Source of the DNA: a virus
Lineage: Duplodnaviria; Caudoviricetes
IMG/VR virus record: IMGVR_UViG_3300042294_003246
Length of the DNA stretch: 64,000 nucleotides
Reading direction: 5' to 3' (one strand)
Part shown: positions 1 through 64,000 of the stretch, in pieces
Layout of the letters: each line of letters begins with the position of its first letter
Position numbering within the stretch: position 1 is the first letter of the stretch
Notes under the pieces: generated by a model
Told to the model about the DNA's origin: nothing
Seen by the model: only the letters and a program-made list of their open reading frames with translations
Databases searched by the model: none
Translations under genes and position numbers: made by a program

Positions 1-356
1 TGTTTTATAATTGGGCATTTAATCTCCCACGAAATGGTGAGGAATTAAAGTCAAAATGGGATATGATACCTGAAGACATTGATATTCTAATCACTCACGG
101 TCCAGCTTGGGGGTTTTTGGATGATGTTGAAGGTCGTCGTGGACAACACTTGGGTTGTGAACTACTAACAGAACGAATTAAACAAATCAAACCTAAAATT
201 CATATCTGTGGACACATCCATAGTGGTTATGGACATTATTATGATGGACATACTCATTACTTCAACGCATCAGTATTGAATGAACGATATCTTTATTCTC
301 ATTTACCTTGGAATATAGATTGGGATCCAATTACAAATGAGGTTAAGTTTTTATAA
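1..356 (+). CDS. Metallophosphoesterase (calcineurin-like), 5'-truncated by window edge
   Basis: Frame is open from base 3 (FYNWAFNLPRNGEELKSKWDMIPEDIDILITHGP). Contains the ILITHGP and HICGHIH motifs of calcineurin-like phosphoesterases. Confidence 0.85.
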   Translation, partial: FYNWAFNLPRNGEELKSKWDMIPEDIDILITHGPAWGFLDDVEGRRGQHLGCELLTERIKQIKPKIHICGHIHSGYGHYYDGHTHYFNASVLNERYLYSHLPWNIDWDPITNEVKFL

Positions 357-396
357 CTTAATCTCATTTTGATATATTTATAATAAAATATATATT

Positions 397-909
397 ATGA
401 ATAAGTTTGATTTAACCGAAAAATTGAAAGAAGAATTAAAAAAAAGAAATCTTTGGGAACAAGAAGATGATGAAGATAATGATGATAATGAGTCTGATGA
501 TAATCAAGATGACGAAGATTCAGACGAAGATTCAGAAAATCATAACGAAGATTTCTGTGAAATGGTTTGTCAGTTATTACACTCACAAACACAAATTCAT
601 ATTTTCCATTTAGGGACCAAATCATATGCCGAACATAAAGCATTACAGGGTTATTACGAAGGTATTGATGCTTTAACTGATGGTCTAATTGAATCTTATC
701 AGGGTAAATATGGTCTTTTAACAAATTACAAATCATATAAGAATCAATCATACAAAAACAAAAACCAAGTATTAAAATATTTTACAAGTTTATTAAATAT
801 GATTGAAGAAAAAAGAGAATCGGTTGAGGACTCTTACATCCAAAACCAAATTGATACGGTTCAAGAATTGATTTATTCAACAATGTATAAGTTGAAATTT
901 CTTAACTAA
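397..909 (+). CDS. Ferritin-like four-helix protein (DUF5856-like) with acidic linker and LxE leader
   Basis: QLLHSQTQIHIFHL...SYAEHKALQGYYE...DGLIESYQGKYG pattern; D/E-rich stretch at residues 22-52; TATTTATA at 375-382. Confidence 0.7.
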   Translation: MNKFDLTEKLKEELKKRNLWEQEDDEDNDDNESDDNQDDEDSDEDSENHNEDFCEMVCQLLHSQTQIHIFHLGTKSYAEHKALQGYYEGIDALTDGLIESYQGKYGLLTNYKSYKNQSYKNKNQVLKYFTSLLNMIEEKRESVEDSYIQNQIDTVQELIYSTMYKLKFLN

Positions 910-1724
910 TCTATTTCGTAAATATTATTTATTACATTCAGAGGATCTCCTTCACAATCACCTTCATAATTTCGGCATAGTTGGTCGACTTCAATCTTGT
1001 CGTCAACCTCACTGATATCAAGTAATATTGGTTCTGAATGATATATCATATTAACTTGATCATCGTTCAAGAATGTATCTACAGGTAATGATTTAAGTTC
1101 AGGGTTCAAACCAAAAAAATCAATTTCATCTTCTGTATAGTATTCATCACTTGATTCATAGTCACCATTTCCATCACAATAATCACAATCAACTTGTCCA
1201 TAACCATCACATCTATCACAGCCAAATTCACCTTTACCATCACACCAAGAACATTCAATTTCACCATTTCCTTGACAATCTGAACATGGTTCACCATCTA
1301 CTTCACCAGATCCATCACAGTTTCTACATTCTTCAGTTCCATTTCCTGAACATCTATCACAATCTACATCACCACTACCATCACATGTGCTACAATATTC
1401 AGTTCCTGATCCATCACATTCATGACAAGTTATATCACGATAACCCAAATCTCTATAATGATACATTCCGATGTTTATAAGATTACCACGAACTTTAGAA
1501 AAAGAAGATTCAATATCTTTAGTTCGTGAAAAGAAGTAAACCATAAACGCGATCTCTACTTTTTCTATTCTTTTAACATTCTTCAAAAGAAGTTTCAATA
1601 GTTCATCACTATTGATATGACTCATAATTTGTTGAACATTCATATCATTATCACCATGTTCATCAACTAAATGATTATAAACTTGTTTTGTGAATACTTT
1701 ATATTTTGAAGGTTGTAAGGACAT
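906..1724 (-). CDS. DnaJ-type zinc-finger repeat protein (8 CxxCxGxG repeats, no J domain)
   Basis: Repeats CHECDGSG, CSTCDGSG, CDRCSGNG, CRNCDGSG, CSDCQGNG, CSWCDGKG, CDRCDGYG, CDYCDGNG; minus-strand TATTTATA at 1735-1742. Confidence 0.8.
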   Translation of the reverse strand: MSLQPSKYKVFTKQVYNHLVDEHGDNDMNVQQIMSHINSDELLKLLLKNVKRIEKVEIAFMVYFFSRTKDIESSFSKVRGNLINIGMYHYRDLGYRDITCHECDGSGTEYCSTCDGSGDVDCDRCSGNGTEECRNCDGSGEVDGEPCSDCQGNGEIECSWCDGKGEFGCDRCDGYGQVDCDYCDGNGDYESSDEYYTEDEIDFFGLNPELKSLPVDTFLNDDQVNMIYHSEPILLDISEVDDKIEVDQLCRNYEGDCEGDPLNVINNIYEID

Positions 1725-1761
1725 TATTTAGTTTTATAAATAAATATTGTATTTTTTAGTT

Positions 1762-2046
1762 ATGAACGAATATCCATCAATTAATAAAGATTTATTTTTC
1801 TATTTGGTTAGACACAATAAAGTGTTTTTTCCTCCTAATTCTTTATTTAATTCTAATAAACCCCATGTTGTAGTAGAGGATAGGTTCTTTCAAATTGAGA
1901 ATAATAAAAAGTATTTGAAAAGAAAGATCTATAATCTAATAGAACAAGAAAAACCAGAGTTAGTAGAGGGAAAAGAAAATATTTCAAAAACTAATAAAAC
2001 AATTAAGTATTTTTTACAAGAATCAAATAAAATTAAAAAACTATAA
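1762..2046 (+). CDS. Hypothetical protein
   Basis: ORF track 1747..2046; ATG at 1762 is the likelier start. Confidence 0.55.
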   Translation: MNEYPSINKDLFFYLVRHNKVFFPPNSLFNSNKPHVVVEDRFFQIENNKKYLKRKIYNLIEQEKPELVEGKENISKTNKTIKYFLQESNKIKKL

Positions 2047-2050
2047 AATT

Positions 2051-2404
2051 ATGGCTCACCCGGTGCTTCACGCAAAATCAAATCAAAAAAAATTCGGAGG
2101 AAAATGGGAAGATTATATACATCTTCACGAATGGATGGATTCCACTAAATCGTGGTATGGACATTCATTACATAGAATGTGGAGACACCACAGTGAAGGT
2201 ATATTTGAGGCGGAATCAAAATTTGGGGTTTATTTTACAAATTCTGACGGGAAAGTGGTTTATACAAGATACTGTTTGGAAAGTCATGTCAAAGAAGATT
2301 GTGATGGAATTATACCATCGGCATCAGATTGGATGAGAATTCTAATATCAGGTGAAAGACCAACTTGGGCGACAAGATCAAAAAAGTTAGAGTTTGAAGA
2401 TTAA
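2051..2404 (+). CDS. DUF6915-like His-rich protein
   Basis: MAHPVLHAKS..KKFGGKWEDY..LHEWMD..K...HRMWRHHSEGIF matches my recollection of the DUF6915 consensus. Confidence 0.65.
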   Translation: MAHPVLHAKSNQKKFGGKWEDYIHLHEWMDSTKSWYGHSLHRMWRHHSEGIFEAESKFGVYFTNSDGKVVYTRYCLESHVKEDCDGIIPSASDWMRILISGERPTWATRSKKLEFED

Positions 2405-2427
2405 AAGTATTTATAATAAAAGTTTAG

Positions 2428-3165
2428 ATGGAACTAACAGACAAACAAAAACATGATTTAAGAAGATTTTCTTTGATACTAAATTCCTTGAACATGGAAG
2501 ATGGTGTAGAATGGGTATATAGACATTATGATGACTGGGAAAGTGATTATCCTGACGGACCTTATTATAGAAATAAAAATGTAAAAGGTGAATTAGATTT
2601 TTTACCAGGATCAATAGGACCTTTGTTTGATGAAATAAAAGAAAATTTTGATACTGATCTTTTTTATAATGATTACTACGACAATTACACAGGAGGTCTT
2701 CAGATATTTGTAAACGCCGAAAAGAAAATGTTAATTGTGAAATATTATTATTACACAATGATCACAGAGGATAGCAGAATAGAAAGATCATTCAAAGAAT
2801 TATCTGAAACGACTAATCCATGGAGAAGGGGTGAAAGAGAATTAACCAAACTTACAAATGAAGACTTTTTAAACAGAATGAAAGAAGAATACGGTTCTTA
2901 TGTTGAATTGAAATATGATGGTAGTGGTGATAGTGGGTGGATTGATGATAATGTAGATAGTGATAAAGGAAGTAAAGTTTCAACTAATCAACTTGAAGAT
3001 ATTGCGTATGAGGCTTTAGAATTGTTTCATGCGGGATGGGAAATCAATGAAGGATCAAGCGGGACAATGACATTTAATTTTGAAAATCAAACTTTTACTG
3101 TTGAACACTATCAAAATATTGAAGATGAAGCTGAAGACTTCTATAAATCTTTTTCCTTTGCTTAA
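2428..3165 (+). CDS. Protein with C-terminal DUF6878-like domain
   Basis: YDGSGDSGWID...LEDIAYEALELFHAGWEINEGSSGTMTF; TATTTATA at 2408-2415. Confidence 0.6.
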   Translation: MELTDKQKHDLRRFSLILNSLNMEDGVEWVYRHYDDWESDYPDGPYYRNKNVKGELDFLPGSIGPLFDEIKENFDTDLFYNDYYDNYTGGLQIFVNAEKKMLIVKYYYYTMITEDSRIERSFKELSETTNPWRRGERELTKLTNEDFLNRMKEEYGSYVELKYDGSGDSGWIDDNVDSDKGSKVSTNQLEDIAYEALELFHAGWEINEGSSGTMTFNFENQTFTVEHYQNIEDEAEDFYKSFSFA

Positions 3166-4029
3166 ATGAACAAGTTAATTAAAGAAGAAATACTAAGAAT
3201 AAATGAGTTAATGAATACAAAAATTCTTAACGAATCGGAATATAAAGAATGCTCAAGATTTTCAGATTCTCCACAGAAATTACTTGTTTGTAGAAAAATC
3301 GCATCACTTAAAAGTTGGTTACACAAAGACGATGGATTTGGAATGAAAAATGTTATAAATAATAAAATTGAAGATTTAAAAACCGACATTCCTCAAAACT
3401 TAAAACAACAATTTATTCAAGGGGCAAACTTATTGTATTCACTAAATAAAATAAATGAAAGACAAAGGGATTACTTTATAGATAATAAAGTTAATTCAGC
3501 TAAATTGGTATACATAAACGGTGATTGGCAATTAATTAATAAGTTAAACACAAACTATTCTGATTTGGCAGAAATGTTAACAGATATGATTTATAAAGGT
3601 GGAGATAGGGCTAGACCAATAATTCAAAATATTATTAGAGATCCTAAAGCTGCTTTGTCATCAATACAACCCAAAATAATAGAATTAGTTGATAAGTATT
3701 TTGAGGATCCTAATGTGTTAATTGACTATACAAAAAATATAGAAAGATCAACATCTATAGGTGAAATTGCTGAAAAACAAGTTGAAGATAAGTTAATCAC
3801 AAAAGGTTTTACAACCGATTACGCTGGAGGTAATGGCGATCTAATCGATATGTCTTTTGGGACAGATTTAATCATGACATCACCGGAATACGGGACAAAA
3901 ACAATCCAAGTAAAAAATTCTGAAAAGGCTTGGAATAAGTCTGATGAATATCCTTACGTTGATTGGGTTATAATTTCAAACCCTTTTACCATTTATGATA
4001 ATAAAACAAAGGAAGTTGTTGAATTATGA
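3166..4029 (+). CDS. Leader-bearing protein with C-terminal PD-(D/E)xK nuclease-like motif
   Basis: Leader MNKLIKEEILRINELMNTKILNE; C-terminal FGTDLIMT...TIQVKNS resembles a nuclease D...QxK motif. Confidence 0.5.
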   Translation: MNKLIKEEILRINELMNTKILNESEYKECSRFSDSPQKLLVCRKIASLKSWLHKDDGFGMKNVINNKIEDLKTDIPQNLKQQFIQGANLLYSLNKINERQRDYFIDNKVNSAKLVYINGDWQLINKLNTNYSDLAEMLTDMIYKGGDRARPIIQNIIRDPKAALSSIQPKIIELVDKYFEDPNVLIDYTKNIERSTSIGEIAEKQVEDKLITKGFTTDYAGGNGDLIDMSFGTDLIMTSPEYGTKTIQVKNSEKAWNKSDEYPYVDWVIISNPFTIYDNKTKEVVEL

Positions 4030-4586
4030 AAATAATAATATCAGAACACCAATTTAATTTTCTTAACGAAAGTGATGTTAATAGAAATATTGATGCTATC
4101 AAAAAGTATTGGAAAAGTGAATTGAAAAAAGGAAATCAAATTAGATTTAATAAAGACGAACTTGAATATTGGGGTATTATTAAAACTTCAGATGAAATAC
4201 ATGCTCAATTAGCATTTCAGATATTAGTTGGAGATGAGGAGTTCGCTAAAAAATTCATAAACAAATTATTAAATAAAACATTTTCAACAAAAGACTTTAG
4301 TGATAGAATTGTAGGTGGTTATGATTTTGAATGGATTATTACTCAAATGAATTATCAAGATTTTGATTTCTTTTTGTATGGTCAAACACTACCAGGTGGA
4401 ACTGTTAGTCTAATTATGATGGATGGTAGAAATCTGACTTTACAGGAAGCTTTAGAAGACGAAGATATTGGTTGGGAAATTCAAGAGGAAGTTAACAACG
4501 TTGTTCAGGACTGTATGAACGAAATAATTTTACCGGCCACAGGTTATGATGTAGAAGTTCCGGTTATTTATATTGCAGAAGAATGA
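4026..4586 (+). CDS. MKIIISE-leader family protein
   Basis: N-terminus MKIIISEHQFNFLNES; ATGA overlap with the upstream gene. Confidence 0.75.
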   Translation: MKIIISEHQFNFLNESDVNRNIDAIKKYWKSELKKGNQIRFNKDELEYWGIIKTSDEIHAQLAFQILVGDEEFAKKFINKLLNKTFSTKDFSDRIVGGYDFEWIITQMNYQDFDFFLYGQTLPGGTVSLIMMDGRNLTLQEALEDEDIGWEIQEEVNNVVQDCMNEIILPATGYDVEVPVIYIAEE

Positions 4587-4969
4587 AAATAATAATTTCA
4601 GAACGACAACAAAAGTTATTAACCGAGTCAAAAAAACTTGAGTCGGCACAAAATCTTATTGATCAGGCATTTGAGGAATTAAGAGAAAACTGTGAAAAAA
4701 ATTGGGTTGAACAATATGCTTGTGATCAAATGGAAACCGTTGAAGAGATTAAAGTTGTTGCATCTGAAAAAGGATCAGCGACCACAAGAGGTCAAAAAAC
4801 TAATTTTTGGTTGATTGAAGTTGACATATATTATTCATCATTAGGATATACACCTTTTGAAGATTTTATTTATCAAATCCAATGGGAAGTTAGAGAAATT
4901 GTCGGATCAAGAAATATTATTATAACCATCCGAGGTACTATAAACTCAAACAAAGACCTAAACTGGTAA
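4583..4969 (+). CDS. MKIIISE-leader family protein
   Basis: N-terminus MKIIISERQQKLLTES. Confidence 0.75.
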   Translation: MKIIISERQQKLLTESKKLESAQNLIDQAFEELRENCEKNWVEQYACDQMETVEEIKVVASEKGSATTRGQKTNFWLIEVDIYYSSLGYTPFEDFIYQIQWEVREIVGSRNIIITIRGTINSNKDLNW

Positions 4970-5412
4970 TGAAAATAATAATATCAGAATCACAATATAA
5001 TTTACTTTTAGAATCAAAGTTGAAACAAAATCTTAAACAGGAAATTAAAGATTTTGGAGTAAAAGATACTGCTGAACTTGTTAATGGTTTCGATAATTTA
5101 ATGGAAATTTTAAACATAAATTCTCCGATGGATTTTTTACATTTGTTTGATGACTTGGATGTTGTTCAAAGTGAAATGGACCCTGATTGGACTTTATTTC
5201 GATATAAACCAAAACATAATTTGATGGTTCACAATAGAAAAAATAGAACTGTTTTCATTAATTACGAAGAAATTTGGAAACCTTTATTTGATACTGGTCT
5301 TTTCGATCCTGACATAAAGGAACTTACAAAAGAGTGGTTGTCTAGTGTCTACAACTTAAGGGGAGTCACAACCGAAAGGTTTTATCAAGCTTCTCCATGG
5401 TTAGTTGTCTAG
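4969..5412 (+). CDS. MKIIISE-leader family protein
   Basis: N-terminus MKIIISESQYNLLLES; body similar to ORF 34982. Confidence 0.75.
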   Translation: MKIIISESQYNLLLESKLKQNLKQEIKDFGVKDTAELVNGFDNLMEILNINSPMDFLHLFDDLDVVQSEMDPDWTLFRYKPKHNLMVHNRKNRTVFINYEEIWKPLFDTGLFDPDIKELTKEWLSSVYNLRGVTTERFYQASPWLVV

Positions 5413-5437
5413 TGTCTACAATTTAAAAAAATAGAAT

Positions 5438-5839
5438 ATGAAAATAATAATTACAGAATCACAAGTTAGTCTTCTCAAAGAAAATTCCATTGTGGATATG
5501 GATCTTCAACAACTATATGACAGGGCCATAAAATTAAAAAAAGTGGTTTCTAAAAATGTCCAAAGAGAGTTGGAAGATTATTCTTGGTTTGATGGATTAC
5601 AGGTAAGTATTGATAGAGATTGGGGAGGACTACCTTATTATTTTTTTAACATAAAAACAAATTTGTCCCTAACAGAGGATGAATTTTATAGTCAAGAATT
5701 AGGTGATGAAATTTATGATAAAATTGGTGATGTTTTTGGTCACTTTTTTCCAGAGGTTAATAAAAATACACAATATAACTTAACTGGTGTTTGGGATGCT
5801 TCTATAACAGACAGACATGGTTATGTAACTCACATTTAG
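5438..5839 (+). CDS. MKIIITE-leader family protein
   Basis: N-terminus MKIIITESQVSLLKEN. Confidence 0.75.
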   Translation: MKIIITESQVSLLKENSIVDMDLQQLYDRAIKLKKVVSKNVQRELEDYSWFDGLQVSIDRDWGGLPYYFFNIKTNLSLTEDEFYSQELGDEIYDKIGDVFGHFFPEVNKNTQYNLTGVWDASITDRHGYVTHI

Positions 5840-5854
5840 AACTATTTATTTAAT

Positions 5855-6544
5855 ATGAAAATCATCATTTCAGAAGATCAACAAAAAGTATTACTTGAAT
5901 CAAAACAAATTGATTCAGTTCAAAATCTTGTTGATATGGCGGTTGAAGATTATGTTGAAGGTTGTTCTAGAAGACATGCATTTAGAAATCTTGAACTTGC
6001 ACTTTGTAAAGGGTTCAAGAACGGAACAACAAAACTTAAAGTTTTAGAAGTAAAAAAAATACACGACCATTATGATGTAAAACTTTCTATACACACAGAT
6101 CAAGAATGGTTTCAAAGAGCGGACTTTCAAGATTTTGAAATCACATTAATACTTAAAGTTGCAAATATAATAGGAACACACAAATATGGGTTTGATATTA
6201 AGGACATGGAATTAAATGATCGTGATGAAGAAGTGATTTCTGAAAGTCGTGAAATGAGTACTAAACTAAGACGAAGATTTAGTGAACTTGAAAAAATTGG
6301 AGAGTCAATAGAGTATCAAACTGAAATACAAGATCCATGTGATTTTGAGGATGAGAATGACTATGCTGACTATTGTATTGGACAAGGACTTTATTTTTAT
6401 TACAACGATGATGAAGATGAAGACTATGAATATCCACCAGACGAAATGGTTGAGGTTAGAGATGAGGTAGAAGAATATTTAGAAGAAAAATACCACAATT
6501 ATTTAGTAGATATTTATAATGACTTAGTAGAAAACTGTAACTAA
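5855..6544 (+). CDS. MKIIISE-leader family two-module protein
   Basis: N-terminus MKIIISEDQQKVLLES; internal EVISESRE junction; TATTTAT at 5843-5849. Confidence 0.75.
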   Translation: MKIIISEDQQKVLLESKQIDSVQNLVDMAVEDYVEGCSRRHAFRNLELALCKGFKNGTTKLKVLEVKKIHDHYDVKLSIHTDQEWFQRADFQDFEITLILKVANIIGTHKYGFDIKDMELNDRDEEVISESREMSTKLRRRFSELEKIGESIEYQTEIQDPCDFEDENDYADYCIGQGLYFYYNDDEDEDYEYPPDEMVEVRDEVEEYLEEKYHNYLVDIYNDLVENCN

Positions 6545-6849
6545 TGAAAATACTATTAACAGAAAAACAGGCCGATAGAATATTCAACGAAAAGATTGAA
6601 TGCGAAAAGTGCGAACACTCTTGGAAAAAAGAAAATGATGACAAACATCCATTTCTTTGTCATGATTGTGGGTGGGACCAAAAAAAAGGTCTTTACGATA
6701 AAGAAAACTTATTTAAGTTTTGGAAAGGAAAATTATCTAAAGAACCAATTGAAGAAAAGTGGTCTGAAAAATATAAAAGATCAATCAACTGTAATAACCC
6801 AAAAGGTTTTAGTCAAAAGGCTCATTGTCAAGGGAGAAAGAAAAAATAA
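6544..6849 (+). CDS. Leader-bearing small Zn-ribbon protein with basic C-terminal module
   Basis: MKILLTEKQADRIFNEK; CxxC...CxxC; terminal IEEKWSEKYKRSINCNNPKGFSQKAHCQGRKKK. Confidence 0.7.
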   Translation: MKILLTEKQADRIFNEKIECEKCEHSWKKENDDKHPFLCHDCGWDQKKGLYDKENLFKFWKGKLSKEPIEEKWSEKYKRSINCNNPKGFSQKAHCQGRKKK

Positions 6850-6850
6850 A

Positions 6851-7636
6851 ATGGAGTTTAAACAAGTTAAAATTTCTTCTAATTTATCAGAATTTTTTTC
6901 TGATAATTTCAAAAAAAAATGGAATTTAGTTGATTATTACGATACTAATAAACCGGCAATTTTTTTTGGTTTATACACAAATACAGATAGATTGTTTTTG
7001 CAAAATCATAAAGGAAAAAGTTTGGTAATTTGGGGAGGTTCTGACTTAGATAGACCAAAATCTTTAAGTTTAGTTAAAAACTTAGTAGATATTGGTTCAT
7101 GCTATACTTGGGTTTATCCAGGTTTTTTTTCGGAAGTATTAAGTAAATACAAAATAAAACATAAAAAAATTTTTGTTCCTATAAAAAACTATGACGAGTT
7201 CCAACCAATTGAATGTGGGGATAAAATTTACGTTTATAAAGGAATTTTAGGCAACAGAAAAGATTATTTTAAATGGGACGAGGTAATCCAACCAATAATA
7301 AACCATTTTGGTAAAGATAATATTTTGTATACTCAAAACGAAACAATTGAAACTTTAAAAAATAAATTTTATAAAAATTCTTTTGTGTATATTAAACCAA
7401 ATGAAAAAGGTGGTTGTACTACCATGTTCGAAATGGCTTATATGGGAAGAAAAACAATAGGTTTAGGGTTTGAAAACTGTGAATTTTTTTCTACCTATAA
7501 AAACACTAACAACCTAATCCAACAAATCGAAGATGAATCAAAAAAAATTGGTAAAATAAATTATAAAACTTCAGAGTCTATAAAAAATACCTTTATTTCG
7601 GATAATTCTTGGTTATACTCTAACTATTATGAATAA
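6851..7636 (+). CDS. Putative glycosyltransferase-related protein
   Basis: True start is probably ATG 6851 within track ORF 6596..7636; first gene of the sugar cluster; EKGGCTTMFEMAYMGRKTI resembles the GT-B ExxAxG motif. Confidence 0.5.
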   Translation: MEFKQVKISSNLSEFFSDNFKKKWNLVDYYDTNKPAIFFGLYTNTDRLFLQNHKGKSLVIWGGSDLDRPKSLSLVKNLVDIGSCYTWVYPGFFSEVLSKYKIKHKKIFVPIKNYDEFQPIECGDKIYVYKGILGNRKDYFKWDEVIQPIINHFGKDNILYTQNETIETLKNKFYKNSFVYIKPNEKGGCTTMFEMAYMGRKTIGLGFENCEFFSTYKNTNNLIQQIEDESKKIGKINYKTSESIKNTFISDNSWLYSNYYE

Positions 7637-8393
7637 TGTTTTTTGTGAGGATTTCCGAGTAGGTAAAAATACTTTTATTTCACCTAAGGCAACTATAAAA
7701 GGAATAAATGGTAATGCAAAAAAAATAACAATAGGTGATAATACTTATATCGGCGACAATGTTCAAATAATAATTGATGAATTAGAAATTGGTGATTATT
7801 GTAAAATACACCATCACACAAATATTCATGGTTATTTACCTATGAAAATAGGACATAACGCATGGATTGGACAAGGTTGTATAATTGATTCTATAGGTGG
7901 AGTTACTATTGGAAACAATTGTGGTATTGGTGCCTATTCTCAATTGTGGAGTCATATTAAGTATGGGGATCCTTTAATTGGTTGTAACTACAACGATAAT
8001 AAACCTTTGACAATTGGGAATGATGTTTGGTTTGTTGGTCATTGTATTGTTTCACCAATACACGCAAAAGATAGATCAATGGCCTTGGTTGGTAGTGTAA
8101 TAACAAAAGATATGGAAACAGATCAAGTTTACGCCGGAAGTCCTGCAAAAAATATAACTTCTAAAGTTAAACCACAATTTACCGACATAACTTTACAGGA
8201 GAAATGGGATTTAATAAAAAAAATACCTAAAACTGATGATATTGAAATTGTTGAGTCAAATAGTGAAATTATTTGTAACAAAAAAAGTTATTTTAATATA
8301 AATGAAAGAACCTACACAAAAAAAAATACAGATACTGAAATTGCCTTTATGAAAAAGTTACAATCTCAATTAATAAAATTTGTACCAAAATAA
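7629..8393 (+). CDS. Hexapeptide-repeat (left-handed beta-helix) acyltransferase
   Basis: Repeated IGDNTYIG/IGHNAWIG/IGNNCGIG/IGNDVW; terminal YAGSPAK. Confidence 0.9.
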   Translation: MNNVFCEDFRVGKNTFISPKATIKGINGNAKKITIGDNTYIGDNVQIIIDELEIGDYCKIHHHTNIHGYLPMKIGHNAWIGQGCIIDSIGGVTIGNNCGIGAYSQLWSHIKYGDPLIGCNYNDNKPLTIGNDVWFVGHCIVSPIHAKDRSMALVGSVITKDMETDQVYAGSPAKNITSKVKPQFTDITLQEKWDLIKKIPKTDDIEIVESNSEIICNKKSYFNINERTYTKKNTDTEIAFMKKLQSQLIKFVPK

Positions 8394-8398
8394 AAAAT

Positions 8399-9034
8399 AT
8401 GCCAATAAAAGAACATAACCCATACAAAATAGTAAAAATGTTTGAAGAAGAAATTGCTTCTTACACTGGTGCTAAATATGCAATATCTGTTGATAGTTGT
8501 ACAAATGCCTTATTTTTGATGTGTAAATATCATCAAGTTAAAGAAGTTACGATTCCCTCAAAAACATATTTATCTGTCCCTATGAGTATAATTAATGCTG
8601 GTGGTGAAGTTATTTTTGATAAAAGGGAAATTACAAATCATTGGAGCGGTTTATATCAATTAAAACCATATCCAATTTATGACTCAGCAAAAAGATTAAC
8701 ATCAAACATGTATATTCCTGGTTCTTATATGGGTTTATCTTTCCATATAAAAAAACAACTTGGTATTGGAAAAGGAGGTATGATACTAACGGACGATGAA
8801 GTGGCCGCAAAGTGGTTTAAAAAGGCAAGATATGAGGGTAGAAGTGAAAAGTTTTATAAAGAAGATAATATTGAAACAATTGGTTGGAATATGTATATGA
8901 CACCACAGGAAGCTGCTCATGGACTTTGCCTTTTACAAAATTATCCCGAAAACAATATAGATTTAAATGAAATAAATGGATATAGAGATCTAACTGATTT
9001 CCATATTTTTAAAGATTGTAAAGTAATTAAATAA
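8399..9034 (+). CDS. DegT/DnrJ/EryC1/StrS family PLP aminotransferase (short form)
   Basis: FEEEIASYTGAKYAISVDSCTNAL, DSA, SFHIKKQLGIGKGGMILTDD, GWNMYM. Confidence 0.85.
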   Translation: MPIKEHNPYKIVKMFEEEIASYTGAKYAISVDSCTNALFLMCKYHQVKEVTIPSKTYLSVPMSIINAGGEVIFDKREITNHWSGLYQLKPYPIYDSAKRLTSNMYIPGSYMGLSFHIKKQLGIGKGGMILTDDEVAAKWFKKARYEGRSEKFYKEDNIETIGWNMYMTPQEAAHGLCLLQNYPENNIDLNEINGYRDLTDFHIFKDCKVIK

Positions 9035-9035
9035 A

Positions 9036-9746
9036 ATGAAACATTCTGTAATTGTAACAGGATTCAATTGTGAGTTATATGCCGAAGAGTGTATTCGGTC
9101 AATTCTGAATCAAACATATGATAATTTTGAAATATTAATTTATAATGATGGGAGCGTTGATTCTACCAAAAAAGTTTTAGAGCAATTCAAATCAAATAAA
9201 AATATAAAAATATATAACAATGAAACAAATATGGGTGCATTATATGGTAGGTATAACTTAAATAAATTAGCACAAGGTGAAATTGTTTCTTTTGTTGGTT
9301 TAGATGATAAATTAAGTTTAGATGCTTTGGAAATAGTTACTAATTATTATACACCAGAAATAAAAATGACATACGGCAATTGGGTTGATATGGACACTAA
9401 TGTTGTTTTTGAAGTTGAAGAATACAGTGAAGAAACTTTTGAATTAAAATTATTTAGAAAAACAAAATGGAAAGCTACTGCTTTAAACACTTTTAGAAAA
9501 AGTTTGATTGATACGATACCTGAAACTATTTTAAAAATGGACGGTAATTTTTTTACAAATTGTACAGATTTGGCATACAGTTATCCATGTTTGGAACAGT
9601 GTTCAAAAAAAGAAGTGTCTGTAATAAAAGAACCAATTTATATTTATAGAAAAAATCACCCTAATACTACTTTAAAAAGACTAGGAAGAACAAATAAAAA
9701 TATGGTTAGAGAATATATATCTAAACAAAAAATTTTTAAAATTTAA
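9036..9746 (+). CDS. Glycosyltransferase family 2
   Basis: SVIVTGFN...CIRSILNQTYDNFEILIYNDGSVD. Confidence 0.9.
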   Translation: MKHSVIVTGFNCELYAEECIRSILNQTYDNFEILIYNDGSVDSTKKVLEQFKSNKNIKIYNNETNMGALYGRYNLNKLAQGEIVSFVGLDDKLSLDALEIVTNYYTPEIKMTYGNWVDMDTNVVFEVEEYSEETFELKLFRKTKWKATALNTFRKSLIDTIPETILKMDGNFFTNCTDLAYSYPCLEQCSKKEVSVIKEPIYIYRKNHPNTTLKRLGRTNKNMVREYISKQKIFKI

Positions 9747-9752
9747 TTCTCT

Positions 9753-10454
9753 ATGGGAAACCAAGTATTTGACTACTGCATCATAATCACCACTTTTGAT
9801 AGACAGTTGGCACTAAAAAACCTTTTAAAAAAAATTTTACATCAAAAAGGGGATAAAAAAATTCAAATCGTAGTTTTTGATGACGGAGGTAAAGAAAATC
9901 TTATTAATTACGATGAAAATATAAAATATATAAAATTTTCAAATAATCACGGTAAAAAAAAGTTTTGGTATATAATCGATCAGACTTTTAAATATATAAG
10001 GAATATTGAATCAAAATATTATATATACTTACAAGATGACTTATTAGTGGATGATAATTTTATTTTAGACGTTACAAATTTATATGAGAATTTAAATGAC
10101 CACAAAAAAATTTCTTTGGAGTTTAGAACCGATGTAAGAACAAAAAGACCAAATTGGTCAAACTTTACACCAAACATAATTGACAATTACATTCAAACAC
10201 AATGGGTTGAATTAGATTTTATTGCGGAAAAAAAATTCTTTGAGGTTTTAGATTTCAAAATTAACCCCATTTCAGAAAACAGATGGAACAAAGACCCAAA
10301 TTTAAGTTCAGGGGTTGGATACCAATTAACAAAAAGGTTAAATGATTTAGGTTATACAATGTATCATACCAAAGTATCATTAGTTAAACATGGTTTTGAA
10401 AAATCAAAAATGAACATTAACGAAAGAATGGTTAATGACTTAAATATTTTTTAA
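9753..10454 (+). CDS. Glycosyltransferase family 2-like
   Basis: CIIITTFDR, VVFDDG, YLQDD (DxD-like). Confidence 0.75.
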   Translation: MGNQVFDYCIIITTFDRQLALKNLLKKILHQKGDKKIQIVVFDDGGKENLINYDENIKYIKFSNNHGKKKFWYIIDQTFKYIRNIESKYYIYLQDDLLVDDNFILDVTNLYENLNDHKKISLEFRTDVRTKRPNWSNFTPNIIDNYIQTQWVELDFIAEKKFFEVLDFKINPISENRWNKDPNLSSGVGYQLTKRLNDLGYTMYHTKVSLVKHGFEKSKMNINERMVNDLNIF

Positions 10455-10455
10455 G

Positions 10456-11406
10456 ATGAGTAAAATTGTTGTGAATATATCATCATACAAAAGAAATGAT
10501 GGTTTAGAAAAAGTAATAAATTCGGTAATTGAAGATTGTGACAAAATAAACGTTGCCTTAAATTCTTATGAAGGTGAAATACCAAAATTTCTTTTTGACA
10601 ATAAGATTAATATTTTAATAACTGACAACTCAAAGGGAGATGCTTATAAGTTTTATTTTTTAAATAATACCGAAGATGCTTATTACATTACATTAGACGA
10701 TGATATAATTTACCCTAAAAATTTTATAAAAAAAATCATTCAAAAATGCGACTTTTACGAAAGAAAAAAAGTAATTACTTATCATGGAAGAAATTTTGAA
10801 AATTTCCCTATACAATCATATTACAAATCCAAATCAAAAAGATATCATTTTTTACAAGAGGTCTCGAAAGACACAAAAGTGCAATTTGGAGGAACAGGAT
10901 TGATGTGTTTTCATACCAATTTACTTAAAATACCATTTGAATATTTTATATTTCCAAATATGGCCGATGTTTGGTTAGGAAAATATTGTATGGAAAATAA
11001 AATTGAGATTATTTGTTTGAAACACCTAAAAGGTTATATACAATATATACCACAAAAAACCACAATTTATGATGTAGAATCTAAAAATGATTTTATACAA
11101 ACACAAGTTGTAAATTCTATTTTTAATAAAACGATTAACTTAGAAAATTTAAAAAACTATAATAAAAATAATTCGTTAGAACAAATTCCTAATATATCAA
11201 TTCCGCAACCAACTCCACCACCACATGAACCGGTAAAAATTGAAAAAACTTTAGAAATAAATAAAAAAACAATTGATTACCAAAAAGTTAATAGAATATT
11301 TTCAAATTTACAAAATAATACACAACAAAAACCACAGGTTAATACAAATAATCTGAAACTTAATTCAAAACAAATTTCAACATTTAATAAAAAGAAATTC
11401 AGATGA
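10456..11406 (+). CDS. Glycosyltransferase family 2-like with low-complexity C-terminal tail
   Basis: YYITLDDDIIYP, GGTG, NMADVW; tail ends KKKFR. Confidence 0.75.
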   Translation: MSKIVVNISSYKRNDGLEKVINSVIEDCDKINVALNSYEGEIPKFLFDNKINILITDNSKGDAYKFYFLNNTEDAYYITLDDDIIYPKNFIKKIIQKCDFYERKKVITYHGRNFENFPIQSYYKSKSKRYHFLQEVSKDTKVQFGGTGLMCFHTNLLKIPFEYFIFPNMADVWLGKYCMENKIEIICLKHLKGYIQYIPQKTTIYDVESKNDFIQTQVVNSIFNKTINLENLKNYNKNNSLEQIPNISIPQPTPPPHEPVKIEKTLEINKKTIDYQKVNRIFSNLQNNTQQKPQVNTNNLKLNSKQISTFNKKKFR

Positions 11407-12359
11407 GTTTAAGTGTTATTATACCAACTTATAAAAATGTTATTTTTTTGGATGAACTTTTTTTATCTATAGAAAATAGTAGATATGATAATGAATTTGA
11501 AGTTTTGATTGGAATTGATAATTGTTATGAAACGATCGATTACATTTATAATAAAGAATTTCCAAAAAACTTTAAGTTTTTTTTCTTTTTGGAAAATCAA
11601 GGTCCCTATCTAATTAAAAATACTTTAGTTGAAATAAGTCAGTATAATAAAATTTTGTTCTTTGATTCTGATGATGTTATTCTGCCAAATTTATTTGAGG
11701 AAATTGACAGTCAATTAAACATATATGATTTGATCAAACCAAAATATATTGATTTTGAGGATAAGAACAATCAACGAGAGTTCAAACAACAAAAAAATAC
11801 ATTTGGTGAGGGAGTTTTTGGGATTAAAAAAGACATATTTTTAAGTATTAATGGATTTGAGGGATGGAGAGTTGCCGCAGACTCAGATCTTATGTCTCGA
11901 CTATATAAAATGAATTTAAAAATATTACATACGAATCATATTCTATTTCATAGAAGATTACACAAAAATTCTTTAACAATTCATCCTGAGACAAACTTAT
12001 CATCAAAAATTAGGGCTAAATATTTTTTCATTAGTAAAAATAAACCAAAACATTTTTTAAAATTGGAGGGGCTCAAAACGAGTGAATATAAAGTTGTTGA
12101 TATTGAAAATAAAGAATTTACAAAATCTTTGATTGAGTTAAAAGAAGAACACGAAATAACCGAATATGAGAAAAAAAAGTTGAAACACGAATCTATTTCT
12201 ACGATTTTTTCTAATCAACCAAAAAGAGATATTCCGAAAGAACCAAAAAAAATAAATTATGATGCCATTAACAACAACAGATCGATGTTGTATCATCCTA
12301 ATTTGAACTCTGCCTTAAAAAAGGCAAAACTTGATAATTTGAAAAAAAAATTTAGATAG
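11403..12359 (+). CDS. Glycosyltransferase family 2 with C-terminal tail
   Basis: LSVIIPTY, FFDSDD, AADSDL; tail ends KKKFR. Confidence 0.85.
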   Translation: MSLSVIIPTYKNVIFLDELFLSIENSRYDNEFEVLIGIDNCYETIDYIYNKEFPKNFKFFFFLENQGPYLIKNTLVEISQYNKILFFDSDDVILPNLFEEIDSQLNIYDLIKPKYIDFEDKNNQREFKQQKNTFGEGVFGIKKDIFLSINGFEGWRVAADSDLMSRLYKMNLKILHTNHILFHRRLHKNSLTIHPETNLSSKIRAKYFFISKNKPKHFLKLEGLKTSEYKVVDIENKEFTKSLIELKEEHEITEYEKKKLKHESISTIFSNQPKRDIPKEPKKINYDAINNNRSMLYHPNLNSALKKAKLDNLKKKFR

Positions 12360-12387
12360 AATAATATTTTTTCTTATCTTTGTTTTA

Positions 12388-12750
12388 ATGAAACACCCAA
12401 GAAAGGAAGGAAAGGTAATTAGTGATAAGGACATTAAGTTTGTTAAAAAACTTTTGAAAAAAAATCCTATTATTTTTGAAAGTAATATTCATATTAAAGA
12501 TGATTGCTTGGTTGAAATCACAAATATTAGAAAATATGCGAATAGTTGGTATTATGGTTCTAACGCTAAATTTGTGTATGAAGTGGATGTCAAAGTTAAA
12601 AAAAACGATTCTTCCCGTTGGTGTAACTACACAAACACTAACTATAAAAACAGAAGAATAAGATCTTGGAAAACGGAACAACTATTTCGAGAAGAGTTAT
12701 GTTATTTTAACATTATGGACTTTTGTATATCAAAGATTTCCTACGAATAG
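12388..12750 (+). CDS. Hypothetical protein (host-type promoter)
   Basis: 120-aa ORF preceded by TATCTTTG at 12375-12382. Confidence 0.6.
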   Translation: MKHPRKEGKVISDKDIKFVKKLLKKNPIIFESNIHIKDDCLVEITNIRKYANSWYYGSNAKFVYEVDVKVKKNDSSRWCNYTNTNYKNRRIRSWKTEQLFREELCYFNIMDFCISKISYE

Positions 12751-12771
12751 AATTCGTCTATATTTATAGAC

Positions 12772-13689
12772 ATGAAAGTTTCACTTACAGAAGAACAATT
12801 TCAAAGAATCCAAACTAAATTCGTTTATGAAAGTATTATAGATGACATGGTGTTCAAACTATCATTAATCATAGAGAATGATGGTAAAACCGAACCAGAC
12901 ATGGAATGGGACTTTGAAAATGTTAAAAAGGATATTGATTTAGCAAAATCTTGGGTTCAAACAAAAGAAGATGCCAAAGAGTTTTTACAGACTTTGTCTA
13001 ATAAAATAAAAAACCTACCTTCTCAAATTAAAAGAAAAATTATCAAATATGTGATTTTTTCTTTAATTGGTCTTATTAGTATTGGACAAATAAAAAATTA
13101 TTTAGAACCACCACTTGAAACTGCAGTTAAACAAGAAAAAGAAATTATTAAAAATGTCGTTAAGGATTTAAGGATTAGAAAGTCATCAGACAAATTATTA
13201 AATCATTTAAAATGGGAAGAAGGTTCAATAATCCATAAAGGTGAACCAGTATTAACGGCTTATAATCTTGGTGATGGTGCAAAAACAATTGGTTATGGTC
13301 ATGCTGTGTTTCCTGATGAAGAAGAATCGTTTGAATTTCTTCCAAGATATAATAAAATCATTTCAGGTAAAACCAAAATCACAAAAGAACAAGCAGAAAC
13401 ACTACTTAAAGACGATATTAAAGAGGCAGAAAGTATTATCAATAGAATACTAGATCAGTGGGAAGAACAAGGAATTACGCCACCAATAACTCAAAGTATG
13501 TATGATGCAATGGTGTCTATGGCATACAACATGGGACCTGGTATTAGAACATCCGATTTTATCCAATATGTTAAACGAGGTGATTTGGAAGGGGCAAAAA
13601 AGGAAATACTAAACACAAGTTCTCACATGTTTAACGAATACCCTGGTTTGAAAACAAGACGAGAAAGAGAATATAAAATGTTTGGGTAA
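12772..13689 (+). CDS. Leader-bearing protein with C-terminal GH24 phage-lysozyme domain
   Basis: Leader MKVSLTEEQ...FVYES; EEG...AYNLGDGAKTIGYGH, YDAMVSMAYNMG, GLKTRREREYKMF; TATTTATA at 12761-12768. Confidence 0.85.
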   Translation: MKVSLTEEQFQRIQTKFVYESIIDDMVFKLSLIIENDGKTEPDMEWDFENVKKDIDLAKSWVQTKEDAKEFLQTLSNKIKNLPSQIKRKIIKYVIFSLIGLISIGQIKNYLEPPLETAVKQEKEIIKNVVKDLRIRKSSDKLLNHLKWEEGSIIHKGEPVLTAYNLGDGAKTIGYGHAVFPDEEESFEFLPRYNKIISGKTKITKEQAETLLKDDIKEAESIINRILDQWEEQGITPPITQSMYDAMVSMAYNMGPGIRTSDFIQYVKRGDLEGAKKEILNTSSHMFNEYPGLKTRREREYKMFG

Positions 13690-14345
13690 TGGATAACGAA
13701 AAAATATTAAAACTATTCAAACATTTTGCAGGTGATCCTTTGGACATACATGGTTTGGTTGTTACACCCGTTAAAGTAGAACCATCTGTTAGAAGAAATG
13801 GTAGAACTAACATGTATTTCAGAGTTCAAAACCCGAATGATGTTTCATATTTTTCACCAATTGTTGGGGATTATATTTATGATGAAACAGAAGACTTTGG
13901 GGATTTTGTAAATGAAAAAATTGATGTGTATTTTGTACCAAACTTTAAACAAGGAATTTATTTAAATGAAGAATTAAAATCAAGAATTCAAAAAGTGTTT
14001 AATTCCGTTAAAGAGATTAATTTTACATTAGGAACTCCTTTTATTGGTTATGAAAGATACAAATTATTTATTGAATCAGTTGGTGTATCAACAAGTTATT
14101 GGGATAATGAAAGTTTTGGTTTATACAATAATGTGAAAGTAGTAAGAGCCGAAAAAGATGGTGAGTGGTGGGATCCTAAAGTTGTTGTAAGTGAATATCT
14201 TAATGACTTTCTACCTGACAAAGAAAGTTACTGGGAAACAGAAAATCTTTACCCCCAAATTGACAACATCTTAAACAATTATCCCCTATTTAGGGATCCA
14301 TACGGCAACAATTTAGGTTACTACGATACCAAGTTTATCCAATAA
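13689..14345 (+). CDS. Hypothetical protein
   Basis: 218-aa ORF translationally coupled (TAATG) to the lysozyme gene. Confidence 0.65.
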   Translation: MDNEKILKLFKHFAGDPLDIHGLVVTPVKVEPSVRRNGRTNMYFRVQNPNDVSYFSPIVGDYIYDETEDFGDFVNEKIDVYFVPNFKQGIYLNEELKSRIQKVFNSVKEINFTLGTPFIGYERYKLFIESVGVSTSYWDNESFGLYNNVKVVRAEKDGEWWDPKVVVSEYLNDFLPDKESYWETENLYPQIDNILNNYPLFRDPYGNNLGYYDTKFIQ

Positions 14346-15609
14346 CTTTTTTTGATCTTTTTTTACGGTGAAAAGAAATCACAAATCTGTGAACTTCATT
14401 TTGAACTTCAGCAAGCAAAAATCCAAACTCATTTCGTGGAATATCAAATGACGACCCGTCAGTCAAGTGGATTGTTTGAGATTGGTGTTTGTCGTTTTTG
14501 GAAATAGAAATCAAATCAATACGAGATAACAAACCAAGAGATTCAAATACTTGTTTTGCAACACCCAACTGACCTTTACCACCATCAATAACAACAAGTG
14601 AAGGTAACTCTTGTTTTTCGTTCAAAAGTCTTGTAAAACGACGAGAAAGAACTTCAGTGAATGAAGCGTAGTCATCAGGACCCTCAACAGTTTTGATGTT
14701 AAACTTACGGTAGTTTGACTTATCAGTTTTACCATTCTTGTAACGAACAAGAGCAGACACTTGACAGTCACCACTAGTGTGAGAATTGTCAAACGCCTCA
14801 ATCAAAGTAGGAACATTGATAAGACCCAAAGATTCTTTAAACTGACGAGCAACATCATTATACTTTCTAACACGAAAAGGTTCAAGTTTCTTTTGAAGTG
14901 AATCAACAACAGAGATTTTAGTTTTGAACTCTTGAGCTTTCTCAAACTCCATAGAATCAGAAAAATATTTCATAGACTTTTTCAAACGACTACGAACCTT
15001 GTCAAACTCAAAAGAAAATACTTCTTTCATCTCACTTACAATCTTCTTGTAGGAGAACTTTAGAATGTTTGAAATACAAGGTGCATTACAACGACCAAGA
15101 TGAAACTCCAAACAAGTTTTGAACTTTTCGTTTGAAATGTTTTCTTCAGTCAAGTTGTAAGAACAAGAACGAAGATTGAAGATGTCGTGAACCATTTCAT
15201 AGATCTCATAACAAGAGTTGGAACTTGTAGACTCAAGAAGGATCTGACCTGAAAAGTTAGAAGGATTACAAACTTGTAAACGAGGGAACTCCTCATCACT
15301 CAAAGTAATAAACCAACGACGAGATCTGTCGTCTTTTGCTTTGATGTTGTATTTTGGTTTCAAAGACTTGATAAGTTCGTCCTCCAACAAAAGAGCCTGT
15401 GACTCATCGTTAGTAGTCATGAACTCAACATCACGGATCTCACTCACAAGAGAAGTAGTCTTGATATCCTTGTGATTTTTTTGAAAGTAAGACTTCACTC
15501 GTTTCGGTAAAAACTTTGACTTACCCACATAGATGATCTGACCCTTCTCATTTTTGAAAAGGTAACAACCACTTGATTGGGGAATGTTTGAAAGTTTCTC
15601 TGTAATCAC
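14335..15609 (-). CDS. uvrC: Excinuclease ABC subunit C, lacking the C-terminal HhH domain
   Basis: GIY-YIG (GCYLF...IYVGKS), CLEFHLGRCNAPC, UVR coil, RNaseH-like IEAFDNSH...YRKFNIK...DGGKGQL...EVHRF; likely GTG start at 15609 behind TATATTTG (15614-15621). Confidence 0.92.
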   Translation of the reverse strand: MITEKLSNIPQSSGCYLFKNEKGQIIYVGKSKFLPKRVKSYFQKNHKDIKTTSLVSEIRDVEFMTTNDESQALLLEDELIKSLKPKYNIKAKDDRSRRWFITLSDEEFPRLQVCNPSNFSGQILLESTSSNSCYEIYEMVHDIFNLRSCSYNLTEENISNEKFKTCLEFHLGRCNAPCISNILKFSYKKIVSEMKEVFSFEFDKVRSRLKKSMKYFSDSMEFEKAQEFKTKISVVDSLQKKLEPFRVRKYNDVARQFKESLGLINVPTLIEAFDNSHTSGDCQVSALVRYKNGKTDKSNYRKFNIKTVEGPDDYASFTEVLSRRFTRLLNEKQELPSLVVIDGGKGQLGVAKQVFESLGLLSRIDLISISKNDKHQSQTIHLTDGSSFDIPRNEFGFLLAEVQNEVHRFVISFHRKKRSKKVIG

Positions 15610-15704
15610 AATACAAATATAGTGAAAATCTTTCAAATAATAACATAAACATCATAAACTTTCATTGGCCCAAACCTAATTATTTTTTTGTCGTATTTAT
15701 GTGT

Positions 15705-16760
15705 ATGAAACTAATATCTTTTATAGTATCTATATTTCTATTTTTCATTAGTTTATCACAAACTCAAACCGTAACTTTTAATTATACAGGTGCTGTTCAA
15801 ACATGGGTTGTTCCACCTTGTGTTACTTCTATCAATGTAGTCGCCGCAGGAGCAAAAGGTGGAGGTGCTATTGGAGGAAACGGAGCAAGAATAACCGCAA
15901 CAATAGCCGTAACACCAGGTCAAACTCTGAATATATATGTTGGTGGAATGGGGACATGTGGAAATAATTCAGGAGGATGGAATGGTGGAGGAACAGGATA
16001 TGCTTCTAACCCTGCGAATGTAACATATAATTCTTGTGGTGGTGGAGGTGCAACTGATATTAGAATTGGAGGAACCGCACTTGCAAATAGAGTAATTGTT
16101 GCAGGAGCGGGTGGTGGTAAAGGTGGAGGATCAAACACAAATACACCTGGTGGTGGAGCCTTATGTAATAACGGAGCAAACGGAGGAAATACCTTTGGTG
16201 CTGGCGGTGGAGGAGGAACACAAGTTGCAGGAGGAAATGGTGGTGCTCCTTGGGCAGGAACACCTCCTGGTGGTCAAGCAGGAACATTAGGTCAAGGTGG
16301 AAATGGTGGATTTTGGCAAACGGCATCAGGTGGCGGTGGCGGTGGCGGTCGTTATGGCGGTGGCGGTGGAGGAAATGATGGATGTTGCACTGGTGCTAAC
16401 GGTGGAGGTGGTGGCGGTGGAGGATCTTCACTTGTCCCTGTTGGAGGAACTTGTTTACCCACAAACAACACAGGACACGGATATTTAACAATCACTTACA
16501 CACCCGTTAATTTGGTGGTTAACCCAACCTCAACAAATGTCACATGTTTTGGATTATGTGATGGAACCGCAAACTCAAATGTAACAACACCAGGGGCCAC
16601 TTTTCTTTGGTCACCGGGAGGACAAACAACCCCTTCAATATCAAATCTTTGTCCTGGCACATATACCGTAACGGTAAATATAAGTGGTTGCACAGCAACA
16701 GGATCTGTAACTATAACCCAACCTAATCAAATATTGTTAGGTCCAATAAACCATAATTAA
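15705..16760 (+). CDS. Secreted glycine-rich-domain protein with SprB-like repeat
   Basis: Signal peptide; FNYTGAVQTWVVP...GAKGG...GGGGATDIR glycine-rich domain; VTCFGLCDG...LCPGTYTVTV SprB-like repeat; ends PINHN. Confidence 0.75.
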   Translation: MKLISFIVSIFLFFISLSQTQTVTFNYTGAVQTWVVPPCVTSINVVAAGAKGGGAIGGNGARITATIAVTPGQTLNIYVGGMGTCGNNSGGWNGGGTGYASNPANVTYNSCGGGGATDIRIGGTALANRVIVAGAGGGKGGGSNTNTPGGGALCNNGANGGNTFGAGGGGGTQVAGGNGGAPWAGTPPGGQAGTLGQGGNGGFWQTASGGGGGGGRYGGGGGGNDGCCTGANGGGGGGGGSSLVPVGGTCLPTNNTGHGYLTITYTPVNLVVNPTSTNVTCFGLCDGTANSNVTTPGATFLWSPGGQTTPSISNLCPGTYTVTVNISGCTATGSVTITQPNQILLGPINHN

Positions 16761-16769
16761 AATAAAAAA

Positions 16770-17336
16770 ATGAAAAAATTATTTGTATTACTATTCATGT
16801 TTTTGACTACAACACTTTTTGGTCAATTAACAACAAACAATCCCGACACAATTTGTTTTCAATCAGGAACCCTTTCTCAATACACCGTTACTTCAGTTGG
16901 TAATGGAAACTATAACTGGACAATCCCTGCGTGTGCAACAATCCAATCAGGGCAAGGAACAAATACAATATTTGTCAATTGGTCCAATTGTCCTGCGGGT
17001 CTTATCAATAATGGTGTGTCGGTTACTTATACAAGTCCTCAAGGGTGTTTTTCACCAGCGGTTAACCTAAATGTTTTAATTTATAATGTTGTTCCAACAA
17101 TAACTCAAATTGGACCATTTTGTTCAACAGATCCATGTGTTCCTTTAGTTGGAACTCCTGCGGGTGGGATTTGGTCGGGACCTGGTGTTGTTAATGGTCA
17201 ATTCTGTCCTCAAACTGCGGGAGCAGGAACACACACAATATCTTATTTATATTCAAACGGAGGATGTTCATTTTCAACAACAATAAACGTAGTTGTAAAC
17301 CCATTACCAACATTAACACCAATATCACATAACTAA
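16770..17336 (+). CDS. Secreted PKD-like/Ig-like domain protein
   Basis: Signal peptide; YNWT...SGQGTNTI; GPFC...GGIWSG; ends PISHN. Confidence 0.7.
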   Translation: MKKLFVLLFMFLTTTLFGQLTTNNPDTICFQSGTLSQYTVTSVGNGNYNWTIPACATIQSGQGTNTIFVNWSNCPAGLINNGVSVTYTSPQGCFSPAVNLNVLIYNVVPTITQIGPFCSTDPCVPLVGTPAGGIWSGPGVVNGQFCPQTAGAGTHTISYLYSNGGCSFSTTINVVVNPLPTLTPISHN

Positions 17337-17905
17337 TGAAACAATTATTGTTTTTGTTTTTATTTTTTAGTTTAACTTGTTTTTCACAACAAGAATTTGA
17401 AATATGTGAAAGTTCAAATACCGTGACATATTCAACTTCAATTGATATGAGTGGAACTATTGAATGGTTTTTGAATGGTTTCAGTTTAGGAAACGGAAAC
17501 GATATGAGTATTACATATAGTCAACCTGGTGATTATCAAATAGTGGCGGTTGGTTATAATGATTTAGGATGTCCAGGTCCACCTGTTGTGTATAATGTGA
17601 GTGTAACAAAATGTGATCCCTTAATTTATTGGGTCCCAAATTCTTTTACACCCGATAATAATGAATTTAATCAAACGTGGGGACCAGTAATAACAAGTGG
17701 GATTTCTTTAGAAAACTTTGAACTTACGGTTTATAATAGGTGGGGAAATATTGTTTGGCAAAGTAAAAACGCAAATACAAATTGGGACGGAACATATAAT
17801 GGTAGTTTTGTTCCTGATGGAACATACTCTTGGATTATGAAAATTGACTTATTAGACTCTGATGAATTGAAAGTTATTTCAGGTTTTGTTACTATTATCA
17901 AATAA
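17336..17905 (+). CDS. Gliding-motility-associated C-terminal domain (T9SS type B CTD) protein
   Basis: Signal peptide; WVPNSFTPDNNEFNQTW...VYNRWGNIVW...WDGTYNG...DGTYSW...GFVTIIK. Confidence 0.88.
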   Translation: MKQLLFLFLFFSLTCFSQQEFEICESSNTVTYSTSIDMSGTIEWFLNGFSLGNGNDMSITYSQPGDYQIVAVGYNDLGCPGPPVVYNVSVTKCDPLIYWVPNSFTPDNNEFNQTWGPVITSGISLENFELTVYNRWGNIVWQSKNANTNWDGTYNGSFVPDGTYSWIMKIDLLDSDELKVISGFVTIIK

Positions 17906-17914
17906 AATTGATAT

Positions 17915-18265
17915 ATGGAAATAACTAAAATAAATTATAAAGAAGTTTATGAAAACTTCAAGGAAGTAAAACCAGATCTTTTAGATGAATATGCGACTTA
18001 CTACGGATGTTATATCAAAGACAAGTTAGTTGGAATTGTTTCTTATGTTGAACATGATTCAGTTATTTATTTGTGCCATGCTTATGTTTTAGAAGAGTAT
18101 AGAGATAGGGGAATCTACAAATTACTTTGGAACTATAGAGATTCAAAAATACATGATACAGAAAAAACAATCTATGCTCACTGTAATGTTGATAGTTTGA
18201 AATACTTTATTAACAACGGTTTCTCTATTGAGAAAGCACTTTTCAAAGTTGTTAAAAACAAATAA
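17915..18265 (+). CDS. GNAT family N-acetyltransferase
   Basis: AYVLEEYRDRGIYKLL motif A; YFINNGF. Confidence 0.8.
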   Translation: MEITKINYKEVYENFKEVKPDLLDEYATYYGCYIKDKLVGIVSYVEHDSVIYLCHAYVLEEYRDRGIYKLLWNYRDSKIHDTEKTIYAHCNVDSLKYFINNGFSIEKALFKVVKNK

Positions 18266-18319
18266 AAAAGTTTCAATATTTTCTTTTTTATGTCATTTAC
18301 ATTTACTATATTTTAGTAT

Positions 18320-18637
18320 ATGTTAAGACATCAAAACCCAATTCAAATTAAAGCGACAACAACAGGATTTGCTTCACCAGCAGAAACCTATGTTGATAAA
18401 AGGTTAGATCTAAACGACTTAATTGTTAAAGATCATTATACAACATTTTATTTTAAGTATTCAGGACCAAGTGTGTTTGGAATTAACCAAGGAGATACAA
18501 TTGTAATTGACCGAACTGAGGATCCAAAAGATGGGGATTTGGTAGTTTTAACAGAAAAAACACACTTCAAACTTAGAGAATACAAAGGACAAAAAAACTT
18601 ATGGGGAAAAGTAACATGGATATTAAAGAAAATGTAA
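18320..18637 (+). CDS. umuD: UmuD-like (S24 family) protein
   Basis: GFASPAETYVDKRLDLNDL...SGPSV...GDTIVIDR...DGDLVV; directly upstream of umuC. Confidence 0.85.
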   Translation: MLRHQNPIQIKATTTGFASPAETYVDKRLDLNDLIVKDHYTTFYFKYSGPSVFGINQGDTIVIDRTEDPKDGDLVVLTEKTHFKLREYKGQKNLWGKVTWILKKM

Positions 18638-19833
18638 GAAAGATTGGAATTATTGACTGTAACAACTTTTATGTTAGTTGTGAACGGTTATTTAACCCTG
18701 AGTCAATTGGAAGACCTACCGTTGTATTATCAAACAACGACGGATGTGTGATTGCCAGATCTCAAGAAGCAAAAGATCTTGGAATTAAAATGGGTGAACC
18801 ATTTTTCAAGAGCCGTGAGTTCATGGACCAACATAGATTTTGCGTCTATTCATCAAATTATAACTTGTATGGTGATATCTCAGATCGGGTTATGAAAGTG
18901 ATTGGTGAGTTTGGAAATGACATTGAAGTGTATTCTATTGATGAAGCTTTTGTTGATTTTTCAAACATTCCTCTTGAAGATCTAACAGAAACATTATTGG
19001 GAATCAAAGAAGAAGTAAGAAAGAAAGTTGGAATCCCTGTATCTATCGGTGTTGGTCCGAACAAAACCTTAGCTAAACTAACATCTTATTTAGCTAAACA
19101 ACAGCTAAACTATAATGGTGTGTGTTCATACTGGGACTTACCAAACTTTAGAAATATTTGTTATGGAATTGATGTAGATGAAGTTTGGGGTATTGGTAGA
19201 AAATGGGCAAAAAAATTAAAAAACATCGGTGTTGAATCGGTAGGTCAGTTTATTAACACAAACGAATATACTGTTAGAAAGTTGATGAATATCAATGGTG
19301 TAAAAACACAATTGGAGTTAACAGAGATGTATTGTTTTCCAATTCAAAAAAAATCCAAACCAAAGAAGAATATCGCTTCCACTCGTTCATTTGGAAAAGA
19401 TGTACAGGACTTTGATCAATTGGGTGAAGCGATGTATACCTACATTAAAAACGGTGTAAAAAAACTAAGTCAAAACAAATTGTTTGCAAATAAGGCAACC
19501 ATATTTGTTTCAGGAAACTATCATAAAGGAGATAAGTATCACCATTCTAAAACAATCAAACTACAAACCCCAACAAGAGATCCCGATCTTATTTGGTCTC
19601 AGATTCATGAACAATACAAAGTTCTTTGTAATAAATCTGAAAAATATAAAAAGTGTGGAATTGTTTTTAATGAACTAACTCCCGACACAATTATTCAAAC
19701 CTCTTTATTCAATGATGAGGTCCAAGTTGTTGAAGCACCACAGAATGAAACTCATGAGTGGGAAATGAGACAAGACTATATTACTCAAAAATATACTACA
19801 TCTTGGGATGAACTCCCTTATGTTTTTGTGTAG
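18601..19833 (+). CDS. umuC: Y-family DNA polymerase V catalytic subunit (start may be ATG 18616)
   Basis: IDCNNFYVSCE, VLSNNDGCVIARS, YSIDEAF, GPNKTLAKL, VWGIGR, STRSFG, YKKCGI, WEMRQ...YTTSW. Confidence 0.93.
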   Translation: MGKSNMDIKENVRKIGIIDCNNFYVSCERLFNPESIGRPTVVLSNNDGCVIARSQEAKDLGIKMGEPFFKSREFMDQHRFCVYSSNYNLYGDISDRVMKVIGEFGNDIEVYSIDEAFVDFSNIPLEDLTETLLGIKEEVRKKVGIPVSIGVGPNKTLAKLTSYLAKQQLNYNGVCSYWDLPNFRNICYGIDVDEVWGIGRKWAKKLKNIGVESVGQFINTNEYTVRKLMNINGVKTQLELTEMYCFPIQKKSKPKKNIASTRSFGKDVQDFDQLGEAMYTYIKNGVKKLSQNKLFANKATIFVSGNYHKGDKYHHSKTIKLQTPTRDPDLIWSQIHEQYKVLCNKSEKYKKCGIVFNELTPDTIIQTSLFNDEVQVVEAPQNETHEWEMRQDYITQKYTTSWDELPYVFV

Positions 19834-19996
19834 AAAAGTATTTGAATGTAATTGTAAAACTTATTCGAAAAATCTTGAAGGAAAATGAACCTAGATTACC
19901 CAAAAAATTATGAACCAAAAATCAAAATAAAAGTTGAGAGTAAAAAAACTTATAACAAAGGGAAAAAACTAGCTTATTAAATTACTAATTAAATAG

Positions 19997-20323
19997 TTAC
20001 ATATTTTTTAAAACCATCTCCAAAGTATATATAGACTCTTTATCTTTTTTAGTTTGGATCTTTTTAGATTTCAAATAAGATAGCGAATCCATAATTTCTT
20101 GTTTTTTAGAAGTTGTAGGCTTTACCTCTTTGACGGAAGTTGTGTTTGAGTTCAAAACTTTTTTAACACTCGGAGTTTGTGAAGGTAAATTTGTATTATA
20201 TAACAAATTATAAATCTTCGCCGCAGTCGTAGTGTCCTTAGCAAATAAATAAATGAGAAAAAATTTAAATATCTTATACATCCAAACAAATTTAAAATAA
20301 ACCAATTTCTTCAGCTTCCTCAA
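19997..20323 (-). CDS. Hypothetical protein (start uncertain)
   Basis: ORF track; basic C-terminal half fills the intergenic space. Confidence 0.4.
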   Translation of the reverse strand: MRKLKKLVYFKFVWMYKIFKFFLIYLFAKDTTTAAKIYNLLYNTNLPSQTPSVKKVLNSNTTSVKEVKPTTSKKQEIMDSLSYLKSKKIQTKKDKESIYTLEMVLKNM

Positions 20324-20504
20324 CAGTTAGATTATCCAAACCGATTTTTAACATAGAGAAAAACTCCAAAACGGAAATATCAACACTTTTTTCTTCTTCA
20401 ACTATTTCAACATAATCAGGTTCTTCATCAAACTCAAACATGCTATCTTCAAAACGTGAGTCAATAAACTCATAAATGCGGTCGGTAATTTTGTTCATCT
20501 TCAT
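20292..20504 (-). CDS. Small acidic hypothetical protein
   Basis: ATG 20504 immediately after the host-type TATCTTTG (20509-20516, minus strand). Confidence 0.6.
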   Translation of the reverse strand: MKMNKITDRIYEFIDSRFEDSMFEFDEEPDYVEIVEEEKSVDISVLEFFSMLKIGLDNLTVEEAEEIGLF

Positions 20505-20577
20505 ACAACAAAGATACAATTTTAAATGAAATAAATTACTTTTTTCATAAATAAATTTTCTAAAGTATTTATATGAT

Positions 20578-23415
20578 ATGAGAGATTTAATAATTCAAGT
20601 AATAACTGAAGAATCTAAAAAACTACTTAAAGAAAGTGGTATCAGAGATATTAAAAAACTTTCCAAAAGATATCAAATGGCCAAAATCTATTTTCATCAA
20701 GATTTAGATGGAGTTACCACGGCATTGGCAATGAAAAACTATTTGGAAAACAACGGAATCAAAGTTGTTGATGCCGAAATTATTCAATATGGATCAAAAG
20801 AGTTTGCAATTCATAAACCTGAAGGTGAAGGTGATATAATGCCAGTCTTAGTGGATTTTGCTCACGGTAAACCGATGTTTGTAATTCACACAGATCACCA
20901 CGACACTCAAGCTGGTGTAGAACAGGGAACATCAACAAACTTCAAACCATCAAGATCGAATGTTGAAACAATTTCACAATCAATTTCACCAAGAGATATT
21001 TTTAGTCAAGACGATATCGAAACAATTTCTATGATTGACTCAGCAGATTTTGCAAAACATGATATTACTCCACAACAAGTTTTGAAATATCTATTCCAAG
21101 TGGATAAAACAAAAGGAGTTAAAGAAAATAAAAAAATGATGGGACTTGTTGCTAACAAGTTATTATTAGCGTTTAAAAACAAACCTGGGTTTTTGAAAAA
21201 GTTAGTTATGGATGCAAAACCATCACTTCAGAGTATTTTATTAAATATAAAAGATATAATGGAAAAAGAAGGTTATGCGTCAATAGACCAATTGATAAAA
21301 AACCAAGAGTCCTATATTGAATCAAGAAAAGAAAAAGGTGTTACTTATGAAGATGGTATTATTTCACAATATACATTAGGACCAACGCAAAAATCAGGTG
21401 GATATGATCGTTACACACCATTCATCAATCATCCTGACGCTGAGTTCTTAGTGACAGGACTTCCAATGGGAATGGTTCAAGCATCTTGTAATCCATATAA
21501 AAAAGAAAGAGCGTTAAAGGGTGTTGATTTAGGTGAAATAAAAAATGAGGTATTAGAAAAGTTTAGACCTGAATTAGAAAAACAAAGAATTTCATTTGGA
21601 ACACTTAAAAGAATATCAGAAATGGACTCTGATAAAACTTCAGTTGGATTTACATTTAAAGACTTTTTAGCAATATATGGAAATTCACCATCTTTGAAGA
21701 TTTATGGGACAGAAAAACTTGAAAAATATCTTGATTACATGTCAAAAAAACTTTTCAAATCAATACCTGCGGAAGATAGAAAAGTATTTAACAAGGCTTC
21801 TGTAAATGGTTATGATGTTATTATGGCTAATTCAGGAGGACATAAATGTATTACAAATATTTCTGGTATTAACTATCTATACTCTAATTCTAAGTTCCAA
21901 GAACCTGAACAAAGAGTTAGAGAATCTTATGTTGATTTGTTAAAAGACATTCAGGCTGAGTTTGTAAAAACTTTAAAAGAAAAAATAAAGTCTTCCACCA
22001 AAATACAAGAAAAATACATTACTAAAAAAAAAATATTAAGTAGCCCAACATCAATTCTTCTGAACCCAAAAAACCTAATAAAAGAACAAAAAATTAGTTT
22101 ACCATTAATAATTAAAGATGGATATTCAGCACCCAAAGGGGATGCTGATGCTCTTCACTCATTTGAAAGAAGAAAAAAAGATGGTTTTGGGGGTAAAATG
22201 ACAACAAAAATTGGAGAAAAGTTAAAAGAAATTTACAACGCAGGAATCAATCCCGACGTTGTGAATATAAACATAACAGTAGACTCTAAAAATTATACGG
22301 TTCAGTGGGAAGCAACTTTGGATGAAAGTCAAGATGGAAATGCTTACATGGGAGTTTCAACAAGAGGATCTGCAGGTGGTGGGGCCGATATTAGAGCGTT
22401 GGGTCAAGTAGGACCATTAAAAAAAGAATTAGAAAAAATGGGAGCAAGAAACATTACACAAGTTTTAGACTTTAATAATAAGTCAGGAGTAAAAATCAGA
22501 CAATATTTCTTTAAATACACTTTACCTGAAAAATATCCACCACATGAAACATCAGAAGGTTTATATTCTAAAACGACAGAACCGTCAGTTATTAACTTAT
22601 CCGACGACAAATCTTTAGAAACAAATCAAGGACAACTTGTTGGTGATATTTTAAATTTTGGATCGTTGAAGTCTAATCTTAGTCAAATACTTAAAAACAA
22701 GATTGGTTCGTTGTTTGGATCCAAAGAAACATCAGATGAGGACGATACTAAATCAACACAGACATCAACCGCGACGGTTTCTCAAACATCAGGAAGTGAT
22801 TCAGATTTTATGGAAATCACAAAAAAAGTGATTGCCAATTTTGAGGGCGGATATTGGAACGGATCAACGTCAAAAAATGAGAGCACAAGTAAATTAGGAA
22901 TTTGTAAAAATCACCCGAAGGGAAGTATGGGTTCATCAACAGAAACTATGTTCGGGTTAGATAGATATAACGGTAACATAGAAAGCACCCCTGAGGGTAA
23001 ACAATTTTTTGAAATTATAGACAACCAAAAAGAAGAATTGGGAATGGACGCTTTTTGTAAAAAATGGAAATGGTTATATCGAGGTGGTGAAAACGAAGAG
23101 GAATTAAAAGAATTGGCCGCTAAAATAATGAAAAGATCATTTGATAGAAATATGTCAAATTTTGTTAAAGACCAAGAAGTCAAAGACAAAATTATGAAAA
23201 ACAAAGGGCTTTTGGTTCATATGACTTATGCGTGTTGGAATGGACCTGGTTTCTTCAAAAAGTTTGCAAATGAATTAACCGATGCCGTAAAACAAGGGAA
23301 ATCTGACTCAGAGTTGATAGATGTTGCGATTAATTCAAGGGCAAACACAAAATTGTTAAATAAAGATAAAGTGGCGGCGGCAATTAAAAATCCCGACGGA
23401 ATGAAGACCGCTTAA
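20578..23415 (+). CDS. Leader-bearing multidomain protein: DHH-like phosphoesterase, unknown domain, GH108-like lysozyme
   Basis: Leader MRDLIIQVITEESKKLLKES; HQDLDG...VDFAH...TDHHD; internal NLIKEQ junction; C-terminal FEGGYWN...TMFGLD; TATTTATA at 20566-20573. Confidence 0.7.
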   Translation: MRDLIIQVITEESKKLLKESGIRDIKKLSKRYQMAKIYFHQDLDGVTTALAMKNYLENNGIKVVDAEIIQYGSKEFAIHKPEGEGDIMPVLVDFAHGKPMFVIHTDHHDTQAGVEQGTSTNFKPSRSNVETISQSISPRDIFSQDDIETISMIDSADFAKHDITPQQVLKYLFQVDKTKGVKENKKMMGLVANKLLLAFKNKPGFLKKLVMDAKPSLQSILLNIKDIMEKEGYASIDQLIKNQESYIESRKEKGVTYEDGIISQYTLGPTQKSGGYDRYTPFINHPDAEFLVTGLPMGMVQASCNPYKKERALKGVDLGEIKNEVLEKFRPELEKQRISFGTLKRISEMDSDKTSVGFTFKDFLAIYGNSPSLKIYGTEKLEKYLDYMSKKLFKSIPAEDRKVFNKASVNGYDVIMANSGGHKCITNISGINYLYSNSKFQEPEQRVRESYVDLLKDIQAEFVKTLKEKIKSSTKIQEKYITKKKILSSPTSILLNPKNLIKEQKISLPLIIKDGYSAPKGDADALHSFERRKKDGFGGKMTTKIGEKLKEIYNAGINPDVVNINITVDSKNYTVQWEATLDESQDGNAYMGVSTRGSAGGGADIRALGQVGPLKKELEKMGARNITQVLDFNNKSGVKIRQYFFKYTLPEKYPPHETSEGLYSKTTEPSVINLSDDKSLETNQGQLVGDILNFGSLKSNLSQILKNKIGSLFGSKETSDEDDTKSTQTSTATVSQTSGSDSDFMEITKKVIANFEGGYWNGSTSKNESTSKLGICKNHPKGSMGSSTETMFGLDRYNGNIESTPEGKQFFEIIDNQKEELGMDAFCKKWKWLYRGGENEEELKELAAKIMKRSFDRNMSNFVKDQEVKDKIMKNKGLLVHMTYACWNGPGFFKKFANELTDAVKQGKSDSELIDVAINSRANTKLLNKDKVAAAIKNPDGMKTA

Positions 23416-23429
23416 TTGAATTACAAACA

Positions 23430-23849
23430 ATGAAACAAAAAATTAGAAAAATATTAAAAGAAGAAGACGGGGGACTCAAAGAAAGATTTCTCAGAAATAT
23501 GAAATCACTTGAGTATATTATTCAAAGTAATGTGAATAATGATATTGAAGAAATTGAATTTGTTGATGTTGATTTTTACGAAAGATATAAAGATATCACT
23601 GCAACAATTAAAGTCAAATCTTATTGTGAGGATCCTGACATTTATGAATTATCTACCCAAATGAAAAAAGTTGAAGATCAAATTTACCAAATTATCGGAA
23701 AATACGAATTTTCAAAAAACGGTAAATTGAATAAAGTTGATGGTGATAGTTATCTCATGTTTTTTGCTATTAAAGTAAATTGGGAAAGTAATAATGGTGA
23801 ATTATATATTGAATTTTATTTACACCAAGATGATTATAGAACTGAATAA
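23430..23849 (+). CDS. ILKEE-leader family protein
   Basis: MKQKIRKILKEED. Confidence 0.7.
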   Translation: MKQKIRKILKEEDGGLKERFLRNMKSLEYIIQSNVNNDIEEIEFVDVDFYERYKDITATIKVKSYCEDPDIYELSTQMKKVEDQIYQIIGKYEFSKNGKLNKVDGDSYLMFFAIKVNWESNNGELYIEFYLHQDDYRTE

Positions 23850-24313
23850 TGAGAAATTTAATTAAACAAATATTAAAAGAAGAAACAAGTCCTGACGATA
23901 TTCGTAAAGGAATTGACATTACCGTTATAATGTTAAAAAAACAATATCCTTTTGTTGTGGGTTGGGAATATTCTGATTCACCCGATAAATGGACTTATAA
24001 AATATATATCGACCTTGAAATTGATCACTCGAAAATGATGGAGTTTTATGGTTTGAAACCACACCCAAAATGGTATAATTTTTTGAAAAAGGATATCGAA
24101 ACACGAGAAAAATACCCATATCCGTATTCTCAAACAAATTATGAGGAAGATGAAAACTTTGATACCGATGAATATAGAATATTACAAAATGACTTAGAGA
24201 GTTTTTATGAGGAAATGATACCAAACAAACTCAAAATGAAACGATCACGGGCTGTTTTTAATCAAAATGAACCTAAAGATTTGGGTGTTGATAATTACAT
24301 TTTTGTTAAATGA
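23849..24313 (+). CDS. ILKEE-leader family protein
   Basis: MRNLIKQILKEET. Confidence 0.7.
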   Translation: MRNLIKQILKEETSPDDIRKGIDITVIMLKKQYPFVVGWEYSDSPDKWTYKIYIDLEIDHSKMMEFYGLKPHPKWYNFLKKDIETREKYPYPYSQTNYEEDENFDTDEYRILQNDLESFYEEMIPNKLKMKRSRAVFNQNEPKDLGVDNYIFVK

Positions 24314-25179
24314 GAGAGTTAATTAGATATATCTTAAAAGAGTCTTCAGCACTTTCAAACATACTTGATGTAATTAAAGATGAGGGTATATTTGTTGCTG
24401 CTGAAATGGTTGGTGGAATAAATAATCTTAAAAGAATGATGAAACCATTTCCTGATCTTACGGACATGATAGATTCACTCAAAGGAAAGTTGGATCTTTT
24501 AGGACATTTCAAAAATGATATAATTGAATTCCCATTTGAATTTGAAGTTGTTGGTATTGCTAAAAATATACATGAAACGAACTCTTGGCCAATACTTAAT
24601 TTGATTTATGATGATTCTAACTTAAATGAAAGTGATAAAAAATTGTTGGAGCAATTTATTTACTCCTCAATTGCTGATTTAAACATAGGTAAACTTGATA
24701 TAAAACCTGAAGTAAGAGACATGTACAAAGATGGGTATTATGTTTCTATTGACTTTGTAAATGGAAAAGACTGGGAAAGTTTGGACCACGACATTAGGTA
24801 TAATTACAATGATATTAAAAACTTACATCGTGAGTATTACAATAAAATTAATATGAACGAATCGAAGACACTTCAAGAAAACGAAGAAGACCCAACTCAA
24901 AAGATATTAAACTTTCTTTTAAGAAGATATAAAGTGGAGGAAAGAAATTTTGGTGATGAAGAAAAACCAATAATATTTAAGACAATATTTTTTGATGTTA
25001 ACGGAGAAACATATACCATATCAACATTTCAAAACAAACAAGAACAAAGAATGACAATTATTAAAATGTTGATAGAACATGATGTAATTGAACCCTTCAA
25101 TTTTTATGAAAGACACCTTGACTCTTACGCTCAAAATGTGGTAAGAGCTGTTAAAACATTCTTAAACCAAGTAATGTAA
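24310..25179 (+). CDS. ILKES-leader two-module protein
   Basis: MRELIRYILKESS; internal INMNESKTLQENEE junction. Confidence 0.7.
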   Translation: MRELIRYILKESSALSNILDVIKDEGIFVAAEMVGGINNLKRMMKPFPDLTDMIDSLKGKLDLLGHFKNDIIEFPFEFEVVGIAKNIHETNSWPILNLIYDDSNLNESDKKLLEQFIYSSIADLNIGKLDIKPEVRDMYKDGYYVSIDFVNGKDWESLDHDIRYNYNDIKNLHREYYNKINMNESKTLQENEEDPTQKILNFLLRRYKVEERNFGDEEKPIIFKTIFFDVNGETYTISTFQNKQEQRMTIIKMLIEHDVIEPFNFYERHLDSYAQNVVRAVKTFLNQVM

Positions 25180-25181
25180 TT

Positions 25182-26210
25182 GTGAATCAACTTAGACAAC
25201 ATATTAAAAATGTTCTTGTTGAGGAAAACCAAAACAATAAAGTTAATTTGGTTAAACAAATGATATATGATTTGTTTGATGAGGTTTCTTTTATTGAGCA
25301 ATCCACATATGATGATAAACCACTCCTTAAAATTTACTTTGACTCCGACGATCCTGCCGCAAACATCACATCTTGGTTTGCGGAACACATATCAGACGAA
25401 ATCATGCAAATTACAGGTGGTCATGTTGTTGTTTGTCCTTATTGGGCTTTTCATTGGGATTTTAGACATAAAATTGTTGATGTTTACATTGACACTGAAA
25501 AGTTGAAATATGATAATTTGGGAAATGTTATTAACGAATCTGAAAAAAAGAAAAAATTAGAAAAACCAATTAAATACTTCTACAAAAACTTTTTACATGA
25601 ACAACCAGTTGAATATAAAGGAATAATTTTACAACCAAATTATCACGAAGAATATGATGTTATTACTTGGATTATTGAAAACCCTGAGGATTATTCTTTC
25701 AATGGGGAATTGATTAAAGAAGTGGCGGTTGATGAGTTTAGAGATTTTTGTTCTTTTGTTAATTTAGATTTTTATGGGTTATACAAACAAATGAATGTTA
25801 TAGAAAACATGCCAAACGGTCGGTATTACTTAAACAAAAATGATGAAAACTTTATTGAAACAACATTAAAAAATAAAAAGTATTTAGAATTCGACGCCTA
25901 TAAATCTCAGTATATGTTAAACTTTGAATTTGTAAGATATCAAATTCACATAAACAGTGATACTATTGAAATTACCACAAGGGGATATTTTGAGGGTGTT
26001 AAAATAACTGAAGACGGTAAAGAAGAACAAGTTGACGATAATTTCATTGAAGAAATGACTGACTTTGAGTTCGATGATTTCAGGGAGTATTTTTCATTCA
26101 ATGATTTTTATGGTGAAGTATTAAATCGTTTACGAACAAACCCGAGATTTTATGATCCTCGTATAGATATGTTTGATGTAGAAATAGTGCCATTAAGAAG
26201 TAGGGACTAA
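25182..26210 (+). CDS. Leader-bearing two-module protein
   Basis: (GTG) NQLRQHIKNVLVEEN; internal NVINESE junction. Confidence 0.7.
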   Translation: MNQLRQHIKNVLVEENQNNKVNLVKQMIYDLFDEVSFIEQSTYDDKPLLKIYFDSDDPAANITSWFAEHISDEIMQITGGHVVVCPYWAFHWDFRHKIVDVYIDTEKLKYDNLGNVINESEKKKKLEKPIKYFYKNFLHEQPVEYKGIILQPNYHEEYDVITWIIENPEDYSFNGELIKEVAVDEFRDFCSFVNLDFYGLYKQMNVIENMPNGRYYLNKNDENFIETTLKNKKYLEFDAYKSQYMLNFEFVRYQIHINSDTIEITTRGYFEGVKITEDGKEEQVDDNFIEEMTDFEFDDFREYFSFNDFYGEVLNRLRTNPRFYDPRIDMFDVEIVPLRSRD

Positions 26211-26237
26211 TTGGTTTTTTTTAATATTTATTAAGTA

Positions 26238-27482
26238 ATGGATCTAAAACAACATATCAAAAATATACTCAAAGAAGAAACTAATGAAAGTTTATTAGAT
26301 GATCTTGGTAATTTTTTCAGGTTTAAAAAAAGGGTAGAAGTTGATCCTAGTACAATACAATCAGAAAAAGAAAAATTCACATGCGAAGATTGCGGAGATC
26401 CCAATTATCAAATGTACATGGTCGACGATGATATTTGGCGTGAATTCGGAAACAATACCAATACACTTTGTATGTCTTGTTTAGAAAAACGAATGGGAAG
26501 AAAATTAACCAAACACGATTTTTCTCAACACCGTAGTGCTCCTGTAAATAAACATAATTTAGAAGTTCAGGATATTCTAACAGAATCAGTGAAAGAACAT
26601 GTAAGTGATCTTAAAAAACCTTTCATGAAATATGAAAAACTAATTAACAAGTTAGTTTATGATGTATTTGATGAAGGTATTTGTGGGTTAAGTTGGGATG
26701 TAATCAAACTACATCATAGAGAAGGAATTTCAATAAGGATCATTTTATATTTTACTTATGATAGTTTGAAAGATTTTGGTTATGAAAGATACGGACAATC
26801 TAAACAAGAACTTAAAGGATTAATTGAAGATTATTTACCAAAGTTTGACGGGATATATATTGCTTACGACACAACAAAATGTGATGATACTCATAAAGAA
26901 GAAGAAACCGAAGGTGTTGGTGGTTATGCCGCACCTGCATTTGAAATGAAACCAGATCATGTTCATTTCAAACACCAATATAATGAAGAAACAGAACTTA
27001 CAGAGAAATGTTGGAAAGGATATACTCAAAAAGGTATGAAGACAATGTTTGGTAAGAGATATCCTAATTGTGTTAAAAAGAAAAATAAATCATTAAAAGA
27101 ATATTGGACTCCAAAAGAAGAAGACTATTCCAATATAGAAAGTGCGATCAACAAAATTATACCAAAGAGTTTTTCTTGGTTTAAAGAAATAGAAATAGAT
27201 AATATTAGTTATTCTGAATTTTCCAACACATTAACAATTTACGGAGAATTAAAAGTAGATGAAAAGTGGGGAGCAAAACAATGGAGAGAATATTATGAAT
27301 ATAAACCTTTCCCTTCAAATAGTGGATGGGAAGAAGAAGATCCCGTTAGATTAGGTGATATTATAGGAAAAGGAGAACTTGATGATTTAAACGACGAATT
27401 AGAACTTATAGTATCATCAGTTGGTGGTTACTCAATTATAGATACCATGAGATTAGGACAACTAAAATTATATTTTGTATGA
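26238..27482 (+). CDS. Leader-bearing four-module polyprotein
   Basis: MDLKQHIKNILKEET; Zn-binding CEDC...CMSC module; junctions ILTES, ELTEK, SLKEY; TATTTAT at 26225-26231. Confidence 0.75.
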   Translation: MDLKQHIKNILKEETNESLLDDLGNFFRFKKRVEVDPSTIQSEKEKFTCEDCGDPNYQMYMVDDDIWREFGNNTNTLCMSCLEKRMGRKLTKHDFSQHRSAPVNKHNLEVQDILTESVKEHVSDLKKPFMKYEKLINKLVYDVFDEGICGLSWDVIKLHHREGISIRIILYFTYDSLKDFGYERYGQSKQELKGLIEDYLPKFDGIYIAYDTTKCDDTHKEEETEGVGGYAAPAFEMKPDHVHFKHQYNEETELTEKCWKGYTQKGMKTMFGKRYPNCVKKKNKSLKEYWTPKEEDYSNIESAINKIIPKSFSWFKEIEIDNISYSEFSNTLTIYGELKVDEKWGAKQWREYYEYKPFPSNSGWEEEDPVRLGDIIGKGELDDLNDELELIVSSVGGYSIIDTMRLGQLKLYFV

Positions 27483-27507
27483 TAAAGATAAAAGAACAAA
27501 TAATTTG

Positions 27508-27547
27508 ATCCTCCACTTGTAAAAATGGGGGATTTTTTTTATCTTAG
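27508..27547 (+). terminator. Intrinsic terminator overlapping a host-type promoter
   Basis: ATCCTCCA-CTTGTAAAAA-TGGGGGAT followed by a T run; CTTG (27516-19)-N20-TATCTTAG. Confidence 0.65.
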
Positions 27548-27552
27548 CGTTA

Positions 27553-27804
27553 GTGAAAGATTTATCCAAATATATAGAGTCGTTGCTCGATGATCATATG
27601 CCCGACAAAAAAGTTGAGGTTAAAAAATATAACGATAAGTATTCAATTAAAATCACCATAACTAAGGAGAATTTTAATCCTGAAACACAAGATTCTTACC
27701 AATATATTATGTCGTTTACCACCGACTATACAATAAATGACATTATGAAAACTTTTTTACCTGATAACCAAGTTATGTTTTACACAACTTATATTTTTGT
27801 TTAA
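27553..27804 (+). CDS. Small hypothetical protein (paralog of 27805)
   Basis: MKDLSKYIESLLDD vs MKDLTEYIESLFDD. Confidence 0.6.
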   Translation: MKDLSKYIESLLDDHMPDKKVEVKKYNDKYSIKITITKENFNPETQDSYQYIMSFTTDYTINDIMKTFLPDNQVMFYTTYIFV

Positions 27805-28107
27805 ATGAAAGACTTAACCGAATACATAGAATCTTTGTTTGATGACATTAATTTGCCATTAAAAATTTCTTTACAGGAAGATGGATCATATTTTATTTCT
27901 ATAACAAAAGATTTAAAAGGTAGTCATGTATTCTATAGTATGGCTATTGAAAACGCAGAACCAAACATTAGATACATAAGAAATCAAATAAAAAGATACT
28001 TACCAAATCTTAAAGTCAAATTGTTGGTGGAATATATTAATTACCCGAACATTAATTTAAAACCAATGCTTAAAGAATATAAATACGGAGCATGGAAAAT
28101 AAATTAG
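27805..28107 (+). CDS. Small hypothetical protein (paralog of 27553)
   Basis: Shared N-terminus and IKxxLPxxxVxx C-terminal pattern. Confidence 0.6.
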   Translation: MKDLTEYIESLFDDINLPLKISLQEDGSYFISITKDLKGSHVFYSMAIENAEPNIRYIRNQIKRYLPNLKVKLLVEYINYPNINLKPMLKEYKYGAWKIN

Positions 28108-28349
28108 ATAAACTTATATTGGACTATTTCAAACTGATCATACCACATGATTATGATGATTTAAAATTCAGATATAGTGCAAACAAAAAAATATTTTTCA
28201 TTACTGTGCATTGTGATACGGCCCAAAAGGCACATAAGTTCTTCGGGAGAAAAGGAAGGGATTTAAATATACTAAAACAATTAGAGGAAGATATGTCAAA
28301 TATGTTCCCATTTGATTTTTATATCACTTGCGAATTTAAAGTTTCTTAG
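28092..28349 (+). CDS. Putative KH-domain RNA-binding protein
   Basis: FFGRKGRDLNILKQL resembles the KH GxxG loop. Confidence 0.45.
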   Translation: MENKLDKLILDYFKLIIPHDYDDLKFRYSANKKIFFITVHCDTAQKAHKFFGRKGRDLNILKQLEEDMSNMFPFDFYITCEFKVS

Positions 28350-28362
28350 ATATTTATTAGAT

Positions 28363-28638
28363 ATGAACCTACAAGAACAAATATCAAGAATACAAGAAAT
28401 GATGGGGGTTATTAATGAACAAACCACAGGTGACACAAACACCATCATTAAAAATATAATCAATAAACCAGTAACATTGATGGGTGTTGAGCCCATAAAA
28501 ACTGAAGTTCATAAAGTGGATATATTAAACGATGGGTCTTTAGATATACATTTCAAAAATGGTCAAAACATGAATATATCACAAGAAAGGTTCAGATCAA
28601 TTAATTTAAAAATTCCACTTAAATTTCATTTAAAATAA
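28363..28638 (+). CDS. MNLQEQI-leader family protein
   Basis: True start ATG 28363: MNLQEQISRIQEMMGVINEQ; TATTTAT at 28351-28357. Confidence 0.7.
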   Translation: MNLQEQISRIQEMMGVINEQTTGDTNTIIKNIINKPVTLMGVEPIKTEVHKVDILNDGSLDIHFKNGQNMNISQERFRSINLKIPLKFHLK

Positions 28639-28641
28639 TTT

Positions 28642-28682
28642 AATCCTCCGTTTGTTTTAATGGGGGATTTTTTATATATTTG
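28642..28682 (+). repeat. 37-bp direct repeat, copy 1 (terminator plus host promoter)
   Basis: AATCCTCCGTTTGTTTTAATGGGGGATTTTTTATATA identical to 30267-30303; TTTG (28651-54)-N20-TATATTTG (28675-82). Confidence 0.9.
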
Positions 28683-28700
28683 TGTTAAATAGATAAACAA

Positions 28701-29387
28701 ATGGGTATAAAAAAAGGGGCGTCTCCTGCACAAATAATCGAAATCATAGAAAATTTAATTAATTTAGGTCTGAATATTAATTCACGAGAATTCAAAGACA
28801 AAGTTATTTACGAATATAATAAGATTTTTTCTAAAAATTCCAAAGATACTATTATCGCAAATCTTAGAGAGGATGCTTTAATAAATTTCCAAGAAGACAG
28901 AGTTATTGTTAAATTACCACAGGATACTACTAAAGTCGATTTAATGGCGGTAAAGATCATTGATGGTATTGTTGACATTAGAGTTTCACAACAAAAAGGT
29001 AATGATGCGTCTTTTAACACTTCCTCATTGTATAGCACACTTAAAGGTTTAAATGATTTCATAAATCAAGATAAAGTATCTAATTATTTTCATTTGTTAC
29101 CTAATCATCTTAATCCTAACTTAAATGGATTACCATATAAAGTAGACGTTGTTATTGGCATGATTTTAGCCTGCGGGGATGGTGTTAAAGGTAATGTTAA
29201 TGTGGTCACAAATAATAAATATTTAGAGTATATGGGTATATTAAATACTGATATTTGTGAAGTTGATTATTGGGTTCACAAAGAATTTAAAAAAAGAGAG
29301 CATGCATATTCGGCTATTGATAAATGTCATAATTTTGATATTATTTATAATAAATGTATTGATATTATTTTAAATCATGGAAATTAA
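28701..29387 (+). CDS. Putative restriction endonuclease-like protein
   Basis: KVDLMAV...IRVSQQKGN resembles a PD-(D/E)xK variant; overlaps the MTase start. Confidence 0.45.
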   Translation: MGIKKGASPAQIIEIIENLINLGLNINSREFKDKVIYEYNKIFSKNSKDTIIANLREDALINFQEDRVIVKLPQDTTKVDLMAVKIIDGIVDIRVSQQKGNDASFNTSSLYSTLKGLNDFINQDKVSNYFHLLPNHLNPNLNGLPYKVDVVIGMILACGDGVKGNVNVVTNNKYLEYMGILNTDICEVDYWVHKEFKKREHAYSAIDKCHNFDIIYNKCIDIILNHGN

Positions 29388-30195
29388 TAAAACTTATAAC
29401 GAGAGTTGTTTAAAAACAATGGGTTCTATGGCCAATAATTTTATCGACTTAACAATCACATCACCACCTTATGATGAAATAAGAAATTATAATAAAAAGG
29501 TTGGTAAATTAAGTAATGAATTTAACGGATACTCATTCCCATTCGAAGATATTGCAAATGAGCTGTATAGAGTAACTAAAAAAGGGGGAGTTGTTGTTTG
29601 GGTGGTTAATGATAGCATGATTGATGGTTCAGAATCTTTAAACTCATTTAGACAAGCACTTTATTTCAAAGAGATTGGATTTAAAGTTCATGATACGATG
29701 ATATATAGGAAATTAAACCCTATGCCTAATGCTGGTATAAGATATCAACAGATGTTTGAGTATATGTTTGTCTTCTCTAAAGGCAAACCTAAAACGACTA
29801 ACATAGAATTACGGGAAAGAAGTAATAAATGTAATGACAAACGAGTTTATAGAAAGAAAAAGTTTTCAAGGAATCAAGATGGAGATTTTAATCAAAATGA
29901 TTATTTTGTTAAAGAAATGGTGCCTGATTACAATATATGGGATTTTTATGTTGGTGGTGGAAATAGCACTCATGATAAGGTCGCATTCGAACACCCCGCA
30001 ATATTTCCTGAAGAGTTAGTAAGGAGACACATAATTAGTTGGTCAAATGAAGGTGATTTAATATATGACCCGTTTATGGGTAGTGGAACCACCTCTAAAA
30101 TGTCAATTTTAAACAATAGAAATTATATAGGGTCAGAATTATCTGAAGAGTATTGTGAAATAGAAAGAAAAAGATTATCGTTAATTGGTAAATAA
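29377..30195 (+). CDS. DNA N4-C/N6-A methyltransferase (beta class)
   Basis: ITSPPY precedes HPAIFPEEL and DPFMGSGTT; YIGSELSEEY. Confidence 0.92.
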   Translation: MEINKTYNESCLKTMGSMANNFIDLTITSPPYDEIRNYNKKVGKLSNEFNGYSFPFEDIANELYRVTKKGGVVVWVVNDSMIDGSESLNSFRQALYFKEIGFKVHDTMIYRKLNPMPNAGIRYQQMFEYMFVFSKGKPKTTNIELRERSNKCNDKRVYRKKKFSRNQDGDFNQNDYFVKEMVPDYNIWDFYVGGGNSTHDKVAFEHPAIFPEELVRRHIISWSNEGDLIYDPFMGSGTTSKMSILNNRNYIGSELSEEYCEIERKRLSLIGK

Positions 30196-30266
30196 TACAA
30201 TATATTATGGTATGATACAAAACTAAATGTTGAGTTTTATAATTAAACAAAAAGAATAAATAATTC

Positions 30267-30303
30267 AATCCTCCGTTTGTTTTAATGGGGGATTTTTTAT
30301 ATA
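30267..30303 (+). repeat. 37-bp direct repeat, copy 2 (terminator plus promoter)
   Basis: Identical to 28642-28678. Confidence 0.9.
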
Positions 30304-30311
30304 ATTAAGTT

Positions 30312-31004
30312 ATGAAAGTTTTAGTGTTAGGTAATGGAAAATTAGGTCAAGAGATCATCAACCAAACAGGGTGGGATTTTTTATCAAGAAAGAAAGATAA
30401 TATTGATATCACAACGTTTGATGAATGGATTTATAAACTACAAGGATATGACGTGATTCTTAATTGTATTGCAAACACAAATACATATTCAGATGATTAT
30501 GAATCGGTCATTAAAGACAATTATGAGTTTGTTACGTATTTGGTTACGTTCTGTAATGAAGCGGGATCAAAACTAATTCATATATCAACAGATTATGTTT
30601 ATGCGAGATCACAAAAAAATGCTAACGAGAACAGTGTTCCAGCACCTGACAACACTTGGTATAGTTTATCTAAAGTTTTGGCTGATGAACATATTAGATT
30701 ATTCTCCAAAGATTATTTAATATGTAGATTGTCTCATAAACCAAAACCATTCCCATATGATTCAGCATGGACTGATGTGGTAACAAATGCTGACTACACA
30801 GACGTTATATCTTCATTGGTAATAGAACTAATTAAAAAAGACGCAAAAGGTTTATACAATGTAGGAACGGATCAAAAAACGATATATGATTTAGCCAAAC
30901 AAACAAATCCAAATGTAAAAGAATCATTGGCACCTACACATATACCTAAAAATGTTACAATGGATTTAACAAAGATGAAAAAGTTTTTATCTATGGTAAG
31001 TTAA
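30312..31004 (+). CDS. RmlD-like dTDP-4-dehydrorhamnose reductase / NAD(P)-dependent SDR
   Basis: MKVLVLGNGKLG, LIHISTDYVY, YSLSK, GLYNVG. Confidence 0.8.
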   Translation: MKVLVLGNGKLGQEIINQTGWDFLSRKKDNIDITTFDEWIYKLQGYDVILNCIANTNTYSDDYESVIKDNYEFVTYLVTFCNEAGSKLIHISTDYVYARSQKNANENSVPAPDNTWYSLSKVLADEHIRLFSKDYLICRLSHKPKPFPYDSAWTDVVTNADYTDVISSLVIELIKKDAKGLYNVGTDQKTIYDLAKQTNPNVKESLAPTHIPKNVTMDLTKMKKFLSMVS

Positions 31005-31053
31005 AGAGTGTAGGATAAAGTGGGGGAATATGAGTATCTTTAAATAAAAAACA

Positions 31054-31569
31054 ATGAAAAATCTATTATTGACATTTATCCTTGTTCTTATGTCTTTTAT
31101 GACATTTTCACAAGTTCCTGCAAACATTTATATCTCCAATCAAAATGAATGCCTTTACGGATTAACCAATACTTATGTTTCAGAAGTAGGATCTGGCAGT
31201 ATGATACCTACATCTATTGATAGTATGCAATCTCAAAATGTTCATCATTATATTATTGATGTTCCAGTTTCGAACAATGGAGTTGCGTTTTATCCTATCA
31301 CAGTAACAGTTTGTTTGTATGTAGGTGCAACACAAGAACCATTCCCACCCCAAACACCACAATGTTTTACACAAACAACAAATTTCACAATCTTTATTAA
31401 CTTTGTTGTTGATTGTTCAGTATTAGAACTTAATGAAGTAACGGTAAATAAAAAAGAAATTGTAAAGGTTGTAGATTTTATGGGAAGAGAAACAACTACT
31501 ATGTTTAATCAACCAATGATCTATGTTTATAGTGATGGATCAAAAGAGATAAGGTATATTAACGAGTAA
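31054..31569 (+). CDS. Secreted protein with T9SS type A-like C-terminal domain
   Basis: Signal peptide; C-terminal KEIVKVVDFMGRE...MIYVYSDGSKEIRYINE. Confidence 0.65.
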   Translation: MKNLLLTFILVLMSFMTFSQVPANIYISNQNECLYGLTNTYVSEVGSGSMIPTSIDSMQSQNVHHYIIDVPVSNNGVAFYPITVTVCLYVGATQEPFPPQTPQCFTQTTNFTIFINFVVDCSVLELNEVTVNKKEIVKVVDFMGRETTTMFNQPMIYVYSDGSKEIRYINE

Positions 31570-31594
31570 TAATATAATTCATTCACTCACTACA

Positions 31595-31625
31595 AAAGGG
31601 AGACTCCATACGGGTCTCCTTTTTT
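31595..31625 (+). terminator. Intrinsic terminator
   Basis: GGAGAC-TCCATACGG-GTCTCC followed by TTTTTT. Confidence 0.7.
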
Positions 31626-32384
31626 CATTCATTCATGTATTATATTATTACATTTCTATATAGGATATGTCCCACTAATTACCACATATATTAAACAGTA
31701 ATGTAATCCCCCCACTAAATGAAAGACCCCCATTTATAAGTGACACAATTAAAGAAGACGTTATGGTGATCAGTTTATTGGTGATTTCACAAATGGGGAA
31801 CAAAGTTCCCCCACTTATTACCACCAACTTTAGTAGATCAAAGAGTAATCCTAGATGAGGTGTTCACTACAGATTAATGTTCAGTGGCACTCCACTGGCG
31901 TGTCGGTCTACGATGCTGAACACAGGGAAATAATGAACAGTTAAGTAGATTATTTACAAGTCTAAATAATGTGTCTATTATTAGGGGGTCGAATGTTAAG
32001 TTGGATCTAAGTAAAACACTAAAGTGGTCGTTGAAGTTATATATAATATACCATTCTAACGTCCTAAAGGACTGTCCACGCTTCTTGTTCTTTAACTATA
32101 CTTTTTTAGCTGGAAAATATAAGTAGTTAAAAAAGTGGTCCTGTAGGGGTCAAGAGAGGGGATTTTTTCACTCTCAGTATAGCAACAGGACCAATAATGG
32201 TGGTAGAAAGTGGTAATGAATTGTGGGAGTTTGTGGTATAAAAGTGGGTGAGGGGATTGTGTTGTGAAGCGAGCAAGACTGACTTTTTGTCATTTCCAAA
32301 TTTTTTAACATAAAGTTATTAACAAAAATCCCCTCTGTTGATAACTTAATGAGTATTTATAATATAAAATATTATTAAAAAGTT

Positions 32385-33005
32385 ATGGATAAAATATGCA
32401 CCATATGTGAGTTAAATAAAAATATTGACGAATTTCTCAAGTGTGATCCTTGTAAAGATGGTTATAGAAATCAATGTAAAGATTGTATCAAAAATAGGAA
32501 CATTAAATGGAGAGAGGAAAACCCCGAATACCATAGAGATTGGGTCTCAAACAATAAGGAGAAAGACACACTCAGAAAAAAAATTCATTATGAATTAAAT
32601 AGGGAAAAATACATACAAAATAGTAATGACTATAGAAAGAATAATAAAGATAGAGTAAATAAGGTTGTGTCTGATTACAGGAAAAAAAGATTCACTGAGG
32701 ATGAGGTTTTTAAATTAACATTTACTGTGCGAAGTAGAATACGTAATTTTTTAAAATTATCGGGGGGGATTAAAAAAGACACAACATTTGATTTAATTGG
32801 GTGTTCCCCAACAGAATTAGTAAAACATATTGAGGATAAGTTTACAGATGGGATGACATGGGATAATCATGGTGAATGGCATATCGATCATATAATACCT
32901 TTATCTTCCGCTAAAAATTACGATGAACTTAAAAAACTATCACACTACACTAATCTACAACCATTATGGGCTAAAGATAATTTAACTAAGAGTAATAAAC
33001 TATGA
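32385..33005 (+). CDS. HNH endonuclease with N-terminal Cys4 motif
   Basis: CTIC...CKDC; GMTWDNHGEWHIDHIIPLS...HYTNLQPLWAKDNLTK; TATTTATA at 32354-32361. Confidence 0.85.
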   Translation: MDKICTICELNKNIDEFLKCDPCKDGYRNQCKDCIKNRNIKWREENPEYHRDWVSNNKEKDTLRKKIHYELNREKYIQNSNDYRKNNKDRVNKVVSDYRKKRFTEDEVFKLTFTVRSRIRNFLKLSGGIKKDTTFDLIGCSPTELVKHIEDKFTDGMTWDNHGEWHIDHIIPLSSAKNYDELKKLSHYTNLQPLWAKDNLTKSNKL

Positions 33006-33310
33006 TACAACTAATAGACAAATTCGAAACAACTGTAAGTGAAAATAATGGTTCCATAATGGTCAATTATAGATATGACACTCTGTCACTCGACTCAGAG
33101 TCTCGGTCTGTGACGGGAACTTGTGAATATAGAATAATTGAGGTCAATAACAGGTTTCAACAAAAAGCATGGTTACTTATCAACACAGACATGGCAGACG
33201 TTATTGAATTCATTCATTCCAATTCCCCATTAAGTGATGACGATTTAATGACGGTTAATAAACTTATAAGAGATCACTCACTTCTTAGGGTTCAAGATCT
33301 TCATCGGTAA
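33002..33310 (+). CDS. Hypothetical protein
   Basis: 102-aa ORF overlapping the HNH stop by ATGA-type coupling. Confidence 0.5.
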   Translation: MIQLIDKFETTVSENNGSIMVNYRYDTLSLDSESRSVTGTCEYRIIEVNNRFQQKAWLLINTDMADVIEFIHSNSPLSDDDLMTVNKLIRDHSLLRVQDLHR

Positions 33311-33449
33311 CAATATGTTTTTTCAACCATAGCGAAACCTTTGAGTTGGGGAACTTGGAAACCATAACAATGGAAAAGATCATTCCAATAAAAAGGGGGA
33401 CAAAAAAGATGGAGACAACAATCCCCAAGTAATATAGAATATCAATCAT
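33285..33449 (-). CDS. Small membrane protein (54 aa, below ORF-track cutoff)
   Basis: Manual translation MIDILYYLGIVVSIFFVPLFIGMIFSIVMVSKFPNSKVSLWLKKHIVTDEDLEP; promoter TTTG-N20-TATATTTA at 33457-33488 (minus). Confidence 0.6.
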   Translation of the reverse strand: MIDILYYLGIVVSIFFVPLFIGMIFSIVMVSKFPNSKVSLWLKKHIVTDEDLEP

Positions 33450-33591
33450 AATAATATAAATATACGAATATTATTTCACACCATCAAATTAAATATTGGG
33501 GGATCAATAATAATATATTAGTGCAGATTGGAGTCTACACTCCAAGAGGTGTTTCTCCCCCAGCCCGAATATGTGATCATCACCTTCAATA

Positions 33592-33623
33592 CAAAGATAG
33601 AAATTTATTTTGACATAAACAAA
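33592..33623 (-). promoter_or_regulatory. Bacteroidota primary-sigma promoter
   Basis: TTTG-N20-TATCTTTG on the minus strand. Confidence 0.75.
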
Positions 33624-33917
33624 TAAACCATTGATCTTTTTTAAAAGAATAATATATTTATAATAAGAATCTTATTTTCCCCACAGTTGGGAATTAGTTA
33701 ATCAATGATCCAAGTGACATGTAAAGATTAAGATGAGGTTTAAAACAAATAAGACATACGAACTTCTAACGAGGGGTTCTTTAATCTAATCTCTTTCTAA
33801 TAGGTGGGGAATTTTTTTATGCTTGTATGTTTCTAAACTATAAGGCAGGATGGAGTCTACTCGGTCCCCCTCGTTAATGAAGGTTACAATACTCAACTGA
33901 CGTATCGGTCTATGACA

Positions 33918-33949
33918 CAAAGGTAGTGAAAAAAAATGAGATGATCAAA
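33918..33949 (-). promoter_or_regulatory. Bacteroidota primary-sigma promoter
   Basis: TTTG-N20-TACCTTTG on the minus strand. Confidence 0.75.
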
Positions 33950-34292
33950 TAACGGATCACTTAATTGTCAATTAAAGTTATTAACAAACCACTCCCTCCC
34001 TTCTTCTTTGGCATGGGCCCCTACCTTATTATATACCCCCTCCCCCCTACCGTATTCCCCCCATAAGTGACATTCTGTCAGGGGAAAGGGGGGTTCAATC
34101 CCCTCTATAAAGTATTCGTAAAAAAATTTCTGGAAAAAAATTGATATTTTTCCCTATGTCTTATTAAGGGTGGAGGTTTTCTAAAACACGACCCCCCTTT
34201 TTGAAAAAAGGTCATATATACTAAAAAAAATTTTTAGAATTTTATGGGAAAAATTGACCCCTATTTATGTTATATCTATATATTTAAGTTAT

Positions 34293-34916
34293 ATGGAAAA
34301 TAGAAAATGTGTTGATTGTAAAGAGTCTAAACTTAAATGTGATTTCTATGTTAAGAATATAAAGTCGGGGACATTACAGAGTTATTGTAAAATGTGTTCA
34401 AACATACGAAGAAGAAAAAGAGATAAAATATTTAGATCTAAAAACCTACATAAAAGAACACCAAATAAAATAGAGTGTTTAACGACTTGTAGTTGTTGTG
34501 GTGAAAGAAAAATTACAACTGAAAACTTCCGTATTCAAACAAACGGGATTAATTATGAAAAGGTTTGTAAGTCCTGTAAAAATGTTAAAAGAAAAGAAAG
34601 AATGGATAATGACCCAATCTTTAAATTCAAAATTCGTCTTAGAAAAACAATAAAGGAATCCGTAAAAAGAAGGGGTTATACAAAAAAATCAAAAACCTAT
34701 GATATATTGGGAATTGATTTTATGGGTTTCAGAGCTCACATTGAGAATTTATTCTTGGAGGGGATGACTTGGGATAATCACGGGGAATGGCACTATGATC
34801 ACATTATTCCATTGTCAACTGCCACCACTTATGAGGAGGTCATTAAATTAAATCATTATACTAACTTCCAACCCCTATGGGCTGAAGATAATCTAAAGAA
34901 AGGATCTAAATTTTAA
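34293..34916 (+). CDS. HNH endonuclease, paralog of 32385
   Basis: Two CxxC pairs; GMTWDNHGEWHYDHIIPLS...HYTNFQPLWAEDNLKK; likely start ATG 34293. Confidence 0.85.
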   Translation: MENRKCVDCKESKLKCDFYVKNIKSGTLQSYCKMCSNIRRRKRDKIFRSKNLHKRTPNKIECLTTCSCCGERKITTENFRIQTNGINYEKVCKSCKNVKRKERMDNDPIFKFKIRLRKTIKESVKRRGYTKKSKTYDILGIDFMGFRAHIENLFLEGMTWDNHGEWHYDHIIPLSTATTYEEVIKLNHYTNFQPLWAEDNLKKGSKF

Positions 34917-34981
34917 TTCTCCCTCCTTTTAAAGAGGGGGGGTTTTATTTTATCATATATTTATTACTAAAGAATTTTATT

Positions 34982-35473
34982 ATGAAAAAAATTGTATCTA
35001 TTACTGAATCACAACTAACCAATATAATTAAACAAGTTCTCAAAGAAAATGAAACAAAAGATAGTTTAATTGATATGATCAAAGAAGATGGGTGGAAAGA
35101 ATCATCCGGAATGGTTGGGGGTTCAGATAACTTAAAAAAATTGTCTGGTATTGATACCCCAATGAAATACCTTAGTTTATTCAACGACTTAAATAGTATG
35201 ACCGATGAATTAAGACCTACTTGGAAAATGTTTTTTTATCATGAAAATAAACCAACTATGATGTTAATTTCAAATAAAGAAGAAAACAAGGTCTATATGA
35301 ATATCGGGTTTATGGATCAATTTTTAAGGGCCTTTAATTTAGATCTTAATGAATCTAGAGAATATATTAAAGATTGGTTGTTAAACTCTTATGATTATGA
35401 CGTAGATACTTCAAATATTATTATGAGAAGAGGTTACCCATTTAATAATTTTAGAAGTGAGAGTATGACATAA
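34982..35473 (+). CDS. MKKIV-TESQL leader family protein
   Basis: MKKIVSITESQLTNIIKQVLKEN; TATTTAT at 34958-34964. Confidence 0.75.
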   Translation: MKKIVSITESQLTNIIKQVLKENETKDSLIDMIKEDGWKESSGMVGGSDNLKKLSGIDTPMKYLSLFNDLNSMTDELRPTWKMFFYHENKPTMMLISNKEENKVYMNIGFMDQFLRAFNLDLNESREYIKDWLLNSYDYDVDTSNIIMRRGYPFNNFRSESMT

Positions 35474-35574
35474 TAATATTTTTTTATTTAACTAATAATT
35501 TTTAATCCAAAATAAATTATATCCCCCATCTCTCAACAGTTGGGGTTTTTTATTTTCCATTATATTTATCTAAT

Positions 35575-35994
35575 ATGAAAATCATTATAACTGAAGATCA
35601 ATACGGACAATTAACTAACCTCGTTAAACGAGTGATTCGTGAAAATGACTCTATGTTAGAAAAAAACAAAAAGTTTTTAAAAAACAAGTTGGGTATTGAT
35701 TTTACAAATGTCATTCAACAAATAACCTCAACTTATGATATTCCAATGGAATTTGCTGGATATATTTCACCTGGATTGATTAATCGTTATTTAAACAAAT
35801 ATGGACCTATGTATCTTTTTGAACTTGACGGGAAAAAATATCTTTATTTAGATGTGGGGGATCATGAGAAGTTTATTGATGAGAATGGAAATATATATAT
35901 TGAAAATGAAATACCCGAACAACTTGGAATCGCAATAATGGGTTTAAGATTCTCAGATATTATTGATCTGTATTTTAAAGAAGAGGATTTCTAA
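35575..35994 (+). CDS. Leader family protein (hybrid leader)
   Basis: MKIIITEDQYGQLTNLVKRVIREN; TATTTAT at 35563-35569. Confidence 0.75.
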   Translation: MKIIITEDQYGQLTNLVKRVIRENDSMLEKNKKFLKNKLGIDFTNVIQQITSTYDIPMEFAGYISPGLINRYLNKYGPMYLFELDGKKYLYLDVGDHEKFIDENGNIYIENEIPEQLGIAIMGLRFSDIIDLYFKEEDF

Positions 35995-36097
35995 AACAAG
36001 ACCCCCCTTTTTAAAAAGAACTGAAATCTTAAAAAAAAAATTTTGAAAAAATTTCCCTTAATTTGATTAGTGGATTTATTTAAATTACATTTTTATT

Positions 36098-36682
36098 ATG
36101 AATCACAACTTGAATTTTGAAATGAAACTTAGAGATGAGTATGCTACTCATGTGATGAGTCATACCTATAGTTCTTATTCTGAGTTTAAATTAATACAGG
36201 AGGAAGAAAAACTTAGATACCTTATCCATAGAAAATATCTTAAGTTGTTGGGTAAGTTTATTGAATCTACTTACCCTGGTTTGAAGTTTGATGTTTTTAT
36301 TAGACACCGAGATCCAAAGATTAAAAATCCTCAGTGGTATGGTCAAACCTATATGGAACTTAGAATCTATGATATAATTTCTTTACCCTCTTATGCTCCA
36401 CAAACATTTTCTCAAGTGTATAAAACCCCACATTATAATGGGTATATCGGAGGTGAGGAAATATATAATGAAATTGAGAATTTTATTTCTGAACTAAATA
36501 AACATATTTTAATCACTTTTAGACCTCTTATTTCCCCACATACACCCATTCATAATATTGATATGTTTGATCCTAAACCATTTGAATGTTGGGGGGAATA
36601 TTTTGCTCGTGAATACCATAGAGCCGCAATATCTTCTAGTTACCAAGACAATTGGATCCATCCTGATAGATTTGGTTTGTAG
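36098..36682 (+). CDS. Hypothetical protein
   Basis: 194-aa ORF. Confidence 0.6.
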   Translation: MNHNLNFEMKLRDEYATHVMSHTYSSYSEFKLIQEEEKLRYLIHRKYLKLLGKFIESTYPGLKFDVFIRHRDPKIKNPQWYGQTYMELRIYDIISLPSYAPQTFSQVYKTPHYNGYIGGEEIYNEIENFISELNKHILITFRPLISPHTPIHNIDMFDPKPFECWGEYFAREYHRAAISSSYQDNWIHPDRFGL

Positions 36683-36697
36683 TAGTATTTATAGAGT

Positions 36698-37147
36698 ATG
36701 AAAATAATCATCTCTAAAGATCAGTATAGAAGAGTTCTTTTAAAATTCCTTGATAGTTTTATTAAAGGTTTCGATGTGGATCCTTACGAAGAAGAAAGTT
36801 CGTATAGAAATGTTAAAACTTCTGATGGAGATGACTTTGCAACTCTTTGGCATGATGAGCCAATTACTAAGGGGTGTAAAAGAGAATTATCATTAGATAA
36901 CCAATTTACTAATGATTTTGAAAGTTTTATTCCCATTAATAGAAAAAAAGTTTTTTCAGAAGTAGTTCTTGAATATTTCACATCAAAAACGGGTATCAAA
37001 TGTGATTGTGTTGAGTTTAGTTATTTTACAGGAAAATATAAAGAATTAGAAAGGTATGATGATGATTCAGATGAGGTAATCTCCTATACTGATAAAGAAT
37101 TCGATCACTACCATTATAAAAAACCTAAAAGATCTAAAAAACGATAA
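36698..37147 (+). CDS. MKIIIS-leader family protein
   Basis: MKIIISKDQY; TATTTATA at 36686-36693. Confidence 0.7.
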   Translation: MKIIISKDQYRRVLLKFLDSFIKGFDVDPYEEESSYRNVKTSDGDDFATLWHDEPITKGCKRELSLDNQFTNDFESFIPINRKKVFSEVVLEYFTSKTGIKCDCVEFSYFTGKYKELERYDDDSDEVISYTDKEFDHYHYKKPKRSKKR

Positions 37148-37486
37148 TTCTTCCTTTTAAATGGGGGCCATATACCGCGGATCCCGACTTCGTCGGTTTT
37201 TTTTTACCGACCGAACCCTTCGGGTTTTATTTTGTCTTATATAATGTCTTACTTAATAGATCACTTAAAAAAAGGGTCGGTTTTTATTTGTTGATATATT
37301 TAAAATTGTATGTCAAAAATAATAAACAAACCAAAAATAAGGGAATTCTATTCTTCGGGGATCTCAGAAGATACACTTAAGTTTAAGAAATTCAAAAAAG
37401 TTATTAAACCCTCCGATAAGAAAAATGAGACAACCACAAAATAAACCTTTTTTTTCTTTTGACTATATTTATAATTAAAGTTCATT

Positions 37487-38173
37487 ATGAAAAAAATCGT
37501 TAGATTGAGTGAGTCAGATTTAACAAGAGTAGTTAGACGTGTAATAAACGAAGGGTTTTCAGATATCGATTGGACAAACATTTGGTTAAAATTAAGAAGA
37601 CTTTCTGAAAGTTTTCATTATCCTAATGATGACGGAATCATTTTTTCTTATGGGGGACTAGATTTTGAAATTTCAAAAGATGGGGATAGTTTGCATCTTA
37701 TGGAATTTTATAGAAACCCAAGAGAGTGGGACTCAAAATATAGAGATGGAGAAGAAGTTTTGGAAAATTATTTTAATAAAATAAAAAAATTTGTTGACGA
37801 GTTTAATGATAAATATGATTTCCCTTTTGAACTTATGTTTGAAATGGGACCACGATTTGAAATGATATTCTATTGTAATTTTGAAAATAATCTATATGAG
37901 TCAAATATTACGTCGTCCGTTATTTCGATTTTAAACGAAGATCGTAGTAAAACAATTACAAAACCTAGTGGATTTGATAACTATAATAAAAAATGTAAAA
38001 ATAAAACCAAAGGGATTTTTGACATTGTTTTAAATAAGGTTAGATTTTCATGTATGACAAGTGAGGATAATACAAACTCATTTAATTCACGTGAATCAAA
38101 TCCTTTTACGGGAAAAACCAGAGGAAATTATAATGTTAATGGAAATAATATTACATTATCAACCACCTTATAA
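37487..38173 (+). CDS. MKKIVRLSESDL leader two-module protein
   Basis: MKKIVRLSESDLTRVVRRVINEG; internal NLYES...ILNED; TATTTATA at 37466-37473. Confidence 0.75.
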   Translation: MKKIVRLSESDLTRVVRRVINEGFSDIDWTNIWLKLRRLSESFHYPNDDGIIFSYGGLDFEISKDGDSLHLMEFYRNPREWDSKYRDGEEVLENYFNKIKKFVDEFNDKYDFPFELMFEMGPRFEMIFYCNFENNLYESNITSSVISILNEDRSKTITKPSGFDNYNKKCKNKTKGIFDIVLNKVRFSCMTSEDNTNSFNSRESNPFTGKTRGNYNVNGNNITLSTTL

Positions 38174-38205
38174 TTTATAATAATATTTATAATTAAACAA
38201 TTAGT

Positions 38206-38874
38206 ATGAAACATTTATTAAACGATTTATCTAACGAAGAAAAAAATAGAATTAGAGAACAATACGAAGGTAGTCTGTTAGTGAATACCTCAAGATTTAA
38301 AAAACTTTTGGAATCTCACCTTGGTAATGTTAAACCATTACTAACCGAAAATCCAACAGGTGACACTGGAAATCAAGAAGTCGTTGGTGGAGGAGGTCAA
38401 GGCTCACCACAGGATGTATATTCTGTAACCGCAAGAATCCAAAATCAGTGTAGACCCGAGGCAGTAACTGCCTATAAATCCGAAGCACAACAAGCACCTC
38501 AATTTGCAACAACAAACAAAGCAGGTCTTCCAGTTAAAATTGATGAAAAAACAATTGAGTTTACAAAAAAATTATATGATGGTATGACATATAAAGGAAA
38601 TATAAAATATAGATATAATTGTGTAGATTTGGATAATTCAGCTACCGCAGTTGGGTTGAATGTTAATGCCGCCAAACCTAATGAATTTACCGCAGTTCCT
38701 GCTTGGGTTGGAAATTATAAAACTTCGGTTATAACTCAGGCAAATCCTAAGGGATTTTTAAGATCTTTTTGCGCATATGCTCTTACTGATATACCAACAA
38801 TAAATAATGTGAATAAAAAGTTAGAATATTGTTGTAAGGATGGATCTGGAGCTCAATCAAGTGTTCCTTGTTAA
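38206..38874 (+). CDS. EKNRI-leader family protein
   Basis: MKHLLNDLSNEEKNRIREQYEG...LLES...LLTEN; TATTTATA at 38184-38191. Confidence 0.7.
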   Translation: MKHLLNDLSNEEKNRIREQYEGSLLVNTSRFKKLLESHLGNVKPLLTENPTGDTGNQEVVGGGGQGSPQDVYSVTARIQNQCRPEAVTAYKSEAQQAPQFATTNKAGLPVKIDEKTIEFTKKLYDGMTYKGNIKYRYNCVDLDNSATAVGLNVNAAKPNEFTAVPAWVGNYKTSVITQANPKGFLRSFCAYALTDIPTINNVNKKLEYCCKDGSGAQSSVPC

Positions 38875-38903
38875 AAAAATATTGTGAATTAAAAAATAAT
38901 AAC

Positions 38904-39254
38904 ATGTATCTCAACAAAAGAAAAACACAAAACATACAAAAATCTAATCTTATCTTAGAACAGAGATATTTGAAGGAACAAGCCCCGCCGCCACCTGCAC
39001 CTCCTGCCGCTCCGGCACCTGCCGCTCCAGCGGATTCACCTACCACACCATCTAGTAGTTCAACAAGAACTCCAATTAAACCTATGGTAAAAGCATCAGG
39101 ACCAAAATCAATTAAAGGTAATGATGGTAAAGTTATTGAATGGGAAAAACAGACTGAAGATCAGAAAAAAAATGTTGCAACTAAATGTGGTCACAAATCC
39201 GTGGACGAATATGAAAAGTCTGAATGGAAATGTGCGGTCCAAGAGGTTAAATAA
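38904..39254 (+). CDS. Leader-bearing Pro/Ala-rich protein
   Basis: Likely start ATG 38904: MYLNKRKTQNIQKSNLILEQRYLKEQAPPPP. Confidence 0.65.
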   Translation: MYLNKRKTQNIQKSNLILEQRYLKEQAPPPPAPPAAPAPAAPADSPTTPSSSSTRTPIKPMVKASGPKSIKGNDGKVIEWEKQTEDQKKNVATKCGHKSVDEYEKSEWKCAVQEVK

Positions 39255-39311
39255 TTTTTTCATTATTTAAAGAATTTTACATTTATAAAACTATTTATAA
39301 AAAAAAGTTTT

Positions 39312-40220
39312 ATGAAAAAGAATTTATTTGTATTATCGGAAAATGAAAAAAATCGGATTTTAAACATGCACAAATCCGCAACTAAACAAAATTATGTTTT
39401 TGAACAAGCCGCACCGGTTGTAGATCCCAATAAACCAAATGTAGATGCTGTTACAGGAAACCAAGGAACTCCTGTTGTAGGAGCGGTTACACCTCAATCC
39501 TCAGTGTCTAATATCCCAACACAAACAGCACCAGCGGCAGGAGCGACTCCAGCGGCAGGAGCGACCCCAGCGGCAGGAGCAACACCCGATAAAAAAACAA
39601 TAATGTTACATGATCTTGATTATGATTATAAAAAAGAAGGTGACAAATACTTCTTTAAAATTAAGGCGGACGCTGTATCACCAAATTTACAAAAACTTTT
39701 CAAACAGGGTAAGTTCAAAGATTTTACAGAGGCTAAACCAGGAACTAAATCATTTGACGCCATCAGCAAACTTAATTGGGCTAAAGGAGATAAACTTGAT
39801 GTAAAACCGGCGTCCTCAATGAAAGTATCGTCACCTAGTTTAACCGCATCTCCACAAGGAGGTGCTGCACCCGCAGCCGGATCAAACTCAACAACATTAC
39901 AAGACCCTGTTGGAGAAGCAAAAAAACTTATGCCAAATATTAGTTCATTAGATCCTGCGAAACAAAAAGAAGTTGCCACATGGTCAAAATCACCGGCAGG
40001 AGAGTATATTCTAAAACTTCCGCCAGATCAGAGAGAAAAGGCTTTAGATAATTTAGAAAAGAAAAGTGGTGATCAAACAACAAAGGCATTAAAATCAGAT
40101 ATTAGAACCGCACTTGGAATGGCTGCCGACACGGCATTTCAAAGATTAGGTCAAGGAATAAAAGGAGCGGTTGCTGGATTCAAAGCAGGAGCTCAAGGAC
40201 AACAACCACCAACAGCCTAA
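39312..40220 (+). CDS. EKNRI-leader Ala/Pro-rich protein
   Basis: MKKNLFVLSENEKNRILNMHKSATKQNYVFEQ; AAGATP x3; TATTTATA at 39292-39299. Confidence 0.75.
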   Translation: MKKNLFVLSENEKNRILNMHKSATKQNYVFEQAAPVVDPNKPNVDAVTGNQGTPVVGAVTPQSSVSNIPTQTAPAAGATPAAGATPAAGATPDKKTIMLHDLDYDYKKEGDKYFFKIKADAVSPNLQKLFKQGKFKDFTEAKPGTKSFDAISKLNWAKGDKLDVKPASSMKVSSPSLTASPQGGAAPAAGSNSTTLQDPVGEAKKLMPNISSLDPAKQKEVATWSKSPAGEYILKLPPDQREKALDNLEKKSGDQTTKALKSDIRTALGMAADTAFQRLGQGIKGAVAGFKAGAQGQQPPTA

Positions 40221-40227
40221 TTAGGGT

Positions 40228-40710
40228 ATGAAAAGACTTATAATTACAGAAGACGAAAAAAAAAGAATCAAACTTCTTTATGAGCAATCAACTTTTGTGA
40301 AAGATATGGCAAAAACTTTTAACTCATCTGAGGAATCTTTTTTGCCGTTGGATTGGTCGACTTTGGAAAAAACCGATCCTAAAAGGGCTGAGTATGGTCA
40401 AAATTTATCTAAAGTAAAAACCGCGTTTCAAAACTTCACAAATAAGGCGTGGAATGGTAAAACTGATATTTCAAAAACTATATCATATTTACAAAACTAT
40501 AATATCGATAATAAATACCAAAAACGATGGTTAGATTCCGCAGTTAAAACTTTACAACATTTACAAAACCAAATAAAAAGTAGCGATAACACCCAAAGTA
40601 AAACTAATACTACCACAACAAATACCACAACTAATTCTACAAACGTAACAACACCATCGTTTTCGGATTGGAGATCAAAATTAAATCAACAGTTTGGCAT
40701 AAATTCATAA
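40228..40710 (+). CDS. Leader family protein
   Basis: MKRLIITEDEKKRIKLLYEQ. Confidence 0.7.
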   Translation: MKRLIITEDEKKRIKLLYEQSTFVKDMAKTFNSSEESFLPLDWSTLEKTDPKRAEYGQNLSKVKTAFQNFTNKAWNGKTDISKTISYLQNYNIDNKYQKRWLDSAVKTLQHLQNQIKSSDNTQSKTNTTTTNTTTNSTNVTTPSFSDWRSKLNQQFGINS

Positions 40711-40714
40711 AATA

Positions 40715-41191
40715 ATGTTTACCATCAAAAAAAGAAACTTATTAAATCTCATAAGTGAATCTTCTAATTACGTTTCCGACATTTACACAGAAGAAAAATT
40801 AAGACGAGTTAATAAGATAATTAAAGACATGGTTTTTACTTTCGAAGGTCAACTTTCAATAGGTCTCGATTGGAAAGCAAAATTTGATTATCAGTTTCAA
40901 ATCAAAGGGGTTAGACAAATGATCTCAGTTGGTGAATTATATGATTATTTAATGGTTGATGTTACAATTATTGATGGAGATAAAATGTTTTTGGTTTCTG
41001 CTAAATTGATGGGGTCTTCAATTACTAATGAATATCGACTCAAAAATAATTTATCAACTAGTATATCCGAAGAACTCCAATACTTTTTTGGTTCAGATTA
41101 TGTTAGAGTAACATTAGATAAAGACAAAAGTTCAATAAAACTAAGTGACGAACTAAAGGAAAAAATAGATAACTTTATTTTTGAAAGATAA
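40715..41191 (+). CDS. Hypothetical protein with LISES leader-like N-terminus
   Basis: MFTIKKRNLLNLISESS. Confidence 0.6.
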   Translation: MFTIKKRNLLNLISESSNYVSDIYTEEKLRRVNKIIKDMVFTFEGQLSIGLDWKAKFDYQFQIKGVRQMISVGELYDYLMVDVTIIDGDKMFLVSAKLMGSSITNEYRLKNNLSTSISEELQYFFGSDYVRVTLDKDKSSIKLSDELKEKIDNFIFER

Positions 41192-41214
41192 AAAAAAATG
41201 AAGTATTTATTAAT

Positions 41215-41559
41215 ATGAAAAATAATTTAACAGAATCAGACATCAATAGAATCGTATTTGATGTTATAAATGAATCTGAAGAAGTAAAAGAAGGTTGGTT
41301 TAGTAATTTGTTTAAAGATAAATATACAATTTACTCGGAGGAGCTTGAAGAAATAATGCAAGATTTAATCAAAAACGTTTACTCCGATCGAGATATTATT
41401 TCCAACATCAAAGAACTATATTCCAAAATTCAAAGTTCTGATATGGATAGAAGAGACAAGAGAGAATTACTCGAAATAATGTATGAACTTTATCAGTTGA
41501 TAAATGAAACTCAAACAAAGGTAAATCGATATATTCATAGATTACAACGATTAAGATAA
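41215..41559 (+). CDS. TESDI leader family protein
   Basis: MKNNLTESDINRIVFDVINESEEVKEG; TATTTAT at 41204-41210. Confidence 0.7.
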   Translation: MKNNLTESDINRIVFDVINESEEVKEGWFSNLFKDKYTIYSEELEEIMQDLIKNVYSDRDIISNIKELYSKIQSSDMDRRDKRELLEIMYELYQLINETQTKVNRYIHRLQRLR

Positions 41560-41564
41560 ATATT

Positions 41565-42035
41565 GTGAAACCATATCAAAAATATTCTGATAGAGCACTC
41601 ATACCGATTCTCAAAGACATTATTGAATCTTTAGAATCCAATAATATGTATTTGGAAGATATAGATGATGTTAATCATAACCTTGGAGAGTTGTCAGAAA
41701 TTATAACAGATGAATTAACTTCTTACTTTACAAATGTTGATTTTGAAGATGTGACATTTTTTATGGCACTTATAATAATGAATGATGATTTCGAATCGCC
41801 TCTCAAAAGGCCTGAGTTAAGAACATTTGAAATTACTCATGTTTATCAAAGGGTGGAAACGGTAAATTATACTTATAGAAATGAGATGAAAAGTTTCATA
41901 CCATTAGATAATTCCATTTTAGGTGAATTACAAAGTAGTGGTGAATATGAACCATTTGAAGGTGAATCAATTGACGAAGACACTGTTGATGGTGATTATG
42001 GTGATGATTGGATAGAACATATTGAAGAAATCTAA
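41565..42035 (+). CDS. Acidic hypothetical protein
   Basis: 156-aa ORF, GTG start. Confidence 0.6.
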   Translation: MKPYQKYSDRALIPILKDIIESLESNNMYLEDIDDVNHNLGELSEIITDELTSYFTNVDFEDVTFFMALIIMNDDFESPLKRPELRTFEITHVYQRVETVNYTYRNEMKSFIPLDNSILGELQSSGEYEPFEGESIDEDTVDGDYGDDWIEHIEEI

Positions 42036-42055
42036 AAATTTTCTATATTTGTATT

Positions 42056-42370
42056 GTGAAAAAAGCAAGTTCCAGTTTATTTGATTTGGTCTATGGAGAC
42101 CTTATACCCGTAGAGTCAACGATATTTGGTAAAATGTGTTTTATCTTTTACACGGTGGAGGAGGACTTAAAATCTAAAATCTTATATTACCCCTCCACTA
42201 AAGAAGTTAAGACTCTTAGATCCCTTGAAATTGAGTTCTCAGAGTTTATACCACTTCATAGAGATGAGTTTATAAAACAATTTTCAGAATGGATGAGATC
42301 AAGATACTCTGACGAAATGATTTTTAGAGGGGTTGAGTATGTGGATTTTTTAGAAGAATTACTTGTGTGA
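42056..42370 (+). CDS. Hypothetical protein (host-type promoter)
   Basis: TATATTTG at 42044-42051, just before the GTG start. Confidence 0.55.
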   Translation: MKKASSSLFDLVYGDLIPVESTIFGKMCFIFYTVEEDLKSKILYYPSTKEVKTLRSLEIEFSEFIPLHRDEFIKQFSEWMRSRYSDEMIFRGVEYVDFLEELLV

Positions 42371-42381
42371 TATTTATTTAT

Positions 42382-42723
42382 ATGAAAATCAACGAAGAAT
42401 TAAACCAAATCAAATATCTTTTAGAGTATAAAAGAGGACAAGAAATTAACGAAATGGTTTTTTCTAATTTACCCGGTGTTCAGCCTGATAAAATGGATTA
42501 TAGAAGACCAATACCTGATCCTGATATTATACCTGATTGTTTTACTCAAATGTTAAAATCAGATTTAAACATGGTTTCTTTTGATAAAAACACGTTAAAA
42601 GATGAATCACAAAAAAGAGTTAATGGTGTTGATATGATTTTTAATCCTGATAGTCCATCTGACGAATTGGGTATTACAATAATAAAAGATGGAAAACCTT
42701 TTTGTTTTGTAAAAAAATTTTAA
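42382..42723 (+). CDS. MKINEEL leader family protein
   Basis: Start ATG 42382: MKINEELNQIKYLLEYKRGQEINEM; TATTTAT at 42371-42377. Confidence 0.7.
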   Translation: MKINEELNQIKYLLEYKRGQEINEMVFSNLPGVQPDKMDYRRPIPDPDIIPDCFTQMLKSDLNMVSFDKNTLKDESQKRVNGVDMIFNPDSPSDELGITIIKDGKPFCFVKKF

Positions 42724-42775
42724 AAAAAAATAGTTTTTTATCTGAAATCAAATATTTATAAACAAAACAAAAATT

Positions 42776-43288
42776 ATGGGAAGAAAAATTAGACTTACAG
42801 AATCTGAATTTCATTCTTTAGTAAGAAGACTTGTTCGTGAGGCTGAAGAAGAAATGATGTCAATTACAATGGATGATGAAGAATCCGAAGGAATGTCAAA
42901 AGAAGACACCGTTCATGCGGTTGCTGACTTCTTTAAAAGAAAATTAAGAAGATTAGATAGTGACGAAATCGAAGAACTTGAGGATATGGTTGTTAATTCT
43001 GAAACAGAAGATCTAACTGAAATGTTTTTAAGAGAAGACATTTCTGATAGAAAAAAATCTTTTAAAGAAAAGGCAATGATTCGTGGTGGAATTGGTATGA
43101 TGGGAGCAGGAATACTTGGAATGATTAGTCAAGCAATGGGTTATACTGATGCTGGAGACCTTATGATTGCGGTTCACGATTACGTTGACAAAATGGGTGG
43201 TGGTCCTGTGAGCACCGCAGTATTAATTGCTGGTTTAGTTATGGCACTTAAAGGTGCTGCTGACAGAGGCCTTAGAACAGGAAGATAA
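42776..43288 (+). CDS. TESEF leader protein with C-terminal hydrophobic Gly-rich hairpin
   Basis: MGRKIRLTESEFHSLVRRLVREA; two hydrophobic segments near the C-terminus; TATTTATA at 42753-42760. Confidence 0.7.
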   Translation: MGRKIRLTESEFHSLVRRLVREAEEEMMSITMDDEESEGMSKEDTVHAVADFFKRKLRRLDSDEIEELEDMVVNSETEDLTEMFLREDISDRKKSFKEKAMIRGGIGMMGAGILGMISQAMGYTDAGDLMIAVHDYVDKMGGGPVSTAVLIAGLVMALKGAADRGLRTGR

Positions 43289-43289
43289 T

Positions 43290-43322
43290 AAAATCCCCTC
43301 TATAAAGAGGGGTTTTTTTATT
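43290..43322. terminator. Bidirectional intrinsic terminator
   Basis: AAAATCCCCTCT-ATAA-AGAGGGGTTTTTTT between convergent genes. Confidence 0.75.
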
Positions 43323-43644
43323 TCTTTTCTTTAAGATGTTCTTGTAAGATTTCAATAATCTGATCGATTTCTTCTTTTTCCTTTTTGTCCGAAGACTTAA
43401 AGTTTGTCGTTTTATAAAGTATTTCCCAATAAAAAATGTAATGTAACAGAAACATTATTAACAGGGAATTATACGAAACTCCAAAAAAGAATAAAAAAGT
43501 CCCACCAAAAGTTAAAATCGTATATAAAAAATAATATAACTCTGAGTTTGTAAAAGACAAAAACTTATATTGTCTAATTATTTTTTTTAACTTTTCTTTT
43601 GGTAGGTCTTTGTATAAATCAACCTCTTCTCTTAATTTTGACAT
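43318..43644 (-). CDS. Membrane protein
   Basis: Central hydrophobic hairpin. Confidence 0.55.
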   Translation of the reverse strand: MSKLREEVDLYKDLPKEKLKKIIRQYKFLSFTNSELYYFLYTILTFGGTFLFFFGVSYNSLLIMFLLHYIFYWEILYKTTNFKSSDKKEKEEIDQIIEILQEHLKEKK

Positions 43645-43709
43645 ATCAATAAATATTTTAGTTATCCTGTATTACTACAAAGATAAATAAAAATAATTGA
43701 TATAAAAAA

Positions 43710-44135
43710 TTAATTTACAGAAACAAGTTCTAAATCAAAAATTAATTTTTTTCCTGCCAATGGGTGATTAGCGTCCAAAACAACATTAGTTTCGTTTACT
43801 TCTTTAACCATAACATTCATAGGTCCTTGTTGTGTCATAGTTTGTAACATTTGGCCTACCTCAACATTTTCAGGAACTCTGTCTTTTGGAACCTCAACAA
43901 CTAAATCTTCTCTAAGATCCCCATATGCTTCAGTATGATCCATCTCAATAGTTTTTTTATCACCTTCTTTCATACCCAAAAGACCTTTTTCAAAACCAGG
44001 AATTAAAGAACCTTGACCCAAAGTTGCCGATAATGGTTCACGACCTTCCATTAATGAAGTGTCAAAAACAGATCCATCTTCTAATTTTCCCGTGTAATTA
44101 ACAGTCACGGTGCTGTTTACCTCAACAATTTTCAT
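43710..44135 (-). CDS. FKBP-type peptidyl-prolyl isomerase (SlyD/FkpB-like with IF domain)
   Basis: VTVNYTGKLEDGSVFDTS...GQGSLIPGFEKGL...AYG...LDANHPLAGKKLIFDLE. Confidence 0.93.
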   Translation of the reverse strand: MKIVEVNSTVTVNYTGKLEDGSVFDTSLMEGREPLSATLGQGSLIPGFEKGLLGMKEGDKKTIEMDHTEAYGDLREDLVVEVPKDRVPENVEVGQMLQTMTQQGPMNVMVKEVNETNVVLDANHPLAGKKLIFDLELVSVN

Positions 44136-44195
44136 AAATTTTTTTTTCTAATCATAAAACAAAAAAATGTTTTTGTAAAACTATATTTATAATAT

Positions 44196-44390
44196 ATGTT
44201 AGATTTTTTAAAACATTTATATTTAACTCTTATAAATAAATACGGATCCTTTATGTGGTTTGGAGTCCATATGGGAGTGACACAAGTTGATTGGCATTGG
44301 TTTTTAGAATTTTTTTTGTGCGTGTTGATTAATTCCATGGTTTTACATACAATTTACCTTGAGTGGAAAGATGCGAAGTCCAAAAATTAG
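44196..44390 (+). CDS. Small membrane protein
   Basis: 64 aa, hydrophobic; TATTTATA at 44184-44191. Confidence 0.5.
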   Translation: MLDFLKHLYLTLINKYGSFMWFGVHMGVTQVDWHWFLEFFLCVLINSMVLHTIYLEWKDAKSKN

Positions 44391-44453
44391 CATTTATATT
44401 GATTGGACTTTTATTCAATAACAACTTAACAAGATAAATAACGTATTTAAATT

Positions 44454-46904
44454 ATGAAACACATTTTATTTTTATTTTTATTCCCCCTTTTTATTTATTC
44501 TCAGTATTGTCCTTATATTGGACCTGACTTAACTTTACCTTGTGGTGTAAACTCAACAACGTTAACTGCTGATCCATCACAATGTGGTCAAGGAGCCCTT
44601 CCTCAAGGAACCTCTAATTACGGAGTTACTAACATACCTTATGTTGTACAAGTTAATAACGGAACATTGGTACAACTTAGTGATGATTCACAATCTAATA
44701 CGTTTAATATTGGGTTTACTTTTTGTTTTTACGGTTCTAATTATACACAGTTTCGTATAGGATCAAATGGATGGATTTCGTTGGGTGCTGGAGTTCAACC
44801 AGCCACTTTTGCCACTCAAGCAATACCTTCAGCAAATGCCGCAGTTCCCAAAAATTGTATTATGGGTCCGTGGCAAGATTGGAATCCAAGTTTAGGGGGT
44901 CAAATTAGATATCAAGTACAAGGAACTGCCCCTTGTCGTAAATTAGTAGTCAGTTGGATAGGTGTTCCTATGTTTTCTTGTACAAACCTTCAGGGAACTT
45001 TTCATATTATTCTTTACGAATCAACTAACGTGATTGAAAATCATATTGCAAATAAACCCGCATGTAATCAATGGGCAGGAGGAACCGCAGTTCAGGGTAT
45101 TCACAACCTTTTAGGAAATGCGGCAGTTCCTGTTGCAGGTAGAAACTCAACACAATGGACCACTGTTAACAATGCTTATCGTTGGACGCCAAGTGGAGGT
45201 GTAATTCAGCCAACATGGACTTGGTATCAGGTTGGAAACCCTAACCCAATTGGTACGGGATTGAGTATTACTGTTACTCCTCCAATCGGAGGAGCTTATT
45301 ATACCTGCCAACCAGTGTTCCCTTCTTGTAATGCTGGTTGGTCCTCTTGTAACGCAGGAGTTGGACAAGGTCCTGATACAATTTTAGTAACACCAACACC
45401 AAATTTACCACCTCCCACAATTACTCCAACAGATCCTTTGTGTAATAATGGTTGTAATGGATCAATAGTTGTAACTCCTGTTGGCGGATTAGGTCCTTAT
45501 ATTATCAATTGGTCTAATGGGTCAAACACTCTAACATTAAATAATTTGTGTTCAGGGACATATAATTTCTCTTTGACCGATGCAAATGGGTGTGTATATA
45601 ACGGAACTTCAACTTTATTAAACCCACCACCATTACAATTACCAACAGTAACGTCAACTAACCCAACTTGTTTTGGTTATTGTGACGGATCATCAATTGT
45701 TAATCCTATAGATGGACTTGCACCATACACATATCTTTGGAATGATGGTCAAACCACTCAAACGGCAACTAATTTATGTTCGGGAAACTATTCTGTGACT
45801 GTTACAGACGCAAATAACTGTCCTGTAACTCAAACCACAACGTTAGTTGATCCTCCACTTGTAACAATTAACCCGATTACAGGATCAGACACAGTTTGTT
45901 TTAACTCTACAGGTAATTTATACAACGTCTCAAGTGTTTTTCCTAACCTAAACTACGTATGGACTAACACGATGGGAAATATCTCGTCAGGACAAGGGAC
46001 AAATCAAATAAATTTGGACGTAACTGGTGTGAATGGGGGTCTATATTCCAATACTTTATCAGTTATTGGTGTAAATCAAGTTGGATGTCAGTCACAACCT
46101 CAAACTTTTTCTATTGTTGTATTGAATATACTACCTGTAATTACACCTATCGGTCCGTTTTGTGAATATGACAACTGTATTAACTTAATTGCAACCCCAC
46201 CTAATGGAATTTTCAGTGGATTAAACGTTTGGGGTAATCAATATTGTCCTGACAATGGGTTTATTGGGTTAGATTTTGTAAATTATATGTATTCTCAGTC
46301 AGGATGTTGGTTTGATACGTCAATTAACGTTCAAGTTTATCCACGACCTAACATTTTACCTGTGACAAATGGTGTTGTTGATGAGAATTTAGAGTATCAT
46401 CAAATATGTGAGGGTGATACTGTATCAGATGTGTTTAGTTTATCATCAGTTAGTGGTGGATATAACGAATGGTATGTGTTTGGGGATACAATTACTAACA
46501 ATACGTTAAATATAACGTGGGATATGGACGGTATATTCACTTTTCAGGGAGTAAGATGGGACAATGGGTGTGTTTCTAACCCCCAATCCTTCACCATAAC
46601 CTTAGAATTGTGTCCAAATGAGATATTTTACATCCCAAATGCCTTTACACCCGATGGTGATGAAAGAAATAACATATTAAAACCAATAATCACCTCAGGA
46701 GTGGACATTTTTAACTACTCTTTTGTGGTTTTTAATAGGTGGGGACAGATTGTATGGGAATCTTTTAATACCAATGTGGGTTGGGATGGGACATATAACA
46801 ATATTCCTTGTCAAGATGGGGTTTATACGTGGAAATTAAAATTTAAAAGTCCCAAAACCGATGAAATCAAAGAATTTTACGGTAGTTTTACGCTTATTAA
46901 GTAA
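44454..46904 (+). CDS. T9SS type B-sorted adhesin-like protein (SprB repeats, PKD-like, gliding-motility CTD)
   Basis: Signal peptide; two SprB-like repeats (LCNNGCNG, TCFGYCDG...TVTDANNC); GQGTNQI; C-terminal YIPNAFTPDGDERNN...FNRWG...WDGTY...DGVYTW...GSFTLIK. Confidence 0.88.
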   Translation: MKHILFLFLFPLFIYSQYCPYIGPDLTLPCGVNSTTLTADPSQCGQGALPQGTSNYGVTNIPYVVQVNNGTLVQLSDDSQSNTFNIGFTFCFYGSNYTQFRIGSNGWISLGAGVQPATFATQAIPSANAAVPKNCIMGPWQDWNPSLGGQIRYQVQGTAPCRKLVVSWIGVPMFSCTNLQGTFHIILYESTNVIENHIANKPACNQWAGGTAVQGIHNLLGNAAVPVAGRNSTQWTTVNNAYRWTPSGGVIQPTWTWYQVGNPNPIGTGLSITVTPPIGGAYYTCQPVFPSCNAGWSSCNAGVGQGPDTILVTPTPNLPPPTITPTDPLCNNGCNGSIVVTPVGGLGPYIINWSNGSNTLTLNNLCSGTYNFSLTDANGCVYNGTSTLLNPPPLQLPTVTSTNPTCFGYCDGSSIVNPIDGLAPYTYLWNDGQTTQTATNLCSGNYSVTVTDANNCPVTQTTTLVDPPLVTINPITGSDTVCFNSTGNLYNVSSVFPNLNYVWTNTMGNISSGQGTNQINLDVTGVNGGLYSNTLSVIGVNQVGCQSQPQTFSIVVLNILPVITPIGPFCEYDNCINLIATPPNGIFSGLNVWGNQYCPDNGFIGLDFVNYMYSQSGCWFDTSINVQVYPRPNILPVTNGVVDENLEYHQICEGDTVSDVFSLSSVSGGYNEWYVFGDTITNNTLNITWDMDGIFTFQGVRWDNGCVSNPQSFTITLELCPNEIFYIPNAFTPDGDERNNILKPIITSGVDIFNYSFVVFNRWGQIVWESFNTNVGWDGTYNNIPCQDGVYTWKLKFKSPKTDEIKEFYGSFTLIK

Positions 46905-46919
46905 TAGATATTTATTTAT

Positions 46920-47579
46920 ATGAGTAAAAAGAAAAATCCTGAGTTAAAAGAGGGTGATCGCATTGTTTTAATCTACATGCCAGGTGAAGATATTGATACA
47001 GGAACCAAAGGAAGGGTTAAAAGTATTGGTCAAGCACCATCTTTCGGGGAATCACCTAGTTATATGTATAATGTAGAGTGGTTAGATGACGATGGTAAGG
47101 TAATTAGCACCCTTTCTTTACTTCCTGAGGCCGATTCTTGGATATTAGATCCCGAATTTACTCAAAATGACCTAAATGAGGCCAAAAATCGTGTAATAAC
47201 TGACTTAGATGAGTTAATTAGACGACATGAGTGGTCGAGACTCTTTAAAAAGTCCGATTTGAAGTATATTTTAGACTATTTGGAGGTAATTAGACAGTTA
47301 GGTGTGGTAAATATGTTCCAATCAGGTCAATTTTTAGGTCAAACTAAAGATTATTTAACAAAATACTTTGATTTATACCGAATGCAACGTGAATTAGACG
47401 ATAATGATGAAGAAAAAATAGAAAAAATCTTAGAAATGTCTGAAAACGTAAGAAATATCATGATTTCAGCCGCAATTACCGATTTAGAGCAAAAAAATGT
47501 AGAAATTACAGGTAGATCAGCAACAAATAGGGTAAATAAACTAACAACTGAACTTGTAAAACACTTTATGGGTAGATAA
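46920..47579 (+). CDS. Hypothetical two-module protein
   Basis: SH3-like N-terminal part; internal DLNEAK; TATTTAT at 46909-46915. Confidence 0.6.
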   Translation: MSKKKNPELKEGDRIVLIYMPGEDIDTGTKGRVKSIGQAPSFGESPSYMYNVEWLDDDGKVISTLSLLPEADSWILDPEFTQNDLNEAKNRVITDLDELIRRHEWSRLFKKSDLKYILDYLEVIRQLGVVNMFQSGQFLGQTKDYLTKYFDLYRMQRELDDNDEEKIEKILEMSENVRNIMISAAITDLEQKNVEITGRSATNRVNKLTTELVKHFMGR

Positions 47580-47651
47580 TCGTGTTTTTTTTACCTAAAA
47601 ACTTGATTATATCACAAAAATTGACGATTTTTTCATAAAAACACACATATT

Positions 47652-47945
47652 ATGACATTATTATCAATTTCTTTATTAGTTTTTAGTATTATTATCCTTT
47701 TTACTACCATTTTATTCATTATTTGGTGGAAAAAATACGGAAAATCACTATTTTCTACCCTAAAAGACCTAAAAAACATGCAAAATCCGTCAAATTTCGT
47801 TCAAAATCTTGGAAATTTGGATAATTTAGAGGATTTTTATCAAAATATTGGTAATTTTGGGGGTCAAATGGGTAATTTTAACGAAAATATTACTAAATTT
47901 AACCAAAGAATGAGTGAAATTGGTAAAAAAATGGGTCAAAAGTAG
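47652..47945 (+). CDS. Single-pass membrane protein
   Basis: N-terminal TM followed by an Asn-rich tail. Confidence 0.55.
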   Translation: MTLLSISLLVFSIIILFTTILFIIWWKKYGKSLFSTLKDLKNMQNPSNFVQNLGNLDNLEDFYQNIGNFGGQMGNFNENITKFNQRMSEIGKKMGQK

Positions 47946-48047
47946 ATAAAAACACCGAAAAAAGACCTATTTTAGGTCGTTTTTTGTCTCTATATATACA
48001 AAAAAACCCCCTATTTTGGGGGTTTTTACGTTAAAATAGGGGTATTT

Positions 48048-48296
48048 TTACTCGTTTTCAGGATTATCTTCTTTAAAGAAATTGGTTAAAAACTTACCAA
48101 CAACACCAAATATAATAGACGATACTATCATAGACTTTATTTCTAAGGGTGTAAATATGTCTTTTAAGTTGTCGAATTGCCATAAACCACCTATCGCAAG
48201 AACAGAAGCGATTGCCAATAAAGAATCACCCCATTTTCTCCATTTTTTGGGTGTTGGTTTCCAATAATCACTAGTCATTTTTTTTAACTTTGTCAT
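48048..48296 (-). CDS. Small two-TM membrane protein (holin-like)
   Basis: YWKPTPKKWRKWGDSLLAIA...; two hydrophobic helices. Confidence 0.5.
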   Translation of the reverse strand: MTKLKKMTSDYWKPTPKKWRKWGDSLLAIASVLAIGGLWQFDNLKDIFTPLEIKSMIVSSIIFGVVGKFLTNFFKEDNPENE

Positions 48297-48297
48297 T

Positions 48298-48825
48298 TTA
48301 GATTCCTTTAATAAGGTTTATTGATTGTTTTAGGTATTCTTTAGCTCTTGGGGACGGAGTATATTCATCATCCTTAGTTTGAAGGTTTAAAACCCTTTCA
48401 ATGTCCTTAACTAACTCAGTTCCGTGTTCATTTTCTTTATATAACTCGATGATCTTATCCATGGCTTTATTGCATTCACCTGTAGTCTCGTCATAATAGT
48501 TTTTATTCCTAAACTTATTCAAATGATTCATCATTTCATATGCCAAATGTGTTCCACCGTCTTTAATGTCTTTAAACAAACGGATATTATTCAAAATCCC
48601 TAAAGTATCAACCATAGAGTTAACCCCTGTAATTCTTTTGGTAATCCCTGGTGTGTATTTATCAAATTCACCCGCTCTCCCGACTATTTCGTCTAGAGGC
48701 ATAACATTTTCAGGAATACACTTAGGTTTTTCCTTTTTATTTTTTTTTCCTTCCATTTCGTTTTCTAAAAGAACTTTTCTAATGACTCTATTTAGGTCAC
48801 GGTTATTAAATTGATTTCGTTTCAT
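48298..48825 (-). CDS. Leader family protein
   Basis: MKRNQFNNRDLNRVIRKVLLENE. Confidence 0.65.
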   Translation of the reverse strand: MKRNQFNNRDLNRVIRKVLLENEMEGKKNKKEKPKCIPENVMPLDEIVGRAGEFDKYTPGITKRITGVNSMVDTLGILNNIRLFKDIKDGGTHLAYEMMNHLNKFRNKNYYDETTGECNKAMDKIIELYKENEHGTELVKDIERVLNLQTKDDEYTPSPRAKEYLKQSINLIKGI

Positions 48826-48879
48826 CTTATAATATATTTTAAAAACTTTAAGTATTTATAATAATAAATATTAGATAAT

Positions 48880-49251
48880 ATGAAAAATATTAATGACATT
48901 ATAAGGAAAGTATTGATTGAGTCATTTTTAAGACCTAAGTTTATTTTTGAGGATTTCTATGGGTCGGTTGAAGATGTTGATTTTTTAAATGAAGCCGAAT
49001 ATCAAGGAAGAAAAGTTCAACTTGGTAAAATAATGCAGGGTGACGTAAAAAAGTTTAAGGTTTATGTTAAAAATGACAAAGGTAAAGTTGTTAAAGTTAA
49101 TTTTGGTTTTGGTGGTAAATCAGCAAAAGGGAAAAGAATGGTTATTAAAAAAAATAACCCAGAAAGACGACGATCTTTCAGAGCAAGACACAATTGCGAT
49201 AATCCTGGACCAAGATGGAAACCAAGATATTGGGCTTGTAGAACTTGGTAA
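48880..49251 (+). CDS. Leader-bearing basic Cys-containing protein (DUF6321-like)
   Basis: MKNINDIIRKVLIES...FLNEA then EYQGRKV...KVNFG...RRSFRARHNC...RYWAC; family name from recollection; TATTTATA at 48853-48860. Confidence 0.6.
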   Translation: MKNINDIIRKVLIESFLRPKFIFEDFYGSVEDVDFLNEAEYQGRKVQLGKIMQGDVKKFKVYVKNDKGKVVKVNFGFGGKSAKGKRMVIKKNNPERRRSFRARHNCDNPGPRWKPRYWACRTW

Positions 49252-49315
49252 TAAATAACTAAATTAACACAATTTTATTTTGGGTAATTATTTTTTAGCA
49301 AAAAAAATAGATTTA

Positions 49316-49903
49316 ATGGAGAGTTATAGATATGACTCATTAGTTCGACAGATTATAAAGGATATTGTTCTTATGTATAAAAAAGAATCTGACGGGCATT
49401 TTTATTTACCCTACGATGTTGATGAAGAGTCTGACGAATACGACTTTAAAGACATATTTGTTTCTGTTGAATTAATTTTGGAAGAGTCAAATACGGTTGA
49501 CGATTTTTTATTAAACGCCGATTTTTATCCCGATGATGATACTATTGTTGTAAAAATAGTATATAATCCAGAATTTAAAACTAAAAATATCTACAACATG
49601 GTCGGAGAATTAAACGAACTCATTGCACACGAACTTAGACATAGTCACCAAAAAAATACCGGTCTATTTGATTTGGATTCTGACATGGATGTTGATGAAG
49701 AAAAAGGTTTCGAGTATTATACAAGACCTGAGGAAATTGACGCTCAATATTACGGATTCAAAAGAATGTCAAAAATCACAAAAAAACCTTTCGATGAATT
49801 AGTTAAAAATTGGTTCAAAAAGTATAAGGATGTTCATCAAATGGATGATTCTGAAGTTGAAGAAACTGTATCGATGATATTAAATTACAGACCTAAGATT
49901 TAA
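49316..49903 (+). CDS. Putative zinc metallopeptidase (HExxH)
   Basis: LIAHELRHSHQ and downstream YYTRPEEIDA; likely start ATG 49316. Confidence 0.6.
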   Translation: MESYRYDSLVRQIIKDIVLMYKKESDGHFYLPYDVDEESDEYDFKDIFVSVELILEESNTVDDFLLNADFYPDDDTIVVKIVYNPEFKTKNIYNMVGELNELIAHELRHSHQKNTGLFDLDSDMDVDEEKGFEYYTRPEEIDAQYYGFKRMSKITKKPFDELVKNWFKKYKDVHQMDDSEVEETVSMILNYRPKI

Positions 49904-50513
49904 ACCTATCTATAATCTTTTTGACTAGCATATAAACAATATGTGATGTAAAAATCCCGCCTAAATAGTGTCCTACACCCATCGCTAATAATTTAATTTG
50001 TTTTTCACCTATTGATAAATCTGAAAGATCTTTCAATATTGGAACTAATGGGACCAAAAACGTGTAGGCGATCATATTAGAGACTTTTGAAAAAGTTAAA
50101 TTCAAACTTTCTAAAAAACCGAAAAGAGCATCTCTTAAATCATAGGATTTTGAAAGTGCTCTATCAAAAAACGTAATTAATTTTTTTTCTTTTATTAGTT
50201 CTAACACCTCACGTAATTTTTCCTTATTCGAGGAAAAAAAAGTTAAAATTATACCAAAAGATATTAGGGTTATGTCTGTTTCTGTTAGGTTTGGATATCT
50301 ACCACTCATATATTTTGAAACAGGTCCCACAAATCCCCCTATTACAGAACCCCAAGTTCCCAAAAAAACAAAATCAATTCCAAATTGTTTTTTTACGTCT
50401 TCGATAATTTTTTTTGTAAAGTTTTTCGAATTAGTAAAAATATCCGACATGGCATTTTCTTTAGATTCTTGTAGAACTTTAATGTATTGCGATTCTGTTA
50501 AAATTATATCCAT
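49893..50513 (-). CDS. MDIILTESQ-leader hydrophobic protein
   Basis: MDIILTESQYIKVLQES; several hydrophobic segments. Confidence 0.7.
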   Translation of the reverse strand: MDIILTESQYIKVLQESKENAMSDIFTNSKNFTKKIIEDVKKQFGIDFVFLGTWGSVIGGFVGPVSKYMSGRYPNLTETDITLISFGIILTFFSSNKEKLREVLELIKEKKLITFFDRALSKSYDLRDALFGFLESLNLTFSKVSNMIAYTFLVPLVPILKDLSDLSIGEKQIKLLAMGVGHYLGGIFTSHIVYMLVKKIIDRFKS

Positions 50514-50625
50514 ACTATATGTAAATATCTTTATATGGAATAATAATTTATAAATTATAAACTTAAATTATATTTCTATTTTAATTTATATCGTAGTTGA
50601 GATATTTATATAAAAAAATATAGTT

Positions 50626-51240
50626 ATGAATTCATACTTTTTTAAAATGAACAAACAAGAAAGAGAGAACATCTTGGATCAACATAAACATGTATATGAT
50701 GGTTATGTAACAAAATACAATCAACAATCAAACCAATATCCTCTTTATGTTCAGGATTTGGCAAATGATAAAAATGGTATTACGGTAAATAATAAAGGAT
50801 TGGTTAAGACTTATACTAACGTAGGTATTAATGAAGGTCTTTTAGATATGATTGCCGATGGGCCTATGGACTTAGAAAACGGAACGATAGATATTGATAG
50901 TGTGAGTCAAACAAATTCAATCAATAAAAAAATGTTGGACCAATATTATCCATCACCCAACGAGGAAGAAGAAGAATTTGTAACCTATGGTAAAATCTCA
51001 GATGAAGAGGACATACCAAACACAAGCTTACAAAACTTAGATAGGTTTGAATATGATATTGACGAACTTGAGGACTATTCAGCGAGCAAAGATTATGACA
51101 ATACAGACGAAGAATATTTAACTTACAGTGAAAGACTACAAGATACACTACAAAATGTTGATGAAGAAATACTACCTGAATTAGTTCAACAATTGTATGA
51201 GTCGAGACACATGTTCGAAAGATTCAAAAAATACAACTAA
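50626..51240 (+). CDS. Acidic protein with ERENILDQH leader-like N-terminus
   Basis: MNSYFFKMNKQERENILDQHK; GINEG and LYES junctions; TATTTATA at 50603-50610. Confidence 0.65.
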   Translation: MNSYFFKMNKQERENILDQHKHVYDGYVTKYNQQSNQYPLYVQDLANDKNGITVNNKGLVKTYTNVGINEGLLDMIADGPMDLENGTIDIDSVSQTNSINKKMLDQYYPSPNEEEEEFVTYGKISDEEDIPNTSLQNLDRFEYDIDELEDYSASKDYDNTDEEYLTYSERLQDTLQNVDEEILPELVQQLYESRHMFERFKKYN

Positions 51241-51241
51241 A

Positions 51242-51541
51242 ATGGAAATTCAAGAATTGATTTTTTTTTATCTACACGAAAACACAAACACCATAGAAGT
51301 TCAATTTAGATTAAATGTCGATTCTGAGGATGAAATTAGAATTGATAATATCAATTTAAATGAGGCTTCTGATTTTGGTTATGATTTGATATTAGAGGAA
51401 ATTGAATCATATGACGATGATGACGAAGAAAATTTATATTGGTTTGATTCCCCATCAATTGACGAAGACAATCTAATTAGTTTTCTAAATGAATATTATA
51501 TAGTGAGCCCCGAAAAACTACCAAAACCCGAGTTAATCTAA
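51242..51541 (+). CDS. Acidic hypothetical protein
   Basis: Likely start ATG 51242. Confidence 0.6.
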   Translation: MEIQELIFFYLHENTNTIEVQFRLNVDSEDEIRIDNINLNEASDFGYDLILEEIESYDDDDEENLYWFDSPSIDEDNLISFLNEYYIVSPEKLPKPELI

Positions 51542-52038
51542 GGACCAACTCGAGTTAAAAACATGGTTGTGGTTTCACCACTGCTGTTTGAACCATAATC
51601 ATAGCTTCCTGATGTTCTAATAACAAGACTTTCAGGACCATCATCAATTATTTTCCAAACTCTACGAGTTCCATCGTAATCAAAAACAATATATCCCAAA
51701 TCATATACGTTTCTTTGACCATGAACGTAATATGTGAATTTTTTAGTCCAAGTTGTCCCACCACTGGGTAAATCAATAGGATAGAAATAAATTACAGAAT
51801 AGTCCAAAGCAAGTCTTGTAAACCCAACCTCAATAGAATCCAAAGGTTTTGTTTCACTTTCATTTACGTAAAGCGTTCCGGGGTAAAAAACTTGGTTCAA
51901 CCCTGAATAGTCTCGGTTTTCATAAGTAATTTTATCTATACGATATTCTCCACTTAAACTAAGAAGTGGTGGTTGTGCATACTTTACACAAGAGCTTATA
52001 ACAAGAGATAAAATAAGAATTGATAAAATGTTTTTCAT
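51538..52038 (-). CDS. Lipoprotein (lipocalin-like)
   Basis: Lipobox LVISSC at residues 12-17; LSGEYRI lipocalin-like motif. Confidence 0.65.
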   Translation of the reverse strand: MKNILSILILSLVISSCVKYAQPPLLSLSGEYRIDKITYENRDYSGLNQVFYPGTLYVNESETKPLDSIEVGFTRLALDYSVIYFYPIDLPSGGTTWTKKFTYYVHGQRNVYDLGYIVFDYDGTRRVWKIIDDGPESLVIRTSGSYDYGSNSSGETTTMFLTRVGP

Positions 52039-52101
52039 ATGGTTTTAATTTCTACAAATATAAATATATTTTTTTAATTACAAGGACTATTTATTAAAAA
52101 A

Positions 52102-52335
52102 ATGGAATTAGACGAAATAATTTATTTACTGAAAAGATATACAACAACCGAATCGAAAGATGAGATTGGAGAACAAGATGCTGGAGGATCGGGAGGTGGT
52201 GGCGGAGCTGCTTATCCTACGGTTACAAAATGGGAAACAGGACTAACGAGAAGTGTTGCAAATCAAATAGATTATAAGGCTAAGTGGAAAGATTTGAACA
52301 AACTGACTAGAGGGAAGGCAAATACTTTATTATAA
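52102..52335 (+). CDS. Small leader-bearing protein
   Basis: MELDEIIYLLKRYTTTESKDEIGEQ; TATTTAT at 52088-52094. Confidence 0.6.
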   Translation: MELDEIIYLLKRYTTTESKDEIGEQDAGGSGGGGGAAYPTVTKWETGLTRSVANQIDYKAKWKDLNKLTRGKANTLL

Positions 52336-52365
52336 ACATTTTTTAATGATATTTATAAAAAAACT

Positions 52366-53841
52366 ATGAACTACAATAATTTAAAATTGGTCGGTATATC
52401 TCACGATGTAAAATATATTTTTACAAATGAGGGTATATTAGAGACCAATTCTTTTTTTTCAAATTCCAAAACAAATTTAATCGAATATTCTTACGAAAAC
52501 CTTCACTTAGGTATTCAAATGTTAAAGGAACATTATTCGACATTTTATAAGGCGAATCAAATATCTCTTATAGAGTATTCCAATTCACCTAGAAGATCTT
52601 TATATAGATTACTCGAGATCTTTGAATTGAAAAACTACACAACCATTATAAAGGAATGGGAAGAAGTTTATGGAAACAAATTACTTCTAATCAATGAATC
52701 AGTAGATAAACTACTTGTTGAAAGTAGGGTAAATGATGCTTGGAATAGTATCTCAAACATTTTACATGAAAATATGATTGGGGATTTCTTTAGTGACCCT
52801 ATTGGATCAATCGGTAGAGGTGTAAAAAATGTTGGTAGTTGGGTTTACGATCAAGGAAAAAAGGCCGTTGATTGGACTGTAGATCAGGCAAAACAAATTA
52901 GAGATAAAGGATTTTTTACATGGGCAGGAGAAAAAGTTAGTAACGCTTGGAATTATGTTAAAGATGCGGTTGCAAGGGCATGGAATTGTTTAACAAATAA
53001 TTTCTTTGAGTGTTTAATGGAGGGAATTAGAGACGCATCATTTTCTGCCGTGGGAATGGGAGTTATGACCGCAATTTCATTTATTCCTGGTGTGGGTCAA
53101 GTGGCGGATGTTATAGTATTTGGTAGTTTGTTAATTTGGGACATTTACAAAATGTTGAGCGGTAAATACGAATCAGGTAAATACAAATGGAGTTGGATGG
53201 AAATAATTATCGACGCCATATGTGCCGTGTTACCAGCGTTAGGGTTTTTAGCAAAATCGGCTCTTAGAGGAATCAAGGGATTTGCCGAATTGGGAATTAA
53301 GGCGGCAACTGAAGGAGGTATTTTTAGAAGAGTTCTAAACTTTTTCAAGGGAAGCCTTGGTAAAATATTTTCTGCAATAGGAAAATCTATGAAGTTTGTC
53401 GGAGAAAAATTAGGATTAACATTTCTTGAAAAATACGGAGCAAAGGCCGAAACAATTTTAACAAAAGAAGTTGAGGTTGCTGAAAAGGCAGCACAAACAG
53501 CCGCTAAGGAAGGTGAAAAGGGCGTTGTAGGAACAGCAAAAGATTCACTTAAAAAGGCGGGCGAAGGAGTTAAACAATTTACCAAAGATTTCAAATTTAC
53601 TAAACCAATTCCTGTGGTTTTAAAAAAATCGGGAAAAACAGTATTAGTTACCGCGGCTCTTTGTGCCGCTCTTGGTGTTGATGGGTGGACTTGTCAACAC
53701 AAAATAGAAAATGGTGAGATAAGCGAAGAACAAATTAAAAAAGCGGAAGAAGACTTAAAAGCCGGATTAAAATCAGATAAACTAAAACAAGAAATGTCGA
53801 AATTAACCGTGCAAGATGCTGAAGCACAGGGATTATTTTAA
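52366..53841 (+). CDS. Large helical protein with hydrophobic Gly/Ala segments (candidate ejected virion protein)
   Basis: LINES/LVES/LHEN junctions; W-periodic amphipathic helices; TM-like segments; TATTTATA at 52350-52357. Confidence 0.65.
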   Translation: MNYNNLKLVGISHDVKYIFTNEGILETNSFFSNSKTNLIEYSYENLHLGIQMLKEHYSTFYKANQISLIEYSNSPRRSLYRLLEIFELKNYTTIIKEWEEVYGNKLLLINESVDKLLVESRVNDAWNSISNILHENMIGDFFSDPIGSIGRGVKNVGSWVYDQGKKAVDWTVDQAKQIRDKGFFTWAGEKVSNAWNYVKDAVARAWNCLTNNFFECLMEGIRDASFSAVGMGVMTAISFIPGVGQVADVIVFGSLLIWDIYKMLSGKYESGKYKWSWMEIIIDAICAVLPALGFLAKSALRGIKGFAELGIKAATEGGIFRRVLNFFKGSLGKIFSAIGKSMKFVGEKLGLTFLEKYGAKAETILTKEVEVAEKAAQTAAKEGEKGVVGTAKDSLKKAGEGVKQFTKDFKFTKPIPVVLKKSGKTVLVTAALCAALGVDGWTCQHKIENGEISEEQIKKAEEDLKAGLKSDKLKQEMSKLTVQDAEAQGLF

Positions 53842-53846
53842 ATATT

Positions 53847-55139
53847 ATGGAAAATTTAAAAGAACAACTTAACAGAATCAAATTATTATACAACTATAAT
53901 TTGAACGAAACTTATGAAGAAAACAAAATTAAACAGTCGTCCAAAAACTATTTGAATGAGGCTGCTGCCGAGGCCCTAATCGCAGCCAAGGAGTTGGGGA
54001 ACGCAGAAAGAGCCATCCTACATAATAGTTTAGAAACTGTAGTTGCCGATATAGGTGCAGTCACTATTAAAAATGAGAAAGGAATTTTTTCATCAACAAA
54101 AAATGTCGAAGAAATAGTGTTGGCGATGAAAGAAGGAAGAATTGCGGGTGCTGAGTTAGGTAATATTGGTAAGTCTCTCTTAAAAAGCCCGGCAACAAGC
54201 ACAGAGATTAAATCATTAGCAGCCGAACTGGTAACATCATTTCCATCTTTTGAACAAAAATATGGTATGTTAACAAGAGAACAAGCCGTAAACGAACTAA
54301 TGAATGGTCCTGGAAAATATACAAAAGGTGAAGCAGAAACTCTTATGAATAAGTATAAGTCGAGAAAAAGTCGAGTTGATCCAATCGAGCCCCCTAAGAC
54401 AGGTGAAGGACCGAAACCAAGTGAAGGACCGAAACCAAGTGAAGGACCGAAACCAAGTGAAGGACCTGTAAATCAAAATAATATCAACCTCAATATAACT
54501 AACCAAGTTCAATCCGAGGGATTTAAAATTGCGGAAGAGTATGGACCTCACATGGATGATGCAGCAAGAAAAAGAAAATGGAAAGACTCTCAAGATTGGT
54601 TAAAAAATGACGAAAGAGGGTTTATGGAAGAATATAATAGAGTTAGTAAGGGATCAAGACTTAGAAGAGGTCTTAATTGGGGTCGAAAAATTATGTCTTG
54701 GGGAACTCTTTGGGGAATATTTAAAATTGCGGGAATAGGTCTAACTTTATGGGCCGTATATAGTTTATTTACAGATAGTGGATGGAAAGTTAAAGACGAT
54801 GATAAAATAGATGATGATGACGGCGGAGGCGGCGGCGGAGACGATGACGGAGGAGGTGGAGGATCACCTGATGACGACCAAAACCAAGGAGTGTTGATCG
54901 ACGTTGATGGTAATAAATATATAGAATGCACACCACCTTATTATAAGGGTTGTGTCGCTAAAAAAGGAAATGACGACATAAGAAAGGCTCAAGATTGTTT
55001 GGGTGTAACACCTAATGGTTTCTTTAATAAAGAAACAGAAGACGCATTATATAAAAAAATAAACAAGAAAAGTTTTAGTCCATCAGATATGCCATCGATA
55101 TGTGCGACGAGTTATGGGGCTAGTAGATTCTCTTATTAA
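53847..55139 (+). CDS. MENLKEQL-leader protein with TM segment and C-terminal PG-binding-like domain
   Basis: Leader MENLKEQLNRIKLL...YLNEA; EGPKPS x3; TM; DDIRKAQDCLGVTPNGFFNKETEDAL. Confidence 0.65.
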   Translation: MENLKEQLNRIKLLYNYNLNETYEENKIKQSSKNYLNEAAAEALIAAKELGNAERAILHNSLETVVADIGAVTIKNEKGIFSSTKNVEEIVLAMKEGRIAGAELGNIGKSLLKSPATSTEIKSLAAELVTSFPSFEQKYGMLTREQAVNELMNGPGKYTKGEAETLMNKYKSRKSRVDPIEPPKTGEGPKPSEGPKPSEGPKPSEGPVNQNNINLNITNQVQSEGFKIAEEYGPHMDDAARKRKWKDSQDWLKNDERGFMEEYNRVSKGSRLRRGLNWGRKIMSWGTLWGIFKIAGIGLTLWAVYSLFTDSGWKVKDDDKIDDDDGGGGGGDDDGGGGGSPDDDQNQGVLIDVDGNKYIECTPPYYKGCVAKKGNDDIRKAQDCLGVTPNGFFNKETEDALYKKINKKSFSPSDMPSICATSYGASRFSY

Positions 55140-55153
55140 AAAATATAAAAAAA

Positions 55154-56917
55154 ATGGATATTTCAAAAAAACTAACACAAATCCTATTAGAACAAGAAGC
55201 TAGTAAAGAAACTAAAGGAGTTAATGTCTCCGATACAGGTAAAGTATTGCAAAATACTATTAATTTTTGCCAAGGTATATCTTTTCTAAAAGATAAGGCG
55301 ATTAAGTCTATGAGTAGAACATCACCAAAAGATACAACTAGCGGACAACCATTAATGGCTAAATTCAAAGATGTTTATAACTCGGGTAAAGAAAGTGTTG
55401 CCTTTGCTTCCGGAGACGATGGTAGTGGAAATATTATAGTTGTTTTTGGTATGCAAGATCCGAACTTAACAGATCAAGCATTATTAGGATACAGAGTTAC
55501 AACAGGAGCAGTTGCCGACAGGATAACTGACGGTATTGCAAAAGGGTGTCAATATTTACAAAAAATAGAAGATGTGGGACAAGCACAACTTTCGGCTTAT
55601 GATAGATCTAGACTTGATGCTTTTATTAAAAAACAAGGTGGTTTATTTACCTCAACTGATCCGAAAGATCCGTTGAACTATAGAGAATATAAAATGAAGA
55701 ATCTCAAAGACGCTGACGGATTACCTTTATTACAAAGTCCAGGTGAAGGTATTGTTTGGAAAAAAGTCGAACAAGATCAAGGAACTATGGGTGATGTTGC
55801 AGGTGAAGTTGATGACTTTATGAAAGAACAAGGATTTACAAAAAACAAACCAAAGGCAGGAACCGATGAAGCAAATTATGGGTTTTATCTAAAAGACGTT
55901 CAAGGAGATTTACCATCATTAAGTATTGATCCTGATATCAGAAATACAGGAATATATTTCCCTGACCCAAGTTATACAAGTGAATACGGTGGTTCAGTTT
56001 TGACTCCTGATAGAAAGGCTTGTAAATCTGTAATTAAAAGACTTTACGATTGCAAAACAAAAACAAACAAAGCAGGATGTTCCGCAAATCTATTTAGAGA
56101 TAAGTTTATTGCTCTTTCGTGTGGTGATAAAAACTTTATCGAAGGTCCTTTTGGAAAAGGAGATGAATATAAGGCAATTTTTTCAGATCCAGGTCCATAC
56201 GGATTGGCAAATCTAAACAGAGCAAGAGGTAAAGCGAAGTATTCTTCAATGACAGAATCTCTTAACAAAAAAATCAACAAAAGATTAAACGAAGATTTCA
56301 AAAGACTTTCTTTTAATAAAAAAAAAATTCAATTTGACAATCAACTAGTTGAGTCATTAGCAGATCAGTTGGTTGTAAGTGCATTATTCGACTTACAAAA
56401 AGATTTCAAAAAATTCCAAAGATTGGATGAAAATGCAATAACCGATTTTCTATCTAGTGCTGGAAGTAAAGCTTTAGAAGGCGGAAAAAACTTAGTTAGT
56501 AATTTAGGAAGTAAATTGGGAACGGGTCTAAGTCAAGGATTTAAAGAGACGATCGCAAAAAAAATAATTGGCTGGGCAGGTTTCGACCCAAATGGTTATT
56601 TCGCTCTTTTAATCGCTAATATTTTTGCAAATCTTGAATTTAAGGATTATATGAATTTTATTAGTGATTGTGAAAAGTTTAGTGAAATTATTACAAAATC
56701 AGCGTTAGAGGCGTGGTTAGATAAAGCAGTTGTATCAATGAAAGGTGGTGAAGCTGGAACTATATCAACTTTTGTTTATACGGCCCTAAAAAATACCGTA
56801 ACTGAGGCAGCAGCAAACACACCAGCATTTAGAGCATTAGAAGGGATGGCAACCAAAATTGTTTGTGGAATTATAGAAGGTGTAAAAGAGAGCGGGATTA
56901 TTACAAGTTTTTTCTAA
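55154..56917 (+). CDS. Leader-bearing multi-module protein
   Basis: MDISKKLTQILLEQ; internal MTES...RLNED...LVES...LDENA. Confidence 0.65.
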   Translation: MDISKKLTQILLEQEASKETKGVNVSDTGKVLQNTINFCQGISFLKDKAIKSMSRTSPKDTTSGQPLMAKFKDVYNSGKESVAFASGDDGSGNIIVVFGMQDPNLTDQALLGYRVTTGAVADRITDGIAKGCQYLQKIEDVGQAQLSAYDRSRLDAFIKKQGGLFTSTDPKDPLNYREYKMKNLKDADGLPLLQSPGEGIVWKKVEQDQGTMGDVAGEVDDFMKEQGFTKNKPKAGTDEANYGFYLKDVQGDLPSLSIDPDIRNTGIYFPDPSYTSEYGGSVLTPDRKACKSVIKRLYDCKTKTNKAGCSANLFRDKFIALSCGDKNFIEGPFGKGDEYKAIFSDPGPYGLANLNRARGKAKYSSMTESLNKKINKRLNEDFKRLSFNKKKIQFDNQLVESLADQLVVSALFDLQKDFKKFQRLDENAITDFLSSAGSKALEGGKNLVSNLGSKLGTGLSQGFKETIAKKIIGWAGFDPNGYFALLIANIFANLEFKDYMNFISDCEKFSEIITKSALEAWLDKAVVSMKGGEAGTISTFVYTALKNTVTEAAANTPAFRALEGMATKIVCGIIEGVKESGIITSFF

Positions 56918-56969
56918 TTTTTTTGGTGGTATAGTTTTTTTGTTTATCTTTGTATCAAATAATAGAAAA

Positions 56970-57713
56970 ATGAAAAATCCAATCAAAAGTTTAATTAGTG
57001 TTTTAGTTTTATGTCTAATCGTTTTTTGTCTATTAAATGATAAAATGCAAATTGCCATTTTAGAAAAGGTAGAAAAAATATTCAAAACAGATTTATCCAC
57101 ACTCAAACAAAATATCAAAAACGATGATTTATCGATTGGTGGTGGAAATACGGCCGAACCTTTTGATGAAAACAAATACAAATCTTATTCTGCCGAGTCG
57201 GTCGAGTATTTCAAGGAAATCGCTTTAGGTCGTGAATTTAAAAGTGATAGTGAAGTTCTTAAGCGTTGGGACAAGGACATGAAAATATATGTTGGAGGAA
57301 ACACCAATGAAGTTTTGAATAGTGAGTTGGAACGAATTGTATTGGAATTGAACAACATAATTGATCCCATCAATATCGAAATCGTTTCTGATTCATCATT
57401 ATCCAATATGTATATTTATTTTGGATCTTACAAAGATTTTAGTTTGATTAAACCAAACATTGATTATGGATTACTAAAGTCAAATTGGGGTCTTTTTATA
57501 GTTAAACAAAATTCAGGTTGTATGTATGTTGATATTCATAGGGCTAATGAACTCGAGCAAAAACATTTACTTCGTGAAGAATTAACACAATCTTTAGGTT
57601 TATGTGATGATTCTTACAAATATCCTGAAAGTATTTTTTATCAAGGTTGGACAACAACAACAGAATACGCACCGATTGATAGAGAACTAATTGACATGTT
57701 ATACAATAATTAG
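56970..57713 (+). CDS. DUF2927-like zincin-fold exported protein
   Basis: N-terminal TM; KHLLREELTQSLGL.DDS..YPESIFYQ; promoter TTTG-N19-TATCTTTG at 56922-56952; start ATG 56970. Confidence 0.7.
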   Translation: MKNPIKSLISVLVLCLIVFCLLNDKMQIAILEKVEKIFKTDLSTLKQNIKNDDLSIGGGNTAEPFDENKYKSYSAESVEYFKEIALGREFKSDSEVLKRWDKDMKIYVGGNTNEVLNSELERIVLELNNIIDPINIEIVSDSSLSNMYIYFGSYKDFSLIKPNIDYGLLKSNWGLFIVKQNSGCMYVDIHRANELEQKHLLREELTQSLGLCDDSYKYPESIFYQGWTTTTEYAPIDRELIDMLYNN

Positions 57714-57740
57714 TATATTTATAATAGTTCTTTGAATGTT

Positions 57741-57825
57741 AGAGGAGTGTCAGAGCGGTCGAATGAGGCGGTCTTGAAAACCGTTGATCTTTACGGATCC
57801 GGGGGTTCGAATCCCTCCTCCTCTG
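57741..57825 (+). tRNA. tRNA-Ser(UGA)
   Basis: AGAGGAG/CTCCTCT acceptor, loop CTTGAAA, long variable arm, TTCGAAT, G73. Confidence 0.9.
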
Positions 57826-57840
57826 CAAAATGTGAAATAT

Positions 57841-57912
57841 GGGTCCATAGTTAAACGGATATAACCCTAGCCTTCTAAGCTTGTATTCCTGGTTCGATTC
57901 CAGGTGGACCTA
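57841..57912 (+). tRNA. tRNA-Arg(UCU)
   Basis: GGGTCCA/TGGACCT acceptor, loop CTTCTAA, TTCGATT. Confidence 0.9.
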
Positions 57913-57975
57913 CTACTTTCCCATGAATTTCCCTGTGACAATTAGAACAAACTAAAATATATTTATATTAGTATT

Positions 57976-58089
57976 ATGGAAGACATACATCAACAAATTC
58001 ACGAGGAGTTTATTAACTCTGAAGATTATGATAAGTATCTTTATGATATTTATAATTATGAACCTCAACGAACAGATCCACAGGATTAA
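57976..58089 (+). CDS. Possible small acidic protein (37 aa)
   Basis: Manual translation MEDIHQQIHEEFINSEDYDKYLYDIYNYEPQRTDPQD, preceded by TATTTATA. Confidence 0.35.
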   Translation: MEDIHQQIHEEFINSEDYDKYLYDIYNYEPQRTDPQD

Positions 58090-58528
58090 AAACTTGATGT
58101 ATGAACAACCACAAGTCCAAATTGTATATAAAGGTGATTTAGATGGATACTTTGGAAAAAACATTGAGTTAACGTCTCCTGATAATAATACTATTGGTTT
58201 TATCCATATATCCAAAATGAATGATGGTGAAAATTTAGATCTGAACTTCAATACTTTATATGACGAATCCAAGTTTCAAACCATTCCATTAAATTATGAT
58301 AATTGTCTTTTTATGCACACTTTAGAGGTGGATGAAAACCATAGAAAACAGGGACATGGGTCACACTTATTAGATTTGGCACATGAATTTGCAAAAAATA
58401 ACGGATATAATTATCTATCTTTTATTTCTGATAATGATAATGAAATTGCAAACAACATTTATCAAAAAAGAGGTTATAAGTCATTAAATTCTAATGACAA
58501 TTCTAGTTTTTATTTTGTTGAATTGTAA
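58058..58528 (+). CDS. MNLNEQI-leader GNAT acetyltransferase
   Basis: Start ATG 58058: MNLNEQIHRIKNLMYEQ; LEVDENHRKQGHGSHLL; NEIANNIYQKRGY; TATTTATA at 58047-58054. Confidence 0.8.
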   Translation: MNLNEQIHRIKNLMYEQPQVQIVYKGDLDGYFGKNIELTSPDNNTIGFIHISKMNDGENLDLNFNTLYDESKFQTIPLNYDNCLFMHTLEVDENHRKQGHGSHLLDLAHEFAKNNGYNYLSFISDNDNEIANNIYQKRGYKSLNSNDNSSFYFVEL

Positions 58529-58548
58529 AAATTACTTATCTTTACAGT

Positions 58549-59046
58549 ATGACAAACAAATTACCATACGAAAAAACAGGAAATGCGATTAAAGGATATA
58601 GTGATTCTGCCATCGCCAAAGGAGAAACAAATGATTGTGTTGTTAGAGCATTTGCATCTTCATTCGATGTGTCTTATGATTACGCTCACAAATACGTTGC
58701 AGATGAGTTTGGAAGAAAACCAAGAAAAGGAACTTACGGGACTATAACAACTCTTGTTAAAATGGCCGACAGTTTGATCAAGGTTAACGGTAAAAAAGTT
58801 TGTCCTCTTGGAGTAAGACACAACGATCATTTGTTAAGATCATTAATGTATGATGTTAAAGTAAAAGGTGAGACTAAAAAAAGAAACATGACCGTTGGAA
58901 CATTTGTTAAACAAAACCCAAAAGGAACTTTCTTTGTATTGGTTAGAAGACACGCTTTTACAATCAAAGACGGTGTTGTAATTGGAAACCCTGAAGATTC
59001 AATTAAAACAAAACGACCTATGAGGTGTGCATTTGAGATAAAATAA
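58549..59046 (+). CDS. Conserved phage protein, possible papain-like Cys/His fold
   Basis: NDCVVRAFA...RRHAFTIKDG. Confidence 0.5.
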   Translation: MTNKLPYEKTGNAIKGYSDSAIAKGETNDCVVRAFASSFDVSYDYAHKYVADEFGRKPRKGTYGTITTLVKMADSLIKVNGKKVCPLGVRHNDHLLRSLMYDVKVKGETKKRNMTVGTFVKQNPKGTFFVLVRRHAFTIKDGVVIGNPEDSIKTKRPMRCAFEIK

Positions 59047-59050
59047 TATT

Positions 59051-59431
59051 ATGAAAACAATTTTTATTACTCTTTTATTTTTTACCTTCATTGGTTATTC
59101 TCAACCTTTGATGAGACAATATTCAAATATGGATTATCAGTCAATTGCGGAATCCAACTTTAAAAAAATAACCTTTAAACCAAAAAATGATTATGTTTAT
59201 AAACTTGATTATGGACAATTCCAATTGTCGGTAAGCACCAAATTAAAAAGGGTTCCCTTCCAGGATAAATTCTCTGATCTAACCGTGGACGATATTTTAT
59301 TTGCAGGTTCTTACGACATAAGGGCAAGATTTTACATATCTCCAAATGTTAAGGTGTTTCAACGAGCCTTTATCACAGGATTAAGTAATGGTCAAGTTTT
59401 TCATACGACAGGAGTTATAATAAAATTTTAG
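59051..59431 (+). CDS. Secreted hypothetical protein
   Basis: Signal peptide MKTIFITLLFFTFIGYS; C-terminal F after a beta-strand pattern. Confidence 0.55.
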   Translation: MKTIFITLLFFTFIGYSQPLMRQYSNMDYQSIAESNFKKITFKPKNDYVYKLDYGQFQLSVSTKLKRVPFQDKFSDLTVDDILFAGSYDIRARFYISPNVKVFQRAFITGLSNGQVFHTTGVIIKF

Positions 59432-59438
59432 AAAAAAA

Positions 59439-59469
59439 CTTGTCAATTAAAAAAAGATTACTATATTTG
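59439..59469 (+). promoter_or_regulatory. Host-type promoter of tRNA operon 1
   Basis: CTTG-N19-TATATTTG. Confidence 0.7.
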
Positions 59470-59515
59470 TAAAGAAATTGAAACTTTTTAAAAAAACGAT
59501 ATAATTATAATAAAA

Positions 59516-59620
59516 ATGAAAAATACACTCAAACATATGGTCAATTGTCTACCGAGCAATCAGTGGTCGTTTAGCTATATTACGCGAAATCAGTCGAGGG
59601 TATTTTCACTTATGAGTTAA
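59516..59620 (+). CDS. Putative attenuator leader peptide 1 (34 aa)
   Basis: MKNTLKHMVNCLPSNQWSFSYITRNQSRVFSLMS, between promoter and terminator; rich in GC-ending codons unusual for this genome. Confidence 0.6.
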   Translation: MKNTLKHMVNCLPSNQWSFSYITRNQSRVFSLMS

Positions 59621-59651
59621 AAACGTTTAACTAACATAATAAAAGGAATGT

Positions 59652-59688
59652 AAAACCCGAGACTTAAAAATCTCGGGTTTTTTGTTTT
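59652..59688 (+). terminator. Attenuator-type intrinsic terminator before tRNA operon 1
   Basis: AAAACCCGAGA-CTTAAAAA-TCTCGGGTTTTTTGTTTT. Confidence 0.8.
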
Positions 59689-59693
59689 ATATT

Positions 59694-59766
59694 GGCTCTG
59701 TAAGCATTGATGGCGATGCGTCTGACTTGTAATCAGAAGAAATCAGTTCGAATCTGGTACGGAGCT
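59694..59766 (+). tRNA. tRNA-Thr(UGU)
   Basis: GCTCTGT/ACGGAGC acceptor, TCTGA-CTTGTAA-TCAGA. Confidence 0.8.
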
Positions 59767-59771
59767 CAAAA

Positions 59772-59786
59772 AGGTTCTTTGACATA
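59772..59786 (+). promoter_or_regulatory. boxA-like antitermination element
   Basis: AGGTTCTTTGACATA, identical at 62789-62803; GTTCTTTGA also at 57727 and 63490. Confidence 0.65.
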
Positions 59787-59800
59787 TTGGTTTCATAAAT

Positions 59801-59871
59801 TGTCTCGTAGCCTAAAGGCAGGGCACCGGATTTTGACTCCGGGTGTGTTGGTTCGAGTCCAGCCGAGACAA
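59801..59871 (+). tRNA. tRNA-Gln(UUG)
   Basis: TGTCTCG/CGAGACA acceptor, CCGGA-TTTTGAC-TCCGG. Confidence 0.88.
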
Positions 59872-59878
59872 CGATAAT

Positions 59879-59965
59879 GGAAGAGTAATCACAACGGCTT
59901 GTGACTCCGTCTTGAAAACGGCAGGTACTGAAAGGTATGGGGATCGACACCTCACTCTTCCTCCA
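59879..59965 (+). tRNA. tRNA-Ser(UGA), atypical (ATCGACA T-loop, U73, encoded CCA)
   Basis: GGAAGAG/CTCTTCC acceptor, loop CTTGAAA, long variable arm. Confidence 0.75.
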
Positions 59966-59968
59966 TAT

Positions 59969-60041
59969 AGGGTAGTTGACTAATTGGTAAGTCACCACGT
60001 TTGGGACGTGGACGATGCAAGTTCGAGTCTTGTCTACCCTA
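59969..60041 (+). tRNA. tRNA-Pro(UGG)
   Basis: AGGGTAG/CTACCCT acceptor, CCACG-TTTGGGA-CGTGG. Confidence 0.88.
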
Positions 60042-60101
60042 CTATAAATAAACAAATAAAAAAACAAGTATCATGGAAAGTGACAAGTATGACAAACAAA
60101 A

Positions 60102-60174
60102 CCCCTCGTAGCTTAATCGGGAAAGCACCATACTTTTAATATGGGGAGAGTCGGATCGTAACCGGCCGGGGGGA
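60102..60174 (+). tRNA. tRNA-Lys(UUU), ATCGTAA T-loop
   Basis: CCCCTCG/CGGGGGG acceptor, CCATA-CTTTTAA-TATGG. Confidence 0.8.
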
Positions 60175-60246
60175 CAAAAAAAATTTAGTAAAACTGAGCG
60201 TTCATTACCAAAAAGTGGTTACTTTTGTTCTGAAAAACTAAAACAA

Positions 60247-60320
60247 GCACCTTTAGCTCAGCAGGTAGTAGCGGTTGTTTTACATACAACAGGTCACAGG
60301 TTCGATCCCTGTAGGGTGCA
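60247..60320 (+). tRNA. tRNA-Val(UAC)
   Basis: GCACCTT/AGGGTGC acceptor, GTTGT-TTTACAT-ACAAC. Confidence 0.88.
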
Positions 60321-60383
60321 CGAGGAGACTGTTACTAATTCATAGACCTTATGTGGACGACGGTATCATAGAATTAGATTTTT

Positions 60384-60464
60384 GGGAGAGTTGAGCAATT
60401 GGTTGGCTCAGCAGACTGTAAATCTGTCGCGAAAGCCTTGGGGGTTCGAGTCCCTCCTCTCCCA
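60384..60464 (+). tRNA. tRNA-Tyr(GUA)
   Basis: GGGAGAG/CTCTCCC acceptor, loop CTGTAAA, long variable arm. Confidence 0.9.
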
Positions 60465-60468
60465 CACT

Positions 60469-60540
60469 GGACTGGTAGCTCAGAGGCAGAGCAAAACCCT
60501 GTTAAGGTTGAGGTCGAGATATCGTAATTCTCCCAGTCCG
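60469..60540 (+). tRNA. tRNA-Asn(GUU), ATCGTAA T-loop
   Basis: GGACTGG/CCAGTCC acceptor, loop CTGTTAA, G73. Confidence 0.82.
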
Positions 60541-60550
60541 CAAAAAACTA

Positions 60551-60627
60551 CGGCACATATACCCTCCGTCTGATACGCGGTTGAAAGGTTAATAGGTCCC
60601 ATGTAGGTTCGATTCCTACTGTGCCGA
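60551..60627 (+). tRNA. tRNA-Ile(GAU)-like, D-armless with extended variable region
   Basis: CGGCACA/TGTGCCG acceptor, perfect T arm, CCGT-CTGATAC-GCGG; only 8 nt where the D arm belongs. Confidence 0.6.
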
Positions 60628-60631
60628 CTAC

Positions 60632-60715
60632 GGAAGATAAACCTTGATGGAGATAGGGTCCGCCTGCTAAGCGAGATGTACCTTCGGGTATTTGGTTCGA
60701 TTCCAATGTCTTCCG
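60632..60715 (+). tRNA. tRNA-Ser(GCU)
   Basis: GGAAGAT/GTCTTCC acceptor, loop CTGCTAA, long variable arm, G73. Confidence 0.8.
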
Positions 60716-60740
60716 CAACTTATGACAAAAAATAATTCAT

Positions 60741-61094
60741 ATGAATGACAGATATAAAAAAATAGATGAAAAATCAAAAATAGTTACAGATGGATTGGGT
60801 TGTAAAATTGACGATGGTATAAGAGAGTTAATTGTTTTACTTAATTATAATAACATCGGAACAACACAATCTTGTTGGGGACACAAAAATTGGGGTGAAA
60901 AATTTCCTTGGTTTGACATTAAGAATGAATATCATAAGAATATAGAAAACATTATTTTTGATTTAGAAATTGAATTTGAGAAACTTGGTGATGATACAAT
61001 AAGATTTTACCCAAAGTGTAAAAAATTGATAAAGGGTAGAAAAGAGTTTAACAAGTTAAAAGACAAACTAAAACAAATTAGTAATTTTTTATAA
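60741..61094 (+). CDS. Hypothetical protein inside the tRNA operon
   Basis: 117-aa ORF; TTQSCWGH motif. Confidence 0.6.
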   Translation: MNDRYKKIDEKSKIVTDGLGCKIDDGIRELIVLLNYNNIGTTQSCWGHKNWGEKFPWFDIKNEYHKNIENIIFDLEIEFEKLGDDTIRFYPKCKKLIKGRKEFNKLKDKLKQISNFL

Positions 61095-61097
61095 TCT

Positions 61098-61167
61098 GCC
61101 GATAGGAAAGGTTTCCGGTCCGGGCTCATATCCTGGATGTCATTTGGTTCGATACCCTTTATCGGTA
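61098..61167 (+). tRNA. tRNA(CAU) (Met or Ile2), atypical/degenerate
   Basis: GCCGATA/TATCGGT acceptor, TCCGGG-CTCATAT-CCTGGA; T stem only partly paired. Confidence 0.55.
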
Positions 61168-61173
61168 CTACAT

Positions 61174-61247
61174 GGTGTATGTAGCTCAGTTGGCAGAGTG
61201 CTTGATTGTGGGTCAAGAGGTCATGGGTTCGACCCCCATCATACACA
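61174..61247 (+). tRNA. tRNA-His(GUG)
   Basis: G-1, GTGTATG/CATACAC acceptor, CTTGA-TTGTGGG-TCAAG; discriminator A. Confidence 0.88.
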
Positions 61248-61253
61248 CAAAAT

Positions 61254-61326
61254 ACCTTCGTAGTTCAATTGAAAAGAACCTGTGACTACGGATCACAAGA
61301 TGGGAGTTTGAGTCTCTCCGAAGGTA
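61254..61326 (+). tRNA. tRNA-Arg(ACG)
   Basis: ACCTTCG/CGAAGGT acceptor, TGTGA-CTACGGA-TCACA. Confidence 0.88.
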
Positions 61327-61334
61327 CAATATTT

Positions 61335-61409
61335 GCGTCGTAGCTTATGGAAGCGGCAGGCCTCCAAAACCTCGCATAGACATGGGTTCGATTCCCTGAC
61401 GACGCGCCA
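61335..61409 (+). tRNA. tRNA-Trp(CCA), atypical
   Basis: GCGTCG/CGACGC acceptor, loop CTCCAAA, 4-nt D loop, G73-CCA. Confidence 0.65.
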
Positions 61410-61414
61410 AATAA

Positions 61415-61487
61415 GGACCGGTAGCTCAGTTGGTAGAGCGCTAGACTGAAGATCTAGGCGTGGATGGTTCGATTCCGTCCCGGTCCA
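61415..61487 (+). tRNA. tRNA-Phe(GAA)
   Basis: GGACCGG/CCGGTCC acceptor, CTAGA-CTGAAGA-TCTAG. Confidence 0.92.
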
Positions 61488-61510
61488 CAAACAATTAAAA
61501 AGGAGATAAA

Positions 61511-61966
61511 ATGAACCGAGTATTTAGAAAGGTTGATGGAAATCCAGTTTCTGACATATCAAAACACACTTTGGATATTTTAAATGAATGTCCTTATGTT
61601 GAAATTCATGTTGGAACTGATTCTCAAAACCACAGAAGATCGACTGTATATGTAACCGCAATAGCATATCGGTATGGAAACCGCGGAGTTCACTATATAT
61701 ATCACAAACATAAGGTTAAAAAAATTCGTGATAAGTGGACAAGGTTATGGAATGAAGCCGATTATTCAATTGAGGTTGCAAACTTTTTAACAAGTAAGGT
61801 GAATGTTAAACTTGAGATTGATCTTGATTATAACGCTCAAGAACAACACTTTAGTTCAAAGTTGGTTGGTCCTGCGGTTGGGTGGGTTAATTCTTTGGGT
61901 TATAAGGCGAATATTAAACCTGATAACCAAATTGCAACAAAGGCGGCAGATTTTCATTGTCGTTAA
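61511..61966 (+). CDS. RNase H-like YkuK (DUF458) family protein
   Basis: HVGTDSQ, RLWNEADYSIEVA, EIDLDYN, KAAD; has an AAGGAG Shine-Dalgarno site, rare in this window. Confidence 0.8.
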   Translation: MNRVFRKVDGNPVSDISKHTLDILNECPYVEIHVGTDSQNHRRSTVYVTAIAYRYGNRGVHYIYHKHKVKKIRDKWTRLWNEADYSIEVANFLTSKVNVKLEIDLDYNAQEQHFSSKLVGPAVGWVNSLGYKANIKPDNQIATKAADFHCR

Positions 61967-61968
61967 TT

Positions 61969-62040
61969 GGTCGGGTGTCTGATAGGTAAAGTCCAGATCT
62001 GCAAAATCTCGGTATGTGGGTTCGAATCCCACCCTGACCT
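61969..62040 (+). tRNA. tRNA-Cys(GCA)
   Basis: GGTCGGG/CCTGACC acceptor, loop CTGCAAA, U73. Confidence 0.9.
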
Positions 62041-62048
62041 CAACAAAT

Positions 62049-62122
62049 GCCCCTATGGCGGAATTGGCATACGCATGTGATTTAGGATCACAATTTTGCA
62101 GGTTCGAGTCCTGCTGGGGGCA
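62049..62122 (+). tRNA. tRNA-Leu(UAG) with short variable loop
   Basis: GCCCCTA/TGGGGGC acceptor, TGTGA-TTTAGGA-TCACA, 5-nt variable region. Confidence 0.85.
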
Positions 62123-62194
62123 CAAAAAATAGTATATATACTAAATTTTAGATTTTTTCTAAAATAATAACTTTTTGATCTCATATTTATTAAT

Positions 62195-62584
62195 ATGAAA
62201 AAAATAATAAGAATTACAGAATCTGATTTGACTAACATAGTTAAACGAGTGATTAAAGAAAATGAAAATAATAGATTAGGTAAAGTTTATTTCAATAACG
62301 AGAATTATCCTGGATTTATGTATGTTAAAGAAATATTACCTAAATATCAAATGTATTGGGTTGGGACTATGACAAATGAAGTATTACCTACTGAATTAAT
62401 AAAAGATGATGATATGGATATCTATTGGTTAGAATCACCCGATGGTAAAACATTTGGTTACGAACTTTTTGAAGATGATTTAAAAGGTAAAAAATATTTA
62501 GTTTTAGATTTAGTTGACCCACAAGAAATTGAGAAATATCTAAGAAATGGCGGTGAATGGTTCCCAAGTCACTACGAGGCGTAA
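62195..62584 (+). CDS. MKKIIRITESDL leader family protein
   Basis: MKKIIRITESDLTNIVKRVIKEN; TATTTAT at 62184-62190. Confidence 0.75.
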   Translation: MKKIIRITESDLTNIVKRVIKENENNRLGKVYFNNENYPGFMYVKEILPKYQMYWVGTMTNEVLPTELIKDDDMDIYWLESPDGKTFGYELFEDDLKGKKYLVLDLVDPQEIEKYLRNGGEWFPSHYEA

Positions 62585-62606
62585 ATTAAAAAAATAATCC
62601 ATAAAA

Positions 62607-62639
62607 CTTGACACTTTCAAAAAGTATCATATATTTATA
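62607..62639 (+). promoter_or_regulatory. Composite promoter of tRNA operon 2
   Basis: CTTG-N19-TATATTTA, also containing TATTTATA (62632-62639). Confidence 0.6.
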
Positions 62640-62662
62640 ACTACAAAACTTAAAAAACGCAA

Positions 62663-62731
62663 ATGAAAAATTTACACATATCATTGTTAGGGGGCGATTT
62701 AGCTGAGGCAACTTTCAAGGAGAGGGTGTAA
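62663..62731 (+). CDS. Putative attenuator leader peptide 2 (22 aa)
   Basis: MKNLHISLLGGDLAEATFKERV; Leu codons TTA, TTG, TTA, TTA; directly upstream of terminator and tRNA-Leu(UAA). Confidence 0.6.
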   Translation: MKNLHISLLGGDLAEATFKERV

Positions 62732-62754
62732 TATTTTATACATATAATATTTAG

Positions 62755-62788
62755 AACCCCTCCCCAAAAAGAGGGGTTTTTTTGTTTT
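62755..62788 (+). terminator. Attenuator-type intrinsic terminator before tRNA operon 2
   Basis: AACCCCTC-CCCAAAAA-GAGGGGTT then TTTTTGTTTT. Confidence 0.8.
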
Positions 62789-62814
62789 AGGTTCTTTGAC
62801 ATAATGGTAATAAT

Positions 62815-62899
62815 GGTTCGGTGGTGGAATTGGCGATACACGACAGGTTTAAGCCCTGTTTCCCATTGAGGATTGTGGGTTCGAGTCCCACCCGGACTA
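62815..62899 (+). tRNA. tRNA-Leu(UAA)
   Basis: GGTTCGG/CCGGACT acceptor, ACAGG-TTTAAGC-CCTGT, long variable arm. Confidence 0.88.
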
Positions 62900-62903
62900 C
62901 AAT

Positions 62904-63000
62904 GAAAACACAAAACTTTGGTTCCCACACAGCGGTGAGACGGGCTAAGTTAGATACAATTTCTCGGGGCTGGGAGTAGGAAGCCAAAGAGTGTGTTTTT
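62904..63000 (+). ncRNA. Unidentified structured RNA candidate
   Basis: Closing helices AAAACACA/TGTGTTTT and CTTTGG-TTCC/GGAA-CCAAAG; inner CAGC/GCTG and GAGA/TCTC. Confidence 0.35.
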
Positions 63001-63004
63001 TTTA

Positions 63005-63055
63005 AAAATATTTTACAAAGTGTTTGGCAGATCAAAATAATCTACATATATTTGT
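63005..63055 (+). repeat. 51-bp promoter repeat, copy 1
   Basis: Near-identical to 63380-63430; contains TTTG (63023-26)-N20-TATATTTG (63047-54). Confidence 0.8.
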
Positions 63056-63071
63056 AGAAACAATAAAACAT

Positions 63072-63410
63072 ATGGGAACTTACATTTACACTTACAAGAA
63101 AAAATTAGATAAGAAGGCAACTCTTGATGGACAAGAAGTTATTGTTGGTGAAGCTACTTTTTTATGTAAACAAGATTGGTCAGGAAATTACACACCACAA
63201 GAAAAACGTGAAATGACAAGAGCTACATGTTTACTTGAAAACGATCAACCGGATTATATTACATTCGGTGAAGAAGTTTATAAAAATAATAAGCGTGGTA
63301 TTTGGACTGATGGTAGCGGTTTTTGGACCGGAATCGATTACAAAAAAGACTATGTTGGAAAGTTAGAAAAAATTGGTAGAAAATATTTTATAAAGTGTTT
63401 GGCAAATTAA
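63072..63410 (+). CDS. Hypothetical protein
   Basis: Start ATG 63072 behind the host promoter; C-terminus runs through repeat copy 2. Confidence 0.65.
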   Translation: MGTYIYTYKKKLDKKATLDGQEVIVGEATFLCKQDWSGNYTPQEKREMTRATCLLENDQPDYITFGEEVYKNNKRGIWTDGSGFWTGIDYKKDYVGKLEKIGRKYFIKCLAN

Positions 63411-63430
63411 AATAAACTTCTTATATTTGT
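63380..63430 (+). repeat. 51-bp promoter repeat, copy 2
   Basis: TTTG (63398-401)-N20-TATATTTG (63422-29). Confidence 0.8.
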
Positions 63431-63610
63431 CAAACAAACGGGGGTGAGAAAATGTGATGGTGGACTCACCCCCACACAAAAGGAAGAAAGTTCTTTGATT
63501 TAAGATATTGTGGTTGTAAGCAAGGGGAAACTCGTAAAGTTCATTAACCAGTTGGCTCAAGATGGTGAAACGAGAGTGTGAGTCAACTACTAAATCACAA
63601 ATAAAATATT

Positions 63611-63743
63611 GTCAGGTGGGCGTAATGAGGGATGGTACCCGAGTCCCCAAGACCAATAGTCCCCGACACTTGGGGGTTCTATGGAGTCGTAAGGTTGTCT
63701 ATCCCGTCTAGAACGGTATCCGGTTCGAGTCCGGCCCTGACTA
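63611..63743 (+). ncRNA. Expanded tRNA-like RNA 1 (~133 nt)
   Basis: GTCAGG/CCTGAC acceptor-like stem, CCGG-TTCGAGT-CCGG T arm, internal 11-bp helix. Confidence 0.55.
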
Positions 63744-63749
63744 ACAAAC

Positions 63750-63890
63750 AGGCAAATGGCGGAAGAAGAGTTAACCATACTCGTGGCAGACGTTAAGGTA
63801 TATTTCCCGTAAGAAGTTAACCGAGGCATAGCTGGGAATGTCTATTGAAAATAGATCTATGTCGTACAGGTTCGAGTCCTGTTTTGCCTA
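63750..63890 (+). ncRNA. Expanded tRNA-like RNA 2 (~141 nt), GAA anticodon-like loop
   Basis: AGGCAAA/TTTGCCT acceptor, ACAGG-TTCGAGT-CCTGT T arm, GTCTA-TTGAAAA-TAGAT arm, two insertions. Confidence 0.6.
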
Positions 63891-63897
63891 CAAATAT

Positions 63898-63980
63898 CGC
63901 GGGATAGTAAGTAGTTGGTAGCTGGCGAGGCTCATAACCTCGTGTCTTTGACCCCGGTGGTTCGAGCCCACCTCCCGCAA
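63898..63980 (+). tRNA. Initiator tRNA-fMet(CAU) with enlarged variable region
   Basis: C1-A72 mismatch (CGCGGGA/TCCCGCA), CGAGG-CTCATAA-CCTCG, ~13-nt variable region. Confidence 0.8.
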
Positions 63981-64000
63981 CACAATTTGGTTTGGTAGTC

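What the first reader, a model, noticed from the sequence alone, without database searches (positions are those of the whole stretch)
60551..60627. D-armless tRNA-Ile(GAU) with a D-loop-like GGTTA displaced into a long variable region
Seen: perfect acceptor and T arm and a canonical CTGATAC loop, but only TATACCCT between acceptor and anticodon arms. The 22-nt variable region TTGAAAGGTTAATAGGTCCCAT contains GGTTA, typical of Ile D loops. Established: D-armless tRNAs are known mainly from mitochondria. It is the only Ile(GAU) in the window and leader 1 contains ATT. Inference: a rearranged but possibly functional tRNA in which the variable region supplies the G18G19-T-loop contact.
Basis: partly seen in the sequence, partly recalled or inferred. 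Interest (0 to 1): 0.65.

Follow-up and report, generated by a model that had tools for sequence, protein, structure and literature searches.

The report
Phage isoleucine tRNA with rewired D-arm
This 77-base phage gene most likely encodes a working isoleucine tRNA whose D-arm is split in two and re-joined around the anticodon arm, a layout shared by more than a hundred phages, missed by gene finders, and absent from the papers I could search.

Summary
Window 60551-60627 has a perfect 7-bp acceptor stem, a canonical T arm and a GAU anticodon hairpin. Only 8 nt lie where the D arm should be, and 22 nt follow the anticodon arm. ARAGORN misses it; Rfam tRNA scores 28.9-29.0 bits against a cut-off of 29.

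It is not a decayed copy. I collected 121 distinct relatives from phage contigs and cultured phages of Streptomyces, Microbacterium and Bacteroides. All helices covary.

It is also not D-armless. This helix is paired in 121 of 121 sequences, with compensatory changes at all three pairs. The D-loop-like stretch comes after it, and its G18G19 analogue is the second GG (60595-96).

The scaffold carries Ile (GAU, UAU), CAU and Arg (UCU, ACG, UCG) anticodons. The base after GG is A in 20/20 Arg members (the ArgRS A20 determinant) and U in 100/101 others. The discriminator follows the same split.

A complete 257-kb relative has no other Ile(GAU) tRNA. Charging and decoding are untested.

This scan has noted the same family before on other genomes. 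I found no paper describing it.

The parts
60551..60557 (+). Acceptor stem, 5' strand (positions 1-7)
   Evidence: Pairs with 60620-26. All 7 pairs show compensatory changes across 121 sequences.
60558..60560 (+). U8 A9 U10, invariant connector
   Evidence: Invariant in 121/121 sequences. This was also true in the scan that left these bases free. A U8:A14-type contact with A 60591 is inferred.
60561..60563 (+). ACC: strand of the D-like stem that runs into the anticodon stem (takes the place of canonical 22-25)
   Evidence: Pairs with 60587-89. Paired in 100% of 121 sequences. Pair types: 11:39 CG85/AU32/GC3/UA1; 12:38 CG74/UA35/GC9/UG2/AU1; 13:37 CG112/GC9. RNAalifold predicts the helix unaided.
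60564..60565 (+). C14 U15: joint to the anticodon stem (26- and 27-like)
   Evidence: CT in 118/121 sequences. U15 faces U31 (U.U), or A31 in a few members. Inferred.
60566..60580 (+). Anticodon arm: 4-bp stem and loop CTGATAC, anticodon GAT at 60572-74
   Evidence: 4/4 stem pairs covary. C32, U33 and A37 are invariant. The loop triplet varies (GAU, UAU, CAU, UCU, ACG, UCG) together with identity positions.
60581..60586 (+). Linker TTGAAA between the anticodon stem and the second D-stem strand
   Evidence: GAAA is nearly invariant; the second base is free. Its role (groove or triple contacts) is inferred.
60587..60590 (+). GGU(U): second strand of the D-like stem (takes the place of canonical 10-13)
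   Evidence: Covaries with 60561-63. U40 is invariant.
60591..60601 (+). D-loop analogue AATAGGTCCCA: A14-like 60591, R15-like 60592, G18G19-like 60595-96, position-20-like 60597, A21-like 60601
   Evidence: A41 and A51 are invariant; GG is nearly invariant. Length varies just before GG, as in D loops. The base after GG is A in 20/20 Arg members and U in 100/101 Ile/CAU members.
60602..60602 (+). U52, analogue of Y48 (Levitt-type partner of A 60592)
   Evidence: The pair 42:52 is A:U in 109 sequences, G:C in 5 and other in 7. This is weak covariation.
60603..60619 (+). T arm: 5-bp stem and T loop TTCGATT
   Evidence: 4/5 pairs covary. The loop sequence is canonical.
60620..60627 (+). Acceptor stem 3' strand and discriminator A; no encoded CCA
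   Evidence: The discriminator is A in 101/101 Ile/CAU members, and G in 15/20 Arg members. The neighbouring canonical tRNAs, all but tRNA-Trp, also lack an encoded CCA.

Best explanation
Window 60551-60627 encodes an elongator tRNA-Ile(GAU) that reads AUU and AUC. It belongs to a large phage-borne family with a permuted core. The acceptor stem, T arm and anticodon arm are standard. The D arm is present, but its parts are joined in a different order. One D-stem strand (ACC, positions 11-13) follows U8 A9 U10 and runs straight into the anticodon stem. The other strand (GGU, 37-39) and the D-loop-like stretch (A14-, R15-, G18G19-, 20- and A21-like bases) come after the anticodon arm. They lead directly into a Y48-like base and the T stem. 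Every new covalent join connects ends that lie next to each other in the normal L shape, so the molecule can probably still fold into an L. In that fold the D-like stem would stack on the anticodon stem and GG would touch the T loop. The RNA would then be processed, given its CCA end, charged by host IleRS and used on host ribosomes. Shown here: the helices, their covariation, the conservation, and the coupling of identity positions to the anticodon. Inferred: the tertiary fold, charging and decoding.
For: 1. All helices covary in 121 distinct sequences. 98.3% of cells are paired, against 37-45% for slid controls, and the D-like stem 11-13:37-39 is paired in 100% with double changes at all 3 pairs. 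RNAalifold and mutual information find the same helices.
2. The anticodon loop keeps C32, U33 and A37, and the T loop is canonical.
3. Identity elements follow the anticodon. The base after GG is A in 20/20 Arg-anticodon members and U in 100/101 Ile/CAU members. The discriminator is A in 101/101 Ile/CAU members and G in 15/20 Arg members. A20 as the ArgRS determinant is from my own knowledge of E. coli tRNA identity.
4. The gene fills a gap. A complete 257-kb relative (G406) with the same array order has 22 Rfam tRNA hits, all in one 15-kb stretch, and only Ile(UAU) plus this rewired Ile(GAU) for isoleucine. Nine of 12 arrays with 15 or more tRNAs and a rewired GAU lack a canonical Ile(GAU). 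Where the rewired gene carries UAU, a canonical GAU is present.
5. Ile is the second commonest residue in the window's ORFs (7.8%), and ATT plus ATC make up 53.5 per 1000 codons.
6. The element is almost invariant between contigs whose flanks are unrelated.
7. It occurs in cultured phages of three host genera.
Against: Streptomyces phage Mildred21 and contigs L010, L020 and L048 carry a canonical Ile(GAU) as well, so the rewired gene is not always needed to fill a gap. The proposed tertiary contacts rest on invariant bases, apart from the weak 42:52 covariation (5 G:C against 109 A:U, 7 exceptions). The top anticodon-stem pair is U.U. Standard tools score the gene at or below threshold.
Confidence: 0.77

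Rival explanations
1. It is a non-decoding tRNA mimic. The phage would make it as a decoy or sponge for host tRNA-targeting defences (anticodon nucleases) or for a synthetase or modification enzyme, not for translation.
For: Some phages carry it alongside a canonical Ile(GAU): Mildred21, L010, L020, L048. Mildred21 also encodes an RNA ligase, a polynucleotide kinase, a CCA-adding enzyme, a Ro-like protein and a tmRNA, which points to conflict over tRNAs. An unusual core could alter recognition by nucleases.
Against: A decoy for an anticodon nuclease has no need to keep synthetase identity elements matched to its anticodon (A20-like base, discriminator). In the complete relative G406 and in most large arrays it is the only GAU-anticodon tRNA. 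The full acceptor/T-arm geometry and canonical loop features are kept.
Confidence: 0.12
2. The RNA is a truly D-armless tRNA, like mitochondrial tRNA-Ser(AGY), in which GGUUA in a long variable loop supplies the G18G19 contact to the T loop.
For: No hairpin lies between the acceptor and anticodon stems. GGUUA resembles the D-loop motif of Ile tRNAs.
Against: The GGU of that motif pairs with ACC of the 5' connector. Eleven triplet combinations occur among 122 candidate sequences, and 121 of the 122 are complementary; the one exception was a canonical tRNA-Asn picked up by mistake and dropped. The invariant second GG has the variable-length spacer before it and the identity-linked base after it.
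Confidence: 0.03
3. It is a decayed tRNA pseudogene, or a chance tRNA-like stretch.
For: ARAGORN does not call it, and the Rfam score is at threshold.
Against: There are 121 distinct sequences, with compensatory changes in every helix and invariant functional loops. The element is conserved more strongly than its flanks.
Confidence: 0.01
4. It is a precursor that is cut and re-ligated (for example by phage RNA ligase) into the canonical segment order before use.
For: Some carrier phages encode an RNA ligase and a polynucleotide kinase.
Against: No splice-like motifs are seen. Such a process would need two cuts and two joins inside a folded core. The family occurs in many unrelated phages. The rewired order already joins spatially adjacent ends, so no repair is needed (inference).
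Confidence: 0.02

Closest known systems
Canonical bacterial and phage tRNA-Ile(GAU) (Rfam RF00005)
   Same: 7-bp acceptor stem, discriminator A, 5-bp T stem with a canonical T loop, anticodon loop with U33, GAU and A37, U8, and A14-, G18G19- and A21-like bases. It lies inside a phage tRNA array.
   Different: The order of the core segments differs. The D-stem strand that leads into the anticodon stem comes first. The other D-stem strand and the D loop come after the anticodon arm and run directly into the T stem. The D stem therefore encloses the anticodon arm instead of forming its own hairpin. The D-like stem has 3 Watson-Crick pairs plus U.U.
D-armless mitochondrial tRNAs, such as mammalian mt-tRNA-Ser(AGY) and nematode mt-tRNAs (review PMC7609411)
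   Same: No hairpin between the acceptor and anticodon stems. Standard gene finders miss them.
   Different: Those tRNAs lack a D stem and the canonical D-loop/T-loop contacts, and they work with specialised mitochondrial factors. Here a covarying D-like stem, the GG motif and a canonical T loop are all kept, and the setting is bacterial.
Circularly permuted tRNA genes of the red alga Cyanidioschyzon merolae (from my own knowledge)
   Same: A tRNA gene whose segments are not in the textbook order.
   Different: There the 3' half precedes the 5' half in the gene, and processing through a circular intermediate restores a normal cloverleaf. Here the ends are in normal order, and the mature RNA itself would have the permuted core.
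allo-tRNAs and (8/4) tRNA-Ser and tRNA-His of bacteria and phages (Mukai et al., PMC5389517)
   Same: Non-canonical tRNA architectures found in phage tRNA clusters. One such Ser(GCU)-like gene lies directly downstream, at 60631-60716.
   Different: Those tRNAs change stem lengths (8/4, 9/3) but keep the cloverleaf order. This family keeps the 7/5 lengths and changes the connectivity.

Membership tests
Canonical tRNA (RF00005) | 7-bp acceptor stem plus discriminator | tested here: met
   Perfect in the window. 7/7 pairs covary.
Canonical tRNA (RF00005) | T arm with a 5-bp stem and a T54-Psi55-C56-type loop | tested here: met
   60603-60619. 4/5 pairs covary.
Canonical tRNA (RF00005) | Anticodon arm with a 7-nt loop, U33 and purine 37 | tested here: met
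   C32, U33 and A37 are invariant. 4 Watson-Crick pairs plus U.U.
Canonical tRNA (RF00005) | D hairpin located between the acceptor and anticodon stems | tested here: not met
   Only 8 nt lie there. Infernal deletes the D arm. The D-like stem is formed with a strand 3' of the anticodon arm.
Canonical tRNA (RF00005) | Reaches the family's detection thresholds | tested here: inconclusive
   28.9-29.0 bits against a gathering score of 29. ARAGORN makes no call.
Canonical tRNA (RF00005) | Aminoacylated and used in decoding | not testable with these tools
   The evidence is indirect only: identity positions track the anticodon, and the gene fills a gap in the tRNA set.
D-armless (type III) mitochondrial-style tRNA | No D stem; an unpaired replacement loop | tested here: not met
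   Helix 11-13:37-39 is paired in 121/121 sequences with compensatory changes.
D-armless (type III) mitochondrial-style tRNA | Loss of the conserved D-loop/T-loop elements | tested here: not met
   The GG motif and a canonical T loop are conserved.
Rewired-core phage tRNA family (Ile/Arg), as defined by model R1 and alignment A4 | U8 A9 U10, a triplet, then CU; an anticodon hairpin; a GAAA linker; the complementary triplet; then a UA..GG D-loop-like stretch | tested here: met
   The window element scores 104.2 bits with R1 and is row 1 of A4.
Circularly permuted tRNA gene (C. merolae type) | 3' half encoded upstream of the 5' half, restored by processing | tested here: not met
   The acceptor 5' and 3' strands are in normal order and bracket the gene.

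The most novel reading that the evidence does not exclude
These are fully functional Ile and Arg tRNAs that show bacterial translation does not need cloverleaf connectivity. Phages selected the rewired core because it escapes host tRNA-targeting immunity or host control that reads the normal D-arm region, while the tRNA stays a substrate for host IleRS or ArgRS, EF-Tu and the ribosome.
Probability: 0.2. Interest if true: 0.95.

Novelty: new variant of a known kind. Interest (0 to 1): 0.85.

Why it matters
The cloverleaf order of tRNA segments is treated as universal outside organelles. A widespread natural family that keeps every part but joins them differently, and apparently still works with ordinary bacterial synthetases and ribosomes, would show which features of tRNA are truly required. 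It would also offer a new scaffold for engineered or orthogonal tRNAs.

There is a practical consequence too. Phage tRNA repertoires are under-counted and mislabelled. The gene is unannotated in 77 Streptomyces phage records and in Kehishuvirus 'tikkala' and Microbacterium phage Zooman. One Mildred21 copy is annotated as tRNA-Phe(gaa), although its anticodon hairpin reads UCG.

Cultured carrier phages make the idea directly testable.

Tried and rejected
- **Single-sequence folding.** The minimum-free-energy fold (z-score -0.66) pairs 13-15 with 36-38. Covariation shows the register is 11-13 with 37-39, so I dropped the MFE register.
- **A longer helix.** My first model of a 6-bp helix (10-15 with 36-41, with a C.U mismatch; note) was replaced for the same reason.
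Rejected.
- **GAA as the anticodon.** I considered reading the invariant GAA of the linker as the anticodon, as the GenBank tRNA-Phe(gaa) annotation of Mildred21 gt031 does. I rejected it because no stem flanks that site and it never varies, whereas the hairpin triplet varies with the identity positions.
- **Close relatives by megablast.** A search of the array against GenBank phages found only tRNA-Asn matches.
- **Whole genome.** None is held for the window.
- **Cellular genomes.** It gave one true member, on a tRNA-rich 18.9-kb MAG contig, and otherwise chance hits. R1 found nothing in 151 sampled genomes of the phylum of a Flavobacterium genome, with few candidates scored. The family's signature pattern found nothing in 401 genomes of that phylum. 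This means 'not found in those searched', not 'absent'.
- **Literature.** Eight look-ups found no description.

Full report
**What is in the window.** The window is AT-rich (about 30% G+C) and phage-like. Its last 6 kb hold a plus-strand tRNA array, in which ARAGORN genes. Between tRNA-Asn (60469-60541) and tRNA-His (61175-61248) ARAGORN calls nothing.

It has a perfect 7-bp acceptor stem, discriminator A, a canonical T arm, and a 4-bp stem closing the loop CTGATAC. Only 8 nt lie where the D arm should be, and 22 nt lie between the anticodon and T stems. Infernal aligns it to Rfam tRNA with the D arm deleted and an 18-nt insertion, at 28.9-29.0 bits against a cut-off of 29. No other Rfam family fits. 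No other Ile tRNA is present in the window.

**It is a conserved family, not a relic.** An exact 38-mer of the element occurs in six IMG/VR contigs. In these the 77 nt are almost invariant, while the flanks are in part unrelated. Looser pattern scans, filtered by script for acceptor, anticodon-stem and T-stem pairing, gave 121 distinct sequences in 170 instances. These are aligned as A4.

A covariance model built from the first 16 sequences (R1) scores members at 56-108 bits. Apart from two divergent candidates in L010 and L189 (39.1 and 32.7 bits), nothing else, canonical tRNAs included, exceeds about 30 bits. The window element scores 104.2 bits.

blastn against GenBank phages finds the family in 77 Streptomyces phage records of cluster BE. 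No feature is annotated at the site in any of the 40 records listed. It is also found in the crAss-like Kehishuvirus 'tikkala' (host Bacteroides cellulosilyticus) and in Microbacterium phage Zooman, again unannotated.

**The structure.** On A4, 98.3% of cells of the proposed structure form standard pairs. Controls with the partners slid by one to three columns give 37-45%. None of 500 shuffles reached the observed covariation score. Compensatory changes occur in 7/7 acceptor pairs, 4/4 anticodon-stem pairs and 4/5 T-stem pairs.

The key result is a further helix between positions 11-13 (window 60561-63, ACC) and 37-39 (60587-89, GGU):
- It is paired in all 121 sequences.
- Pair 11:39 is CG in 85, AU in 32, GC in 3 and UA in 1.
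- Pair 12:38 is CG in 74, UA in 35, GC in 9, UG in 2 and AU in 1.
- Pair 13:37 is CG in 112 and GC in 9.

RNAalifold predicts this helix without being told. Its pairs rank among the top mutual-information pairs. The single-sequence fold had chosen a neighbouring register, which covariation rules out.

So the RNA is not D-armless. A D-like stem exists, but it is made from the 5' connector and a strand that follows the anticodon arm, and it therefore encloses that arm.

**Mapping onto the canonical tRNA.** This section is partly inference. After the second stem strand come an invariant U and A, then a purine, a spacer of 2-4 nt, a nearly invariant GG, three to five more bases, an invariant A, a pyrimidine, and the T stem. 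This reads like A14, R15, 16-17, G18 G19, 20, and so on to A21, followed at once by Y48.

Three observations support the mapping:
- The length variation sits just before GG, as in D loops.
- The R15-like and Y48-like positions are A:U in 109 sequences and G:C in 5, with 7 exceptions. This is weak, but it is in the direction of a Levitt-type pair.
- The base after GG behaves like position 20 (next section).

Compared with the cloverleaf, two adjacent blocks have changed places. The block [D-stem 5' strand + D loop] now follows the block [D-stem 3' strand + 26 + anticodon arm]. Each new join links ends that are neighbours in the known L-shaped fold. U8/A9 lie near the top of the D stem, and A21 lies near position 48. 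An L shape is therefore sterically plausible, but I could not model it.

**Evidence that it is charged and decodes.** The scaffold carries six anticodons among the 121 sequences:

| Anticodon | Sequences | Reading |
|---|---|---|
| UAU | 65 | Ile |
| GAU | 30 | Ile |
| UCU | 12 | Arg |
| ACG | 7 | Arg |
| CAU | 6 | Met or Ile2 |
| UCG | 1 | Arg |

The strongest non-helical coupling in the alignment is between the middle anticodon base and two other sites: the base after GG, and the discriminator.
- The base after GG is A in 20/20 Arg members and U in 100/101 Ile/CAU members.
- The discriminator is A in 101/101 Ile/CAU members, and G in 15/20 Arg members.

A20 is the classical ArgRS identity determinant in E. 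coli (my own knowledge). A molecule that is never charged would have no reason to keep it matched to its anticodon.

The gene also fills a gap in the tRNA set. A complete 257-kb IMG/VR genome (CheckV 100%) has the same array order as the window. All of its Rfam tRNA hits lie in one 15-kb stretch. Its only Ile tRNAs are a canonical UAU gene and the rewired GAU gene.

Among arrays with 15 or more tRNAs that hold a rewired GAU, 9 of 12 lack a canonical Ile(GAU). Where the rewired gene carries UAU (L244, L246), a canonical GAU is present. In the window's ORFs Ile is the second commonest residue, and ATT plus ATC account for 53.5 per 1000 codons.

Against a strict gap-filling role, Mildred21 and three contigs have both kinds.

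**Rival explanations.** A non-decoding decoy remains possible at about 12%. Some carrier phages also have a canonical copy and encode RNA-repair genes. The identity coupling and the gap-filling argue against it. A pseudogene, a truly D-armless tRNA, and a precursor that is re-ligated into canonical order are each unlikely, for the reasons given under rival explanations.

**Distribution and novelty.** The family's signature pattern was not found in 401 sampled genomes of the phylum of a Flavobacterium genome. R1 found nothing in 151 of them. The single hit in cellular genome collections lies on a short MAG contig beside a tRNA array. These are samples, so I write 'not found in those searched'.

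Full-text searches, the 2020 review of non-canonical tRNAs (PMC7609411) and Mukai et al. (PMC5389517) do not describe this layout.

Earlier agents of this scan noted the same family on other genomes and read it the same way. My structural and identity tests were run independently on my own alignment.

**Verdict.** It is a new structural variant of tRNA, of high interest, and it still needs experimental proof of charging and decoding.

Noticed in passing
window 60631-60716: Directly downstream lies a second gene that ARAGORN misses. It is a tRNA-Ser(GCU)-like RNA with an 8-bp acceptor stem, a long variable arm and a bulged 6-bp anticodon stem. Its best Rfam match is tRNA-Sec at 31 bits (cut-off 47). 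It is conserved next to the rewired Ile gene in L001, L003, L004, L005, L013 and L024, and ARAGORN calls it Ser(gct) in L024. It is probably one of the (8/4)-type phage tRNA-Ser genes of Mukai et al. (PMC5389517).
   Followed up: partly
window 63787-63890: A conserved tRNA-like RNA of about 100 nt. It has a canonical T arm and a hairpin with loop TTGAAAA that shows compensatory changes against L001, but no ordinary D hairpin. Neither ARAGORN nor Rfam calls it. R1 gives 22.9 bits.
   Followed up: partly
window 63606-63744: A stretch of about 139 nt bracketed by acceptor-like pairing and ending in a T-arm-like GGTTCGAGTCC motif. It may be a tRNA-like RNA with a large insertion. It is only partly conserved in L001.
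   Followed up: no
window 63898-63981: ARAGORN calls an 84-nt tRNA-Met(cat), but it scores only 23.4 bits with Rfam tRNA. It may be another unusual tRNA, or an AUA-reading Ile2-type gene.
   Followed up: no
L369:1501-1576 (Streptomyces phage Mildred21, NC_042008 91367-91442): The GenBank feature tRNA-Phe(gaa) (FDI35_gt031) is a rewired family member whose anticodon hairpin reads UCG (Arg). The GAA comes from the invariant linker. Two further members (GAU at 73703-73779, ACG at 94857-94933) are unannotated.
   Followed up: yes
window 44454-46904: An 816-aa ORF with SprB repeats, a PKD-like domain and a CHU_C type IX secretion sorting domain. This hints that the phage infects a member of Bacteroidota.
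   Followed up: no
window 59608-59687: A weak Rfam Thr_leader match (33 bits, cut-off 55) lies just upstream of the first tRNA of this block. The site is terminator-like and was not examined.
   Followed up: no

Follow-up and report, generated by a model that had tools for sequence, protein, structure and literature searches.

The second of two short leader ORFs in the tRNA region of a 64,000-nucleotide stretch of DNA from a giant phage (the whole of the stretch that was analysed, termed the window here) appears to belong to a ribosome-mediated transcription attenuator of the leader-peptide type that gates a block of phage tRNA genes. The probability attached to this reading is about 0.65, because translation of the ORF and the stalling-driven switch between helices are inferred rather than seen directly; the reach of control along the array is inferred as well. 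If the reading is correct, the phage probably makes these tRNAs only when ribosomes decode the matching codons slowly. The evidence comes from the arrangement of the module, from helices that are conserved and covary among related loci, and from a partition of codons between the two leaders that follows the order of the tRNA genes.

The phage, its host and its tRNA array

At ~30% G+C the window is phage-like, and its sequence is found in lake-water metagenomes. The host is most likely a member of the Bacteroidota, because the promoters resemble the Bacteroidota type and because one protein (44454-46904) combines SprB repeats with a PKD-like domain and a type IX secretion signal of the CHU_C family. 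The nearest match to this protein in the phage collection is encoded by a 635-kb uncultured phage (50% identity), and a search of the same collection with the window gave matches at the tRNA level only. Two further phage-encoded proteins are a UvrC-like nuclease with a GIY-YIG domain and a UvrC RNase H domain (14335-15636, - strand) and a Y-family (ImpB/UmuC) polymerase (18601-19833, + strand).

The tRNA array extends from 57.7 kb to the end of the window, with small ORFs scattered throughout. ARAGORN finds 17 tRNA genes in it, and several aberrant tRNA-like genes beyond these were recognised by homology (Table 1). Among the latter are an Ile(GAU)-like gene with an aberrant D-arm (Rfam 28.9 bits), a Ser(GCU)-like gene with a weak match to tRNA-Sec, a Met-like gene and a Thr-like gene with an insertion, as well as two tRNA-like stretches without assigned identity. 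Inside the array, between tRNA-Phe and tRNA-Cys, lies an RNase H-like gene (61511-61966; PF04308, E 1e-25), which keeps this position in many related loci. Relatives of the window were collected with this gene as the query, yielding 67 IMG/VR loci on contigs of up to 304 kb. Homologs of leader 2 are present in 41 of the 67 loci, at 70-93% DNA identity, and homologs of leader 1, the companion ORF upstream, in a similar number.

Architecture of the leader 2 module

The promoter, the 22-codon ORF with its predicted peptide, the terminator, the boxA-like motif and tRNA-Leu(UAA) are all found where the sequence-only reading had placed them (Table 1). The promoter-like site continues as TATATTTATAA, and in the alignment the block CTTGACACTTTT...TATATTTATAA is kept in nearly all homologs. 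The exception is L043/L044, where the upstream region has been replaced; in L043:7149-7289, and likewise in L044, the frame runs 22 codons further upstream, and the leader of these two loci may be the tail of a longer ORF. No Shine-Dalgarno sequence is present at the leader 2 element. All four Leu codons of the ORF are TTA or TTG, as had been noted from the sequence. The terminator hairpin has a 10-bp stem with 5 G-C pairs and an 8-nt loop (-14.9 kcal/mol), is kept in all homologs and stands 35 nt 5' of tRNA-Leu. Only two strong terminators occur on the + strand in the 56-64 kb region, each of them directly behind a leader ORF.

Table 1. Features of the leader 2 module, the companion leader and the tRNA-like genes missed by ARAGORN (window coordinates)
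Feature	Position	Strand	Details
Promoter-like site of the leader transcript	62608-62635	+	TTGACA, 16 nt, TATATT; 11/12 matches (consensus scan)
Leader 2 ORF	62663-62731	+	22 codons, stop TAA
Putative sensing codons 4-15	62672-62707	+	Leu His Ile Ser Leu Leu Gly Gly Asp Leu Ala Glu
Predicted antiterminator 5' strand GGAGAGGGT	62719-62727	+	Inside codons 19-22; pairs with 62756-62763
Intrinsic terminator hairpin	62753-62780	+	5' arm 62753-62762, loop 62763-70, 3' arm 62771-80
Terminator U-tract	62777-62788	+	Sequence and terminator scan
boxA-like motif GTTCTTTGA	62791-62799	+	Directly behind the attenuator
tRNA-Leu(UAA)	62815-62900	+	ARAGORN; Rfam tRNA 49 bits; first gene behind the attenuator
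Leader 1 ORF (companion)	59516-59620	+	34 codons; terminator 59652-59681
tRNA-like genes missed by ARAGORN	60551-60627, 60632-60716, 61097-61168, 63784-63891, 59880-59965, 63620-63745		Homology

In the proposed mechanism, transcription would start ~20 nt before the ORF, and a ribosome would translate the ORF while RNA polymerase advances. A ribosome that quickly reached the stop codon would cover the last codons, GGAGAGGGT, so that the terminator would form and transcription would stop before tRNA-Leu(UAA). If the ribosome were instead slow at codons 4-15, GGAGAGGGT would be free to pair with the 5' arm of the terminator, no terminator would form, and the polymerase would continue past the boxA-like site into the tRNA array. 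The codons sensed would be those for UUR Leu, AUA Ile, Gly, Asp, Ala and Glu, whose cognate tRNAs are encoded downstream, so that the circuit would amount to demand-driven feedback on tRNA supply. Leader 1 would exert the same control for the other 16 amino acids. The spacing of the parts suits such a scheme: the antiterminator strand ends 1 nt 5' of the stop codon, and the putative regulatory codons 4-14 lie at least 15 nt further upstream. The limits of the sensing window were derived from the size of a ribosome footprint, which also underlies the masking geometry.

Mutually exclusive helices

The pairing proposed from the sequence, between GGAGAGGGT (62719-62727) and ACCCCTCC (62756-62763), comprises 8 bp and one bulged A, and it recurs among the relatives. 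In the MFE structures of transcripts cut before the 3' arm, the 5' arm of the terminator is paired to the final ~9 nt of the ORF for 30 of 30 homologs, the partner positions being -10 to 0 relative to the stop codon and up to +7 in a few homologs. With RNAalifold, the antiterminator is the only consensus helix of the cut transcripts, and 3 of its 8 pairs have changed in both partners, one example being U-A in 16 sequences versus G-C in 12. In alignment A2, 96.7% of the antiterminator cells are paired, as compared with 90.4% in shuffles; the observed pairing or covariation score was reached in 0 of 500 shuffles, and 44-68% were paired in a control in which the partners were slid by 1-3 columns. 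An imperfect antiterminator is found in L036, L022 and L028.

The same column of the 5' arm covaries, once full-length sequences are aligned, with the 3' arm of the terminator too (A-U in 16 sequences versus C-G in 12). Because this column covaries both with the ORF end and with the 3' arm, the three segments change together, which is as expected of mutually exclusive helices. The attenuator geometry put forward earlier therefore holds in the sense that the helix between the ORF end and the 5' arm is conserved, with compensatory changes. The comparison of folding energies that had been proposed shows the two helices to be of similar stability: in the window, the antiterminator hairpin has -13.8 kcal/mol and the terminator -14.9 kcal/mol, and the means over the homologs are -14.5 and -15.9 kcal/mol, respectively.

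The consensus folds contain no conserved anti-antiterminator (1:2) hairpin and no pause hairpin upstream. An anti-antiterminator is typical of trp-type leaders, and the mechanism can do without one; because it is missing here, the default outcome without translation would be read-through. A 5'-3' helix between codons 4-7 and the stop-codon region was considered and rejected, its registers differing between length classes and no fold supporting it.

Codons of the two leaders and tRNAs of the array

The amino acids of leader 1 are exactly the 16 whose tRNAs lie between the two leaders, a match that counts the Ser(GCU)-like, Met-like and Ile(GAU)-like genes missed by ARAGORN. The chance that 33 codons lack Ala, Asp, Glu and Gly is 1.1e-4, and leader 1 is the sole one of the 73 ATG-ORFs of 30-40 codons in the window that lacks these four and holds at least 15 distinct amino acids. 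Leader 1 is open in 32 of 32 distinct homologs; Asp and Glu are absent from almost all of them, Gly from 26 and Ala from 11. Its antiterminator is MFE-predicted in only ~15 of the 32.

The division between the leaders extends to synonymous codon families. Genes for tRNA-Leu(UAG) and Ile(GAU) are located between the leaders, and those for Leu(UAA) and Ile(UAU) behind leader 2. Across homologs, the Leu codons of leader 1 are CTN in 59 cases versus TTR in 2, and those of leader 2 CTN in 2 versus TTR in 105; for Ile, the counts are 55 ATY versus 1 ATA in leader 1, and 17 ATY versus 54 ATA in leader 2. With operon-2 codons defined as TTR, ATA, GGN, GAY, GAR and GCN, the window has 0 of 33 in leader 1 versus 12 of 21 in leader 2 (Fisher 8.6e-7), and the means over homologs are 2.7% and 54.5%, against a phage background of 31.8%. 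Ten of the 12 putative sensing codons fall in families read by tRNAs that are found only downstream of leader 2 (background 0.318, P=3.6e-4); the His and Ser codons of the block have no partner tRNA downstream. The tRNA genes are arranged likewise in the 25 distinct loci that extend at least 3 kb downstream of leader 2: tRNA genes for Glu (21 loci), Gly(tcc) (19), Asp (17), Leu(UAA) (17), Met (16), Ile(UAU) (11) and Ala(UGC) (3) follow it, and in none of the 25 do tRNAs for Gly, Glu, Asp, Leu(UAA) or Ile(UAU) precede it. The proposal that leader 2 complements leader 1 is thus borne out, for codons and for tRNA genes alike. Most leader 2 codons occur only once or twice, with no long runs as in the his and phe leaders, so the sensitivity to any single tRNA is uncertain.

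Two independent lineages fit the same rule relating leader codons to tRNAs. In L057, which has no leader 2, a single 47-codon leader (L057:2898-3041) uses all 20 amino acids (chance 0.017), with both Leu codon families and both Ile codon classes, and precedes one array with tRNAs for all 20 amino acids. In L058, L059 and L061, a 28-codon leader (L058:2262-2348) stands before a block of eight tRNAs, for Thr, Gly, Ser, Leu(UAG), Leu(UAA), Arg(UCU), Met and Ile(UAU), and 15 of its first 20 codons are read by those eight (P=1e-4). The last codons of the L058 leader, CAGGATCCAG, pair with the terminator arm CTGGATCC; this GGATCC-based antiterminator is unrelated in sequence to that of leader 2 and equals it in geometry and place.

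These data bear on the alternative that the attenuator reports general translation capacity, in the form of ribosome availability or initiation on the leader, with the codon match being secondary. Such a sensor would have the same architecture as one of tRNA supply, would be served by codons that mostly appear just once or twice, and would draw on the fact that an untranslated leader alone, without a conserved anti-antiterminator, should read through. However, a codon-blind device needs neither the partition of Leu and Ile codons, which mirrors the anticodons on either side of leader 2, nor the agreement of leader composition with tRNA content in L057 and L058, and this alternative is considered unlikely.

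Conservation of the leader 2 reading frame

The leader 2 frame is open in 30 of 30 distinct homologs, and both other frames contain stops in all 30. The homologs have 22 or 24 codons, the two length classes differing by two separate 3-nt indels, and the stop codon, TAA or TGA, is unchanged in position. Among the 30 homologs the three codon positions vary equally and more differences are nonsynonymous than synonymous, so there is no sign of protein-like selection on the peptide; the codon pattern fits a leader ORF encoding a peptide without a function in itself. Codons 16-18, the most variable ones, separate the conserved block of codons 4-15 from the last four codons, which are constrained at the RNA level. 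Codons 1-5 are identical in all 30 homologs, synonymous sites included, and codons 1-6 never vary in the 22-codon class. Codon matching alone leaves the invariant first five codons unexplained.

The invariance of the first 14 nt of the ORF, again at synonymous sites as well, and the equal variation at the three codon positions are what might be expected of an RNA switch that works without translation, in response to a protein, a tRNA or another ligand, and in which the open frame is a by-product of constraints on the RNA. A by-product of this kind is hard to reconcile with a frame that is open in 30/30 homologs of leader 2 and 32/32 of leader 1, with indels that stay in frame, a fixed stop codon and closed alternative frames, or with amino-acid and codon sets that match the tRNAs. 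In addition, the leader is only ~110 nt long and matches neither the T-box nor any other Rfam family at leader 2, and a translation-independent switch is accordingly judged very improbable.

A still less probable alternative is that the region is simply a micro-gene with a promoter and terminator of its own, or that the terminator insulates an upstream gene, the complementarity at the ORF end being incidental. In the close relative L001, the leader ORF has been lost and the same terminator, kept alone, closes a protein gene, and some relatives carry a further promoter behind the terminator. Against a functional peptide stands the excess of nonsynonymous over synonymous differences, and against incidental complementarity stand the three-way covariation of ORF end, 5' arm and 3' arm and the recurrence of the same geometry with unrelated sequence in L058; the terminator, moreover, is placed between the promoter and the tRNA genes. 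Least probable of all is a nascent arrest peptide, Met-Lys-Asn-Leu-His-Ile, with stalling dependent on the peptide rather than on tRNA supply: the fixed codons 1-6 of the 22-codon class and 1-5 of all 30 homologs would suit it, but leader 1, L057 and L058 share the architecture with different N-termini, and the partition of codons and tRNAs would be left unexplained.

Possible reach of control along the array

Between tRNA-Leu(UAA) and the distal tRNAs (Met, Ile, Gly and Glu) are a hairpin RNA (62900-63000), an ORF (63072-63410) and promoters at 63024-52 and 63399-427. Because the ORF and the two promoters lie 5' of the distal tRNAs, these are not solely dependent on leader 2, which in the window may directly gate only tRNA-Leu(UAA). 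Read-through transcripts may nevertheless run far down the array, as is suggested by the boxA-like motif behind the attenuator and by the scarcity of later terminators in relatives: in 17 of 29 loci, no strong terminator-like hairpin other than that of the attenuator occurs over the 1.5-5 kb that reach to the last tRNA downstream.

The tRNAs that follow the window can be read from contig L068, which overlaps its last 314 nt at 99% identity and extends the phage. Contigs L068 and L069 came from a scan of metagenomes; the viral_contigs set has no exact match to the end of the window. Genes for Ile(UAU), Gly(UCC) and Glu(UUC) lie within 1 kb beyond base 64000, and neither tRNA-Asp nor tRNA-Ala was found in the 7 kb downstream on L068. 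The sequence-only reading had predicted tRNAs for Gly, Asp, Ala and Glu beyond base 64000; for this phage it was right about Gly and Glu, and the 7 kb of L068 do not bear it out for Asp and Ala. It had also taken the closing bases of the window, GGTTTGGTAGTC, for the 5' end of a tRNA, which was mistaken: no tRNA is detectable there, and the next one on L068 is ~130 nt further on.

Directly behind tRNA-Glu on L068, where relatives carry tRNA-Asp, is a gene of 301 aa on the strand opposite to the tRNAs (L068:5631-6536), whose product combines a DUF559/Vsr-like endonuclease fold with an HTH. The gene may have entered as a homing-type insertion and displaced tRNA-Asp in this phage. In L026, L030, L041, L042 and L060, a hairpin with a T-run (-11 to -12 kcal/mol) is found after tRNA-Glu, 6-7 nt before tRNA-Asp.

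The RNA at 62900-63000 is ~95 nt long and forms a long irregular hairpin closed beside a U-run (-28.7 kcal/mol, z -2.4). It is conserved, at varying places, in more than 25 related loci, has no match in Rfam, and shows the highest RNA-contig depth of the examined stretch in one metatranscriptome. Among the contigs of four metatranscriptomes, some cover the leaders and bridge the terminators (59528-59722, 62733-62892 and 62734-62810). The intervening ORFs include stretches with no coverage, to which no weight is given. Being assembled contigs from which strand, ends and levels cannot be read, and one of which includes promoter DNA, these records are no more than compatible with transcription.

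The boxA-like motif

The motif behind the attenuator, GTTCTTTGA, occurs 6 times in the window versus 1.29 expected, with 4 copies on the + strand in the tRNA region. The 12-mer GTTCTTTGAMAT has ~100 occurrences among 53 related loci, all of them on the strand of the tRNAs. In sequence, GTTCTTTGA/GTTCTTTGACAT resembles the boxA consensus and is regarded as a candidate NusB/NusE site. The 14-mer TGTTCTTTGACATA is present on at least 120 genome contigs across many phyla; among 120 such hits, none lies within 1.5 kb upstream of a 16S start. A further module (63399-63610) consists of a promoter, a GC hairpin (63435-63470), GTTCTTTGA at 63490 and a conserved RNA of ~100 nt. The module stands at the head of the distal tRNA block, and more than 50 related loci have it, the ones lacking leader 2 included.

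What an attenuated tRNA block would mean

The reasons for which phages carry tRNA genes, and the times at which these genes are used, are a matter of debate; among the proposals are that they compensate for codon usage, that they replace host tRNAs as the host pool decays, and that they help to evade defences that cleave tRNA. If the present reading is true, the phage gauges how fast each codon is decoded and makes tRNAs as they are needed, and the debate becomes open to direct experiment, in which single tRNAs are supplied or withheld and termination is the readout. The leader would also offer a small, naturally occurring sensor for how available particular tRNAs are. A broader proposition, with odds only a little better than even, is that giant phages of Bacteroidota use leader ORFs as codon samplers that mirror the anticodons of the block, such that a shortage of any cognate tRNA would switch the block on. 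Possible causes of such a shortage are the load of AT-rich late genes, a host tRNA pool that decays, and anticodon nucleases of the host.

Comparison with known systems

No account of tRNA genes controlled by leader-peptide attenuation was found in full-text literature searches, and leader 2, if the reading is true, would be the first case known in which this kind of attenuation controls them. The closest parallels are the leaders of amino-acid operons such as ilvGMEDA, ilvBN and thr (also trpL, hisL, pheL and leuL), which share with leader 2 a short promoter-proximal ORF, a terminator before the regulated genes and an alternative helix on the 5' arm of the terminator, chosen by ribosome position. 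In the multivalent leaders, as proposed here, one leader senses several amino acids. The differences are in target and design. Amino-acid operon leaders regulate biosynthetic enzymes, whereas leader 2 would regulate tRNAs, and the codons of the phage leaders, unlike those of the amino-acid leaders, correspond to the operon's anticodons even at the level of synonymous families (UUR/CUN, AUA/AUY). Leader 2 further differs in having three segments with no conserved 1:2 hairpin, in having regulatory codons that are dispersed rather than in long runs, and, as compared with enterobacterial leaders, in its occurrence in a Bacteroidota phage without a Shine-Dalgarno sequence. No Rfam leader family matches at leader 2; membership of leader 1 in Thr_leader was rejected, as the match (59608-59687) scores 33.2 bits against a threshold of 55 and covers the leader 1 terminator only.

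A component of the translation apparatus is under leader-peptide control by cognate-codon decoding in the pheST (pheM) attenuator of E. coli. There the target is an aminoacyl-tRNA synthetase and one amino acid is sensed; in leader 2 the targets would be tRNA genes and the codons many.

T-box riboswitches likewise tie a terminator/antiterminator switch to tRNA status in front of translation-related genes. However, T-boxes bind uncharged tRNA directly, without translation, and are 200-300 nt long with a specifier loop and a T-box sequence, whereas leader 2 keeps a conserved ORF; in 59400-64000, no T-box match was obtained in Rfam at the gathering threshold or at E<=1.

The boxA/Nus antitermination of rrn operons is comparable in that the candidate boxA GTTCTTTGA likewise stands near the 5' end of operons of untranslated RNA, and the GC hairpin before the boxA-like site at 63435-63498 recalls the boxB that precedes boxA in rrn leaders. 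In contrast to the rrn arrangement, the phage motif stands downstream of an attenuator.

The class of mechanism is classical, and the proposed tRNA target and the codon-mirroring design are new. If the present reading is true, classical leader-peptide attenuation extends to a new class of target genes and to the phages of Bacteroidota.

Follow-up and report, generated by a model that had tools for sequence, protein, structure and literature searches.

What are the two large RNAs that sit in tandem in the tRNA cluster of a giant lake phage, with tRNA-like ends and long insertions between them? The window, by which we mean the whole 64,000-nucleotide stretch of phage DNA that was analyzed, encodes RNA1 and RNA2, of 134 and 141 bases. 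At present, the tRNA clusters of phages are understood chiefly as a means of countering codon bias and tRNA-cutting defenses, and, to our knowledge, two cluster residents that are not tRNAs, RNAC and RNAD of phage T4, have gone unexplained since the 1970s. A sequence-only reading of the present locus had offered three interpretations: tRNAs with noncanonical introns, decoys for anticodon nucleases or synthetases, or a new class of tRNA-mimicking noncoding RNA. The last two fit the covarying stems and the large constant-frame family described below, with the decoy role itself a tentative proposal; the intron interpretation is not supported. It is very probable, in our judgment, that RNA1 and RNA2 belong to a real family of tRNA-framed RNAs that do not decode.

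Setting of the two RNAs in the tRNA array

The elements that flank RNA1 and RNA2 are as follows.

63399..63427, + strand: promoter-like site (TTGGCA, 17 nt, TATATT; promoter scan)
63440..63473, + strand: G+C-rich hairpin of 9 bp at the start of the leader (from the sequence)
63499..63605, + strand: structured conserved leader, found upstream of RNA1 or RNA2 in relatives
63898..63981, + strand: tRNA-Met(CAU), called by ARAGORN, 7 nt downstream of RNA2

The promoter-like site overlaps a TAnnTTTG motif of the Bacteroidota type, and the 51-nt promoter block has a second copy at 63005-63055. The same scan revealed no terminator-like site between this promoter and position 64000. The hairpin at 63440-63473 also precedes the same type of RNA block in three related contigs (L001, L127, and L129). 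The leader at 63499-63605 is 92% identical to that of L004 and contains, according to the open reading frame listing, a short reading frame (MVKREC...) with its start at 63562. In L127 and L129, the same leader lies upstream of RNA2, and one of its stems shows paired changes (GTTGGCTCA/TGAGTCAAC versus GTTAACACA/TGTGTTAAC).

Spacers of 6 to 7 nt separate RNA1 and RNA2 from their neighbors within the array, and the 3' trailer of both (discriminator, then CAAA) is that of the true tRNAs, which ARAGORN places every 70 to 600 nt along the operon. In most relatives, RNA2 is directly followed by tRNA-Met (L127, L138, L140, L144, L148, and L155), and the order RNA1-RNA2-tRNA-Met is preserved in L138, L140, L145, L148, and L155. 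The array spacing, the shared trailer, and compensatory changes in other phages set the tRNA-like appearance of the two RNAs above chance. The same tRNA array harbors a GNAT gene at 58028-58528. In a 290-kb relative (97% complete), a CCA-adding enzyme and a class I synthetase domain are both absent; phage-encoded enzymes give no clue to RNA1 and RNA2.

As had been expected, standard finders miss both RNAs. ARAGORN returned no call at default settings, nor when introns of up to 120 nt were allowed, and an Rfam search of 63380-64000 at E<=10, in which tRNAs are represented by covariance model RF00005 (gathering score, 29 bits), detected nothing except the neighboring tRNA-Met. A lowered ARAGORN threshold produced Ile(tat) and Tyr(ata) calls, which covered 3' fragments only and were rejected as spurious. 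We also rejected a tmRNA: neither ARAGORN, with its tmRNA search included, nor the Rfam tmRNA families gave a match, a tag reading frame is absent, and there is no G3-U70, the 3:70 pair being G-C in RNA2 and U-A in RNA1. Since the single-sequence folding energies are no better than those of shuffled sequences (z of -0.9 and -1.05), thermodynamics alone is uninformative here. The longest matches to possible antisense targets within the window were 11 to 12 nt, which is chance level.

Anatomy of RNA1 and RNA2 and its conservation

RNA1 consists of the following parts.

63610..63743, + strand: RNA1, a 134-nt tRNA-shaped RNA, long form of type A
63610-63616 and 63736-63742, + strand: acceptor strands, with discriminator A at 63743
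63622..63640, + strand: motif GUAAUGAG, then a small UGG-loop hairpin (alignment of relatives)
63645..63694, + strand: expandable hairpin, with a CC/GG base in all relatives
63704..63716, + strand: extra hairpin CCG-UCUAGAA-CGG, lineage specific and not an anticodon arm
63719..63735, + strand: T arm, stem CCGG/CCGG, loop TTCGAGT (sequence)

Measured against a canonical tRNA, RNA1 has the 6-bp acceptor that had been read from the sequence (GTCAGG/CCTGAC), extended to 7 bp by including U1 and U72, a position that is paired in 23 of 25 relatives. Its T arm is likewise where it had been placed and has a 4-bp stem with one U-C mismatch at the outer pair. RNA2 has a 7-bp acceptor and a 5-bp T stem, and in this comparison both RNAs show covariation among their relatives. 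A canonical anticodon arm is found in neither: RNA1 lacks a conserved 7-nt loop, and the UUGAAAA hairpin of RNA2 immediately precedes the T arm and is carried by a pseudoknot and a helix of 7 bp.

The 25 distinct relatives of RNA1, all from uncultured phages, come in two size forms, a short one of 74 to 84 nt and a long one of 115 to 134 nt. The structure count gives 93% paired cells; covariation is seen at pair 1:72, in the UGG hairpin, and in the T stem, and the covariation score is 0.186 (0.077 in shuffles). Two pairs of the T stem vary in a compensated manner (CG in 15 and UA in 9 sequences at one; CG in 12, AU in 10, and GC in 3 at another), as does pair 22:32 of the UGG hairpin (GC in 18, AU in 7). 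Motif GUAAUGAG is almost invariant across the relatives. An outer D-like pairing, GGC..GTC, had been proposed for this region but finds no support in the relatives; what is conserved instead is the UGG hairpin at 63629-63640, which, judging from the alignment, appears to be the analogue of the D arm and is the likely partner of the T loop.

The expandable hairpin accounts for the two size forms. Its interior comprises 4 to 13 nt in short forms and about 45 nt in long ones, and the 46-nt interior seen here (63647-63692), with its two stacked helices, is found in long forms only. The base pair of this hairpin covaries once (CG to UA). The inner helices are variable and only partially compensated; they are 66 to 68% paired in an automatic alignment that misaligns the subtypes. 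The CCG-TCTAGAA-CGG hairpin is indeed present at 63704-63716, but the UAG or CUA anticodon once assigned to it is not supported: the hairpin occurs in just 3 of the 25 distinct relatives, and whereas the window and L151 have UCUAGAA as its loop, L138 has UGAAAA. Because this loop is not conserved, RNA1 appears to have no anticodon. For its core fold, the long-range pairing AUGAG:CUYAU was considered, but among the relatives no compensatory change backs it and some sequences break it.

For RNA2, the parts are these.

63750..63890, + strand: RNA2, a 141-nt RNA with a tRNA-Leu-like frame
63750-63756 and 63883-63889, + strand: acceptor strands, with discriminator A at 63890
63759..63793, + strand: D arm of the tRNA-Leu type, with a hairpin (63768-63782) within a loop insertion
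63797..63863, + strand: middle module, a pseudoknotted junction (double changes, RNAalifold)
63797-63799 and 63820-63822, + strand: helix of the module
63804-63808 and 63834-63838, + strand: pseudoknot helix
63809-63817, + strand: conserved loop GUAAGAAGU
63825-63831 and 63857-63863, + strand: helix of the module
63840-63856, + strand: hairpin of the module, loop UUGAAAA (63845-63851), tRNA-Phe-like
63866..63882, + strand: T arm, ACAGG, loop TTCGAGT, CCTGT (sequence)

Here the initial description proved accurate throughout. We recover the perfect 7-bp acceptor (AGGCAAA/TTTGCCT, followed by A), the TG and the GCG/CGT D stem (63759-63793) with a hairpin in the D loop (63768-63782), the TTCCC/GGGAA stem (63804-63808 with 63834-63838), the 5-bp arm with loop TTGAAAA (63840-63856), the perfect T arm (63866-63882), and the repeated AGTTAACC, with copies at 63769 and 63815. 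By its A73, Leu-type D arm, and T arm, RNA2 is a tRNA-Leu frame; the tRNA-Leu(UAG) of the window itself has the same type of D arm and a T arm close to that of RNA2, and the RNA2 T arm does not vary among the relatives.

RNA2 has 8 distinct relatives in uncultured phages, and an identical copy in five other metagenome contigs. In the structure count, 97% of cells are paired and both sides have changed in 6 pairs; the relatives are few and close (n=8), and the variation comes mostly from the window's own copy. None of 500 shuffles paired as well, and slid controls were all poor. Of the doubly changed pairs, 2 belong to the pseudoknot helix, 1 to helix 76-82:108-114, and 1 to the hairpin, and RNAalifold independently predicts the acceptor, the D stem, the pseudoknot helix, the hairpin, and the T arm. 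The GAA loop is conserved as well, though partly imposed by one search pattern that fixed GUAAGAAGU and UUGAAAA and yielded 3 of the relatives; UUGAAAA is present in five lineages found without fixing it (the window, L127, L129, L138, and L140). The D-loop hairpin is a lineage-specific insertion, of 16 to 19 nt relative to different homologues, and the relatives keep a plain D arm; similar inserts recur elsewhere in the wider family (L042, L090, L093, and L112). Since the length differences of 16, 18, and 19 nt are not all multiples of three, a coding reading is argued against. The check that had been suggested, covariation in homologues, thus supports stems of both RNAs and the pseudoknot of RNA2, and the RNA structure of each would seem to be under purifying selection.

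The wider AGUCAGG-frame family

RNA1 and RNA2 are not isolated. We defined a family by an (N)GUCAGG/CCUGAC(N) acceptor and the T arm GGTTCRARTCC, in a phage tRNA array, and, as a second mark, by U8-G9, a Leu-type D arm (GCGG-AAUUGGUAGA-CGC), and A73. It comprises at least 155 distinct elements at at least 120 IMG/VR loci, with near-constant acceptor, D arm, and T arm and unrelated middles. RNA1 has this acceptor and T arm and, in place of the Leu-type D arm, motif GUAAUGAG and the UGG hairpin, so that only its acceptor stem and T arm are shared with the tRNA-Leu-derived family; it forms a separate subfamily. RNA2 has the Leu-type D arm, with the 16- to 19-nt D-loop insertion, and A73; three compensated pairs set its acceptor, AGGCAAA/UUUGCCU, apart from AGUCAGG/CCUGACU, and its T arm is the same. 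By sequence, descent from phage tRNA-Leu genes is clear for RNA2, as it is for the majority of the wider family.

Among the matches listed, U8 is found in 143 of the 155 elements, A73 in 132, and the Leu-type 5' part in 107; more than 85% of the members listed are tRNA-like in the T loop, at U8 and A73, and in the D loop. The middles of these 155 elements fall into 141 unrelated clusters and range from about 15 to more than 150 nt. Shared modules were considered and rejected, as just 14 of the 155 listed elements cluster with another. The middles are mildly structured (mean z of -0.7, P of 4e-11), and their number of anticodon-like loops does not clearly exceed expectation (25 versus 17.4 +/- 4.3). 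Some members have almost no middle and measure 56 to 70 nt, for example, a 56-nt element at L129:3427-3482.

The family appears to be restricted to phages. Among 185,579 bacterial species genomes, there were only 14 matches, all in metagenome bins, and the AGUCAGG acceptor is absent from the bacterial tRNAs of this genome collection. Among 50,697 GenBank phage records, no member was found, with 80% query coverage reached nowhere; 52 records match a D-arm or T-arm stretch only, mostly under annotated tRNAs, and a BLAST search of GenBank phages with 63400-63900 as the query came back empty. IMG/VR yielded no relatives via the neighboring 587-amino-acid protein and none with the exact 3' end of RNA2, the latter because the T loop of relatives reads GAAT, not GAGT. 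A description of the family is absent from the full-text literature that was searched, which leaves out most subscription journals and therefore does not prove novelty; it is apparently undescribed.

Given this large conserved family, non-tRNA residents of tRNA clusters are no curiosities. Annotation tools are blind to it: tRNA finders give its members no call or arbitrary anticodons, and some "tRNAs" with odd anticodons annotated in phages are members. The design rule, a constant tRNA-Leu frame with a variable middle, can be used as a set of sequence rules in viromes.

Possible functions and known counterparts

The explanation that we favor, with a confidence slightly above even, is that RNA1 and RNA2 are stable non-decoding RNAs, matured like tRNAs, in which the tRNA frame is a scaffold and the module possibly a decoy. 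Both would be part of the tRNA operon transcript that starts from the 63399-63427 promoter, and we infer that host tRNA maturation enzymes would cut them out, as the features for RNase P and for the 3'-trimming and CCA-adding enzymes seem to be retained (acceptor, T arm, a D element capable of forming the elbow, and a tRNA-like trailer). The frame would serve maturation and stability. In each RNA, a conserved folded module of its own replaces the anticodon and variable arms: in RNA1, motif GUAAUGAG, the UGG hairpin, and the expandable hairpin; in RNA2, a pseudoknotted three-way junction with a tip that copies the tRNA-Phe anticodon loop. In E. coli, charging of tRNA-Leu depends on A73 and the D/T-loop contacts, whereas neither the anticodon nor the variable arm is required, and truncated versions remain chargeable (PMC9976931). 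The elements required by LeuRS (A73, G18-G19 with T-loop contacts, and A14/A15) are kept in RNA2 and most members listed, and from this exact retention of what the bacterial enzyme needs, leucylation would be possible.

As for the module, a role as decoy or sponge for a tRNA-binding host factor is put forward tentatively and by analogy; the most plausible target would be a tRNA-cutting defense nuclease or another reader of anticodon loops. Defense nucleases cut the variable loops of class II tRNAs, and phage tRNAs supplement or act as decoys (PMC13096335). Against a pure decoy, a factor that reads the host acceptor sequence would not be deceived by AGUCAGG, because this matches no bacterial tRNA in the genome collection. 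We consider unlikely the more elaborate version in which RNAs built on one constant tRNA-Leu frame would be matured, CCA-added, and leucylated by the host, would never decode, and would carry interchangeable middles as fast-evolving decoys or inhibitors against tRNA-targeting immunity or other tRNA-binding factors. Such a decoy arsenal, if true, would be a counterdefense at the RNA level and could explain the stable RNAs of the T4 tRNA cluster.

Conceivably, the frame alone is functional, and the very short members, which have almost no middle, suggest that this may be so and that many middles may be expansions under weak constraint. In that case, the majority of middles would simply be tolerated, and the RNAs could be processing signals like the t-elements of plant mitochondria, competitors for maturation or charging enzymes, or leucylated carriers for nonribosomal aminoacyl transfer. 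The near-constant frames, the 141 unrelated middles among 155 listed, the members of 56 to 70 nt, the match between the conserved parts and a minimal leucylation-competent tRNA-Leu (PMC9976931), and the GNAT gene at 58028-58528 in the same array all fit this proposal. We nevertheless hold it to be quite improbable for the pair at hand, whose middles are themselves conserved with compensatory changes. Extra processing signals also seem needless, because true tRNAs already punctuate the operon every 70 to 600 nt, and the GNAT link is positional only, the gene being only a candidate aminoacyl transferase. Very unlikely, too, is a selfish or decaying origin, with functionless RNA from tRNA-derived cassettes spread by recombination or homing endonucleases or from dying tRNA genes. 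It is true that strains 99.7 to 99.9% identical as far as 62785 differ completely in the cassettes that lie between tRNA-Leu(UAA) and tRNA-Met, that identical RNA2 occurs both with and without RNA1 ahead of it, and that the L001 array contains HNH and DUF559 endonuclease genes. Yet compensatory changes preserve RNA helices rather than DNA sites, decay would erase the tRNA-like T loop, U8, A73, and D loop kept by more than 85% of the members listed, and the junction at which RNA1 is present or absent shows no target-site duplication and no transposase was seen. Mobility and RNA function are in any case compatible.

Could RNA2 instead be a working, odd decoder of UUY that reads through its GAA loop, is charged by PheRS (via anticodon and A73) or LeuRS, and perhaps resists a nuclease that cuts tRNA-Phe? 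UUGAAAA is identical to the tRNA-Phe anticodon loop and is kept in five lineages on a covarying stem, and strains without RNA2 have a second gene of the tRNA-Phe(GAA) type in its place (canonical in L004, with an 8-nt loop in L001). We judge this highly improbable all the same: the hairpin, on its 7-bp helix and pseudoknotted junction beside the T arm, occupies the place of a class II variable arm, its loop could equally close to a GAA triloop, phages with RNA2 retain a canonical tRNA-Phe, a GAA reader carrying Leu would cause errors in the translation of the phage's genes, and RNA1 has no conserved loop at all. Least credible is the proposal of intron-containing tRNA genes whose transcripts would be cut by a nuclease and resealed by phage RNA ligase and end-healing enzymes, which we regard as extremely unlikely. 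When every single deletion of RNA1 and RNA2 was scanned with ARAGORN, some deletions of the window's RNA2 did yield tRNA-Phe(GAA), but these require removal of the genuine D arm, and RNA1 gave 1 call among all deletions, a spurious one. Because the calls for RNA2 differ among homologues (Met or others in L129, few in L127), there is no conserved intron boundary, and a tRNA is not recovered consistently by any one excision. What would be the intron contains the best-conserved and most highly structured parts of RNA2, including a covarying pseudoknot that pairs with the supposed exon, and Rfam revealed no ribozyme or intron. Moreover, RNA2 is present over its full length in contigs of four RNA libraries, which show 0 differences and no joint within it, the sole joint being a strain variant without RNA1; as assembled contigs, they give no RNA ends or levels, drop rare forms, and may include DNA carryover. 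RNA1 is present in them in pieces only, from variant strains, with coverage that stops at 63903.

Returning to stable tRNA-framed RNAs as the preferred reading, the design can be compared with several known systems. Phage tRNA-Leu shares with RNA2 and most members U8, the Leu-type D arm, the T arm, A73, and the location in tRNA arrays; unlike class II tRNAs, RNA1 and RNA2 lack an anticodon arm at the canonical place, and the middles of the family are unrelated. In the tRNA-like domain of tmRNA and in YrlA (Y RNA-like), a mimic of the acceptor and T arm gives access to tRNA enzymes and is joined to a functional domain that is not a tRNA, as would be the case here. The ends of YrlA lie in the Ro-binding stem, not in an acceptor stem, and the Rfam families of both give no match in the region of RNA1 and RNA2. 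Engineered tRNA scaffolds and the tRNA-linked small RNAs of murid gammaherpesvirus 68 use a tRNA body to process or stabilize an unrelated module. The principle of a module in or beside a tRNA body is the same, but the former are laboratory constructs and the latter belong to a eukaryotic virus; the literature searched yielded no example from nature, in bacteria or phages, of a module placed within the tRNA body.

By analogy, the closest known thing would be RNAC of T4 (species 1 RNA, rnaC), a stable RNA of about 139 nt beside tRNA genes in a phage tRNA cluster, the function of which is still unknown (PMC3014915, PMC9697503). Like RNA1 and RNA2, it has a canonical T arm, a terminal stem formed by its 5' and 3' ends, and long hairpins in place of the D and anticodon arms; it is non-decoding and is missed by the Rfam tRNA model, and Rfam has no family for rnaC or rnaD. 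It differs in its imperfect terminal stem and in the absence of a tRNA-Leu-type D arm, and it is not known to belong to a family whose members share one frame and differ in exchangeable middles. With no evident sequence similarity between them, the comparison is one of architecture only, and homology seems unlikely; the likeness lies in how T4 RNAC and the two RNAs described here combine tRNA-like ends with long hairpins in a phage tRNA cluster.

Conserved ends and divergent middles of RNA1 and RNA2

RNA1 and RNA2 are conserved RNA genes that combine the ends of a tRNA with middles that are not those of a tRNA.

63610-63743: RNA1, tRNA-shaped element, 134 nt
63750-63890: RNA2, tRNA-shaped element, 141 nt

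All RNA2 features described in a sequence-only reading are present in the sequence, as are the acceptor, TCTAGAA hairpin and T arm described there for RNA1, and homologues with compensatory changes exist for both RNA2 (n = 8) and RNA1 (n = 25). Scans of IMG/VR and metagenomes with the 3' end and internal motifs of RNA2 yielded eight distinct sequences, several from phage contigs of 274-291 kb. The relatives measure 122-125 nt, and their D arm is a plain one of tRNA-Leu type, which places the D-loop hairpin of the window's RNA2 within a 16-19-nt insertion specific to its lineage; elsewhere in the wider family described below, unrelated members also have hairpins inserted at this D-loop site. 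The acceptor covaries (5' strands AGGCAAA, AGGCAAG, AGGUAAG and AGACAAG, the 3' strand matching in every case). In a structure that we wrote ourselves and compared with shuffles and slid controls, 97% of cells were paired, with changes on both sides in six pairs (n = 8 sequences); no shuffle did as well, and all slid controls reached 34-49%. RNAalifold independently yields the acceptor, D stem, crossing helix, hairpin and T arm. Helix 55-59:85-89 (63804-63808/63834-63838) carries two double changes and crosses helix 76-82:108-114 (63825-63831/63857-63863), which carries one, and because of this crossing the middle of RNA2 is predicted to be a pseudoknotted three-way junction. The loop of the tip hairpin is UUGAAAA, the tRNA-Phe anticodon loop, in all eight sequences, a conservation that is partly circular in that five lineages were found without fixing the loop and three through a pattern that fixed it. 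The D and T arms of RNA2 nearly equal those of the window's tRNA-Leu(UAG). The latter (62049-62123, 75 nt) has a Leu-type D arm and a variable region of only ~5 nt, and would thus combine the identity of a class II tRNA with the body of a class I tRNA.

For RNA1, 25 distinct sequences were collected, with short forms of 74-84 nt and long forms of 115-134 nt that differ by an insertion of ~45 nt in the loop of one small hairpin. Two types co-occur within a single genome, type A, with a CCGG T stem, before RNA2 and type B elsewhere in the array. Position 1:72 covaries (AU in 12, UA in 5, GU in 5 and UG in 1), as do the T stem and a small UGG-loop hairpin; 93% of cells are paired, and the covariation score is 0.186 versus 0.077 in shuffles (n = 25). 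Hardly any variation occurs in the motif GUAAUGAG or in the segment GGUUGC, for which a helix, sought among the relatives, could not be assigned. Likewise, the relatives lend no support to the outer "D-like" GGC..GTC pairing proposed earlier. An extra hairpin ahead of the T arm occurs in the window and in two related loci, with the loop UCUAGAA in the window and L151 and UGAAAA in L138; the proposed UAG or CUA anticodon is therefore not conserved.

As had been anticipated, standard finders miss both RNAs: neither is called by ARAGORN, with or without introns, or by the Rfam tRNA model (E ≤ 10). The accompanying suggestion that they are tRNAs with non-canonical introns was assessed by deleting each contiguous 10-99-nt segment in silico and requiring an ARAGORN tRNA on the native ends. 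Single-segment deletions gave one call for RNA1, which was spurious, and Phe(GAA) calls for RNA2 only after loss of its genuine D arm; in RNA2 relatives the calls were mostly Met (L129) or few (L127). Rfam detected no ribozyme or intron in either RNA. Contigs from four RNA libraries span RNA2 from ~63750 to 63890-63902 with 0 differences and no internal joint. Since these contigs are assembled, hence blind to ends, strand and abundance, and DNA may be present, they give a weak hint of RNA2 expression and count weakly against splicing. Taken together, the inconsistent deletion calls, the lack of an Rfam intron and the uncut RNA2 speak against the intron reading.

A phage-restricted family on a tRNA-Leu frame

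RNA1 and RNA2 belong to a family that is restricted to phages and has a tRNA-Leu frame as its basis. A pattern limited to the T arm plus the 3' strand of the acceptor, scanned over IMG/VR, found at least 120 loci, many with 2-7 copies, located among true tRNAs. Among the matches listed, the matching 5' strand lies 60-260 nt upstream in 161 of 178, and the 155 distinct elements mostly share U at position 8 (143), A at position 73 (132) and the tRNA-Leu-type start U-G-GYGRA (107), while their middles form 141 unrelated clusters. Also among the matches listed, these middles exceed shuffles slightly in structure (mean z -0.7, p 4e-11), anticodon-like loops are not clearly enriched in them (25 versus 17.4 +/- 4.3), and element lengths run from ~56 nt, with almost no middle, to >190 nt. 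Some elements are called by ARAGORN with arbitrary anticodons, e.g., Glu(ctc), Ser(aga) and Pro(agg). A 56-nt element on a related contig (L129:3427-3482) comprises a 7-bp acceptor (GUCAAG instead of GUCAGG), a hairpin with a GG-containing loop and a T-arm-like hairpin, with no middle, and resembles minimal tRNA-Leu constructs still charged by LeuRS.

The family was not found in 50,697 GenBank phage records, where 52 partial matches cover a D-arm or T-arm stretch only, mostly under annotated tRNAs. Of 185,579 bacterial and archaeal species genomes, only 14 contain it, all of them metagenome bins and five labelled Bacteroidota.

Genomic setting and turnover

The window has a G+C content of ~30% and nearly all genes on the + strand, including DNA polymerase, tape-measure-like and head-decoration-like genes. 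By exact-protein look-up its proteins match metagenome contigs from fresh water, the longest of which measures 259 kb, and one relative reaches 290.7 kb at a rated completeness of 97%, from which we infer a giant phage, probably of Bacteroidota; the promoter blocks carry a Bacteroidota-type TAnnTTTG motif. The tRNA array, with 17 ARAGORN calls, spans 57.7 kb to the window end.

58028-58528: GNAT acetyltransferase gene
59879-59961 and 60632-60714: two more tRNA-Ser-like genes, perfect acceptors, T loops ATCGACA and TTCGATT
60551-60626: element flagged in the sequence-only reading
61511-61966: PF04308 "RNaseH_like" gene
63005-63055 and 63380-63430: doubled 51-nt promoter block, 88% identical
63072-63410: ORF of 112 aa without family match, flanked by the two blocks
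63399-63427: putative promoter
63499-63605: leader, ~107 nt
63898-63981: tRNA-Met(CAU), 84 nt, 3' of RNA2

The tRNA-Ser-like genes are uncalled by ARAGORN at default and called only with a lower threshold. Element 60551-60626 has the same design as a tRNA-Ile(UAU)-like gene conserved in related loci (L004:1008-1097, L127:6215-6294, L145 and L138; uncalled by ARAGORN in the last three), which has no D arm between acceptor and anticodon stems and carries a D-loop-like string, UAGCGGUAAG, within a long region 3' of the anticodon arm. Some GNAT toxins acetylate aminoacyl-tRNAs, so that a link between the GNAT gene and the tRNA-like RNAs is conceivable from position and this precedent.

The spacers between RNA1/RNA2 and their neighbours are 6 and 7 nt, both RNAs have a 3' trailer of discriminator then CAAA, as do the true tRNAs of the array, and no terminator-like site was found between the promoter, RNA1/RNA2 and the downstream tRNA-Met. 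The leader is conserved ahead of the RNA1/RNA2 block, also in L004, L127 and L129, and shows paired changes in one stem relative to these relatives; its short ORF (MVKREC...) stops after 16-17 codons in relatives and continues into RNA1 in the window. The tRNA-Met has an enlarged D region, a long variable region and a C1/A72 mismatch, as in bacterial initiator tRNA, and scores 23.4 bits on the Rfam tRNA model (cut-off, 29); its counterparts in relatives are 72-74 nt long with identical CGCGGG...CCCGCA ends.

Three contigs (L001-L003) are 99.4-99.9% identical to the window as far as 62785 and then diverge abruptly. Where the window has RNA1/RNA2 they carry ~1.7 kb with a non-coding stretch of roughly 600 nt, an HNH gene, two other elements with ends GTCAGG...CCTGACTA and, at RNA2's place, a second tRNA-Phe(GAA)-type gene with an 8-nt anticodon loop, ACGGAAAC (L001:12500-12575, versus the canonical L004:757-831), which may be inactive or may act as a frameshifting tRNA. 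In the fourth contig, L004, the leader is followed by the canonical tRNA-Phe and the RNA1 homologue lies at another place, and in RNA-library contigs an identical RNA2 is fused straight to the leader without RNA1. The RNA1/RNA2 site thus turns over quickly, and the elements themselves are retained.

ORF 63072-63410 is missing from the near-identical strains L001-L003 and hence looks like a recent cassette insertion. The gene-free stretch of these strains (L001:10886-11520, ~600 nt) contains a 150-nt element (11277-11426; MFE, -40 kcal/mol) that is closed by a 9-bp stem and is found again ahead of the leader in other phages (L129 and L150); this element appears to be a further structured RNA of "RNA-only" operons, likewise unannotated.

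Possible roles and relation to known RNAs

Recognition by RNase P, by 3'-end enzymes and by the CCA-adding enzyme relies on the acceptor stem, T arm and elbow. E. coli LeuRS requires A73 and D/T-loop contacts but can do without the anticodon and the variable arm, and tRNA-Leu variants devoid of both arms are still charged (PMC9976931). Given these recognition elements, what the family conserves would be what maturation and, plausibly, leucylation require. Both steps would fall to host enzymes, since neither a CCA enzyme nor a class I synthetase domain is encoded by the one relative examined (290.7 kb, 97% complete).

We favour a role for RNA1/RNA2 as decoy or sponge for tRNA-binding host factors, on account of the tRNA-array context, of the cleavage of variable loops in class II tRNAs by known defences, against which phage tRNAs can act as supplements or decoys (PMC13096335), and of the tRNA-Phe loop copied by RNA2 at a place that is occupied by variant tRNA-Phe genes in sister strains. 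The main rival is that the frame alone may be sufficient for some function of these RNAs, for which the very short family members speak.

Both the design, in which one constant frame carries variable middles, and the family's size appear to be new. The nearest described objects are RNAC and RNAD of T4, stable RNAs of the T4 tRNA cluster with unknown roles. RNAC, which is in no Rfam family, folds into a T arm and terminal stem around long hairpins; RNA1/RNA2 resemble RNAC/RNAD in architecture and genomic setting, a likeness that is probably not one of homology.
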